Source: Octopus vulgaris (lineage: Eukaryota). From it: 64,000 nucleotides of DNA. The position numbers and the translations under genes are program-made. The stretch covers positions 34,658,001 to 34,722,000 of the forward strand of contig OX597824.1 of the NCBI GenBank assembly GCA_951406725.2. Direction: 5' to 3'. The notes under the pieces were generated by a model, which was not told the origin of the DNA, searched no databases, and saw only the letters and a program-made list of their open reading frames with translations. Shown here one piece after another: positions 1 to 64,000 of this stretch (position 1 is its first letter; each line of letters opens with the position of its first letter).

Positions 1-2174
1 AGTTTGATAGCATTTGTTTTAAATACTCATTCATTTTCATTGGAATCTGTATTCTTCTAATTTTCTGAAGGTTAGTTTGATGAACTTGCGACATATGTCG
101 AAATCTATTAATTCTTTAATTTTGATACTATGCTTGAGATTATGGACAGAAGCATATCTGAATCTACAAGAAGAGAAATTCCAATGTTGGTTGGTTATAT
201 ACATTCTTATGACGCATTTATTTTTGTATATATTAAAAGATATTGATTCATATAAAATAAATATTCATGTTTATAAGATTGATCATCATCAGAAAGGTTT
301 TGAAACCATTAAATATTATGTTTTATTTTTTTAATATTCCATATTGAAAACAAAATGAATTTGTGGTATTAATTACTAAAACTAGATGGATTCACATTTT
401 TCTTCATGCAAAAACAATACTCTACATTGACATATAGAGAAGTTAGATTTGGCCATGAATAGGTTTAAACATAATTGTTTGGAAAAAATTATGCATAATA
501 ACAGAGCTACATTTGTGTTTACTGTCATCTTATGGAGATGGATTTCATTGTTAAGGACATCCAGCCATAGAAATTATGCCAAAGCAGATAGTTGGTGCTT
601 GGTGCAGGTCTCCAACTAGTCAGCTCAAGTCAAAAAGTTCAACCCATGCCAGTATGGAAAACATGTTAAATGACAATGATGATGATAATGATGGTGACAT
701 TTTATATTTCAAGATTCACGATTAATTAAAATTTCTTAATCATTCACTTTTCCTCATGTGTATATTTCATCATACATATATTTTTATTACTCACTTTTCA
801 TCATATGTATATTTTTATTACTCACTTTTCATCATACATATATATATTTTACTAGCAAGCTATTCCAAGAAGACTGAAGCCTGTAAACCTGACAATGATA
901 AATAAATTATTCATATTCCAATCAATATTATAATATTTTACCATTTATAACTTCAAAGTATTATTTTTACGACAAAAAGGAACAAAACTAACATCAGTCT
1001 GTTGATATATACCAATAATTACAATTTTCTGTTTATGTTTACTACTTTTGTACAAAAATTCTTATTACATTTTATGGTGCCAACTCATTCCATTTTATAC
1101 TTTTGTAAAATTATGGTTCTCTGTTTTAAAGTGTTTTGTTGACCATGTTTTATTTAACCCATAAGCAATTAAACCAACCAGATCCAGCCTCTTGCACCTA
1201 CCCTATAAAGTCATATTAAAAATGAACAATCACATCATTAAAGTTATGAGGTTATGCATGATTAGTTCGAAACAATTTGAATAAATAAGCATTACATTTG
1301 ACAGAATAAGCTGAATGCTAAATGCTTTAAATATTTGTTGCCATGATAATAGGGGAGGTAATTTTGGTTCACGTAGGAAATGGGAACTACTTTGACAAAC
1401 CATTTACAGATATTTACAAATATTTCATATGCAAAATGTTTTACTTTATATAAGCAATAATATATGTGTGTGTTTGTAAATTTACAATCTTTGTAGATCT
1501 CATTGTTTATTTTATTAAAAATTTTTCAAGTAAAATTGGTCTGTCTTCATTTATTTATTTTACTTTGGCGAATCTCCGACATGTCATGTAATGTTATGGG
1601 TTGGGTCTGCCCCTCTGGCGAATCCCCGACGTGTCATGTAATGTTATGGTTTTGTCTGCCCCTCTGGTGAATCCCTGACATGTCATGTAATGTTATGGAT
1701 TGGCCCTGTCCCTCTGGTGAATTTTCGACATGTCATGTAATGTTATGGGTTGGCCCTGCCCCTTTGTCGAATCTCCGACATGTCATGTAATGTTATGGTT
1801 TTGTCTGCCCCTCTGGTGAATCCCTGACATGTCATGTAATGTTATGGATTGGCCCTGTCCCTCTGGTGAATTTTCGACATGTCATGTAATGTTATGGGTT
1901 GGCCCTGCCCCTTTGTCGAATCTCCGACATGTCATGTAATGTTATAGTTTTGTCTGCCCCTCTGGTGAATCCCTGACATGTCATGTAATGCTATGGATTG
2001 GGTCTGCCCCTCTGGCGAATCCCTGACATGTCATGTAATGTTAATCGAACAGTAAAATTATCTTATTTTCTGTCTGTGTTTTGTTTACTTTTTTTTGACA
2101 CCAACTGTTACAACTTATTCTTATTCCAAATAACCTAAACATACACATTTGATGCCTCCCATTTGCAAACTTAC

Positions 2175-2343
2175 CATTTCTTACTTTGCCTGAAGCTGAT
2201 CCTATGCCTCTATAAAATACAGCAACTAGAACTGGTTCACTGCATATAAGCTGACACAGTTTACTATAGTTTGTAGTGTGCCACTCGTATGGACTATTTA
2301 AATTCAAGTAACCACCAATTGGTTTATGCAAATTGTTACCAGG
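2175..2343 (-). CDS. Internal coding exon of a host gene, resembling an IgGFc-binding protein N-terminal domain
   Basis: Minus strand: pyrimidine tract and branch-like CCTAAC/CCTGAC, then CATAG| acceptor; 169-nt open exon PGNNLHKPIGGY...SKLCQLICSEPVLVAVFYRGIGSASGKVRN-G; G|GTAAGT donor. 'CSEPVLVAVF' resembles the S-D/E-K-P-V-L-V-A-Q-F motif of that domain (recognised by eye). Confidence 0.55.
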
Positions 2344-2414
2344 CTATGGTCAGGAGTTAGGAAAAAAGTGGGAAAAACTATCAATCTGCAAGTTTTCTCT
2401 GTAAATAAAATAAT

Positions 2415-2575
2415 CATCGGTCTCTCTTGCTGAACGGTAAATAAACACACCAATATCGGTTGTCAAGTGATGGTAGTGGTGGTGGGGAGGGAACAAACAT
2501 AGACACACACACATACGATGGGCTTCTTTAAATTTCCGTCTACCAAATCCACTCACAAGGCTTTGGTCAGCCTAT
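2415..2575 (-). mobile_element. Octopus-type SINE fragment
   Basis: Matches the reverse complement of the SINE at 26301-26690 (TTTCCGTCTACCAAATCCACTCACAAGGCTTTGGTC). Confidence 0.8.
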
Positions 2576-4118
2576 ATATACATATATATATGGGTTTGTC
2601 TGCCCTTCTGGTGAATCGCTGACATGTCATGTAACGTTATGGATTGCGTCTGCCCCTCTGGCGAATCCCTGACGTGTCATGTAATGTTATGGATTGGCCC
2701 TGTCCCTCTGGTGGATTTTTGACATATCATGTAATGTTATGGGTTGGGTCTGCCCCTTTGGCGAATCTCTGACATGTCATGTAATGTTATGGTTTTGTCT
2801 GCCCCTCTGGCGAATCCCTGGCATGTCATGTAATGTTATGGATTGGGTCTGCCCCTCTGGCGAATCCCTGACATGTCATGTAATGTTATGGGTTTGGTCT
2901 GCCCCTCTGGCGAATCTGACATGTCACGTAATGTTATGGGTTGGCCCAGCCCCTTTGGAGAATCTTCAACATGTCATGTAATGTTATGGTTTTGTCTGCC
3001 CCTCTGGTGAAACCCTGACTTGTCATGTAATGTTATGGATTGGCACTGCCCCTCTGACAAATCCCCGACATGTCATGTAATGTTATGGGTTGGGTCTGCC
3101 CCTCTGACGAATCTTTGACATGTCATGTAATGTTATGGGTTGGCCCTGCCCCTTTGGTGAATTTTTGACATGTCATGTAATGTTATGGGTTAGCCCTGCC
3201 CCTTTGGCGAATCTCCGACATGTCATGTAATGTTATGGTGTTGTCTGCCCCTCTGGCGATTCCCTGACATGTCATGTAATGTTATGGATTGGCCCTGTCC
3301 CTCTAGTTAATTTTCGACAAGTCATGTAGCGTTATGGATTGGCCCTGCCCCTTTGTCGAATCCGACATGTCATGTAATGTTATGGTTTTGTCTGCCCCTC
3401 TGGCGAATCCCCGACATGTCATGTAATGTTATGGATTGGCCCTGTCCCTCTGGTTAATTTTCGACATGTCATGTAGCGTTATGGATTGGCCCTGCCCCTC
3501 TGGCGAATCTCCAACATGTCATGTAATGTTATGATTTTGTCTGCCCCTCTGGCGAATCCCTGACATGTCATGTAATGTTATGGGTTGGGTCTGCCCCTCT
3601 GGCGAATGTCCAGCATGTCATGTAATATTATGGATTGGCTCTACCCCTCTGGTGAATCTCCAATATGTCATGTAATGTTATGGATTGGCCCTGCTCCTCT
3701 GACGAATCTCCAAAATGTCACGTAATGTTATGGGTTAGGTCTGCCCCTCTGGCGAATCTGACATGTCATGTACTGTTATGGGTTGGCCCTGCTCCTTTGG
3801 AGAATCTTCAACATGTCATGTAATGTTATGGTTTTGTCTGGCCCTCTGGTGAATCCCTGACATCTTATGTAATGCTTTGGGTTGTGTCTACCCCTCTGGC
3901 GAATTTCCAACATGTCATGTAATGTTATGGGTTGACCCTGCCCCTTTGGCGAATCTCTGACATGTCATGTAATGTTATGGGTTGGCCCTGCCCCTTTGGT
4001 GAATTTTCGACATGTCATGTAATGTTATGGGTTGGGTCTGCCCCTCTGGCGAATCCCCAACATGTCATGTAATGTTATGGATTGGCCCTGCCCTGGCAAA
4101 TCACCCTCACATGTCATG

Positions 4119-4212
4119 TCTTTTTGGCATTGAACTGATGAGCTCTGTGGAATTTCTGCACACTTTTCATGCAACAATCGAAAGAATTCACCTTTAAATT
4201 TAGGGTTCTGTC
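4119..4212 (-). mobile_element. Tc1/mariner transposase 3' fragment
   Basis: Aligns by eye to 12561-12668 (GGCATTGAACTGATGA...TTTTCATGCAACAATCGAAA). Confidence 0.8.
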
Positions 4213-5340
4213 AAAGGCCTTCTCCATGTCAACGAAAGCCAGGTACAGGGGCTTATCTTTGGCTAGGTATTTCTCCTGTAGCTGTCTTACCAGAAATACA
4301 ATATCAGTAATGCTTTTCCCTGGCACGAAACCAAACTGTGTCTCATCTAAACTGACTCTATCCCTAATTAGTTGGGCTATGACCCTCTCCGTAATCTTTA
4401 TTACCTGATCCAACAGCTTGATACCTCTGTAATTGTTTGTATCTAAAGTGTCACCTTTACCTTTGTAGCAGTTGACTATTATGCTGCTACACCAGTCATT
4501 GGGTATGACTCCTTCATGTATCACCTGGTTAACTATATGGGTGACCAGGCTATAGCCAACACTGCCAGATATATTGAGCATCTCTGCAGTAATTCCTGAT
4601 GGGCCGGGGGCTTTCCTTGTCTTCATACTTTTAATTGCTTTATCTACCAAGGTACTGTCAACTCGGATAGCTGGTTCCTTTGTTGGGTCGACATTCGGCA
4701 GACTCTCTTTATCCCATTCATTTTCTTTATTCAACAACCTTTCATAGTGGCGTTTCCAAACCTCTCTCTTTGCAGCACCATTTAGCACAAGAGAACCACC
4801 ATCCATGCTGACACATTTCTCTCCTACAACATCATGATTCTCTCTCACACACTGTCTTGCAACACGAAATACCTCAAGTCTTTGATCTCCACAGCGCAGA
4901 ACATTGGCAAATTTTTTCTTATCTGCTTCTCTCTGGCTAAATAAACCTGTCTCCTAGCTTCTCTTCTGGCAGTCTGATACAATTCCCTGCTACCACCGTT
5001 CTTCCAGTCCTTCCAAGCCTGTCTCTTTTCTCTAATAGCCCTGTCTACAACATTGTTCCACCACCACGTTATTTTGGGTTGAGAGGGGACTTTGCACCAT
5101 CCACAGATCTGGTCAGTGGCTCTCAGCAGGTTGTCCTGTAGAAACCTTCAGTTGTCTTCTACACCATGTGAAGCTATATCCCCTTCTATTTTGTCAAAGG
5201 CTTCAAGTAGTATGTCTCTAAATCTCTGACCATTTGCAGAATCTTTAAGCTTCCAAACACTTCTTCTCCATGATGGTCATCTTCTGGGTGTTCACTTAGT
5301 CCTGATCCTAAAGTCATTAACTACCAGTCTATGTTGTGGG
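4208..5340 (-). mobile_element. RTE-clade LINE internal fragment (end of APE to RT domain 3)
   Basis: ORF 4114-4848 (KAPGPSGITAEML, NYRGIKLLDQ, QFGFVPG, YLAFVDMEKAFDR) is paralogous to 58200-58860. Confidence 0.92.
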
Positions 5341-5448
5341 GTACACACACATATATATATACACATATATACATACATATATATATATATATACATACAT
5401 ATATATACATATATACATACATATATATATATATATACATACATATTT

Positions 5449-8400
5449 TTGATCGCGGCCGCACAGTGCGTCTTTGGAACCTTGGATGTATATATACACA
5501 TATATACATCCATATATATATATATATACACATATATACATACATATATATATATATATATATACATACATATATATACATATATACATACATACATATT
5601 TTTGATCGCGGGCTGCACAGTGTGTCTTTAGAACCATGGCAGGCCTCATTTATAAAAATCAAGTGAAAATATTTTTGAAAGGCGGTTATAGACCTATAAA
5701 CACACAATTGATTGAAAGGAAATTTTGTGAAATATTCCTGGTTTGAGTGATTTAATTTATTTTTTAGAGTATCGGGTTCATGTTTTTCGGTTATTTGCTC
5801 CTATAGTTAAAATTATTACAGGAACCTCGGTTATTTTGGACAGTTCTATTTGCTTACAAATTGCCAGGAACGGAATTTTCCTAGTAAAATCTGCACTAAT
5901 TGTGGTCAACCACCTCTTAATATTATGGACCACCATGATGAATATTATACTTAAATTCTAAGATACCCAAAATAAAAGATTTTAAAGAGAAATAACAGTT
6001 TATTAATATGAATTGATATCTGAAATTAGAAACGTCACCTGAAGCATTTATTTGAAAAACAGAGTGGCTCTGTAAATAACAATGTCAATGAGAATGATGC
6101 AGCTGACTACTGTCATTTACCAGTTTGTCAAAATTAGGTGTCAAGTTGCTTGTGCTGATTCTTAACACTGACTGAAGATTTGAGTCTGTGAGAAGTGATC
6201 GATTCTTCCCCTTGTTAATTTTCATGATGGAGAAAGTCTGCTGACATATGTAAGTTGATGCAAACAACACAAACATCTTTCTTGCAAATTTTTTTAGATT
6301 TTGAAACTTTTTTGAATGTAGAGAAGCATAAAACCCTCGACCAGTGGTTTACTTTCAAACATCATCTTTAAAGAATTGTCGGCTTGCAAATGAATCAGTT
6401 CTATCTGCAGTTCCTCGGTAGTTGTTTCAATGTCACAGGCAAGAGGTGAGTTAAGCAAATCGAACAGGCCTTCAACTGCCTTGAAATCAGCAAATCTTCT
6501 AATGAATTCCTTTTGTAAAGCCATCAACTGGGAACTGTACTTGTCCGATGATTCTTGTGTAACAGACTGTGTTTTCAGCAGAGGGAAGTGAATAAATTTT
6601 TGCTCATTCAGCTGCTTGGCAAAAAGTCCAAGCTTCCATTGAAAAGCTTTCACTTCCAGGTACATTTCATGAGCAAATATACCTTTGCCTTGCAGTTTTG
6701 TGTTAAGTTCATTCAGCTTCTGCATTATGTCCACAGCAAATGCAAAATCACAAACCCATTTGTCACTCTCCATTTCGTTTAAAAAGTCACAGGAGATGTC
6801 TTGCATTTTGAGAAACATAAGAATCTCGGCTTTGAGGTCCCATACTCTCTTAAGAACTTTTCCAATGCTTAACCAGCGGACATTTGTGTAGTACAGCACA
6901 TCAGTAAAATCAGCCTCCACATCCTCCAAGAAACTTCGGAATTGCCTGTGTTTCAATCCCCGTGATCTTATTAAATTCACTGCACGCACCACAGGTTCGA
7001 TGACATGTTTGAGTTTTAAAGATGACTTACAAAGGCTTTCTTGATGTATGATGCAGTGAAAAGACAACACACTGTGTAGTGGAAAATCTTCTTTGATTTT
7101 GTCATTCAACAACTTCACAAGGCCGGAATGTTTACCGGTGAGTGAAGGAGCTCCATCGGTTGTAATGCTGGCCAGTTTATTTAGGGTTAATCCAGACCTG
7201 ATTGAACTGTTAATGACACTGTTGAACAAATCTTTTCCAGTAGTAGTGTCTTTGAGAGACTCCATAGATAACAATTCCTCTGTAATTTCAAAGTTTTCGT
7301 CAATTCCTCTGATGTAAATGAGTAACTGAGCAGTATCCCGAATATCAGTACTCTCATCTAAAGCAATAGAAAACCACTGAAATCGACCACTGGCTCTTAA
7401 CAGCTGTTCATGAATATTCACGGCAATTGCATCAATGCGACGAACAATAGTTCTTCGTGACAGGGAAATGGCTTCTACTTTTGACTTAACTCCAGGACAC
7501 ACAACGCTGACAGCATCAACCATACAATCTTTGATAAATTCTGCTTCTGTGAATGACTTGTTTTACTTTGCAATTTTGTTGGCCAATATAAAACTTGCCT
7601 TTGTCGCATTCCTTTGTAAAGAGGAAGTTTTATCAAACACATTTTGCTGTTGCTTCAAACGTTTTGTCAGATCATTTGCTTTCTTTTGCAGTTCTTGTTT
7701 TGATAAATTGTGTCCAAAATTGACATGCTTCGTTTGAAAGTGGCGTTTCAAATTATATTCCTTGAACACAGCAACTGTTTCAGAATAAATCAAACATGCA
7801 GCTTTCACTCCAACGTTGGTAAAGAAATACTTTTCAGTCCAATTTTCATTAAAAACACGATATTCCTCTTCAATTTTTCGCTTTTTAGATAGCTTCGAAC
7901 AACTCATTTTGGGTAAATGTTATCAGACAACAAAAGCTAGTTTGAAACACTCATGTCTGTACTAAATTCAAATAATCGATAGAGTGAATGATAACCAACC
8001 ACAGCTCTGTGTCCAGAAAAAGCTGGTTCAAGCCCTTTTATTAACCTGGCCGGCTTCTTCATTGGAATGAAACGCATCGTCCATCATGCCCTCTTCACCA
8101 TCTATCACGTGATTTATTTATTTGAATGTTTCAAGCATATCGATTGACTCGTTGTATTGCCACAATACTTGTTTCATTGTTCTATTAATTTTTGAGTTTG
8201 TAGGGTCTGACGAGAAAACACAGAAAAGATATCTTCACCCGGAAATGTGTTTTATTATGATGTCATAGGAATATTTCTCAAAATTTTTCATCGCTTCACA
8301 GTAGCTGAAACAAACAAACAGCGGACAATTTTGTGAAGGTGCGAAACAGTGAACTGAAATAAAATGCAAACTATTGTGAATTACTGTACAACTGAAACAG

Positions 8401-8487
8401 TTACGAAGTATCTGCATAGAAGTTGGGATCCATAAAAGCTATCGGCGGGCCGCATGCAGCCCGCGGGCCGTAGTTTGCCCACCCCTG
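5449..8487 (-). mobile_element. hAT DNA transposon, Buster/Charlie group (GTF2IRD2/SPIN-like); left TIR not found
   Basis: 5' TIR CAGGGGTGGGCAAACTACGGCCCGCGGG at 8487, flanked by TTCTAAGG (nnnTAnnn, Buster-type target); transposase ORFs inside. Confidence 0.85.
6085..7907 (-). pseudogene. hAT transposase with one nonsense codon (~7563) and one frameshift (~6290)
   Basis: BED-like N-terminus (FNENWTEKYFF...NLKRHFQTKH), SIALDESTD, TTDGAPS, HCIIHQE, VRWLS, C-terminal dimerisation region (FASTYICQQTFSIMK). Confidence 0.92.
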
Positions 8488-9201
8488 TTCTAAGGTCTAG
8501 TCACTGACCACAGAGCTACTCATCCATGTTCCAGTTTCAGGGACACAAACAGTGATGATATCAGTTAAGCTACACACACCAAGCAGAATTCTTAGCAACA
8601 TTTGATCCATTTTTACATGCTCTCTTCAAATTCTGCTGAGGTCAACTTTGTCTGTCATCCTTTTGGGGTTAATAAAATAAGTACCAGTTAAGCACAACTC
8701 ACCTCTCCACCCAAATCATTGGTCTTGTGCCAAAATTCAAAACTAATATTACATTAACATGATTTTTTTCAATCATTTACCTAAATACAACAGTTCTTTT
8801 AAATTTAAGAATGATTGATTAATGTTTTGTAAAAAAATCTTTTATAATAATATTTGTCTTTCTATTTTGATAGCATTTATTTTAAATACTCATTCATTTT
8901 CACTGCAATCTATATTCTTCTATTTTTCTGAAGATGAACTTGTGACACATGGTGAAGTCTATTAATTCTCAATTTTGATATTTTCCTTGAGATTATGGAC
9001 AGAAACATATCTGAATTTATAAGAAGAGAAATTCCTTAGAAAATGTTTAAGGTGGGAATTGTTTCAATTTCTTTTCATTCATTAAATTTTTGTTTGTTTT
9101 CTATTTAGTTGATGTTTTTAAATAGACTTTGGTTTTTAAGTAGATATTTTTGTTTTAATTAGTTTTCTTTTTCTTTTTTTGTTAATTATATTTTTGTTGG
9201 A

Positions 9202-9360
9202 GGTGCAGAGATGGCTCTGTAGGTAAGAAGTTTGCTTCCCAACCACATGGTTCTGAGTTCAGTCCCACAGCATGGCACCTTGGGCAAGTGTCTTCTACTG
9301 TAGCCCCAGGCTGTCCACAGCCTTCTGAATGGATTTGCTAGAGGAAAACTGAAAGAAGCC
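9202..9360 (+). mobile_element. SINE 5' (tRNA-derived head) fragment
   Basis: TGGCTCTGTAGGTAAG...GAGTTCAGTCCC A/B-box-like head, same family as 26301. Confidence 0.8.
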
Positions 9361-9365
9361 TTTCT

Positions 9366-9750
9366 CTCTTTACTCTTTTACTTTTTTCAGTCATTTGACT
9401 GTGGCCATGCTGGAGCACCGCCTTTAGTTGAGGAAATCGACCCCAGGACTTATTCTTTGTCAGCCTAGTACTCTTTTGCCGAACCACTAAGTTACGGGGA
9501 TGTAAACACACCAGCATCGGTTGTCAAGCGATGTTTGGGAGGACAAACACAGACACACAAACATACACACACACATACATATATACGATGGGCTTCTTTC
9601 AGTTTCTGTCTACCAAATCCACTCACAAGGCTTTGGTCAGCCTGAGGCTATAGACGATGGCACTTGCCCAAGGTCTCACGCAGTGGAACTGAATCTGGAA
9701 CCATGTGATTGGTAAGCAAGCTACTTACCACACAGCCACTCTTGTGCCTG
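9366..9750 (-). mobile_element. Full-length octopus-type SINE
   Basis: Reverse complement of the 26301-26690 element: head, central microsatellite, GCTCCAGCATGGCC tail. Confidence 0.88.
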
Positions 9751-10958
9751 TAACCATTCACACAACAACAATCCAATACTCCAACACAGAATCAATGAGA
9801 CTAACCACACATCTATCTATATGTATGTTATATATGACAGGCTTCCACACAGTTTCCGTCTACTTTAGTTACTTGAAGCTATAACAGAAGACACTTGCCC
9901 AAGGTGTCATGCATTGGAATTGAACCTGGAACAATGTGGTTGCAAAGAGAACTTACTGGTGACACCATGTATTTTGTATAATGGTGATGCTTGTTTACAA
10001 CCATCACGTGATATAGAAGACCATACAGAGAAAGAAAGCGGGACTGAGGTTGTTTTGTCCTCAACTAAAAACTAGAAGAGAGGCTAAGTGATGCCCCTAA
10101 AATATTTGCAGGTACAGGTTACTTTATGGATATTTTTATGGTACAGGATACATGAAAGATGAAGGTCCAATCTGACTCCAGTACTTATCCTCTTTGTAAG
10201 CCTGATACTTACTGAACTATAAATACACACAAACACATATCCGAAACAGCTGTAAGCCTATAATAAATAAATAAATCTATTATTTCTGTCCATTTCATAT
10301 ATACAGGACGTGCCTTAAAGAATTCACGGTTATTTAAATAAATTTATTTTACTAAATTTTCCTTTCGAGCATTGGGCCTTATGGAAGTAAAGTGGCTGAG
10401 CTCCTGGGCTACATGGAGGCAAAGTGGCTGAGCTTTGGCCTCATGGAGGCAATGGCCATTTGGCATTATGCCGTGCTTGAAAAGATCCATGAAGTCGAGC
10501 AAAATTGCAGTCATTAGCAGATACTGGTGCCAGCTCAGTCAAACCGTTAAACCCATGCCAGCATGGGCAAAGGATGTTAAATAATGATGATTGGTGCTAT
10601 AAACATTTTTTGATGCATTTATTTTTGTAAATATTAAGATATTGATTCATATAAAATAAATATACATTTATATCTTTATAAAATTTATTATCATCATACA
10701 GGTTTTGAAATCATTAAATATGTTTCTGTTTTTTAATATTCCATGTTGAAAGCAAGATGGATTGTGGTATTAATTGCTAAAACTAATTAGATTCACATTT
10801 TTCTTCATACACAAACAATATATGTAGGGAAGTTAGATTTGGCTATGAACAGGTATGAACTTAATTGTTTGGAAAAAATTATGCATAAAAACAGAGCTAC
10901 ATTTATGTTTGCTATCATCCTATGGAAATGTATTTCATTGATATTCATTGAGCATTTA

Positions 10959-11811
10959 GGATCTTTGTGGCTTTCGTTACTGTTTACAATTATTTAAAAA
11001 AATATTTTTAATGTATCATATAGATGTAATTTTTGACACTGAATCCAAATTTGTTGTTCATTTATTTCAGAAAAATTTTGCGAAAATGTTACAGGTGTTC
11101 AAAGTTTGATAATTTTCAGAATTTTCAGCCAATCAGAAAACAACAGTGGAAAACATTAAAAGATTTGTGAGCAAATTAAATATTTAAAACCTGTGAATAA
11201 ACCAACAGGAGTTGCTAGAAATAACAGTCAAAGCATTAAAATATACACAAGCAAAGTAAACAGTGCAAAACATTGAATCATTTGCAAGCAAATTAAATAT
11301 TTAGAAGCTATGAGCAAACCAACAGGAGTTGCTAGGAATAGCAGTCAAAACATTGTTTAAAACAGGCATTTATTAGTTTAAAAACTCAACTACGATAGTT
11401 TGTATTACACTCTAGGATTTTATAAAATAAATTATCTTTCTCATATTTCCTTCTCAACATAAATTCACAAAGAGTCAACCATGGAACAGTGTGTTCCACA
11501 CTGACATTTGTTCCCATGTTTTAAAGATGCCCAGGTACTCTCAATTTGTTGGTCATACTCCTTGTGCACTTTCTCAGCATCTTTGGTTGTTATGGAGACA
11601 GATTTTTGCTACGGTGATGTGTAAATACTCGCTTCTGATTGGCTAAAATACCCAAATTTTGCAAATTTTAAAGGCTAATAACTTTTTAATTATTGATTTA
11701 ATGGGAAAATAAATTTCGTTTTCATAATTAGTATACAAAACTTAATATATATACCAAATTTGAAAACAACTGGAACAAAATTGTAAACAGTGATGAAAAC
11801 CACAAAGATCC
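10959..11811. mobile_element. Non-autonomous TIR element (MITE)
   Basis: TIR GGATCTTTGTGGCTTTCGTTACTGTTTACAATT / AATTGTAAACAGTGATGAAAACCACAAAGATCC; near-perfect 8-bp TSD AGCATTTA/AACATTTA. Confidence 0.8.
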
Positions 11812-12411
11812 AACATTTATTTTTATGAATTGGTTAGATTTTATATTTTCAGATATATGAATAATTAAAATTTTTTCATTACACATTGTTAATTACATAC
11901 TTTTCATCATACATATATTTTACTTGTAAACCATTTCCAGAAGACACTTAAGCTTGTAATCTTTAAGAGGTTTACATTTTTATACTTTTACCATTGTTAT
12001 TCATTTTCACATATCACTGGAAATGAAATTATCATTAGCAATAAAGTTATCTCATTATATAATGAAATATGACTTACGTCTCAGTTTCTTTCTCTTCTTC
12101 CCTTTTCTGTTTTCAAGCCTAGAATATCATCTTATTGAATTTCACCTAATTATATAACTTAATTTTACATATAATAAAATGCACTGTGTCTCATTGGTCA
12201 CACTAGGATAAAGACAGTAAAACAACAGATTGGTAGTTAGTGATACTCACAAACATGAACGGCAGGCCAACTGCATTCAGATGATATGCTCTGAAGATGC
12301 AGGTCATTTAATCCAAATAAAACTGCAAATTTTGAATGGATATTGCATTTAGTTTATCAGTTTCACATATACACACACAGATATATCTTTATACACACAC
12401 ACACACACACA

Positions 12412-13675
12412 CAGAGATATGCAGGAAATAAATAGACAGCTTCAAATTTCAAAATCTTTTATTTCATAGGCAAAGCAAACAATTGAAATATAATCGATAG
12501 GTAGTACTCAATACTTTAGTATTTAGTTGACATTCCCTTTGCAGTTTTTAATTCAAAAACTCTTTTCGGCATTGAACTGATGAACTTTGTGATTGTCTCC
12601 TGTGGAATTTCTGCCAACTTTTCATGCAACAATCGAAACAATTCATCTTTAGATTTAGGTTTCTGTCGAGGTTTTCATATAGCTCTATCTAGTATATTCA
12701 AAGATTTTCAATTGGGTTCATGTCAGGAGATTGGCTCGGCCAAGGAAGCTTTTTGATCCCATTTTCAGTCAGCCATTGTTGATTCCTTTTAACTGTGTGG
12801 CATGGAGCCCCATCTTCCATGAATAAAAACTCATTTTTTGTTATGTTATTGTGTGAATACATCGGAAGTAGTCCTTGCTTAAATATTTCGGTGTATTTTT
12901 CAGAGTTTATGGTTCCAAACACATTTGATCAGCTCAGAATGACCACTGCTGGTGACAGCTCCCCATACCATTACAGAGATACCTCCATGTTTCACAGTTG
13001 GTTGGAGTTGTTTCAAATCAAATTCTTGATTGGGAAGCCTCTAGACACAAACATGTCCACTGTCTGAAAATAATGCAAATCTGGATTCATCTGAGAAAAT
13101 CACTCTATCCCAAAATGAACTGGATTTTTCTGACATCCCCTTAAGCCATTTCTTTCTTTTCATGATATTAATTGGTTGAAGGAGAGGTTTTCATCTAGCT
13201 GCTCATCAATAATACCCAAGCTTATGCAGATATGTAACACACGTTCTTGGACTAACTTGCAATGTCAGAAGCCTTCGAAAGGGGTTCGTTTCCCACCTTT
13301 CTCTTCAAACAGTGAAGCTTCCTTTCCAAGGGCCTAGGTCAGCCAGGACGAGAATCTGTTGATTCTTTTCCTTGGCTTTTGAATTGCACTATAATTCTAT
13401 TAACAGTAGCAAGAGGAATTTGAAGATTTTTGGCAATTTTTTGCTGGCTAAGACCAACCTCAGATTGCCCAACAATATGATCTCTTTGAAAATCTGACAG
13501 TTCTGCTGAATTTTTTGTGCATGGCATAGTTACTCTTCGCAAATGTTTAATATAATGGCACCTGGAATGCAAAAAAATAATTACATTGTAAATTCTACAC
13601 TGCTGAAAACATATTAAAACACTTAGATCAGAAATTTAGAAAATTAAAGGTGTCTATTTACTTCCTGCATGTCTG
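12412..13675 (-). mobile_element. Degenerate Tc1 (DD34E) transposon with TIRs
   Basis: TIRs CAGA(G)ATATGCAGGAAATAAATAGACA / TGTCTATTTACTTCCTGCATGTCTG followed by TA; peptides ELSDFQR..HTH, IFSDESRF, FMEDGAPCH, SPDMNPIENL. Confidence 0.9.
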
Positions 13676-13779
13676 TATATATATATATGAAATCAAATAT
13701 TAAACACTTTTGTTTTCAAAATATCATCCTTCCATTAACATGTAAATGTTCTGGACCTCCGCTACCAGTTAAGCACTGC

Positions 13780-14550
13780 TCAGGAATCACAACACCAGTA
13801 CGTTGGACCAAATGGAGTAACGATCCCAGAATTAAATATGGTGTGTGATCTTGGAGTAGAAATAAGCAACAATGCCTCATTTCACACACATATCAACAAA
13901 ATGGTAGCAGTATCCAGAACACTATGATGACACTATGGAAGTCATTTATCCTCAGCCAACTGGACTACTGCTCTCAGCTATGGTCACCTTAAAATACAAG
14001 GACGATAGCAGAGCTTGAAGCAGTCCAACAACATTACACAAAGAAAATAGCATCAATGGAACGACTGAGCTACTGGGACACATTGAAAGAGCTATGACTC
14101 TATTCCCCGGAACGAAGGCAGGAGAGGTATGCAGTGATATATATATGGAAGATACTGGAAGGACTGGTACCAAACTTTGGAATAAAAAGCTATACCAGAC
14201 CACAAACAGGACATTACTGTGCTCTCTCCACTGTGCCGACTGCTTCATCTCAGGCAACGACGATTTACTGCAATAGCTTGGGTTTCAAGTGTCCACAGTT
14301 GTTTAACTGTCTGCCGAAGCATCTGAGGAGCCTCCATGGAGTGGATGTTGATGTTTTCAAATGTGAACTTGACCTCTGGCTCACCGAGATCCCAGATGAG
14401 CCAATATCTAAGCAAGAAACACAAAAGAGGGCAGTAGCATCGAACTCCATCCTTCACCAGAAGCTGCTCTGACAAAGGTGGATTGTGGAAAGATGATCAC
14501 AATGGCAGTACTCCAGCATGGTCCCAGTCATTGGACTGAAACATATAAAA
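13780..14550 (+). mobile_element. Degenerate 3' fragment of CR1-group LINE
   Basis: IYIWKILEGLVPNFGI..YCNSLGF homologous to 17040-17190; shared 3' tail. Confidence 0.85.
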
Positions 14551-14633
14551 GAATATGTATATATGTATATATATATTTGTATATATATATGTATGTGTAT
14601 ATATATTTGTATATATATATATATATATGTATA

Positions 14634-14692
<59 letters not shown>

Positions 14693-14719
14693 ATATATGT
14701 TTGTATATATATGTACATA

Positions 14720-17470
14720 TAAGGCAACTTGATGTAGTTGTGTGTGCTACATATCGCCCTCCAGATGCCCCAAGCCATGTGGGCAAGTTTGAAGACTGCC
14801 TTATAAAAATAGAAGAAGTTCTAATCACATTAGAACAACACATAAGTGTACTTCTTATGGGAGACTTCAATCTACCCAATGTCAGATGGCCCGAGGGCCT
14901 TTCTCTCCCAGGAATGACAAGATGTGAACGAGGACAGGCGAGGTCCCTCCTGAACCTCATCAACACCCTGTACATGGAGCAAGTAATACTCCAACCAACC
15001 AGGGCAGGTAACACACTGGATCTCTGCTTCACAAATGACATGGATCTCATCCGTAATGTGAAAGTGACACTGACACTACTCTCGGATCACAACATGGTAG
15101 AGCTGACCATGTACGGGCCAAAAGAGAGCACAGACATGCAGCCTACAAGAAACCCTCAGAATCTTTCCAGCTTGAACTACCATAAGGCAAACTGGAAACA
15201 AATTGAGAAAGAGATCCTCAAACAAAACTGGCCTAAATGTCTCTCCTCGCCAGACATCGATGTGAAACTTCGACAATTCATGTCTGTAATGCAAGCCATA
15301 TGCTACAAATGTGTCCCAGAGAGAAAGGCCACTGTACACAAGAACAAAATCCCCAGAGAGAGGAAAATTTTAATGAGACGGCGTACAAAAATTTCAAATC
15401 GTTTAAACAAACAGATTGAAAGCAGTGAAAAGTCCCGCCTGAAAATAAAACTGTTGGAAATTGAAAAATGTCTGCAACTCTCCCATGAAAAGGAAAGAGC
15501 AGACAAAGAAGCCTGGGCTATAGACAACATAAAATCTAACCCCAGAGCTTTCTACAGGTATGCCAAAGAAACAGCTACGGTGCACTGTAGAATAGGGCCA
15601 CTCCTTGAAAAGGATGGCACACTTACAGGAAAACCAATGAGGGTAAGTGAAATACTGAATGAGCAATTCAAGAGTGTTTTCACTCCACCCCATGGGCATC
15701 TCCAAATCACCAATCCAACTGACTTCTTTACCACTGCAGATATAAAATCAGAGGCGGCAACGATAGATTACATCGATATAAAGGAAGACGATGTAATAAA
15801 GGCTATAGATGAAATGAAAACAGACTCAGCTACTGGCCCCGATGGATTCCCGGCAATCCTCCTAAAAGCATGTAAGAGAGTCCTAGCAAGACCACTGCAG
15901 TTCCTCTTTCAGAGCTTCCTTGCAGCTGGCAAACTTCCAAGAAAACTGAAGGAAGGTAAAATATGCCCCATTCATAAAGGAGGTAGCAGAGCGGAGGCCA
16001 AGAACTACAGACCTATCTCTCTGACCTCACATCAGCAAGGTCATGGAACGAATAGTCAGAAGGAAACTGATCACCTTCCTTGAAGAATATGACTTGCTGC
16101 CCGACACCCAACATGGTTTCCGACCAGGGAGAAGCTGTTTAACTCAGCTCCTACAACACTATGACTGGGTGCTGAAACGGCTGCTCAACCACTCAAATGT
16201 GGAAGTGATATATCTCGACTTTGCAAAGGCCTTTGATAAAGTCGATCATGGAATGATATGTCACAAACTGCGTGATCTCAACATAGTTGGAAAACTGGGA
16301 GAATGGCTTCATGACTTTCTGAAAGATAGAAGTCAGGTGGTAGTAGCCAATGGGGCCACTTCCATTAACACGCAAATAGTGAGCGGTGTTCCGCAGGGCA
16401 CTGTTCTGGGACCACTACTGTTCATAATGGCCCTCTCAGACATGCCCTCAGCCACACAGAGAGCCACGATCACAAGTTATGTAGATGATACAAAAGTTTC
16501 ACAGGCAATACAGAACCCTGAGGACACTAAACGCCTGCAATGTGAGCTGGACAAAATATACAAGTGGGCTGAAAAGAATAGCATGCAGTTCAATGCTGAA
16601 AAGTTTCAAGCTTTATACTATCAGCATGCAAAACTAAATGCAATACCCAATGAATACACTGGACCTGGAGGAATGGCGGTCCCAGAGGCAGAATCAGTGC
16701 ATGACCTGGGTATTTACATGAGTGATGACGCAACCTTTCATGTACATGTTGCTAAATTGGCAATGAAATGTAGACGACTGGCCGGATGGATTCTTAGAAC
16801 CTTTAGAACAAGAGAACAAGAAACCATGATGGTCCTCTGGAGGACACTTGTCCTAAGCCACTTTGACTATTGCTCTCAGTTATGGTCACCATCCAGTGTC
16901 AAGTTGATCACAGAGCTCGAAGCGATCCAGCGTAGCTACACGAAGAAGATAGCCTCTATGCAGAATGTAAGCTACTGGGAAAGACTCAAGAGATTAAAAC
17001 TATATTCCTTGGAGCGTAGGCGGGAAAGATATGCCATAATATACATCTGGAAGATCCTGGAGGGACGTGTCCCAAACTTTGGCATTGAGAGTTACACAAA
17101 TGCCAGAACTGGGCGCCACTGCGTGGTGCCTAGGACTCCAAATTTGCCATCAAGATGTAGGACAAGATACTGTGATAGCCTGGGCTTCTGAGGCCCACAG
17201 CTCTTCAATATCCTCCCGAAGAACCTGAGAGACCTGCATGGGGTGGATGCAGATGTCTTTAAAATGAAACTGGATCTCTTCCTGTCAGGTGTCCAAGATG
17301 AACCAACTTCACAGCAGGAGGTGCAGATGAGGGCAGCTGCATCGAACTCTCTCATGCACCAAATGGTAGTTGCTAAAAAGCGTTCGTGAAGTAAAGCCAA
17401 GTAGCAACACCAAATGGCAGTGCCCCAGCATGGCCACAGCTCATGAGCTGAAACTAGAATCAATCAATCA
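14720..17470 (+). mobile_element. 5'-truncated CR1-group LINE ORF2 (APE endonuclease + RT); frameshift ~16035, stop 17189
   Basis: [19 protein letters not shown] (APE); [47 protein letters not shown] (RT); (ATCA)n tail. Confidence 0.93.
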
Positions 17471-17490
17471 TATATATGTATATATATGTT

Positions 17491-17525
<35 letters not shown>

Positions 17526-17652
17526 ATATATATGTTTGTATATATATATATATGTATATATATGTTTGTATATTTATATATGTATATGTATGTATGTATA
17601 TATATATGTATATATATATATGTATGTTTATATATATTCATATGTATATATA

Positions 17653-17960
17653 AATTAGAGAAAAACCACTATTATGCAATTCAAAACATGATAGACATAA
17701 ACCAAATCATAAATAAAAGATAAAATATATTTTAAAACATATAACTAGATCACAAAAAGTACAAAAATGAATAAACAATATATAATAAGTAAAAAGACTA
17801 CATATGTTTCATGGCTATAATTAAAATTTGAATTACAATTAAATTTAAATTTAATCAAAAAACAATTCAATTTAAAATTATAATCACTCCTCGGGTCAAC
17901 AATAATAACAATAATAATTAAATAAATAAGCAAATAGAATTAAACAATATTTCATAACAT
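17653..17960 (-). mobile_element. Probable PLE pLTR remnant with degenerate hammerhead (~17796-17897)
   Basis: Minus strand: GAC-CCGAGGA-GTG...CAT-GAAAC-ATAT-GTA-GTC; core U4>C. Confidence 0.45.
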
Positions 17961-18760
17961 TATGATTGTTCTTATAGAAGAAACTCCCTTAACTAAATTT
18001 GAAAGTTAAAACATTAGGACCAGGTGTCTATAATACATTTATCATATTAAATATTTAAGGTAAAAAAATAGAGAAAATAGATAGAAAAATGTATTTATCT
18101 GTGAAGATATAATTTAGCTTTAATAAAAAATATTAATAAACTATATAATATATGTTTAACCTAGCTATACTCTAATATTTAATTACCAAACTATTTTACA
18201 AAACAATCACACTTAATATTTTTAGATTTTAGTTCACATATTATAATTATAAAATTTTAAAAATTATAAAATTTTATAAAAGTACGTATCTAAATTATAA
18301 TCAACAAATATAGCAATTAGAAATCCATATTTTTTCAATCAATAAACATAAATAAATAAATAAATTACTCCATTATTTCTTAAATAAATATTATAGATAT
18401 CATTCCGAAAATATATATGAAATAAAAAATAAAAAATACCAAAACTAAAAACGTATAACTTATCATTTATAAAATTATTTGCAAAAAAAGTACTTATTAT
18501 TATTATTATTATTATTGTTATTATTATTATTATTAAATTTAATAATACTAGAAATATAATAAAAACCTCTAGTTATACTAAAGCATTTTTACAATCTAAA
18601 TCACAAAGTGACAAACTAATATTTTACAATTTACGTCCAGATATAATAATTATAAAATAATAATAATTAAATAAATGTAAGTTTCTAAATTATTGTTAAC
18701 AAATAAAAAATTAGTAATTCATATTTGTCAATCAATACTTATAAAGAGTACATTATTATT

Positions 18761-18797
18761 TCTTAACGTTTCGAGTGGAGCTCTTCGTCAGAAACAT
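18761..18797 (-). ncRNA. Minimal hammerhead ribozyme remnant (PLE type); stem I truncated
   Basis: Minus strand GTTT-CTGACGA-A-GAG-CTCCA-CTC-GAAACGTT. Confidence 0.55.
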
Positions 18798-19671
18798 AGG
18801 AAAAGGAAAGATCCAGAGAAGGGAAGACGGAGGAAAAAAAAATCGCCAACGGTACACATGTGGTCACATATATATATATGAATTTATGTGAGTACATGTA
18901 TGAGGAGTAATGCTACAAGGTAGTAAAACCTAAGCCATGAATGCAGGGGACATGCAAAGGTTAGAAAGAAATTAAATAAGCATATGCAAATGAGTTGAGA
19001 GAAAATGCAAATGTATTGAGAGAAAAATTGCTCATCAGATGTAATGTACAAGAGAGAAGACTGCTCTGGTATGGATAAGGGCAGCTTTATAAAGAAGTGC
19101 CATTGAGGATTATATTGTGATTATAATATTTATCATGTGAAGTTCTTTCAGTATTTTCCTGTGTTTCGTGTTCCAATTCTGAACTTAGGTCTAAGGTATT
19201 TCCCACTCCCATATTTATCATTACCCGTCTGTCATCCATTGTCCAATGTGCTCCTTGGTGACTCGTGCAACGATATGGTCGGAAATCTCAGTGTTGTCAG
19301 TAATTCCATAGAAGGTGAGTAGGGGACAACATGAGAGAAGTGGCACGCTGAAGTTCCCTTCCTAATTCACAGTGCCAACTAATTAGGCAATTAATGTCTG
19401 CTGTATAAATTACAGGTACTCTGTATTTTGCCAGACATTGATAAAAAAACATGTGAGTGCCATTTCTCCAGCCTCTTATGAAATTTATTGTCCTGTCAAT
19501 AGCTTCACTGTAACTCTGGCATGGGGAGCTAATAAAAGGCTATCCTTCCTCAAGGGAACCCTAGATTGTGGTTTAATATCATGCCCAGTGAGAATAGTTG
19601 CCTAATAATTCCAACTTTTGACGGAAATATTTCAAATGACCTTATTACAAGTGTTGTCCACATTATTATTA

Positions 19672-19712
<41 letters not shown>

Positions 19713-19884
19713 ATTTTTTTTTTTCTTCTTTCTTCAAATTTTCTTCTGTTTCTCGCCAAGTGTTTTCCATACACATAGGGCAGAGAAGGGCATTGTATGC
19801 ATTCCCAGATTACACATGCAAATTCATAGATAAAATATGTATTTAAAAATTAATAAATAAATAAATTCATGGATGGATGTTATT

Positions 19885-19995
19885 TTCACAGCGATAGTGC
19901 TCTTCTCAGTACATGAGCCGTTCCAGTTAATACGATTTTTTGCACTTCCTGTAGGGATGGTGAGCCTGGAATCATTTTCAAATAGGTTTCAGTAA
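19885..19995 (-). mobile_element. Dong/R4-clade LINE C-terminal fragment
   Basis: Translates to TETYLKMIPGSPSLQEVQKIVLTGTAHVLRRALSL*, next to (TAA)n repeats. Confidence 0.7.
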
Positions 19996-20499
19996 CTTTT
20001 TTTTTATTTTTTATTATTATTATTATAATTATTTTTCTCGTTTGTGGGAGCAGTCAAGTTTCAGATATTCACATTTTAAAAATCATCTCTGGCTAATCGT
20101 TGAGAGGACGTTGGTGTTGCCTTGCCGGAAGTTTGCACTCTCTGAGTACTCTAATTATTATTATTATTATTGAGTGAGAGAGCAGTGCATACCATCAAAG
20201 TAACACTGGGGTAAAATATATGAAGCCCAGTATATGCATCATGACTACCTGTCTGATAAGAGTACACCAGGTACATGTATCACAACTATATGTGCACAAC
20301 ATGGTGATCTTATATCAAGATAAACAGTGCATGACCCTGCAGGTGGGGCCCAGTTAAAATTTTCTTCGGGTTAAGTACTCCATCCTACTCAAATAAGGAG
20401 ATGAGATGGTCTATTGTTTCGTCAAATGTGTCACAGAATCTGCATTTAGGGTTAGAACCATTTTGAAGAATATTAGCCTGGTAGTTTTTGTGAATAATC

Positions 20500-20545
<46 letters not shown>

Positions 20546-20912
20546 CATCACCATCATCATTATTTTTATTATTATTACTATTATTAAGGAAATGTCTTAA
20601 AACTTGGTAAACAATTCAGTTTTTAAGTAGCAGCTGCTTCCTAGATTTATAATTACAGGATTATACATGTGTATACATGATTCATGTATATATACGTGAA
20701 TCATGCCTTATTACAATATGTGTGTGTGTGTGTGTGTGTGTATACATGAATCATACCATATTACAATCCTGTGATCATACATCTAGGAAACAAATGCTAC
20801 CTGAAAACAAAAATGTTTACCAAGTTTTAAATGACATTTCTTTGATAATAATAATAATAATAATCATACTATAACTGGCGTAATGTCCGTCCATTTGTTT
20901 GTCTGTACTCAC

Positions 20913-23900
20913 ATTATGGCCAAACGGTCTTTGAACAAAACAAAAACAGTTCAACACCAATCCAAAAAGATTCTACCAAGAACTTGGCAAAAATAAAACA
21001 GAGATCAATGCAGCACCAACAGCAGAAATAGTGAAAGAATTTTGGAAAGAAGTATGGTTGGTAAAGGAACAGCCTCGGAAATGATCTATCAAAATAACAA
21101 ACACAACATCTGAACAACTCTGGACTCCTCTAACAAAAGAAGATGTCACTCAGGCACTGCAAAAACTAAGCAACTGGAAGGCACCTAGACACAAGATCAC
21201 CAATTTCTGGTTAAAATAGGAATACATAAGATGCTGACTGAGAAATTTAATGAGATACCAGTGGAGCCAAGGACAATGTCTGAATGGCTCACAGAAGGGA
21301 AAACTATCCTAATTCTCAAATCCACTGAACCAGCAAACCCACAAAACTACAGACTGATAACTTGTCTCCTTACAATGTACAAAACCTTAACTGCAATAAT
21401 ATCACAGAGAATGGACAAACATCTGGAAGGAAGCAACATGTTTCCAGAAGATCAGAAGGGATGCTGCAAGGGCTCATATGAATGAAAATATCATTTATTG
21501 ATCAATAAAACCATAACTGAAGACAACCAAAAGAAAAAATAAGGGTCTAAGCATGGCTTGGATCGATTATCAAAAGTCTTTTAACAGTATTCCCCCACAC
21601 ATGGATCCTGGAAACATTAGCTATGAACAAGGTAGTACCAATAATCATAAAATATATAAAACATTCCATGAATAAATGGCAAATAGTACCACAGCTCCAG
21701 ACAAAAGAGAGACTCATAAAAACTAAAGCCATCCCAATTAGAAGAGGAATATTCCAAGGAAACATACTCTCTCCACTCCTTTTCTGCTTGACACTGATGC
21801 ATTTATCTGACATGCTGAAGAAAACTGGATATGGATACATCTGCTACAGTAAAACAATTGACCATCTCTTGTATATGGATGATCTAAAACTGTATGCTGC
21901 AAATGACAAACGGCTGGAAACATTACTACAAACAGTGCATGAATTTATGAAAGAAATAAACATAAAATTCAGCTTAGAAAAAATACCAAAGCAACCATCA
22001 AAAGTGGAAAACTAGTTAGGAGTAACAATATCACCCTAGATAAAGCAAATGAAATAAGAGAATTAGACCAAAACCAGACAATACGAATATTTAGGAATCA
22101 ATGAACTAGATATGGTATAACACACAAATGAAAGAGAAGATAAGAAAGGAATACTATAGAAGAGTTACAATAATACTTAAAACAGAACTCAATGTGAAAA
22201 TCAAGATAATAAGTATCAACACTCTTGCCATCCCAGTTATAAGTTACAGCTACAATATTCTTAATTGAACTCTAAATGAACAAACCAAACTAGACAAGAA
22301 ATCAATAATAATGATGACAGAATTTAGGATGCACCACCCAAAATCTGACATAATGGGGTTTTCAAAAAATCCACCCAGAGCTGTTAAATCGAAAATTTTA
22401 TTTTATAAAACTAGTTTTCAGTTTAAATAACTGCCCACCTATAATAAGTGCTTATGGGTGGTAATATGGAAGTAAAATATTTCACCTAGGAAAAACAATG
22501 ATATTCTCAAAAACCATATTTATTTTATACAATTCCATTGAACTTCTATCGTTTCAGTTATCAGATATATAGACATAAAGAAAGTGAAACAGCCTTAAAA
22601 GAAGTAGCATATTAAAAAATATTCTCAAGTTAACAATGGATCTATTAGGAAATACTGAAAATTAAACTGTTGAAAACATGAATGGAAGCCTCGTATGACC
22701 AAATAATGTCCTTGGGCATTTATGGGTAAATATCACAAATTTCTTCATTTGTTGCTTGGTCATAATTCACATCAGAGCTAATTTCACTTACTTGTATCCC
22801 ATCTTCTTCAATTTTGTCATTATGTGCATCTGGCGCATTTACCTCAAGGCCAGACAAAACATCCTGTAAGAGTGAGCTTAAGAGACTATGTTCTACAGTC
22901 TGTCCATGAGGAGCAATTCCACAACATTCAAAAGCATGCTTTATAGTTTCTCTATTTAAAGTGGCAACAGCTTGGGTCACAAAGTTCACTATCTCCTGAC
23001 AAGAAAGTTTTTTGCGATATCCTTTATTTGTATACTCCCTTTTTGCCTTTGAAAACCAATTCTCTCATTCTGCATGAAGGACTTTCTTGAAAGGACCAAT
23101 AACTGATACATCTAACGGCTACAAGTAAGATGTTTTAGGAGATATAAGTTTGAGAATTGTATTCCTACGTTTGAACACTTCTAGGAGCTTTGTTTTCTTG
23201 TGCACTGAGCATTCATCCATGAATAGCCCTGAATTTTGAGCATGGAATAGTTGTGCTGTTCTCTGCCCAAGCACTTTGTCAGTTCACAGCTGCATGAGTT
23301 CATATGGGAATGATTCCTTGTTGGAGACAGTTAAGTAAACATTCTTTGGGACCTTGATTTTAGGCACGTTTTTCAATCCTTTAAGGATAATCATTTTTTT
23401 TTCAACACCCTTCCTTCAGCATTAACACACAACACAGCAGTAAAACAAGCTTTGGTAGCATCACAGTGGCTAGCATCTACATTTTTATTGCCAACAAAGT
23501 CTATGGTTGTTGAATTCAGCATGTCAACGTATACAGGGGTTTCATTCATATTATAAATCTGGTCAGCATCCTTATCTGCTGTTAATACTGGAATGCTATC
23601 TAGACAGTCACTGGCGATTTGTACCTGTTCTCCAAGTGTTTTATTGTCTGCTTGACCAACATGTGTAATCTTTCTCACAGTCAGTTTATTCCATTTCATG
23701 AAATTGAAAATCCATTTATCAGAACATCTAAAGCTGTTCATTTCAATTCCAAACCTTTTTACCAATTCAAAAACATATTTCCATAAATGGCAATAATTTA
23801 TTATTATATTGTTTGTATGCAGAACAACAATCCACTGTAAGAGTTCAATCTCTAGATCTCTATGTGTTGGTCCTCTACCTCCACCAATTGATCTGCGCCT

Positions 23901-24800
23901 CCTCTTGTCTGACATATTGATTAACTCAGTTTCTTTTGTGCACCATTCTCTCAATCGTTTCCTATCAATACCTAAGTCTCTTGATGCAGCAGATAAATTG
24001 CCAGAATGTTCTTTCACTCGTTTAGTAGCTCTCAATTTTTTACTAATGGTATATGATCGTTAAACATGTTTGATATATTTTGTTTTGACTCCATTATTGG
24101 GAATAAAAAATCCTTTAAATTTATCTACAGACTATTTACTGTACAATAACATAGTGAAGCTTGCAATGAGATAATTACTAGTGACACACGTAAAGAACAT
24201 TAACAGCAAGACAGTGGTTATTCCCAGGATATCGGCGTTCAATAAGAACTTGTGTTACAAATTGAGATATTCAAGGTAAATGAGATCACGTAGCAATGAT
24301 GACAAATATAATCGGATCAGATAAGTGGCATGGTGTAGCCAACGAACTATCAGGGTGTTACATTATTCCTCCGACGAAATAAGGCTAGTGCCGAACAGAG
24401 CAAATGAACATCTAAACACAATGCAAACAAGAACACTAACTCTGTTTCAGCTTTTAACCACAAATAACCACCCATCCAAATAAATGCCCATGAGTGATCT
24501 AATGGATGGGTGGATTTCGAAAACCCCAGAAGAAAGTTATATATAAAATGTAGAGGCCTTATACAGCTAGAAAATTATTATAAAATAAATACCATAGGAT
24601 TACAAAAATACCTAATTCAGAAGCAAGGAAAACTGGTACAAATAGGCATGAAAAACAAGCAAAACAAAAAACTGTTTTCTGATTTTTAGAAAACTGAAGA
24701 ATACAAGAAACAACCTGACTACTACTAAGACAAAGAAGAAAAAGCAACAGCTGTGAAACAACTGAAATCCAAACGAAAACTGGAACTACGAAGTATCTTG
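20913..24800 (+). mobile_element. Degenerate Dong/R4-clade LINE RT region, split by a pogo-like insertion
   Basis: WLTEGKTILI, NYRLITCLLTMYK, DQKGC, RRGIFQGNILSPLLF, HLLYMDDLKLYA, MHHPKSD; resumes after 24528. Confidence 0.85.
22354..24528 (-). mobile_element. pogo-superfamily (POGK-like) DNA transposon, degenerate
   Basis: TIRs TGGGGTTTTC(A/G)AAAA(AA)TCCACCCA at both ends; Brinker-like HTH (AASRDLGIDRKRLREW), CENP-B HTH (GGGRG..LEIELLQWI), DDE_1 start (IYNMNETPVYVDM), C-terminal IKHAFECCGI. Confidence 0.85.
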
Positions 24801-25494
24801 ATTAACTTAGGAAATTAATGTTGTTCGCAAAGCTTCTCCAATATAATAAAAATCTACAACTTGCTTTTTTTAGTTCAAAGCATATCCTGTTAGTTTTTTT
24901 ATTGTTTATAAAAAATAACCACTTTATGCAAATGTATGTGTATGTATACACTTGTGCGTGTGTGTGTGAGTGAGTGTATGCACATGTGTGTGTGTTTGTG
25001 AGTGTATGCACATGTGTGTGTGTTTTTTTTATTTTTAACTATTTGAAATCTTCCTGTAAGGAAGCAGCTGGTTTCTAACAAAGATACAATGTTCCATTGT
25101 TAAAATGTAGATAAGAAAAATAAAGTCACATTTCAAACTTGCATATTTTTACTGTGCCACTAACAGATTGCATTTGTAATGTGTGATTTAACTAGCTAAT
25201 TTCTTTTCCTGAAATGGATTGCAGCCTAGGGGTGATCCCAAAATGAAGGTGCGCATGCGTGTGTATAAGAGATATTCTCTTTAATGATAAATTACCATAG
25301 ATTTTTCCACTTTAGTGACACTGACTTATTAATAAAAAAAAACACAGTTTGCTACCAGTTCCAAAGGTACCTATAGATTTTTCCACTTTAGTAACATCAA
25401 TCCCCATACAATTCTCTTCTGCAGACTGATGTCACTATGACAGTGAAAAAAAAGAAAAGACTACCACTTCTGAAAATGTATATATGTGTGTGTG

Positions 25495-26280
25495 TACCCT
25501 AGCCCAGTGGGGATTACAATCCTAGAACTTAAACCAGTGAGGGACCTGGGTATCGACATGAGTGATGATAGCTCTTTCCAAGTGCACATTACAAAAGTGG
25601 TGACAAAGTGCAGATGGAAGGCTGGATGGTACCTGAGAACCTTCAGAACATAGAGAAGGGAATCATGATGGTCCTCAGCTGCCTGGACTACTGCTCCCAA
25701 CTATGGTCACCCCACATTATAAAATTAACAGTAGACTTTGAAGCAATCCAGCAAAGTTACACAAAGAAGATCATCTCATTGCAACTGCCCAGCTACTGGG
25801 AAATGCTGAAACAGCTAAGACTCTACTCCCTGGAGCGAAGACGAGAGAGATTTGCAGTAATATACATCTGGAAGATCTTGGAAGGGATTGTACCAAGTTT
25901 TGGCATTGAGAGCTACATAGATGCCAGAATGGGTCGCCACAGTGCAGTGCCAAAGATCCTAACATTGCTGTTGTGTTTGAAGATCAGTTACTGCAACAGC
26001 TTGGGTTTCAAGGTTCCACAGCTTTTTAATATTCTCCCAAAGAGCCTAAGGGACCTACACAAAGTGGATGTAGGTGTTTTTCAAACAAAACTGGATCTCT
26101 TCCTGCCAAGAATCCCAGATAAACCTACCTCGATGCAGGAGGTGCAAATGAGGGCAGCGACATCAAACTCCCTTATTCACCAAATGCCACATATCAGAGG
26201 AAGCTCTCAAAAATGATAGTGTAGCAAAACGGCAGTGCCCCAGCGTGGCTGCAGCTTTGAACTGATACAGATAAAAAAAA
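25495..26280 (+). mobile_element. CR1-group LINE 3' fragment
   Basis: LDYCSQLWSP, LYSLERRRER, IYIWKILEG; same tail as 17410-17460. Confidence 0.88.
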
Positions 26281-26300
26281 TAAATGAATATATATATATA

Positions 26301-26690
26301 GGCACAGGAGTGGCTGTGTGGTAAGTAGCTTGTTTACCAACCACATGGTTCCGGGTTCAGTCCCACTGCGTGGTACCTTGGGCAAGTGTCTTCTACTATA
26401 GCTTCAAGCCGACCAAAGCCTTGTGAGTGGATTTGGTAGACGGAAACTGAAAGAAGCCAGTCGTATATATCTATATATATGTATGTGCGTTAATGTTTGT
26501 GTGTCTGTGTTTGTCCCCCTAGCATTGCTTAACAACCGATGCTGGTGTGTTTATGTCCCCGTAACCTAGCGGTTCGGCAAAAGAGACCGATAGAATAAGT
26601 ACAGGGCTTACAAAGAATAAGTCCCGGGGTCGAGTTGCTTGATTAAAGGCAGTGCTCCAGCATGGCCAGTCAAAATGACTGAAACAAGAG
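26301..26690 (+). mobile_element. Full-length octopus-type tRNA-derived SINE
   Basis: GGCACAGGAGTGGCTGTGTGGTAAG (A box), GGTTCAGTCCC (B box), central microsatellite, LINE-like tail CCAGCATGGCC..GACTGAAACAAG. Confidence 0.9.
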
Positions 26691-28270
26691 AAAAAGAGAG
26701 AAAGATATATATATATATATATATGTAAAGGGCATAACTACAGATAGATGCCTCCACTCCCACCTCGAATTAGTTGTCTCTTAACTTCCAGAAAAATGGA
26801 TAATTTTAACGAAATTTTTCAACAAATACCATTTAAATACTGTAGATTCAGAGTATATAGGGATGTATTGTAAAAAATTTTTTCGAAGGATTGGTGAAAG
26901 AAGTTTTAGAAAATTCACGCGATTCAACTTTTTTCCTCTCATAGCTTTCAAGAAAATGGGTATCTTTTAATGAATGTTTATACAAATACTTTTCAAACGA
27001 CATAGATTACGATTATAAAGAAATTTGCAGAGAAAGTCTTTTCTGAGAGGATGGGGAGACGGGTTTCGAAAAAAACGGGGTTTCGGATCAGGAAGACCAC
27101 ATAAGATGGAATTTCTCCGTTTTCCATTTTTTTTTTGCTCCAGAGCCCTCAAAATGATTGGAGGAGGAGCATTGTTTTATTCTTTTTTGTTTCAGCCTTG
27201 AAGCTTTGTTGAAATATTTTTCTACTCCCCCTTTCCTCACCATCCCATTCCAGACCAATTTTGGCCAATTTTTTTGCACTTAAAAACCATGTAAGGAGCA
27301 TTTTCGGTTTTAAAAACCCCCAGAAAATTGTAAATATTTTCAGACGAGAAAAGTGTGTGATTTAAGGGAGATTTGGCTGTTATTTCTAGCATATCTCAAG
27401 ACAATCCTCCACGTTTCTTTCTCATACTCGTGTGTATAGATGCTTTTCAATATATTTCTTCCCCTAAGGCAACGAGTTGGCAGAAACGTTATTTTGTTAA
27501 AAGATATCTATTATTTTGGAAGTTATGTGGCAACAAAGCTGGGTTGGGGTACACATCTGTAGTTATGCCATATATATATATCTCTCTATATAAAACTGAA
27601 ATGCGTTTTTACCGCTTGGATCGCTTTCAATGCCACTACGTCCCGTCCGATTCGCTCCAAAATTTACAGGGACATGTAGAATGAGGTGACGATGCCCGTG
27701 GGCTACTTTAGAAATCCATATCTTGAAAGGTGTGGTTGCTAGGGGCCATCTTCCTCACTCGAGCTATTTCCTCCTTCCCTCTCTTACTACCCTCATATAT
27801 AACTTTGAAAAGGCCACTCCCGTTATTTAATGTATTCCCCTCAACTCCCTTTCACTTTCCCTTTATAAGTTCGTCAGACGGCTTTCTTTGATGTATCTGT
27901 CTGCATTCATAGGGATAATTATCATCGCCACCAACAACACACAATCATGAGAACAAATGTTCATTTATATATGTGTGTGTGTTCGATATATAAATATGTA
28001 TATATAATGTATATATACAAAGTGTATATATCTGTATTTATGTATATTAAACTTTTTAATACTTTTTGATAGTTATATATATTTTTAAACAAATTATAAA
28101 TATAATTTAATAATTTTTAATTTAAATTTAAATAATTAAAATTTTTCAATTTTATATATTTTCTATATTATATTCTTATTTTTGTTTTTGTTTTTTTTTG
28201 CCTATTAGTGGTTTTATCTCTAATTTAATTTATACATATATATATATATAATTTGTATATATAATGCGTG

Positions 28271-28334
<64 letters not shown>

Positions 28335-29694
28335 ATGTGTGCATTATGTGGTCGGTCGGTTCAGCTGAAAATATGCACACCTATTAACCCTTTCGTTACT
28401 ATATTTCTGACCAAAATACACCCCTTATGTGTTTCAATTAATTTCTAACATAATCATAAAGTTAGTCTGGTTTCATTAAACAACTATAACTTTTTTATTT
28501 ATCAATATATCAAACTGATTTTTGGAAGATAATTTAATGAAATGTTCTCAACCAATTCTATACTATAATTTTTGTCACAAGGTGACTCTAATTGCAGGTA
28601 GATACAGGTAAATTCAACAAAATATAAAATTATTAAAATTTTGTTCAAACATCGCTATAGAAAATGGGTTATTAGCTAATATTCAATTGGGTATACAACA
28701 AAATTTTACGATAGGATTTGTTATTCTGGGTAACTTTCTGATACCCATAATAATATTTATGGCAAAATAGTCTTAATTTCATTTAAGGTTGTGGGAAACT
28801 ACAAACTATCCTTTCTTTCGCTTTGTTTACATTTAGCGTAACGGATCGTTTCCGCCGTAATGATTTCAAATAGGCTCATTCGAAAAAGTAAAAAGAAATA
28901 GTCTAAGGCTTTACTCTCCTGGGAAAGTCTGTGGCTTGGTCCAGTTTCTTCAGAAAAATCACCGAAAGAAACAGTTTTTCAATTTTCACTCCATTCAGGT
29001 GCCAATTCATTTTCTTTATCGCTGTCGGAGCTGGGGCCCGAATGAAATCGGGTTATATTAACCAAAAGGTGAAAAGGGGTATAAATGGGGCTGGAAGGGG
29101 ATTAAAATTTAAAGGAGCGAGTGTTTAGGAATTCTCTGTTACATCAAGCTAAAAAGTTTGCGCCAGCCTTTTAATCTTCAATGTGTTGCCGTCCATGATG
29201 AAGAGGTTTTGAATGCTTGCCATGGTGAGTCTACTGTCGTGAGAAAGAATCACTTCAAAACTTGGTGTTTACGAACTTTCTTTTACATCAAGTTCAAAAT
29301 TTTACGCCAGCCGTTAAACTGTCAATACGTTGCTGTCCGTCGTTAAGAAATGCCAGTCATGGTGACTCTACTATCTTCAGATTCTATCCCTTCAAACTTT
29401 GCTTTCCAATATTTTATTATTTTTATTCAGCTCGCAAGTTCGTCTGTCCCTTTTAAATGTTAGCGTTTTGCTGTCTGCCTTGAAGCAGACCTTTCTGTTG
29501 CCACTGCCTGATATTTATGATTGATCTTTCTAAATATTTTATTTCTCAACTTACTCAAGATCTTTTGTTGTTTATAAATGGGAGAGAGATATATAAAGAT
29601 AGAGAGTAAGAGAAAGCGAGGGAGAGTCCGAGAGAAAAGAAAAGTAAGAGAATGGGAAATTGAGAGAGAAAGGAGAGAGAAACAAAGAGGGAGA

Positions 29695-29943
29695 ATCATC
29701 ATCATCATCATCATCATCGTTTAACGTCCGTTTTCCGTGCTAGCACGGGCTGGACAGTTTGACTGGGGTCTGGGAAGCCGGAGGCTGCACCAGGCTCCAG
29801 TCTGATCTGGCAGTGTTTCTACAGGTGGATGACCTTCCTAACGCCAACCACTCTGTGAGTGTAGTGGGTGCTTTTTTCGTGCCGCCGGCACAGGTGCCAG
29901 GGGGGCTGGCAGCGGCAACAATCGGTTGGTGCTTTTTACGTGC
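29695..29943 (-). mobile_element. RTE LINE 3' UTR fragment with (GAT)n tail
   Basis: Reverse complement of 60190-60421. Confidence 0.88.
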
Positions 29944-29946
29944 TGA

Positions 29947-30461
29947 AACGCCCTCTCGCGAATACACGAAGTCCGAAAGAGGGAATTTTGCTGACGTGGC
30001 CTTAGCAAGGGAGCGTGAGCCTTAACAAAGAGGCAAGGGAGCGTAAAGGTTGACCATTAGCGTCCGACAGACAGCGGCAGGCATTTCATTGAAGCAGACG
30101 TTTAATTCGCTCTCTCTCCGGTTTTGATAGCAGCAGTCTTTTGGCCGAAGACTTTTAACCTGAATTGTTGCAGTCAAATCATCTTCTTCACCCGGACGCC
30201 ATTTTTGACGCGTTCTGTTTTTGGCGGCTGGACATTGTAAATATTACAATCGATTAACTTTCAGTCTTGCGCGCCCAGAACCAAGGACATCAGATATACC
30301 ACTGATTTCTCACCGGTATAAAACAATAAAGTATATCTATTTTTTACGTCTGCGTTTTGTGTTTCTTTGACTGGTAGAGTCTGGATATAAAGGCAACGGA
30401 AAGTGATTGCACCAACTTGCACCCCAAAAGTGCAAGCGGAGATATTCACATATTCCTTACA
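29947..30461 (+). repeat. 5' LTR (lacks first ~32 bp)
   Basis: Matches 35052-35595 with ~3 substitutions and an indel; ends ...CCTTACA. Confidence 0.93.
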
Positions 30462-30462
30462 G

Positions 30463-30472
30463 TGGTGACCCC
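30463..30472 (+). promoter_or_regulatory. Primer-binding site, tRNA-Trp
   Basis: TGGTGACCCC 1 nt after the LTR, complementary to the tRNA-Trp 3' end. Confidence 0.85.
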
Positions 30473-30908
30473 AAAGTTCCAGAGAACACTCAACAAAAAA
30501 GAAAAAATCCAGTTTTCTGCCAAGTCTGAAACACGACCAACCTGTTTTCCAGTCCCTTTCAACAGTTTGTTTCTTCATCTGCACTCACGCACGGAAGAAA
30601 AAAAAAAAAAAGAGAAGAAATTTTTTTCTCGATTAAAACGCGACGAAGGTTGGTAAAAACAAAAAAAAAGAAAAGAATTTTTTTCTATTCTCTGTGCACA
30701 CAGTACAAACAAAAAAAAACAAAAAAAAACCCCATTTTTTTTTGTAAATTGCACATTCAAAATTTATTGGTTCAATTGTTGGTCTTTCTTTCTTTCTTCC
30801 TTTCTTTTTTCCCTTTGTTTTTCCTTGTTGCGTCTGTTCAGCGTTGGTTCGTTGTCAGTTTTCTTTTTTCCATTTGACAGAGTCATCTAGTGAATAAAAG
30901 GCTACAAA

Positions 30909-31615
30909 ATGTTTATGGGTTCGTTACCTACTTTTACAGGTGATGCCACACTGTGGTTTTCACAGTTAGAGGCACAATTTCGTGCACAAAGTATTACTCC
31001 CGAGCAGCAGTTGGAAATCCTTTATGGTTGCATGCCGCCGCAACTGGCATCTTCAGCAAGGGACCTTATTACAGACCCTAGTCCAGGCGCTACTTATGCG
31101 TCTGTTAGATTAGAGGTTGAAAAAAGAAATACACGAAGCGAGGAAAGTCGTTTCAATGAGTTAATGGCAGATGAGCAACTAGGGGACAGAACTCCGTCAG
31201 AATTTTTACGAAGACTGAGGGAGTTAAGTGGTAATGCATCAGATGCCCCCCTCCTTCGGAAGATTTTTTTCTCGAGGTTGCCCGCCTATATACAGACCGT
31301 TTTGGCAACCGGCTTAGAGACAAATACAGTGGACCAAATAGCGACGATGGTTGAATTTGCCGTTCAACCATCGTCACGGTCTGCTTGTGCCTGTTCACAG
31401 ACCTCTTCGGCCTCAATTGAGGGGCTTTCTAAACTAATAGAAACCCTCACTAAAAGGATGGACGCGATGGTAAGCGATCTTCAAAATCGCGAAGTCGCAG
31501 TCGTTCATCCTCGAGATCAACACAGTCTAAGTCTGGCCTGTGTTGGTACCACTCCAAGTATGGAGAGAATGCACATAGGTGCACACAGCCATGCACTTAT
31601 AAGTCTTTAAACTAG
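30909..31615 (+). pseudogene. gag: Gag with a frameshift near 31490
   Basis: LWFSQLEAQF, LGDRTPSEFLRRLREL; alternate frame gives SRSRSRS..LCWYHSKYGENAHRCTQPC..SLN* (CHCC box). Confidence 0.88.
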
Positions 31616-34600
31616 ATTCGGAGAATTTGAGCACGTCAACTTCCTCCACAACATTTTCTGGTTATCGTGCATTCTTTGTTAAAGATCTAGTGTCGAAGAA
31701 AAACTTCATGGTAGACACTGGTTCTTGTTGCAGTATTTGGCCTCTGCGTTGCACAACTGACAGGTCAAAGCAATCTAACGTCATCTTGCACGCTATTGAC
31801 TCGTCACCAATAGCCACATTCGGTCAGATGTCGTTGCGCCTTGATATTGGTCTTCGACGAGACTTTCGATGGGTTTTTGTCATTGCCGACATTCCGCATC
31901 CTATTTTAGGTGCGGATTTTCTGGATAAATTTGATTTGTTGGTAGATGTCAGACGTCGGAGGTTGGTCGATAGTTCGACTACACTCTCCACGTCGACCGG
32001 AGAATCTACCAATTTAGCTCTTAGCCCGACATTTTTTGTCGGTACATCTGGAGATGTTTTTCACTCTCTTCTAGCTTCTTTTCCAGAGCTATATGATGTT
32101 ACCTTTAGGGTGGCTAAGCCATTGCATTCGACACGACACTTTATAACAACAACTGGACCTCCTGTTTTTTCACATCCAAGGCGTCTTGCACCTGATCGAC
32201 TTAAAACTGCTAGGGCTGAGTTTGAGCATATGCTCCAGCTCGGTCTGATACGCCCCTCCACCAGTCCATGGGCATCTCCCCTTCATTTAGTAAGAAAAGG
32301 GGATACAGATTTTCGCCCGGTGGGAGATTATCGGCGTCTAAATTCGGTGACGATTCCAGACAAATATCCCATAAGGATTTTAAACGATTTTTCGGCAAAT
32401 TTACATGGCTGAACTATTTTTTCAAAGGTTGACCTGATACGTGCCTACCATCAAATACCGGTCAACTCAGACGCTATTCCTAAAACAGCAATTACAACTC
32501 CTTTTGGCTGTTTCGAATTTTTATTTATGAGTTTTGGTTTGAGGAATGCCACTAGTACTTTCCAACGGTTTATAGATGAAGTTGTTCGCGGACTGGATTT
32601 TGTGTTCGCGTATGTCGATGACATTCTAATCGCAAGTGATACGCATGAAAATCATCTCCTGCACTTGTCTCAGCTTTTTCAGCGTCTTCGCGACTATGGT
32701 GTTCGCATTAATCCAGACAAGTGTGTTTTTGGGCAACCATCTCTTAATTTTCTCGGTCATTATATTGACTCGAGAGGAATCAAACCACTCTCATCCAAAG
32801 TCGATGCTATTCAGCGCATCGCACCACCTTCTTCTTTGCGTCAACTTCGCCATTTTTTAGGCATAGTAAATTTCTATAGACGTTTCATAGATCGGTGTGC
32901 GGACAAGTTGTTACCTTTAACACAAATGCTAAAGGGCAATTCCAAGAAGGACGCCCGTCTAACTCTTTCGGCTGAAGCACTGTCTGCCTTTGAGTTGGTT
33001 AAAAAGGAACTGGCTTCAGTCCCTATTTTGGCACATCCGGCTCCTAATGCTCCACTTACTTTATCTGTGGACGCATCAGAGCCTGCAATTGGCGCTGTTT
33101 TGCAGCACACCGTAGAGGGTGAAGTTAAACCTTTAGCTTTCTTTTCTTGTCAGCTAAAGCCAGCTGAACGCAGATATAGTACCTTTGATCGAGAGTTACT
33201 AGCGATCTATCTGTCAGTTCGGCATTTTCAACACCAGCTCGAGGGACGAGAGTTTGTGATTTATACTGATCACAAGCCCCTTACTTTTGCTTTATCTTCT
33301 AAAACGGATAAACTCTCTCCTCGTGCTTTCCGTCACCTGGACTATATTTCTCAATTTACAAGTGACATTAGGCATGTGCCAGGCAGTGAGAACGTCCCTG
33401 CAGATGCTCTCTCTAGACTCCCTGTCAATTCCATTTCCTCTCCTGCAGCAATTGATTTAACTGCTATTTCGCAGGATCAACCACCTTTAGAGGAGTTGGA
33501 TTTAACTTCGCCTAAGTTTATTAACTGTAAGTTTGACTACCTTCCGCTCCCTACAGCGGAAGGCTCTATTCTTTGTGACGTTTCTACCGGTTCACCTAGA
33601 CCATTAGTACCTGAGAAACATCAACGTTCCGTGTTTGATGCTCTTCATTCACTGTCACATCCAGGTATCTCTGCCACAGTAAAGCTTGTTACTGCTCGGT
33701 TCTTCTGGCCCAATATGCGACGATCAATTACCTCTTGGGCACGCTCTTGTTTGAGGTGCCAGAGTGCTAAAGTCCATAGACACGTTCGTGCTCCACTTGG
33801 AAAATTTTCCTCTCCTGAAGCCCGTTTTCGCCATATCCACCTTGATTTGGTTGGACCATGGCCTGTGAGTCGCGGGTTCTCATACATTTTAACTTGTATT
33901 GATCGTTTTTCACGCTGGCCGGAAGCTATTCCTATAGCAGACATTTCAGCTGAAACTGTTGCGAGGGCTTTCGTATCTAATTGGATTTCGAGGTATGGTG
34001 TACCGTACAGTTTAACCACAGATCGTGGTCGACAATTCGAGTCTGCATTGTTTCGTGAGTTATCACGAATCCTGGGGATGCATCATATACGCACCACAAG
34101 TTACCACCCCGCTTCTAATGGGATGGTGGAGCGTTTCCATAGGCAACTTAAGGCCGCTTTGCGTGCCTCGCCGAATCCACAGTCATGGACTGAATTTCTA
34201 CCGATCGTCCTGCTTGGATGTCGGACTGCGATTAAAGCAGACCTTGGTTTTTCGTCTGCCGAGCTCTTGTATGGTACCACACTGGCATTGCCTGTTGGTG
34301 CCAGACAAGTCACAGTCTCTTAATTTAGAGTCTTATGTTGCTCGATTACGCAGATATTTTTCTGCTCTTCCTCCTATGGACCCTCGACACCAAAATCCTC
34401 CTTCTAGTGTGCCATCAGACCTTAATTCTTGGACGCATGTTTTTATTCGTGATGATTCTGTCAAAGGACCTCTTGTTTCTCCTTATAAAGGACCTTTTCG
34501 TGTGATTTCTCGCACGCCGAAGGTATTCAAACTTGAAATTAACGGTCGTTCGGAGACCGTCTCCGTAGATCGTCTTAAAAGGGCATATTTTGAGGTGTCC

Positions 34601-34810
34601 ACATCTTTTAATGACCCCACTGCCACAACCATCGTTGAACCTTCACATGCACCTTTGACAACACCACTATTTACACATGCACCATTATCAACACCAACAT
34701 CGACAACACCACCTTCGTCGTCGCAGCCTGCCTCGAACAGACCTTATGTTACGAGGTCAGGCAGAACTGTTCACTGGCCGAAAAAACTTTCCAAAACTAT
34801 TTATATTTGA
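31606..34810 (+). pseudogene. pol: Pol (protease, RT, RNase H, integrase); in-frame TGA at 32410, frameshift near 34300
   Basis: FMVDTGS; SPWASPLHLV, DYRRLN, YVDD; DAS, ELLAI, TDHKPL; [26 protein letters not shown]; GPF motif. Confidence 0.95.
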
Positions 34811-35007
34811 CATTTTCAATTGACTTCCCAGTGACAGTTCAGTACTCATTGAACTTTGCTCATTTGGAGTATTTTTTCTCTTTTTACCTTTAAGGTGAAT
34901 TTTTTTTTGCTGTTTAATGTATTATATTGTGTGCTATTTTTGGTTATCTGGTGTCCACCTTGAGTTTTATGGTCACTACAAGGAATTGTTGTTCGTGCTT
35001 AGGCACT

Positions 35008-35016
35008 GGAGGGGAG
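35008..35016 (+). promoter_or_regulatory. Polypurine tract
   Basis: GGAGGGGAG just upstream of the 3' LTR TG. Confidence 0.8.
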
Positions 35017-35019
35017 CTT

Positions 35020-35595
35020 TGTAGTCACCCTATACAACAGCGCGCGCGCGCAACGCCCTCTCGCGAATACACGAAGTCCGAAAGAGGGAATTTTGCTGAC
35101 GTGGCCTTAGCTGACGTGGCCTTGCTGACGTGGCCTTAGCAAGGGAGCGTGAACCTTAACAAAGAGGCAAGGGAGCGTAAAGGTTGACCATTAGCGTCCG
35201 ACAGACAGCGGCAGGCATTTCATTGAAGCAGACGTTTAATTCGCTCTCTCTCCGGTTTTGATAGCAGCAGTCTTTTGGCCGAAGACTTTTAACCTGAATT
35301 GTTGTAGTCAAATCATCTTCTTCACCCGGACGCCATTTTTGACCCGTTCTGTTTTTGGCGGCTGGACATTGTAAATATTACAATCGATTAACTTTCAGTC
35401 TTGCGCGCCCAGAACCAAGGACATCAGATATACCACTGATTTCTCACCGGTATAAAACAATAAAGTATATCTATTTTTTACGTCTGCGTTTTGTGTTTCT
35501 TTGACTGGTAGAGTCTGGATATAAAGGCAACGGAAAGTGATTGCACCAACTTGCACCCCAAAAGTGCAAGCGGAGATATTCACATATTCCTTACA
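35020..35595 (+). repeat. 3' LTR (TG...CA)
   Basis: TGTAGT...TTACA; contains three copies of GCTGACGTGGCCTT. Confidence 0.93.
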
Positions 35596-35607
35596 TATAT
35601 ATATATG

Positions 35608-36383
35608 CACTATTGTCTCAAATGACACAACACGAAATAGAAGACTCCGGGAACTAAGGGCAATTCTTCTCGAAAGACATTACCCGGCATCACTAGTAGA
35701 CAACGGAATAGAACGGGCCAAATCAATCAACATTCAAGACCTTCGAAAACCCAAACACATCCACAGTACAGTCAATAGCCTCCCTTATCTCTCAACACAC
35801 AACCCAAGGAATGCAGAAGCTTACACTATTATATACAACAACATTCCACAACTAAATCAAGACCCACGCCTGAAAAAAATACTGGCAGCTCATAAAACAA
35901 TAAAAAGTAAGAGACAACCTAAATCCCTAAAACCTCCTCACCAACGCAAAATTACACAACACAAACCCACCGCCCACCATCAAAAAATGTGGTCGCCCCA
36001 ACTGTAAGACCTGCATCCACCTCATTGAGGGATCGTCGTACAAGTTCCACTCGGGACACACATTCATCATAAAAAATAACTTCACGTGCGCATCAAAAAA
36101 TTTACTCTACGTCATAAGGTGTGAAGGATGCCACGAAGACTACATAGGGCAAACGAGCCTTACCCTCAGAGACAGAATGACAGTTCACCGACAACAACTG
36201 AGGGACCCCTCCACAAGACAGATACCACTAAGTGGACACTTAGACCTTTGTGCACACAATAAGTCCCCCAAATTCTTAGTCTTCCCACTATACCAATGCT
36301 CGGACAACACCACAGACCAAACACGAATAAATAAGGAAAGTAATCTTATTCAAAAATACAGACCACAACTAAACATACTCTAG
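35608..36383 (+). mobile_element. Penelope-like element 3' fragment (RT thumb + GIY-YIG endonuclease)
   Basis: RLRELRAILLERHYP, LPYLSTHNP, KCGRPNCKTC, FTCASKNLLYVIRCEGCHEDYIGQT, RMTVHR, LN terminus. Confidence 0.85.
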
Positions 36384-36534
36384 CATACCCCCTGGAAGCA
36401 CATCCAGAGCAAGCACACAGGGACGCGCGCACGCTCACAGCATATCGTGCGGGCGGGCACATGCGCGCATCGGCACGCATAGGACACACTAGCGGGCATT
36501 GACCGCACACATACGTGGCATGCACACGCATGCA

Positions 36535-36687
36535 TTATATATATGTAGGTGATGTATGTGTGTGAGTGTTGTGTGTGTGTGTGTGTGTGTGTGCACTGTG
36601 TGCGTGTGTGTGTATATGTGTGTGTGCGCGCGTTGTTTGTGTGTGTGTGTGTGCACGTGTGTATATATGTGTGTGTGTGTGTGTGCG

Positions 36688-36718
<31 letters not shown>

Positions 36719-37568
36719 CATTGTGTACGTGTGTATGTATTTACATATGTATCTGTTTTTATATATATATATATATGTGTGTGTGTGTTGTGTGTGTATA
36801 TGCATGGTATGTGTGTATATGTTAGTACTTTGTTTGTGTGTATGTGCGGCATGTAGAGATATATTTGAGTGTGTACGCTATAGGTTTGTAATTTGTGTGT
36901 GTGGGGGGTGGTGAATTTTTTATATATATATATGTGTGTGAAAAAATATATGTATGTGCATGTATGTATGTATGTATGTGTGTATATATATATATATGTG
37001 TATATATATGTGTGTGTGTGTATGTGTGTGTGTGTATATTTATTTGCATGTTTATGTGTGTATAAACATGTACATTATTTGCATGCGCATTGTGTATATG
37101 TATATTGTATGTATGTGTATTGTATATGTACGTGTACAATTAAGTGTATATATTTGTGTGTATGTGTGCACTGTATATATGTATATTGTAGGTGTGCTAT
37201 ATGTGCATGAATACATGTATATGCATTGCGTGTATATATATGTATGCATTGTGTGTGTATGTATGTTATGTGTGTGTGTGTGTATATATATATTATATGT
37301 ATGCGTATGTGTATGTGTATGCATTGTATGTATGTGTGTTGTGTGTATATGTGGTACATCTATGTATGTGTATGTAAACACTATTTATATGTATATGTGT
37401 ATATATGTATATGCATTGTCTATATATATATATATTATATGTATGTATTACGTATGTATATTGCATGCATATATTGTGTATGTATATTACTTACATGCTG
37501 TATGTGTGTATTGTATGTGTGTATATATATGCTAGGTGTATTTGTGTGATATTTATATTATGTATGTA

Positions 37569-37616
<48 letters not shown>

Positions 37617-37835
37617 GTGTGTGTATGTGTGTTATATATCTGTGTATGTTATATATAGATACATGTTATATTTGTGTGCTGTGTGTATATGTGATATATG
37701 TGGGTGCGTTGTGTGTGGGTGTGTGTGTTCTGTGTGTGTGTGTGTTGTTTGTATGTGGTGTGTGTTTGTATACTATGTGTGTGTGTGTGTGTGTTGTTGT
37801 GTGTGTGTGTGTTTGTGTGTATATATATGTGTGTG
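36535..37835. repeat. Compound (TG)n/(TA)n microsatellite
   Basis: Direct inspection. Confidence 0.95.
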
Positions 37836-38194
37836 ACAAACAGATGCTGTCTGACCAGCAGGCACGGACACATCTATTCACACCCGCATACTAACCTCCT
37901 GATAACCCCAAAATCATTCATGCATAAAGGGGAAGTATACACCACATTGGCTACTTCTTCTGTTCTCTCAGTTCAGCCTTTCTGCTAATACTGACAGGTC
38001 AGTAAAAACATACTTAAAATATTCTGAGATGTACAAAAAAGCCATTTTAATTTTTGCTGTCAAAACGCTGTATATATATACCAAAGATTGTATATATATA
38101 CATGTAATGTGACAATTTGCGACAACCAATAATTAACGCAACCAATTCCCAATAATATATTTGTTTTATCCTTTTCTGCCAAATTTTCCCAAAT

Positions 38195-38423
38195 AATGTG
38201 ACAATTATGTATAAAAAAACATTTTTGAATTCATAATATCCAATGTGACAATTATGTAAAAAACATTTTTGAATTCATAATATCCAATGTGACAATTATG
38301 TAAAAAACTTTTTTGAACCCATAATATCCAATGTGACAATTATGTAAAAAACTTTTTTGAATGCATAATATTCAATGTGACAATTATGTAAAAAACTTTT
38401 TTTGAACCCATATTATTCAATGT
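38195..38423. repeat. 44-bp tandem repeat, 5 copies
   Basis: AATGTGACAATTATGTAAAAAAC...CATAATATCC at 38195, 38242, 38286, 38330, 38374. Confidence 0.92.
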
Positions 38424-38557
38424 TTCCTTAAATGTAACTTTTGACAATCTTTTACCAAAGAGTGAAACCGGTTAAGTAAATAAACATCGTTTAAATTGCA
38501 TTTTCAAACCTTTTTTCTTATATAATCCCACTCGTGCGATACCCCACAACTCAACTT

Positions 38558-38631
<74 letters not shown>

Positions 38632-38795
38632 ATGTGTTTGTCCCCCAACATCGCTGGTGTGTTTACGTCCCCGTAACATTAGCGGTTCGGCAAAAGTGAC
38701 CGATAGAATAAGTCCTGGGGTCGATTTGCTCGACTAAAGGCGGTGCTCCAGCATACTTACAGTCAAATGACTGAAACAAGTCAAAGAGTAAAAGA
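38632..38795 (+). mobile_element. SINE 3' half
   Basis: Matches 26510-26690. Confidence 0.85.
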
Positions 38796-39002
38796 GAGAG
38801 TATATATCCGGGTCATAGTGGGCAGCACATTTTTTCTGTCTATTTATTCTGAAGATTTGGATTCTAGTTTATTTCGGAAGGCAGACGCCAATATAATGAT
38901 GTTGCTGGAGTAGTTATTATCTTGACAATGATCTGACTAAAGCTATTCTTATTTACTGCATCGGTATTTCAATCTCGACTAAATTTGTTACAGAAAGACA
39001 CT

Positions 39003-39065
39003 ATGGAACGATTTTCAACGGTAGTTATCCTGGCACTGTTGTTTATTTGCAACCTGGCAGATACT
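39003..39065 (+). CDS. First coding exon (signal peptide) of a secreted or membrane host protein
   Basis: ACTATGG Kozak-like start; MERFSTVVILALLFICNLADT (charged n-region, hydrophobic h-region) followed immediately by a GTAAGT donor; unique-sequence context. Confidence 0.7.
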
Positions 39066-39289
39066 GTAAGTGTGACAATTAATGCAACAATTTCAATTTG
39101 GCAATTAATGTATTTTTATCTTATTATCCAGGTATTTCTGCTTCATCTTTTGAACGAACTGTTTTTTTATGACATTTGTTTTTTCAAGTTGATTTTTCCT
39201 TTCAAACCGACGTAATTTATTTTATCATTTATGTTTATAAATATGACAGTCATAAAATGAATTAGCAGCGATTTATTTCTACGAGGTAG

Positions 39290-39920
39290 TGGGTAGCGAA
39301 CTTCTTCACTACTTCAGGGAGTAACGATCCTGCCTGACACGATTTCCGGGCTCAGCTGGCTCCGGCTGACAGTACCCGGTATGGGCCCCTATCCAGGGTT
39401 ACGGAAAGGAGACAACCTTCAAAGAAATCCGGAGTGGAGCCCCGAAGGCGGTCTAGTGTTCGACTCGACACTCTTCCGGCAGCTCCTGCAACCAAGCTGG
39501 TGCCAAACGTAATGCACTGCACTCCACTGGACTACATCAGCAAGGTCGAGAGAGGAAACCTGACGATTGGGCTACCCAGGACTTTCTTATCTATAGCCCA
39601 GGCCTGCGCAAAACTGGAGAGGACACTTCAGTGATGCTGTAAAAAGCTGCAGAAACAACACGGGAGGTAACAGTCACGAGTGATAAGTCCATTCAGATTG
39701 GCGTAAAATATGGGCGCTACGGGTTACCTCTGACGGTGGGAGGGACCTCCGTGTCCTATTGGTTAGCTACTGCCCACCTCAAGCTGGGCAGCCCCCAGTT
39801 AATAAGGTGCTGACCCGCCACAAGCCGCCTGCTCCATTGGGTGCTTGGAGCTAAGAGTATGACTCGAAAAGCGGCCTGCAACCTCTGCACCAGGCAAGCA
39901 ACTAAAAGTCAAGCTACTAT
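39290..39920 (+). mobile_element. Probable RTE/BovB-type LINE 5' region
   Basis: GC-rich island with motifs resembling RTE 5' UTRs (GGAGACAACC..AAATCCGGAGTGGAGCCC; AAGCTGGGCAGCCCCCAG); no ORF. Confidence 0.45.
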
Positions 39921-40237
39921 TTCTACGAACTCAACTTGTTTAACCATTCTATATAAATCTATATTTGTTTTCTCTTTCTTCTCTTTGCCTTTTCTTTATT
40001 TTTTGTTTTGTTTTTGTTCCGCTTTTTCTTTTCTTTTTGGTTTTGTTCCTTTTTTCCCCCTTTTCTCTGTCTTTCTTTTGTCAAACCAATATTGAGGTGG
40101 AAAATCTGGTAAGAAGTATGTTCTAAAATTTAAATTTATAATTCCTTCTGCTAAATATTAATAAAAGTGATATTTTCTGAGGGGGAAAAAGTTAATAGTA
40201 ATACAGTTAACTATAATCTACATGTAAGTAATATTTT

Positions 40238-40321
40238 GGCGAAGGTAAAGAATATGCCCACCCGTGTTTAGGGTTAGGGTTACGCCGAAAACGGGTGGTG
40301 TGCGTATTCTTTACCTCTGCC
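40238..40321. mobile_element. 84-bp mini-MITE with (TTAGGG)2 in the loop
   Basis: GGCGAAGGTAAAGAATATGC..CACCCG / CGGGTG..GCGTATTCTTTACCTCTGCC; ~9-bp TSD TAATATTTT/TAATATTTA. Confidence 0.75.
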
Positions 40322-40664
40322 TAATATTTAATTATACTATAATTAGATTATACTGTAATTAAATTAGTCGACGTATAATTTTATATATTATGTGCTCATT
40401 GAGACTATTCAATAACCGTTAGTGGTAAATCGAAGTTCAATGAAGCATCACTCATCATCTTGTATTGACACCTGTTGGATTATCAGAGCATCACCACAAC
40501 CACAATTTGTTATGCTAGGCCAGGCCTACTGAAGTAGACTTCTAACCAACTAAACGCACCCCAACTGTGACTATCCCGTCTTTTCCTCTGTACAGGAAGC
40601 CTCAAATCACTTTTCCCTCATGTCCTTATCCAAGGCGATAAGCAGTGATTTAATGAAAATTGGC

Positions 40665-41084
40665 GGATATTTTCGGTTTGAACGGCAGTTTTTTAAAATA
40701 ATTTCCACGTAACTAAACACTTTTAAACTTCGTATACTGGTAGAATGTGTTTATAAAACATCTTTTTCTTTTGGCTTTATTGAGAAAATTCTATAGTTTG
40801 TAAGATATTTGTTGTTGTTTTTTCTTCAATTTGTGCAATTTCAATGACGTCTATTGAGGTGAAAACATTCTGTGCCGTATAAATATGTCCCTCGTTTAAG
40901 AAACAGATTGGGTTTATTTACATTTCTGAAGAAAAAAAAATCCAGATTCCTTTCCTCCTAACCCTCACTAACCCTAACCCTAAAACAGATTGAAATGCAA
41001 TAGATCGATACTAGGGTCATAATTATGGGTGGCAATGTCATATGACACCGCTAGAAAAAACTGCCGTTCAAATCGAAAAGATCC
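40665..41084. mobile_element. MITE with 8-bp TSD
   Basis: TIR GGATATTTTCGGTTTGAACGGCAGTTTTT / AAAAACTGCCGTTCAAATCGAAAAGATCC; perfect TSD AAATTGGC; internal TAACCC repeats. Confidence 0.88.
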
Positions 41085-41329
41085 AAATTGGCTGCTATTT
41101 CTAGCGGGTCAAGCGATTACGCAGGAAGAGGGCCTTTCGTTGGTTTGTCAAACACTTAAGTCAACAAATAAAACGAACGTGGCTGTGGTTTCAGTTTTAC
41201 AGTTACTTTGGGGAAGAAAAAAAACCTAATTAGTTTCCTCACAGTCTGGAAACGTGACATCAATGCACACACACACACACACACTATATTTTTACACATA
41301 CATATATATTTTTTCTTTTATCTCTTTTA

Positions 41330-41735
41330 CATGTTTCAGCCCAAAGGCTGTGGCCATGCGGGAGCACCACCAGTGAGGTCACCTTTTCAGTGACCATTCT
41401 TCTGTGATTGTTTTTGGTGAAAAAGGGAGTTCAACACAGCTTCTTTCCTTTGAGTTTCTTGCCTTGATACAGCTTCATCTGGGACCTTGGACAGCAGGAG
41501 ATCAAGTTGTTTCTTGAAAACGTCCATCCCCACTCCATGAAGATCCCTCAGATATTTTGGCAAGGCATTCAATAACTGTGGGCCCTTGAATCCTACTATA
41601 GTACATGGTCCTCACTCTAGACAGTGTGGCTGAGAGCTTTAGAACAGTTCAGTAACATCCAGTTTGGGGGTTAGTAAAGCTCTTAATGCAAGAGTTTGGT
41701 ACCAGGCCTTCCAGGATTTCCGATACATATATAGT
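41330..41735 (-). mobile_element. CR1-group LINE 3' fragment
   Basis: LPKYLRDLHGVGMDVFKKQLDLLLSKVPDE. Confidence 0.82.
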
Positions 41736-42648
41736 AGCTGTCGGCTGTTCAAGTGCATGTTATCAAATGGAAAAACAGTATGAATCACCATAAGACATTT
41801 TTGTGTATAAATATATTGTTTATTTCGTGTTCACCTTTTGTGATAGAAGCATGTAGTATGATATAAAAACGTGTGTTTACATACAAAGAAAGTTTTGATT
41901 TTTGCTTTTGCACTGAAAGAAGTAACATATAATATTTGTATTGCAGTATGTATGCATGCGTGTAAAGAGAACAGTCATTTTGAGAATGTGCGTATGATAA
42001 AGTATCTTCATTTATGAACCATATATCTTGTGTTGAGGTGAATAGACATGTGAGTTGATCTGGGAGATTACATGTAGAGCTGCAGAGAGGACTTATGTTT
42101 TTGACTGAAGCCTAGCAGGAACTGAGAGTTTCTACAGTGTAACTCAGAATGAGGCTACTGTATCAAAAAGCGAGGCTAGATGCCTCATCGATATATTCGT
42201 CTGCTGTGCGGGTCAACTCACATATTACTATGTAACATGTAGCTCTGCTACATAGCCTCCTGCTAGACTTGAAAGAGTTGGAAAAAAATACAGATGGCGT
42301 ATGTAAATATGCAGTGCAAAAAGCAAGTAAGAACATGGAATACAAGCAGAATGATGCAATATAACAAAATATGAGAAACTGAAATGAAAGGACAAATCAT
42401 GGTAACGGTAAACAGAATATGAACACATAGAAATAAGCAAAATGTTCAAGTCTGTTATGTAAAGTTCGAAGGAATACTGTGAAGAACGAAACTGCGTCAT
42501 TGGTGATATGTGTTGAAAAGTCTTTGGTAAGTTCACAAATAGTTCATTATAGCTCAGATGTATATAGTTTTAGACAGCTTGGTGGACCAATGTACATATT
42601 TCATGTTGTACTGTGAATGTAGGGGGTGTATGAGGTGGTATTGTATCA

Positions 42649-42866
42649 AGGCGGCGAGCTGGCAGAAGCGTTAGCACGTCGGGCAAAATGCTTAACAGTA
42701 TTTCGTCTGCTGCTATGTTCTGCGTTCAAATTCCGCCGAGGTCGACTTTGCCTTTCATCCTTTCAGGGTTGATTAAATAAGTACCAGTTACGCACTGGGG
42801 TCGATATAATGGACTTAATCTGTTTGTCTGTCCTTGTTTGTCCTCTCTGTGTTTAGTCCCTTGTGG

Positions 42867-42870
<4 letters not shown>
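42649..42870 (+). mobile_element. Second tRNA-derived SINE family
   Basis: GGCGGCGAGCTGGCAGAA A box, GTTCAAATTCC B box, core GTCGACTTTGCCTTTCATCCTTTC; related fragment at 8630-8740. Confidence 0.8.
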
Positions 42871-42931
<61 letters not shown>

Positions 42932-43020
42932 TAGATAGATAGATAGATAGATGTACAAGTAATATGTATACCCATATATACATGCATACCTATATACACC
43001 CATACACACACATATACATA

Positions 43021-43185
43021 GGTGCAGGTGTGGCTGTGTGGTAACAAACTTGGTTCCAAAACACATGGTCCTGGCTTCCGTCCCACTGTGTGGTGGCTTC
43101 GCATGTGTCTTCTGCTATAGCTTCAGACCAACCAAAGCCTTGACAGTGGATCTTACAAACAGAAACTGATAGAATAAGTAACAGG
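43021..43185 (+). mobile_element. SINE head fragment
   Basis: Homologous to 26301-26450. Confidence 0.8.
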
Positions 43186-43288
43186 CTTATCAAATTAAAA
43201 AAAGCACTAGGCAGTGTCTCATATTTCTGTTTGCCCACTCAGTTGTATCTATCAATTTATCTTTGTGTGCATGTGTGTATACATACAT

Positions 43289-43321
<33 letters not shown>

Positions 43322-45581
43322 ACTCACACAGAAACACACACATATATATATACATGTATGTATATGTGCATATTCATATCTATTATATAAAAGACAATGC
43401 CTTTATGTGTGTTCGTGTGTTACTTATACATTCAAAAACTGCTGCCCCGATCCCAATGAAATTTAGAACACAAAATCCAAGCCTAGGGAGAAGGGTAATT
43501 CTGTGTGTTTCATACAATTTCATGGACCAAAATTACTGCATAGATCCTTATGATATTTGGAACTTAGATTCAATGCATCAGGGCGGGTATAATGCAATAT
43601 GTTTGGTTTGAATTTCAGATGGCTTAAATGGGGCAGACCCCCACGAAAATTCATAAATTTTCGATGTTTATAAAATTTCAACCACAGGTAATTGATACAC
43701 ATCAAGAACAATTCTCAAAGTTTCCACTTCTCATGAGGATTCTAAGACACCCTAATGGGGGTCTTAACTCCAAAATTTTAGTGATTTCTTTTATGATCCA
43801 AAACTAGGTCAAAAGTACTGAATGGATCTTTATGAAATTTGGAAATCATATTCTATGCATAAGGGCCATAACCCCCATGACAATTCATATATTTTTGCTG
43901 TTGATGACATTTTAACCATAGATATTAGACACAAATGCAGTAATATTTATAAAATTTCATCTTCTTACAAGTTAGAAACTCCCCTTCATGGGGACTTAAC
44001 ACCCACAATTTAGTCATTTTATTGGTTATTCAAAGACATTTATAGATTGTAAATTTATTCTGTCCAGTTACCTATCAGTATAGTGGTCATTTGCAAACTC
44101 CAGAGGTGACACTTTCATTTCTCCTTAGCCCTCACATCACACAGTTGTTAATGTTTATTTGAGTTGGGTCACATCCTTCCAATTGCTATAGATCCGTAAT
44201 GCATCTTACAACTGTGTTTCTGACATGCGTATATATAAATATACATATATATGTATATCTACTACAAATGTGGAAAATCGGTATGTGCTTGTTTGTGGCA
44301 TTGTTAGCTAACTCCTCCTACATTGTTTAATTCATTTTGATAAAACTTGACACAGGATTAGAACTCATGTCTGGAAATCTCGTGACATACTTAAGTTGTT
44401 GAAAAATCAATAATACAGCCCCTGGAAGGGACCTTTATATCTACCTCATATAAGTGATTTTTTTTTAACCACCCAAGGGAAATAACTTATTTCATTGTTT
44501 ATGTTTGATTACTTTGAATATTGATTTTTTGGTGTGTCCTATTGCTATTTTTTGCAGACAATATCACTTTTATACTTTATTTCACATGTGAGTAGAACTC
44601 ATGTCTGGAAAGCTCGTGACATACTTAGATAGTTGAAAAATATCGATAATAGGGCCTTTCCAATGGATGCTTGTGTCTACTACATATTACTAATATTTTA
44701 TTTAATCAACCCAAGGGAAATAACCTATACCATCTGCAGATTTTAGCAAAGTGATCAATATTTGATTCTCACGATCAGCGGACCTAATTCTGCATTACTC
44801 ACAGTTTTGAACTGCTAAACATTATTATTGCACTTTCTTAATTTGAATCGTAAACATTAAAAACTTCATTCATACATTTCTAAACATACGTACTTTTTGG
44901 AACGCCCATTACTCTAATAATGCTGCATTTTTACAGTTACACATTTTTCCATGACGGCAGATAAATATTTTATTCCACAACGTGTTTGTAGTGGCTTCAT
45001 GCAGGCATAGCATGGATTCGATCCTTGATTGCCAAATTTCACTTAATCCTTCAACAGTGCTTTTCTCACAGTAAAACAATAGTTTTTCTGTGAATGACAA
45101 TAGTTATACATTTCCCAGCTGCTTTCGGTAAGCAGAATAATGTCTCTGCCTCTCACCAACCTCTGATAATCTTTCTCACCAACCTCTGAAAACCACTCTC
45201 GCCAACCTCCAACAATTTCTCCCTCCTCCAGCTGACAATTTTAACGAAATTGCTTTCTTATATCAGAGTAATAAGAAGTTTCAATAGAACATCTTTACCC
45301 CCGGGAATTACCAGGTACACCAGCTACTATATGTACATATATATCTATATTTACACATACAGATAGATAGATATACATGTATATTTATATGTAAAATATA
45401 TAGGGTAGCGAATTTTTTTAGAAATTTCACTACCAGTGGTCTAGCATGTATAAAAAGTCAATAGACAACATATTCTCAATATAAAATAGTGTACATTTAA
45501 ACACAAGAGTAACTACCTTTAACAGGTAGTTTTACATGTTAGAAGAAGCAGTCAAAACGACCAAAACCACATTTAAGAGCA

Positions 45582-45649
45582 GTTACTGATGAGAATTTCG
45601 CCTAGCAAATTACTTTATTTGCTAAATAAATTCGAAATCTAGGTATAAC
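45582..45649 (+). ncRNA. Minimal type-I hammerhead ribozyme
   Basis: Stem I GTTA/TAAC; CTGATGA; stem II GAATTT/AAATTC extended by TAGCAAAT/ATTTGCTA; GAAA; stem III T-CTAG-G; GUA cleavage triplet. Confidence 0.75.
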
Positions 45650-45664
45650 CATAAAAAAATAACA

Positions 45665-46545
45665 AGGTACTTCCCAGATTTTGTGCGATACTTCCATGAA
45701 TTCTCCTCGTCCTTTTGTACCAGAGACCCTCAGACAAACAATCTTCAGCACACTGCTTAACCTGTCACACCCTGGCATCACCACCACAGTGCTTGGTCAT
45801 GCACCCCTTGGCACATTCAACACACCAGATGGGTGTTTAAACCATGTACACATTAACCTTGTTGGACCATGGCCAGTCAGCCAGCCAGGGATATACCTAC
45901 CAGCTTACTTGCATTGATCGTTTCACACGTTGGCCGGAAACTATTTCTTTAGTAGATATCACCGCTGAATCTATTGCCAAAGCTTTTCTCACAGGATGGA
46001 TATCGTAGTACAGAGTCCCTAACACCTTCACTACCGACCATGGAAAACAGTTTGAATTGCAACTCTTCCACAAGCTCATGCAGACTATAGGTAACCACCA
46101 GTTACTATCCACAATCCAATGGTATGGTGCAACGATTCCACCATCAAATGACAGCTGCTTTGCATGCTTACCCAGATTGGCAGGGTTGGCTGTCGATCCT
46201 CAATAAAGGAGGATCTCAGTTATTCCCCAGCAGAACTAGTTAATGGCACACCTCCTTCATTGCTAGGCCAGATGTTGACCCCAGTGGATGTGTCTACACA
46301 AGACACTACTATGTATGTACACAAACTTTGCAAATACATGCAAAAACTGCCACCTGTGTCAAAACAACACCAAACCACTAAATCATCAATTCCAAAAGAC
46401 ATTGATTCTTTGACCCATGTGTTATTACGAAACGATGATGTGAAAATCCCTCATACCTCCATACACAAGACCCTATCGTGTCCTGTCACACACAGACAGA
46501 CTATATACCATAGACATTAATGGTAAAAAGGAAACTGTCTCAAAG
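45665..46545 (+). mobile_element. Degenerate Gypsy integrase fragment related to the 30-35 kb element
   Basis: CDTSMNSPRPFVPE, LSHPG, HVHINLVGPWP, CIDRFTRWPE, SPAELVNG. Confidence 0.85.
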
Positions 46546-47316
46546 ACGATTTGCTGAAGGCTGGAATGCCTTTGATGATAAGTTTGCATTATGGTAAATT
46601 TCTATATTGACACCACGCATGATTTTCACTAACCCCCCCCCCCGCAAAAAAAATTAGATTTTTTGTGTGGAATCAAGTACCCTGACCTTCTAATATGTTG
46701 CAAATCCCTTATTTTGGTTCTGAAAAAATGAGGTGGGGTTTCCCCTACCAATCCCGGAATCACTGGAAATTTGTTTTTTTCATTGAATGAATTCCTGTGA
46801 CCTCCTAATATTGCAAAATTAGGTTACTTAAGGTGAGCTTAGCAACTAATGGTTTTGGGGTCTTGTTGTTTGCAACTTTTGGTGAGCCATGGTACAACCA
46901 ACAACATGGTAAAAATCCCTGCCATTAATCTAGTGTGGATGGGTAATATCAAATAATTCAATCACAACATATATTTAAATTAATCATGAAAACAATTGAA
47001 ATATTATCATCACTTACCTGGAAAAATTGAAATATTATCTTTCAGTATCTTATAAGGTAAAATCTTAAATTATTAATTGACACATTATTAATTATCTTAT
47101 AACAGCAATGCCTGGAAAAATCAAGGATTACATGGAAAAATGCAAGCTTGAAAGTAATATTCTTAAGATTATAAACCTGGGAAAGTATAGGACAAGTTAT
47201 TACACCTATAAAACTATAGGACAAGCTATTCTAGTATAGGAAAGAATAAGAAACTTTTTACTTAAAATATTGCAGCTAAATTTGAAATTTGAATATTAAA
47301 ACTTATTTTCTTATAG

Positions 47317-47339
47317 TTTACAAATAACACTATACGTAT
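47317..47339 (+). CDS. Candidate micro-exon (19 or 23 nt; tandem donors)
   Basis: TTATTTTCTTATAG|TTTACAAATAACACTATAC|GTAT|GTAAGT. Confidence 0.4.
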
Positions 47340-47751
47340 GTAAGTAGACTTTGGTTAATTTACTACCTTAAATACAGAAAAAAAGTGAATAAGTACTAGG
47401 CTTACAAAGAATAAGTCCTGGGGTCAATTTGCTTGACTAAAGGTGGTGCTCCAGCATGGCCACAGTCAAATGACTGAAAACAAGTAAGAGAGTAAAAGAA
47501 TTAGACAAACTTACAAATTAGCTGAACAGTTTTGTACAATAAATTTAAAAGATGAGAACTGTAAAGAGGTATAAATTAGAAGAACTCGAATTCTTTGCTG
47601 CAATATTTTAAGTAAAAAGTTTCTTATTCTTTACTTTACTAGAAGTAATAGCTTGTCCTATAGTTTTACAGGACAAGTTATTAACTTGTCGTGTACTTTT
47701 CCAGGTTTATAATCTTAAGAATATTACTTTCCATGCTCGCATTTTTCCATG

Positions 47752-47788
<37 letters not shown>

Positions 47789-47929
47789 TGTATGTATGTA
47801 TGTATGCATGTATGTAGGTATGTAGGTATGTAGGTAGGTAGGTAGGTAGGATGTAAAACCTGCTCTATGTATATATATGTGTGTGTGTGTGTATGTGTAT
47901 ATATATATATATATATATGTATATGTACA

Positions 47930-48640
47930 CTCAGGGAACTTTTGTGCGCTCATGATTGCGATCTTGTCAGTCATTCTGCAATCTCTTGTATCTGCATTTG
48001 ACTCGGCTTGTGAAGATTTTGGCTTGACCATCAACTTGAAAAAAAACCAGTTGTAATACATTAACCTGCATGTAGTGCTGTTTGTAACCCCCCGGGAATG
48101 TTATTTGAGGTTGTCGATCCGTTCATCTGCCTTGGAAGCTCTGTTCAAAATAATGGAAATCTTGATACAGAAATACAGCTGCAAATTCAAAGGGCAGCAA
48201 AAACATTTGGTGGCTTGGAGTCATGTGTTTGGTGCCAGTGACATAAATTAGAATATAAAGCTGGCTCTTTACAAATCATTTGTCTTACCATCCCTGTTGT
48301 AATCCTGTGAAACTTGGACTTGTTATGAAAGGCATTTTAAATTGCTAGAACAATTCCACCAAAAATGCCTTCATCACATTTAAAAAATTAAATTGAGTTC
48401 TTTTACTCCAAAGACAGATGTCCTTGCATCTGTAAGCATCACCTCTATTAAAGCTATGATTTTGAGGAACCAGTTGAGATGGTGTGGCCATATTGTTTGA
48501 ATGGCAGATGAACGCATGCTGAAACAGCTGTTTTATGGTGAGCTTGCAGAGGGGAAATGCTAACGGCATAAACCTAAAAAATTGTTTAAGGACAGCTTAA
48601 GGACAACTATGAAGTCACTGGAAATGTTCCTAGAAGATAT
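47930..48640 (+). mobile_element. RTE/BovB-type LINE RT C-terminal fragment, degenerate
   Basis: FGLTINLKK, SCETWT, LEQFHQKCL, LRWCGHI, KQLFYGEL. Confidence 0.82.
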
Positions 48641-48725
48641 AGTACATATATATGTATAATGTATATATGTACATATATATGTATAATGTATATATGTACA
48701 TATATATGTATATGTATATATATAT

Positions 48726-49110
48726 ACTAGCAGTATCGCCCGGCGTTGCTCGGGTTTGTTTCGACCCACTGGAATTGGAATTTTTGGAAAGTAAAAATTT
48801 TGCATTATGTAGCTTGTTATTCTCTTTAAGTGAACATTTTTCTGGTTGAAATACACCGCAAAGTGGCGACACAGCAGTGAAAAAATCGTAAAAAATAGGG
48901 ATTTTCATAGAAAAAAAGCACCTTTTTGATGTAAATAATTTTTGGTGTTAACATGGTCCGAGTTGAATTTTATCTACTACGGAAGGAAGAGTAACTCTTC
49001 TTCTATCATACTCTCAATTTTGGTCAACTTGCGCCGCAGGGTCTCGGAGAGATAGTGTTCGTTGAAGGCTACCAAACCTGCCGCACACAGACAACTTCAG
49101 CTTTATATAG
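48726..49110 (+). mobile_element. Non-autonomous Helitron-like (Lep1/HINE-type) repeat
   Basis: ACTAGC...CCCGGCGTTGCTCGGG 5' hairpin and GCTTTATATAG 3' end; a similar opposite-strand element spans ~43380-45330. Confidence 0.5.
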
Positions 49111-50339
49111 AGAGAGATAACACACATACATACACACACACGCATGGATGTATGTATGTATATATGTACATCTGTCCACTTCTTGCCATATTTTTATCCT
49201 TCACTTCCTACACACACACATTCTCTCTCTCACACACACACACGCACGCACACATACACACACACACCTTCTTAGCTTACAATTTCTTTCTTTCAACAAT
49301 TTACAACTGAAGTACGCTCGCCAATGAATACTACCAAAAGTTAGCGACAGATCTGTGTTTCCTTTTATCTTTTTTTGAGGATTGGTTTAAGCATTAATAA
49401 GAGAAAGTAGCAGAATGTGTGATGTTGAATTAGAGTTGCAGAAAGAGGATATGATAGTGGTATACACTTGCAAACAGAAAGTAGGAGAAAGTGTGGTAAT
49501 AGCAGGAGTAAAGCATTTAAAATGAGAGAGGCAAATCGTAAAATATTGAGTTTTCTCGAATTTTTGCTGAATTGGGGGTGAAATTGAAAAAAAAATTTAC
49601 ATGCTATGACCCAATCGAATCTACTTCGAAAAATCATAGGTAAATTCCAATTGAAGAAATTCTATATTGTAGAATTGTATTAAAAACAAACTATGTGGGA
49701 GGCACGGAAAATCTGCCTTTTATCATAAGAGATAAATGTATATATGCATATATATACTGTTTGTTGTTTACACACATGTCTTTGTCTTTTGTTGTTGTTT
49801 TTTTGTAAATTCTCACTATATATTACACGCTCACATGGTTGCACGAGTTTTATCCTGTCTCCACCTCCTTCGAACTTTTCTTGGACTATTCTGCCTGGAT
49901 TCTCCACCTGGACTTTCTCCTACACTCAGACTCCTATACTTTGGCTGCACCTCTTCTACCCATGGATTACACTGGACTCTTACTTTGATGAGAAATCGCT
50001 CCAATACACCAAGGCATTTGAACCTTTTGAACTTTTCTAAACATTTTTGTACTTTCTGATTTTTCCTATTGTCATTTCTCTCAATCTGCACTTGTTACCT
50101 TGCCTCTCTCTCCCTCCCTTTCCTTGTCCCTTTTGTCTTCTCTTCTCCCTTTCTTCCCCTTTCTCTTTGTTTCTTCCTTCTTCCTCCTTTCTTTGCTTGT
50201 TTTTATTTTTTCTCCTCCCACCTCCTATATTTTTTTCTCCCCACACCTTTTGAATTTTTCTTCCTCACATCTTTATTTGCCTTTCTCTCTCCCCCCTTTC
50301 CCCCCCTTTTTCTCCTTTCCTCTTCTCGTTTTTCAAACA

Positions 50340-52810
50340 TGCCCAATTACAAACCTTTCTTCCTCCATCTCCACCACTGCCTAAAGAAACACCTTTCTGC
50401 ACCTCCTTTCCACTGCTTTCAACCTTCTATTAACCTTTCCCTACTAATTAAAAAAAAAACATGCTTCTGTAGCCACCTTTCCTTTCTCAGTCACTGCCTC
50501 ATCCCTAAAGGTTTCCGCCTTCATTTCCACCATACTCTCTACTCTGCTTCAACCATCCTACCCTTACTTTGTACTACATCCTACCACCTTATGTGCACCT
50601 CCATTCGTTCTAATCTCTCCAAAATACACACCATCGACCGCCTTCTCCCTCTGTCTTTAACCATCTTCTTCTCCTCTCAGTCAACCTCCTGTGCTAACAC
50701 TACTTTGCATAATTCATTTAAATCATCTCTTTCATCAATTTCTCACTCACACTAAACAATGCAAGCTCCACTCCTCCATTCCATCACACCTGATGCCACT
50801 ACCCCAACTCCTCCTTTACCCCTCTCCCTCCCTGTTACAATCCCTCATCCTCACCAAACCTCCCGTCCCTTCCAACCCCTACTCACATACCCTCCTTCCC
50901 AACCTTCCACCCCACCCACTTCTGTCTCATCCACCCCTTCTCCACTTCAGTCTGTTGTTACCATTCTTTCAGATCTTCCCCTCTCTGAGGTGGAGCACTC
51001 CCTCCTCAGTAGGGGTCTGCGCTTCATCCCCCTCACTCCATCCAGCAACGAATTTTGGACTCATGCTGATATCCACAGCTTTGTGCACTTTTCCACGACA
51101 CACCACCTGCATCTAATGAGGAGGGCTGCTTCACCAGCCTGGACCGCCAACCATTCGAGTGGACGCCAGCTCCTGGCCAGTTCCAAGCAGTCAATCTTTT
51201 TGCGAGCCCCTGCCAGTATGCTGTGGACCAGTTTGACTTTTCCAAGCATCCCCAACATCTCCCCCCACTGCCTCTAACCTCATTGTCCACATCCCTTGTA
51301 CTCCCACAATTTACTTCCTCCTCCAAATCCACAAACCTAACAACCCTGGCCGCTCCATCATCTCCACCTGCAACTGCCCTGCCAAACTCATCTCCAGATA
51401 TCTTGACTGTGTCCTTGCCTTCCTAGAAGCTTCCCTCCATGACACCAGCCATGATCTTCGTTTGTTCAACTCTTTCCCCTTCCCTCCTAGCCCCTCTAAA
51501 CTTCTCTTCACTCTTGATATCAAGACTCTCTACATGGTGGTCCCTCACCACGAGGGGCTGCGTGCACTCCAACATTTCCTTGACCTTCGACTGAACCCCC
51601 AACCTGACACATCCACACTCCTTCCTCTGACCAAACTTGTCCTCTCACCTAACTGCTTCAGGTTCGTGGGTAATTTTTACCAGTAGGTCTTGGGAGTGGC
51701 CATGGGAATGAGAATGGGCCCCAACAATGTGAACCTGTTCGCTGGCTATGTTGAAGCCCAAATATTCTCAAGTTTTACTGGTTCCACTCCTGAACTATAC
51801 AGTCGTTATATTGACAACTGTATCAGTACGACCTTACTCTCCTGCGAACATCTAGACTCTTTCTTCTCTTTTGTCAAATCTTTCCCTCCTGCCCTCCGCT
51901 TCTCCTGCACAATTTCTGACACCTCAGTTACCTTTCTCAACATTTCAGTCAGCATTCATCACTCCACTCTCACCAACCCTATTCACTATAAACACACAGA
52001 CTCAGACTCATACCTCAACTTCTCCTCCTACCCTAAACACACCAAGCTCTCCATCCCCTATTCCCAATTCCTCCATCTACACAAGCTCTGCAGTGACAAC
52101 CATGACTTTGAGACTTAGTCTCAACTCATGGCTCGCCACTTCATTCTACGTGGATATACCTTCACTACTATCCACACTGCCTTTGCCAGAGCACGTTCTG
52201 TGGACCATGCATCTGCTCTCTCCACTGCACCCACTCTGCCATCACCTGTCTCCCATTTCCCTTCACCTACCACCCCACCATCCAACCTCTCCAATGCACC
52301 ATTCTCCAAGCCTTCCGGCAACTCCAGTCCGACCCCTCCACTTTGCACATCTTCCCTCACCAACCCTCCCCTCCTTCAAATGAGCCCACAACCTACGAGA
52401 CCTCTTGGTTCGCAGCTTCTTCCCTAGCCCAACCTCCTAACCCAGGTCGTTCCCCTGCTCCCACCCACACTGCTACACTTGCCCTCACCTCTCCAACACC
52501 ACCCTCCTCACAGGCACCCATCATTGACTCTATCATAGCACTAACTCCTCTCACCTGCACTTCTAGCAACTGTATCTCCTGCTCACTCTGACCTTCTCTA
52601 TACATCGGTCAAAGAAGACACTGCTTGGCTGACCGGTTTGCAGAACATCTCCGAGACATCCAACTTGGCAACAACACCCCGGTCTTGCATAATGTCTGCT
52701 CTACTGGTCACTCTTTACAACACCAGTCTGTGTTTGGATTGTCCTTGTACAGGGGCCATCAGGACTCCCGTCTTCACCTTAAGGAGGTATTATTCTTCTC
52801 ACTTCACTCC
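50340..52810 (+). mobile_element. Degenerate Penelope-like element (RT + GIY-YIG)
   Basis: LIPKGFRL, LLSRGLRFIP, LFTLDIKTLY, GVAMGMRMGP, RYIDNC, SIPYSQFL, CTSSN..YIGQ, DRFAEHLRDI. Confidence 0.88.
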
Positions 52811-53309
52811 TTTGCTGGTGCATTTATGTCCCCGTAACTTAGCATTTCAGCAAAAGGAACCGATTGAATAAGTACTAGGCTTACAAAGAATAAGCCCTAG
52901 AGTCAATTTGTTTGACTTAAAGGTGGTGCTCCAGCATGGCTGCAGTTGAATGACTGAAACAAGTAAAAGAATAAAAGAATATGCAAAACTTAATGGTATG
53001 AGATTTTCTTGTGCCCATATATGTTACTTTCATGAAACTAACACAAAATTATATGATTGCTGAAACTGTTAAAGTTAGCATCAAAATCTTGCTGAAATCA
53101 TACTGTAGTGTTTTTAAAGTGGAAGATCACAATGAGTAATTTTGTTCTAGATATGTCTAAATAAAAAATGGGATTGACATGAGCTTGATCTCTTATTATA
53201 AGTTAACTTCAATATGGATGACTCAAAACTAGTTTAAAACGACAACATTGAAATTAAATTCCCTAAGAATGAAATATTTTTTTTAAATCCCTCTCTTTTT
53301 CCTTTTCAG

Positions 53310-53325
53310 ACACAGGCAGAAGTAT
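53310..53325 (+). CDS. Candidate micro-exon (12 or 16 nt; tandem donors)
   Basis: CCCTCTCTTTTTCCTTTTCAG|ACACAGGCAGAA|GTAT|GTAAGT; strong acceptor and donor in unique DNA. Confidence 0.55.
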
Positions 53326-53968
53326 GTAAGTATTTTTATTAAATTACCTTTCAGATTGCAAAGCTATATTAGAATCATATTTATCTTTATTAATGCACCT
53401 TATTTCTTTTACAATCTTGAAAGAAACATAGAACTTATCATTTTTTAAATTATTTTACATCAGCAATCTAGTCATAAACTTTTTTCTTTGAAACTCATTG
53501 GGACAGAGAACCTTTAAAAATAAAAAAAAAATAAATGTTCCTTCACGAGCCGTGCCATGTATGTATAACAACAATACTAGTGTATGTATGTATAACAACA
53601 ATACTAGTAATAATAATAAAAAAAAAACAAAAAAAACTTATATAGTTATTTATATAAGTTTTTTAAAAATTTATTATTATTATTACTAGTATTGTTGTTA
53701 TACATACATACAAGCATATGTAATGATAATAATAAGTGGATGTAAACACATGAACAAAATAAGAATAAACAAAAACAACAACAACAAAAACAAATTACAT
53801 GAACGTATATAAACAGAAGATACAAATATTACAGGCATCCCACATACACACTAAATAAACATAGACGCACATAGAGATATAAGCATGTGCAAATGAAGAC
53901 ATACAATAGAAATACAAAATGGCTGACGGTTAGTAAGGAGAGACACAAATAAGAAAGAAGAAAACAAT

Positions 53969-54013
53969 GGACCACTGATGCAGTCACAGGAGTGTGACGA
54001 AAGAACTCTGGCC
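53969..54013 (+). ncRNA. Degenerate minimal hammerhead
   Basis: GG(A)CCA-CTGATGCA-GTCAC/GTGAC-GAAA-GAAC-TC-TGGCC; core altered. Confidence 0.45.
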
Positions 54014-54127
54014 GAAATAAGATTAAGATTAGTGTAAAAAATAAATAACACTGAAGCAAAATAACACCAAATATATAGTGCGTGTGTTTTTATTGGCTAA
54101 ACTGGCAGAATGACCATTCCGAAATAT

Positions 54128-54132
<5 letters not shown>

Positions 54133-54197
<65 letters not shown>

Positions 54198-54238
54198 GTA
54201 TGCATATGTATGTATATGTATATGTATATATATATGTG

Positions 54239-54293
<55 letters not shown>

Positions 54294-54460
54294 GTATATA
54301 TATATGTATATGTATATATATATGTGTATATGTATATATATATGTATATATATATATGTATATATATATATATGTATATGTATATATATATGTATATATA
54401 TATATATGTATATGTATATATATATGTATATGTATATATATATATATGTATATATATATG

Positions 54461-54535
<75 letters not shown>

Positions 54536-54958
54536 GTATATATATATATACAAATAAATGAAAGAATGGAGTTGAACGACGAATTAACAAAATTCCTTTA
54601 TTTTATTTTCGACATATATTTCGACGGCTGCATATTCCTAATTTCGAAGGAATAAGTTCCTTGTTTTTCCTGATGAGAAGGCGGCATAATGCACCCCTTA
54701 TTCCTTCGAATTTAGGAATATGCAGCCTTCGAAACATATGTCGAAAATAAAATAAAGTAATTTTGTTAATTCATCGTTCAACTCCATTCTTTCATTTATT
54801 TGTATTTAAAAAAACACACAAATTTCCACACTATAGCACGTGATTTCTGCCCTAGGCATGTAGCTTCAACCGTGTTTCTCTGACGTGAATTTGCTACCCA
54901 GGTATCGGTTAACCGAATTATCCATAATAAGATAATTCATTCAACTACTCAATTATTT

Positions 54959-55046
<88 letters not shown>

Positions 55047-55199
55047 GTATATATATATATGTATATGTATATATGTATATGTATATATATATGTATATAT
55101 GTATATATGTATATGTATATATATATGTATATGTATATATATATATATGTATATGTATATATATATATATGTATATGTATATATATATATATGTATATG

Positions 55200-55230
<31 letters not shown>

Positions 55231-55308
55231 GTATATGCATATATATATATATATATGTATATGCATATATATATATGTATATGTATTTATATATATATAT
55301 GTATATGA
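54133..55308. repeat. (TA)n/(TATG)n microsatellites flanking a hairpin insert
   Basis: Direct inspection (54133-54550, 54960-55308). Confidence 0.9.
54663..54750 (+). ncRNA. Minimal type-I hammerhead inside an inverted repeat
   Basis: TTTTC-CTGATGA-GAAGGCGGCATA...TATGCAGCCTTC-GAAAC-ATAT-GTC-GAAAA. Confidence 0.7.
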
Positions 55309-55483
55309 TTTACCCTATTCATCTTTAGACAATGCATTGTTTCAACCTGGCTTCTTTACCGATGAGACGAACCATTGGTAGATTGACTTGATTAGGTTTA
55401 ATTTAATTTAATTAGGCTGGTTTGCCATTAAAAACGTCGAAACAATGCATTGTTAGTTTTTCAGTTTGCATTTACACTGACCG

Positions 55484-55560
55484 AATGCACTGATGAAGCC
55501 ACGGACATTTGAATTATGTAAGTAATTCTTTTGTTAAAGGCCGAAACCGATGTATGCATT
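55484..55560 (+). ncRNA. Minimal type-I hammerhead with GTAAGT in the stem-II loop
   Basis: AATGCA-CTGATGA-AGCC...GGCC-GAAAC-CGAT-GTA-TGCATT; first stem-II pair mismatched. Confidence 0.65.
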
Positions 55561-56004
55561 TAAGTCTGTTTTTTATATAAATTTTCATCTGTCCTGCCCG
55601 CCAAATTTTTTTCTGGTGTTCGCTGAATTTTTCCTCTAGAGAATTTCCTATGTAGTTTGATCGTTGATGATCGGTTTCTAGCATATGGCCGACCACCTAG
55701 CAGTCCAGCCCTGCCAATATACACATATATTAGAATTTTCTCTGACTTCTCAGATTTTTTGTATGCTAGACTACTGGTTTTAAATTGATATTAAAATTAA
55801 TATTAATTTATCTCCCTCATTATTTAAATATCTATCTCTCTCTCTACGAAATATAACCTTTTAGGCTACCTTTAAGCATTAACCCCATCTTTCCGCCATA
55901 ACTTGATTTTGGCTTTCCTATCTCTCTCTCTACGAACTATAACCTTTTTTAGGCTACCTCCAAGCCTTAATCCCATCTTTCCGCCATCGACAGTGCGCCC
56001 CCCA

Positions 56005-56452
56005 CCCCCACCACCAATACCGGTGAACACGCCCCCCACCCCAACCCCACCCCACCCCCCACCAATACCGGTGAACACGTCCCCATACCCCCACCACCAA
56101 TACCGGTGAACACGCCACCCCCCACCACCAATACCGCTGAACACGCCCCCCCGCCAACACCGGTGAACACGCCCCCACCCCCACCACCAGTACCGGTGAA
56201 CACGCCCCCACCCCCACCACCAGTACCGGTGAACACCCCCCCCTCCCCCAATAACAGTGAACACCCCCACTACCAATACCGGTGAACACCCCCCCACCAA
56301 TACCGGTGAACACGCCCCCACCCCCACCCCACCACCAATACCGGTGGGCACGCCCCCCACCCCCACCACCAATACCGGTGAACACGCCCCCCTCCCACCC
56401 CACCACCAATACCGGTGAACACGCCCCCCCACCACCAATACCGGTGAACACT
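56005..56452. repeat. C-rich ~25-40 bp tandem repeat (~14 copies) at the RTE 5' side
   Basis: Recurring CCACCAATACCGGTGAACACGCCCCC. Confidence 0.9.
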
Positions 56453-59400
56453 GTTCTCACCATCTACACCGGATACGCTCTACTCCCTCCTCCTCCCCCC
56501 TTCCTACCCCTTCTCCTCATATGCTTTCACTGTGAAAAGACAAGCTGCTAGCGCCACAGCTCATCAACTGCCCACTGATCTTACGCTTCCTCCTGACACT
56601 GCCTCAATCCGACTATCTCCTTCCAGTCCCCTCCGTAATATCCTACGTTTTTATTTCTTACGAACCTACACCAACCCTTCCTGCCATCGTTCCTCCTTAC
56701 CCCAACCTTCCCCACTGGTGCTCCCCTATATTGACCGCACCCCCTCTACTATCTCTCCCTCTCTTTTCACTGGTAAAACCTTTCTCAGCTGGACCCCCCC
56801 CCAACTCAACTCTGGAATATCTGTATTTTTCCTCCTTAGTACGCTACCTAATTACGTTACTCAGTGACGATAACGAATGTCCACTGCTAACACCAGCTCC
56901 TGTCCACGGCGTGGACAGGTCGGAAGAGAGATCAAAAGAAAAATGCTACGAAAACTATCACCACCACAACAACCCTCCTCTTCTCAGGCGCTGAATTCCC
57001 CCCTCCCCCCACATCTCCTTCCCAGTTTTCAGAGTTGGCACTATCAATGTTGGTACATTGACAGGCAAGTCTAGTGAGATTGTAGAGATGCTAGAGAGAA
57101 GACAGGTTGATGTATGCTGCATACAAGAGGTAAGATGGAGAGGTGCTTCGGCTAGGGTCCTCACGGGCAAGGCACTTAGGTACAAACTCTTCTGGCAAGG
57201 TAACGTGGAAGGTGTAGGGGGTGTAGGCATTCTCCTTGCGGAGAAATGGGTGGATGAGGTCATAGAGGTTGTCAGGGTTTGCGATAGAGTGCTTAAGCTC
57301 AGGTTGGTCCTACAGAGTGGCACAGCTATGATTATCTCCGCCTATGCCCCACAAGCGGGACTACCAAATGATCAGAAGGACAACTTTTATGATAGCCTTC
57401 TGCAGGCTACTTCAAAGACTAGTAGCAAGGACCTCATCTTTGTAGGTGGAGACTTTAATGGGCATGTTGGGCGGGAATCGGGTATCTTCACTGGGGTACA
57501 TGGTGGCTATGGTATTGGCACCAGAAATGATGAGGGAACTAGACTGCTGGAATTCTGTGATGCATGTAACCTTTCAATCTGCAACACTAACTTCAAGAAG
57601 CCAGTCTGCCACCTTATAACTTATCAGTCAGGAGACTCCTCTAGCCAAATAGACTTCATCCTCACCAGACAGCGGGATGCAGGGTTGCTCTTGAATACAA
57701 AGACCCTCCCGGGTGAAGAATGTATCCCTCAGCATAGACTAATCATCAGTGACTTTAAGCTTGAGGCCAGAAGGACTCCAAGAAACAAACCAATCCAGAA
57801 AAGAAGGATTTGGAGGCTAAAGAACCCTTCACATGGTCAGAAATTTAGGGACATACTCATCAAGAAATTTGATGAGAGGGAGGAGGAGCTTCAGACGTCA
57901 GACATAGAAGGTAGCTGGGAATTCCTACGGGACAGCTTGCTGAGTGCCACAGACCGAGTCTGTGGATGGTGCAAAGTCCCTTCCAGACCTAGAATTACGT
58001 GGTGGTGGAATAGTGCAGTAGATAAAGCCATCTGTAAAAAGAGACGGGCCTGGAAAGCCTGGAAGGATGGGGGCAGCAGGGAACTGTACCAGATAGCCAA
58101 AAGGGAGGCTGGGCGGCAGGTATACATAGCCAAAGACGTAGCAGAAAAGAAGAAGTTTGCCAATGTCCAGCGACGCGAGGATCAAAGAGCTGAAGTATTT
58201 CGGATTGCCAGACAGTGTGTCAGAGAAAATAGTGATGTTATAGGAGAGAAATGTGTCCGCATGGATGATGGGGCACTTGCTTTTACTGCTAGTGAATAGA
58301 AAGAGGCTTGGAGAAGCCATTATGAAAGACTGCTGAATGAGGAGAATGAATGGGAGGAGGAGAGCCTGCCAAATGTTGACCCAGTAGAGGGACCAGCTAC
58401 CCGAATAGAGAGCTCCCTTGTAGATAAGGCAATTAAGGATATGAAACCAGGCAAAGCCCCTGGCCTATCAGGAATCACTGCTGAGATGCTTAAAACAGCT
58501 GGCTATGTGGGCTATACCATAGTCACCCGCATTGTAAACCAGGTAGTTCACAATGGAGTCATACCCAATGACTGGTGCAGCAGCACCATAGTCAACTGCT
58601 ACAAGGGTAAGGGTGATGCTCTAGATAGAAATAACTACAGAGGTATCAAACTGTTGGACCAGGTGATGAAGGTCTCAGAGAAGGTCATAACCCATCTCAT
58701 TAGGGAGAGAATTTGTTTAGATGAAATGCAGTTCGGTTTTGTACCAGGTAGAAGCACCACTGATGCTATATTCCTGGTCTGACAACTGCAGGAGAAGTAC
58801 CTAGCTAAAGATAAACCCCTCTACATAGCTTTTGTAGACTTGGAGAAAGCCTTTGACAGGGTTCCCCGTTCCCTCATCTGGTGGTCGATGCGGAAACTGG
58901 AGATTGAAGAATGGCTAATAAGGGCTGTACAGGCTCTATACAGAGAGGCTGTCAGCAAGGTTAGGATTGGCAACGAATATAGTGAAGAATTCCGGGTAGA
59001 AGTAGGTGTGCACCAGGGCTCAGCCCTCAGTCCCCTTTTATTCATCATAGTCCTTCAGGCAATAACAGAGGAATTCAAAACGGGATGCCCCTGGGAGCTC
59101 CTCTATGCCGATGACCTAGCTCTCATAGCAGAATCACTACTGGAACTAGAAGAGAAATTTCGGGTGTGGAAGCAAGGGTTGGAATCAAAGGGCCTTAGAA
59201 TAAATGTAGCAAAGACCAAAGTATTAGTAAGCAGCAAGAGGTACTCAGCACACACACCCTCGGGTAGGTGGCCCTGCTCAATCTGTAGGAAAGGTACAGG
59301 TAGAAACTCCATAAGATGCACCCAATGTAAGTTATGGACACATAAGAGGTGCAGCAACATTAAAGGGAAATTAACAGATAAGATAGCTTTCATGTGCGGC

Positions 59401-60421
59401 AGATGCACAGGGACAATAGACACAACAGACACTCAGAAAACAGATTCCATCACACTCCAGGGAGAGAAACTAGAAGTAGTTGATAGTTTCCGCTACCTGG
59501 GTGACCAAGTTAGTAGCGGAGGTGGATGCACAGAGAGTATCACCACTAGAATACGAATAGCCTGGGCAAAGTTCAGAAAGCTCCTACCCCTACTGGCAAC
59601 AAAAGGTCTCTCCCTCAGAGCGAAAGGTAGATTGTATGATGCATGTGTGCGAACTGCCATGCTTCACGGTAATGAAACATGGGCAGGGACTGCAGAGGAC
59701 ATGTGTAGACTTGAAAGAAATGAAGCTAGCATGATCCGCTGGATGTGTAGTGTCAGTGTGCACGCAAGACAGAGTGTAAGCATCCTAAGAGAAATGCTGG
59801 ATATAAGAAGCATCAGATGTGGTGTGCAAGAGCGACTTTTGCGATGGTATGGTCATGTGCTGCGGATGGATGAAGAGAGATGTGTGAAGAAGTGCCACTC
59901 CCAAACAGTTGAAGGTATCAGGGGGAGAGGTAGACCCAGGAAGACATGGGATGAGGTAGTCAAGCATGACCTCAGAGCATTGGGCCTCAGTGAGGCAATG
60001 GCGAAAGACCGAGATCTCTGGAGATATGCTGTGACTGCAAAGACCCGGGCTGCTTTCTGCAGCAATTCCACATACCCACTACCCATTCAAAGTACCCCAG
60101 ATCCCCAAAGTACCCCGGATCCCCAAAGTACCCCGGATCCCCAAAGTACCCCGGACCCAGTTGCCCCCGTGCCACTGGCACGTTAAAAGCTCGAACCGAT
60201 CGCGACCAATGCCGGACCCCCCCGGCCCCTGTGCAGGTGGCACGTAAAAAGCACCCAATCCACTCATGGAGTGGTTGGCGTTAGGAAGGGCATCCAGCCG
60301 TAGAAACTCTGCCAAATCAGACTGGAGCCTGGAGCGACCCCTGGCTTCCCAGACCCCGGTCGAACCGTCCAACCCGTGCTAGCGTGGAAAACGGACGTTA
60401 AACGATGATGATGATGATGAT
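56453..60421 (+). mobile_element. Near full-length RTE-clade LINE
   Basis: Single long APE-RT frame, 3' UTR and (GAT)n tail at 60404-60421; 5' boundary approximate. Confidence 0.93.
56877..60186 (+). pseudogene. RTE ORF (APE endonuclease, RT, Cys/His finger); frameshift in the C-run ~57000, stops at 58297 and 58780
   Basis: ORFs 57058, 58441 and 58840 share one frame; GTINVGTL, CIQEVRW, SAYAPQ, GDFNGH, QIDFIL, GVHQGSALSPLLF, LLYADD, RGRGRPRKTW. Confidence 0.93.
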
Positions 60422-60436
60422 GTATATATATATGTG

Positions 60437-60517
<81 letters not shown>

Positions 60518-60850
60518 GTATATATGTATATATATGTATATATATGTATATAAGTATATATATATATATGATTAATTAATAAGGGTGAGAGAATTAGATA
60601 CTAATTTAATAGTATATCTATTCAACACCAAGTGGCCTAGTGCTACGAGAAACCTGGATTATTATAATATTTTATAACATATTATAATATTTTTACAAAA
60701 TAAATATAAGAGAGTGGTCATTATATGGCTCACTCTAGCACCAGTTAATCCAAAGGTTTCAACCACGAAAATACATGTTTCCCATGAAAGTCAGTACGAT
60801 TGTTAGCTCACACGGACAGGGCAAATAAAAAATAACAAAAATACAGATTA

Positions 60851-60932
60851 TTTTGGGACAATTGTTTCGCTATTAATGAATTAAATGTAATTTTACTTAC
60901 AAAAAAATCCATTTGTAGCTCGTCAGCCAAAA
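60851..60932 (-). ncRNA. Hammerhead ribozyme (type I, minimal)
   Basis: Reverse complement of 62205-62286. Confidence 0.85.
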
Positions 60933-61385
60933 CTATCTGGATGAAATCCACTCAATCACACGCCAGATTTTACCATAACGATAAATACGCGTGTGGTTCA
61001 ATTGATTACATCCGACGTTATAATTCAAATGCCCCAACTAACAGCGCGCCAAACTCTCACGGAAAACAAATACAGCATTTAGAAATAAATGCAGCATAAT
61101 TATAATTAATTAATAAGGGTGAGAGAATTAGATACTAATTTAATAGTATATCTATTCAACACCAAGTGGCCTAGTGCTACGAGAAACCTGGATTATTATA
61201 ATATTTTATAACATATTATAATATTTTTACAAAATAAATATAAGAGAGTGGTCATTATATGGCTCACTCTAGCACCAGTTAATCCAAAAGGTTTCAACCA
61301 CGAAAATACATGTTTCCCATGAAAGTCAGTACGATTGTTAGCTCACACGGACAGGGCAAATAAAAAATAACAAAAATACAGATTA

Positions 61386-61468
61386 TTTTGGGACAATTGT
61401 TTCGCTATTAATGAATTAAATGTAATTTTACTTACAAAAAAAATCCATTTGTAGCTCGTCAGCCAAAA
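61386..61468 (-). ncRNA. Hammerhead ribozyme (type I, minimal)
   Basis: Reverse complement of 62740-62822. Confidence 0.85.
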
Positions 61469-62204
61469 CTATCTGGATGAAATCCACTCAATCACACGCC
61501 AGATTTTACCATAACGATAAATACGCGTGTGGTTCAATTGATTACATCCGACGTTATAATTCAAATGCCCCAACTAACAGCGCGCCAAACTCTCACGGAA
61601 AACAAATACAGCATTTAGAAATAAATGCAGCATAATTATAATTAATTAATAAGGGTGAGAGAATTAGATACTAATTTAATAGTATATCTATTCAACACCA
61701 AGTGGCCTAGTGCTACGAGAAACCTGGATTATTATAATATTTTATAACATATTATAATATTTTTACAAAATAAATATAAGAGAGTGGTCATTGAGCTAAC
61801 AATCGTACTGACTTTCATGGGAAACATGTATTTTCGTGGTTGAAACCTTTTGGATTAACTGGTGCTAGAGTGAGCCATATAATGACCACTCTCTTATATT
61901 TATTTTGTAAAAATATTATAATATGTTATAAAATATTATAATAATCCAGGTTTCTCGTAGCACTAGGCCACTTGGTGTTGAATAGATATACTATTAAATT
62001 AGTATCTAATTCTCTCACCCTTATTAATTAATCATAATTATGCTGCATTTATTTCTAAATGCTGTATTTGTTTTCCGTGAGAGTTTGGCGCGCTGTTAGT
62101 TGGGGCATTTGAATTATAACGTCGGATGTAATCAATTGAACCACACGCGTATTTATCGTTATGGTAAAATCTGGCGTGTGATTGAGTGGATTTCATCCAG
62201 ATAG

Positions 62205-62286
62205 TTTTGGCTGACGAGCTACAAATGGATTTTTTTGTAAGTAAAATTACATTTAATTCATTAATAGCGAAACAATTGTCCCAAAA
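62205..62286 (+). ncRNA. Hammerhead ribozyme (type I, minimal); predicted cleavage after C62280
   Basis: Stem I TTTTGG/CCAAAA; CTGACGA; stem II GCTA/TAGC; GAAAC; palindromic stem III ACAATTGT; GUC triplet. Confidence 0.87.
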
Positions 62287-62739
62287 TAATCTGTATTTTT
62301 GTTATTTTTTATTTGCCCTGTCCGTGTGAGCTAACAATCGTACTGACTTTCATGGGAAACATGTATTTTCGTGGTTGAAACCTTTTGGATTAACTGGTGC
62401 TAGAGTGAGCCATATAATGACCACTCTCTTATATTTATTTTGTAAAAATATTATAATATGTTATAAAATATTATAATAATCCAGGTTTCTCGTAGCACTA
62501 GGCCACTTGGTGTTGAATAGATATACTATTAAATTAGTATCTAATTCTCTCACCCTTATTAATTAATTATAATTATGCTGCATTTATTTCTAAATGCTGT
62601 ATTTGTTTTCCGTGAGAGTTTGGTGCGCTGTTAGTTGGGGCATTTGAATTATAACGTCGGATGTAATCAATTGAACCACACGCGTATTTATCGTTATGGT
62701 AAAATCTGGCGTGTGATTGAGTGGATTTCATCCAGATAG

Positions 62740-62822
62740 TTTTGGCTGACGAGCTACAAATGGATTTTTTTTGTAAGTAAAATTACATTTAATTCATTAA
62801 TAGCGAAACAATTGTCCCAAAA
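62740..62822 (+). ncRNA. Hammerhead ribozyme (type I, minimal); predicted cleavage after C62816
   Basis: Same architecture as 62205-62286. Confidence 0.87.
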
Positions 62823-63073
62823 TAATCTGTATTTTTGTTATTTTTTATTTGCCCTGTCCGTGTGAGCTAACAATCGTACTGACTTTCATGGGAAACATGT
62901 ATTTTCGTGGTTGAAACCTTTTGGATTAACTGGTGCTAGAGTGAGCCATATAATGACCACTCTCTTATATTTATTTTATATTATATATATATATATGTAT
63001 ATATATATATGTATATATATATGTATCTATATATATGTATATGTATATATATTTATGTATATATGTATATATC

Positions 63074-63279
63074 TTTTACTTATTTCAGTCATTTGACTGC
63101 GGCCATGCTGGAGCACCGCCTTTAGTCGAGCAAATCGACCCTGGGATTTATTCTTTGTAAGCCCAGTACTTATTCTATCGGTCTCTTTTGCCGAACCACT
63201 AGGTGACGGGGACGTAAACACACCAGCATCGGTTGTCAAGCAATGCTAGGGGGACAAACACAGACATAGAAACACACAT

Positions 63280-63315
<36 letters not shown>

Positions 63316-63480
63316 GACAGGCTTCTTCCAGTTTCCGTCTACTAAATCCACTCACAAGGCATTGGTCAGCCTGGGGCTAAAGCTGAAGACACTTGCCGAA
63401 GGTGCCACGCAGTGGGACTGAACCCAGAACCATGTGGTTGGTTAGCAAGCTACTTCCCACACAGCCACTCCTGCACCTGT
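63074..63480 (-). mobile_element. Full-length octopus-type SINE
   Basis: Reverse complement of the 26301-26690 family. Confidence 0.9.
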
Positions 63481-63683
63481 ATATATGTATATATATGTAT
63501 ATATATATGTATGTATATATATATATGTATATATATATATGTATATATATATATGTGTATATATATATATGTATATATATATATATGTGTATATATATAT
63601 ATGTATATATATATATGTGTATATATATATGTATATATATATGTATATATATATATGTATATATATGTGTATATATTTATATG

Positions 63684-63752
<69 letters not shown>

Positions 63753-64000
63753 GTATATATATATATGTGTATATATATATATATATGTATGTATATATAT
63801 ACATATGTATATCTATATATATGTATATATATATCTTTGTATATATATATATGTATATATACATATATGTGTATATATATGTGTGTATATATATATATAT
63901 GTGTATATATATATGTGTGTATATATATATGTATATATATATATGTATATATATGTATATATATATATGTGTATATATATGTATATATATGTATATATAT
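63481..64000. repeat. (TA)n/(TATG)n microsatellite
   Basis: Direct inspection. Confidence 0.95.

Follow-up and report, generated by a model that had tools for sequence, protein, structure and literature searches.

What is a repeat that carries a ribozyme motif and no gene, and how does it spread through an octopus genome? The question is raised by positions 60567 to 62977 of the Octopus vulgaris DNA analysed here, a stretch of 64,000 nucleotides that we call the window. The initial annotation had described ORF-less units of about 535 nt with four hammerheads, and their positions and spacings proved exact. Its single tandem array turned out to be two inverted arms joined 5' to 5' at 61792: the repeat is one insertion whose arms point outward from that base, both into a TA microsatellite. 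We number the unit so that q1 is the base after the GUC cut (window 62281). Arm B (60567 to 61792, minus strand) holds 2.3 units and runs from a 5' end at q136 to a 3' end at about q291; arm A (61792 to 62977, plus strand) holds 2.2 units and runs from q47 to q161. The two overlap by 1 nt at their head-to-head junction, and each 3' end passes into (TA)n, the (TA)n-rich target microsatellite occupying 60423 to 60566 on the left and 62978 to 63072 on the right. Only the outer end of arm B includes q162 to q291, a 130-nt "tail" (60567 to 60696, minus strand) that would be the interval between two start sites of reverse transcription. Measured from cut to cut, the units in the window are 536 and 535 nt long and differ by one substitution and one homopolymer indel. 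The reference unit, q1 to q536, is the 536-nt monomer at 62281 to 62816 (plus strand); with the unit read round, its longest stop-free frame is 69 aa, and its GC content is 32%. A LINE with endonuclease, RT and PHD-like domains lies at 56995 to 60186, and its 18-bp tandem repeat end is just left of the target microsatellite.

The hammerhead motif and its predicted fold

Each of the four hammerheads is a candidate type I ribozyme. Two lie on the plus strand, at 62205 to 62286 and 62740 to 62822, with predicted cuts after 62280 and 62816; the other two lie on the minus strand, at 61386 to 61468 and 60851 to 60932, with cuts predicted after 61392 and 60857. Judged from its sequence, the motif has the CUGANGA core, GAAA, NUH, helices I to III and compensatory change. 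The covariation comes from 24 aligned hammerheads of three families, across which all 6 pairs of stem I change on both sides and the core columns CTGA-GA, GAAAC and GT are invariant in every row; position 7 of the core varies (C, A, G or T), as the consensus allows. Slid structures score far lower than the aligned stems, in a comparison whose shuffle test is inflated by relatedness. The motif is not a product of chance, because an exact 22-nt half of it occurs 798 times in the genome and its reversed control not once.

The hammerhead had been called minimal. This is right for helix III, which is short and palindromic, and wrong for the rest, since stem II has a structured insert of 43-44 nt and stem I extends to about 12 bp. 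In the minimal hammerhead, according to PMC4209133, helix III is dispensable, helix I is short (4-5 bp) and an extra base stands before stem II, whereas here helix III has 2 bp and a palindromic loop, helix I has 6 bp extending to about 12, and there is no extra base. The long stem II insert may be the reason why no Rfam hammerhead family gave a match at E<=1 between 56000 and 64000, where the search returned only TA-repeat miRNA noise. At the 40 ribozyme positions the depletion of inherited variants is not significant (1 against 3.1 expected), and 16 loci have inherited T461C, a mismatch in stem I. One locus, L055 (G000:C3:179745300-179755200), is a mosaic array of 12.6 units that has lost G8 of the core in 5 of 12 units.

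The circular monomer is predicted to be highly self-paired (MFE -156 kcal/mol, z -8.8 against 60 dinucleotide shuffles), with a long helix between q49-79 (62329 to 62359, plus strand) and q326-356 (about 62606 to 62636). The same prediction sequesters the ribozyme core (P 0.97-1.0, with a cost of 5.4 kcal for freeing it): core GACGA would pair with UUGUC, a pairing expected to block catalysis. A dimer is predicted to free both cores through an 8-bp palindromic helix III, and the core-free dimer comes within 1 kcal of two blocked monomers. It is this modelled fold that speaks for the dimer cleavage proposed earlier. Predicted pairs are broken by a smaller share of the inherited variants (9/41) than of the single-unit changes (49/99, p=0.003), in a structure folded from one of the haplotypes.

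A dispersed family with two fixed ends

The genome-wide copy-number search that the initial annotation had suggested gives at least 814 insertions, dispersed over many contigs. This is the number of exact junctions between the q291 end and (TA)n, with 0 for the reversed control; like the 798 copies of the ribozyme half, it is a lower bound on family size. We studied 61 loci in detail: the 39 best-scoring, which are biased towards long and young arrays and include the window locus, and 23 more from contig 1, taken from among the first 100 exact matches listed, minus one that was dropped. Left out before counting were L047 (interrupted, with an assembly gap), a separate older copy in L092 and a sister-family match in L065. 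The recent amplification supposed at the outset is borne out by a rate of about 0.9 single-unit changes/kb.

Two-armed loci make up 44 of the 61, and every one of them combines an A end (q155-165) with a B end (q277-292); the combinations AA and BB were never seen. The other 17 have a single counted arm (11 B, 5 A and 1 odd). Three more closed two-armed loci, from a set of 12 extra loci, also pair A with B. Nearly all 3' ends in the 61 loci have TATATA within 20 nt (103/105), and arm junctions range from a 6-nt overlap to a 30-nt insert. Target duplications were called in 8 of the 44 two-armed loci, against a mean of 1.0 with shuffled partners; about 5 of the 8 are convincing, at 8-16 nt. Such duplications are visible only where the TA run is interrupted, because elsewhere pure (TA)n masks them. 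Arrays reach 12.7 units in one arm, with unit running into unit and closing on flanking DNA at both ends. No ORF was found inside any of the 61 insertions, which close on (TA)n at both ends and have no LTRs. Nothing about the family is more informative than its pair of fixed ends, 130 nt apart and one to each arm, which the initial annotation did not contain.

Two fixed ends, inverted arms and TA targets together indicate mobilisation of the type known from Penelope-like elements (PLEs). This had been proposed from the window sequence; we consider it well supported and very probable, with a presumed PLE enzyme. According to Craig et al. 2021 (10.1101/2021.04.23.441226) and Arkhipova et al. 2013 (PMC3846280), EN+ PLEs insert into microsatellites, with an inverted 5' copy and a tail that only one end carries; the anole PLE starts reverse transcription internally, at two sites that set the bounds of the tail (Frangieh et al. 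2024, PMC11167929). The octopus insertions carry these marks: an inverted 5'-truncated arm, a tail on one end and a microsatellite target. They also resemble EN+ PLEs in their head-to-head arms, in ends downstream of the hammerhead cut and in two apparent internal start sites. An ORF-bearing PLE family of the same genome combines its ends in the same way in all 4 of the loci where both were seen, and has a tail of about 45 nt. There are differences as well. Unlike EN+ PLEs, the octopus unit has no RT or GIY-YIG ORF; its tail is 130 nt long, against 30-40 bp in the published PLEs covered by these sources; and its ends are strictly one per arm (44/44), whereas the anole enzyme treated both strands alike in vitro (PMC11167929).

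Which PLE could act as helper? The remnants noted at 35608 and 50340 are indeed derived from PLEs, given a GIY-YIG match and 69% identity to a full ORF, but the helper role offered for them finds no support, since their families share no DNA with the unit. A wider search, with PLE families reached from the window remnants and from Pfam GIY-YIG, found no helper sharing sequence with the unit in 29 stretches from at least 6 PLE families, a part of the PLE diversity of this genome; the only matches were sister-family copies. Twelve loci with a B end and no exact ribozyme 22-mer proved to be short or subfamily copies. None of the insertions among the 61 loci and 12 extra loci continues into an ORF, 5 of the 12 being still inside unit sequence at the edge of the stretch examined. 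The linkage to an autonomous PLE ORF that had been envisaged was thus seen neither in the loci examined nor in the 29 PLE stretches compared, and the unit itself lacks the ORF with PLE RT and GIY-YIG of an autonomous PLE. The ORF is absent from all 61 insertions, as expected of the non-autonomous retrozyme originally suggested and not of the pLTR of an ORF-bearing element.

Several PLEs are of interest in their own right. The ORF-bearing family with the tail of about 45 nt has two ORFs, is very young and is present in many intact copies elsewhere, as well as in a truncated one in the window, at 35525 to 38572. It has an ORF1 of about 480 aa, an RT+GIY-YIG frame of 776 aa, a long TG-rich 3' region, 44-bp repeats and a degenerate hammerhead-like motif. 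At 50060 to 52871 there is a decayed PLE whose RT region is 69% identical to a family with open frames of 1100-1200 aa. In the hammerhead-like motifs of several PLE families (L170-L183) the first core box is altered, with TTGATAA or TTGACAA for CTGANGA.

Templates and transcripts

Comparisons of units tell us about the template of each insertion. The two arms of a locus differ by 1.40 subst/kb, against 12.64 with shuffled partners (39 loci; 0 of 2000 shuffles as low), and the less biased contig-1 set gives 1.32 against 12.88 subst/kb (14 loci). Hence, both arms derive from one source. Divergence is 2.0-2.7 subst/kb within arms and 8.6-19.3 between loci. In most loci all units of both arms share one whole haplotype: the 25 well-covered loci hold 13 haplotypes, and arrays of 8.4, 12.4 and 15.3 units are uniform. 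In ten loci every unit shares variants that no other sampled locus shows, in 5 of the ten across both arms; such variants are private within the sample, 61 loci out of at least 814, which is too small to establish true privacy. The simplest explanation for repeated bottlenecks of one unit, and for arrays that grow from them to as many as 12.7 units per arm, is the re-reading of one monomer. Furthermore, the cut site is crossed by 92 of 105 arms and shows no enrichment of 5' ends (4, with 4.1 expected), a result that rules out one-pass copying of a linear cut monomer.

Other loci are mosaics, with variants in some and not all of their units. There are 8 among the 61, of which 2 look like alignment edge effects, and they include 4 of the 7 arrays of at least 8 units. 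As a case in point, L083 repeats a four-unit block, and the unit orders of its two arms do not overlap; in L037 a single unit belongs to another haplotype. L079 appeared to have a variant segment, considered as the trace of a sister template, which proved to be a 75-nt copy of a nearby unrelated repeat. Mosaics could stem from multimer templates, template switching, later gene conversion or assembly error.

Is the unit transcribed? We used four runs from four studies, none recorded as RNA, whose RNA nature is our guess and which come from other individuals or organisms. Contigs of these probable RNA runs cover all 30 bins of the unit; such contigs cannot tell a circle from a tandem transcript. 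On the ribozyme strand, A>G changes outnumber T>C changes (12 vs 1, 20 vs 9 and 25 vs 3, with 3 vs 1 in the fourth run) among the contigs listed. Of the 22 A>G sites listed, 14 have no counterpart in 247-302 genomic copies of the unit. These patterns suggest edited transcripts of the ribozyme strand, in a comparison that runs between animals and over the unit alone. The A>G sites are not enriched in predicted pairs (8/16, against 93/154 of the A's), and no skipping joint that would reflect splicing from GTAAGT in stem II was found in the four runs. Types of inherited variant include A>G in 10 of 41 cases, against 3 of 99 single-unit changes (p=0.0003), and T>C in 7 of 41, with uncertain polarity. 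This provides a lead towards RNA editing being written into the genome; selection for G-U pairs could equally produce the A>G bias. We found no paper on retrozyme editing among literature titles and listings.

Competing explanations and related systems

We give about even chances to the reading that this young ORF-less hammerhead repeat is a non-LTR retrozyme, copied in trans by a Penelope-like RT from monomer RNA read round several times. Arrays would be transcribed on the ribozyme strand, as the RNA-like contigs hint. Neighbouring hammerheads would pair via the ACAAUUGU palindrome and release 535-nt monomers, to be ligated afterwards, the core of a lone monomer being self-blocked according to the predicted fold. 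A PLE protein would then nick both (TA)n strands about 14-16 nt apart, leaving the duplications seen. One strand would prime at q161 and the other at q291, by analogy with the anole PLE and in keeping with the end pairing. Each cDNA would run a variable number of rounds in rolling-circle fashion, and microhomology would join the two at junctions such as those observed. Several observations stand against this scheme. Mosaic arrays misfit a single monomer template, and neither the inherited T461C mismatch (16 loci) nor the loss of G8 in L055 (5/12 units) sits well with it. In vitro, the anole PLE used unprocessed RNA, had no need for hammerhead cleavage and showed no difference between strands in its start site (PMC11167929), and only 1 of 9 Xenopus retrozyme dimers was cleaved (10.64898/2026.07.22.740005). 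Against the proposed mobilisation by a PLE there is also the lack of a sequence-sharing helper among the 29 stretches compared.

The mosaic long arrays, the repeated block in L083 and the preference of the anole PLE for unprocessed RNA in vitro (PMC11167929) would suit an insertion, likewise driven by a PLE, from an uncut read-through multimer or multimer circle, with a slow or dispensable hammerhead and arrays that regrow and homogenise as DNA. It is just as compatible with arms that run seamlessly through the cut site. We regard this model as possible and rather doubtful: it needs one-unit bottlenecks and regrowth of both arms for 13 haplotypes in 25 loci and for uniform arrays of 12-15 units, the unit orders of the L083 arms do not overlap, and the upkeep of the hammerhead by compensatory change across families about 70% alike is left without explanation. 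Linear monomers cut by the hammerhead could instead be concatenated by an RT that, on reaching the 5' end of one monomer, jumps back to its 3' end or across to that of a sister monomer. This would account for the shuffled unit variants of L073 and L083, and both haplotype switches in L037 fall inside 92 nt spanning the cut; moreover, the L081 insertion starts exactly at q1. Such jumps are distinctly unlikely, however, when no indel occurs within q528-q8 in 267 unit segments reaching the cut (a count that sets apart L050, L065 and L079, with small anomalies near the cut), the cut site is not enriched in 5' ends, and the mosaics of L055 and L040 recombine inside units.

Could the units be pseudo-LTR multimers of an ORF-bearing PLE, and the loci its 5'-truncated copies? 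The ends, the inversion and the targets are as in PLEs, PLE diversity was sampled in part, and 5 of the 12 extra loci were still in the unit at the stretch edge. Still, arrays of up to 12.7 rounds close on flanking DNA at both ends throughout the 61 loci, the 29 stretches from at least 6 PLE families show no similarity, and a sister family about 70% alike keeps a 535-nt ORF-less unit, which makes this explanation very improbable. Least credible of all is a DNA-level minisatellite grown by unequal exchange, or an assembly artefact, with an incidental ribozyme motif. Part of the unit-level noise is of homopolymer type and may be sequencing error, but the fixed heterotypic ends already contradict this explanation, as do the spread over many contigs, the target duplications, the locus-specific haplotypes and the presence of the unit in public runs under three organism labels. 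Returning to the monomer model, we tentatively extend it to the view, which we think somewhat unlikely in this full form, that the loci record rolling-circle target-primed reverse transcription, in which one self-protected 535-nt circle is read by two PLE enzymes, each on one strand and from one of two start sites 130 nt apart, and A-to-I edits are written back into the genome. If this were true, RNA editing would help drive the evolution of an old cephalopod retrozyme lineage.

Among known systems, the unit appears to be an animal non-LTR retrozyme, with which it agrees in every feature testable here, cleavage and the circle being predictions. It has tandem units with a type I hammerhead, neither protein nor LTRs, dispersed copies, target duplications longer than 4 bp and a monomer predicted to be self-paired. 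It shares with these retrozymes (PMC7229834; 10.64898/2026.07.22.740005) the ORF-less tandem units with one type I hammerhead each and a short palindromic helix III, as well as low GC and PLEs in the same genome. Its length, at first thought unusual, lies inside the 51-972 bp spanned by retrozyme units (Li, Clavereau & Pollet 2026, 10.64898/2026.07.22.740005), although it exceeds the 170-400 nt of the invertebrate circles in Cervera & de la Pena 2020 (PMC7229834). In the octopus monomer the hammerhead is predicted to be blocked, whereas in most metazoan retrozyme circles, with mussel as the exception, it is predicted free. Among the features that the available portions of these descriptions give for animal non-LTR retrozymes, there are no two-armed inverted arrays with two fixed ends. 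A weak palindromic helix III and dimer-dependent activity, predicted in octopus, recall the satellite hammerheads of newt and axolotl, as presented in PMC7229834 and PMC4209133, which differ in lacking the long structured stem II and in forming 120,000 satellite copies in place of dispersed short arrays.

The re-reading of monomers was proposed in PMC4209133 and PMC7229834, and mobility of animal retrozymes through PLEs and circular RNA has been proposed since 2014, on the basis of co-occurrence and pLTR similarity. In the present family the insertion marks of PLEs can be seen on the retrozyme arrays themselves, and the copies, nearly identical, number in the hundreds. It allows sharp predictions (two start sites, one per strand; a self-blocking monomer core; uniform versus mosaic arrays) and makes the role of the hammerhead and the origin of the tandem and inverted structures of PLEs testable. 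We found no report of a cephalopod retrozyme in the literature, where the supplements of PMC7229834 and 10.64898/2026.07.22.740005 could hold one; one supplement file of PMC4209133 contains no cephalopod term.

The genome also holds two older ORF-less sister families, one of them collinear, with about 70% identity and a 535-nt unit. The two-armed sister copies looked at, in L095 and L119, have the same pair of ends. The two sister families, seen at L121:1299-1833, L065:6800-7330 and L119:121-1135, number 3714 and 2356 first-look candidates; at the cut site they have GUU or GUA, and their stem II has U-U at its base. A second, unrelated two-armed (TA)n insertion at 54550 to 54955 of the window has its own type I hammerhead motif (54664 to 54748, plus strand) and ends about 147 nt apart. 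Its hammerhead family numbers 3273 first-look candidates, and 3 of the 3 copies examined are truncated, with no ORF. The stretch from 54660 to 54955 is repeated on its own contig at distances of about 86 and 94 kb, in 99-100% copies (G000:C11:34626451, 34712660, 34806886), and the frame at 51687 also has a copy 94 kb away; the retrozyme insertion is not listed at these offsets. The distant copies suggest a recent large tandem duplication or assembly redundancy. Elsewhere in the window, gag-pol frames with few breaks, which from their motifs we take to be Ty3/Gypsy-like, occupy 30894 to 34810.
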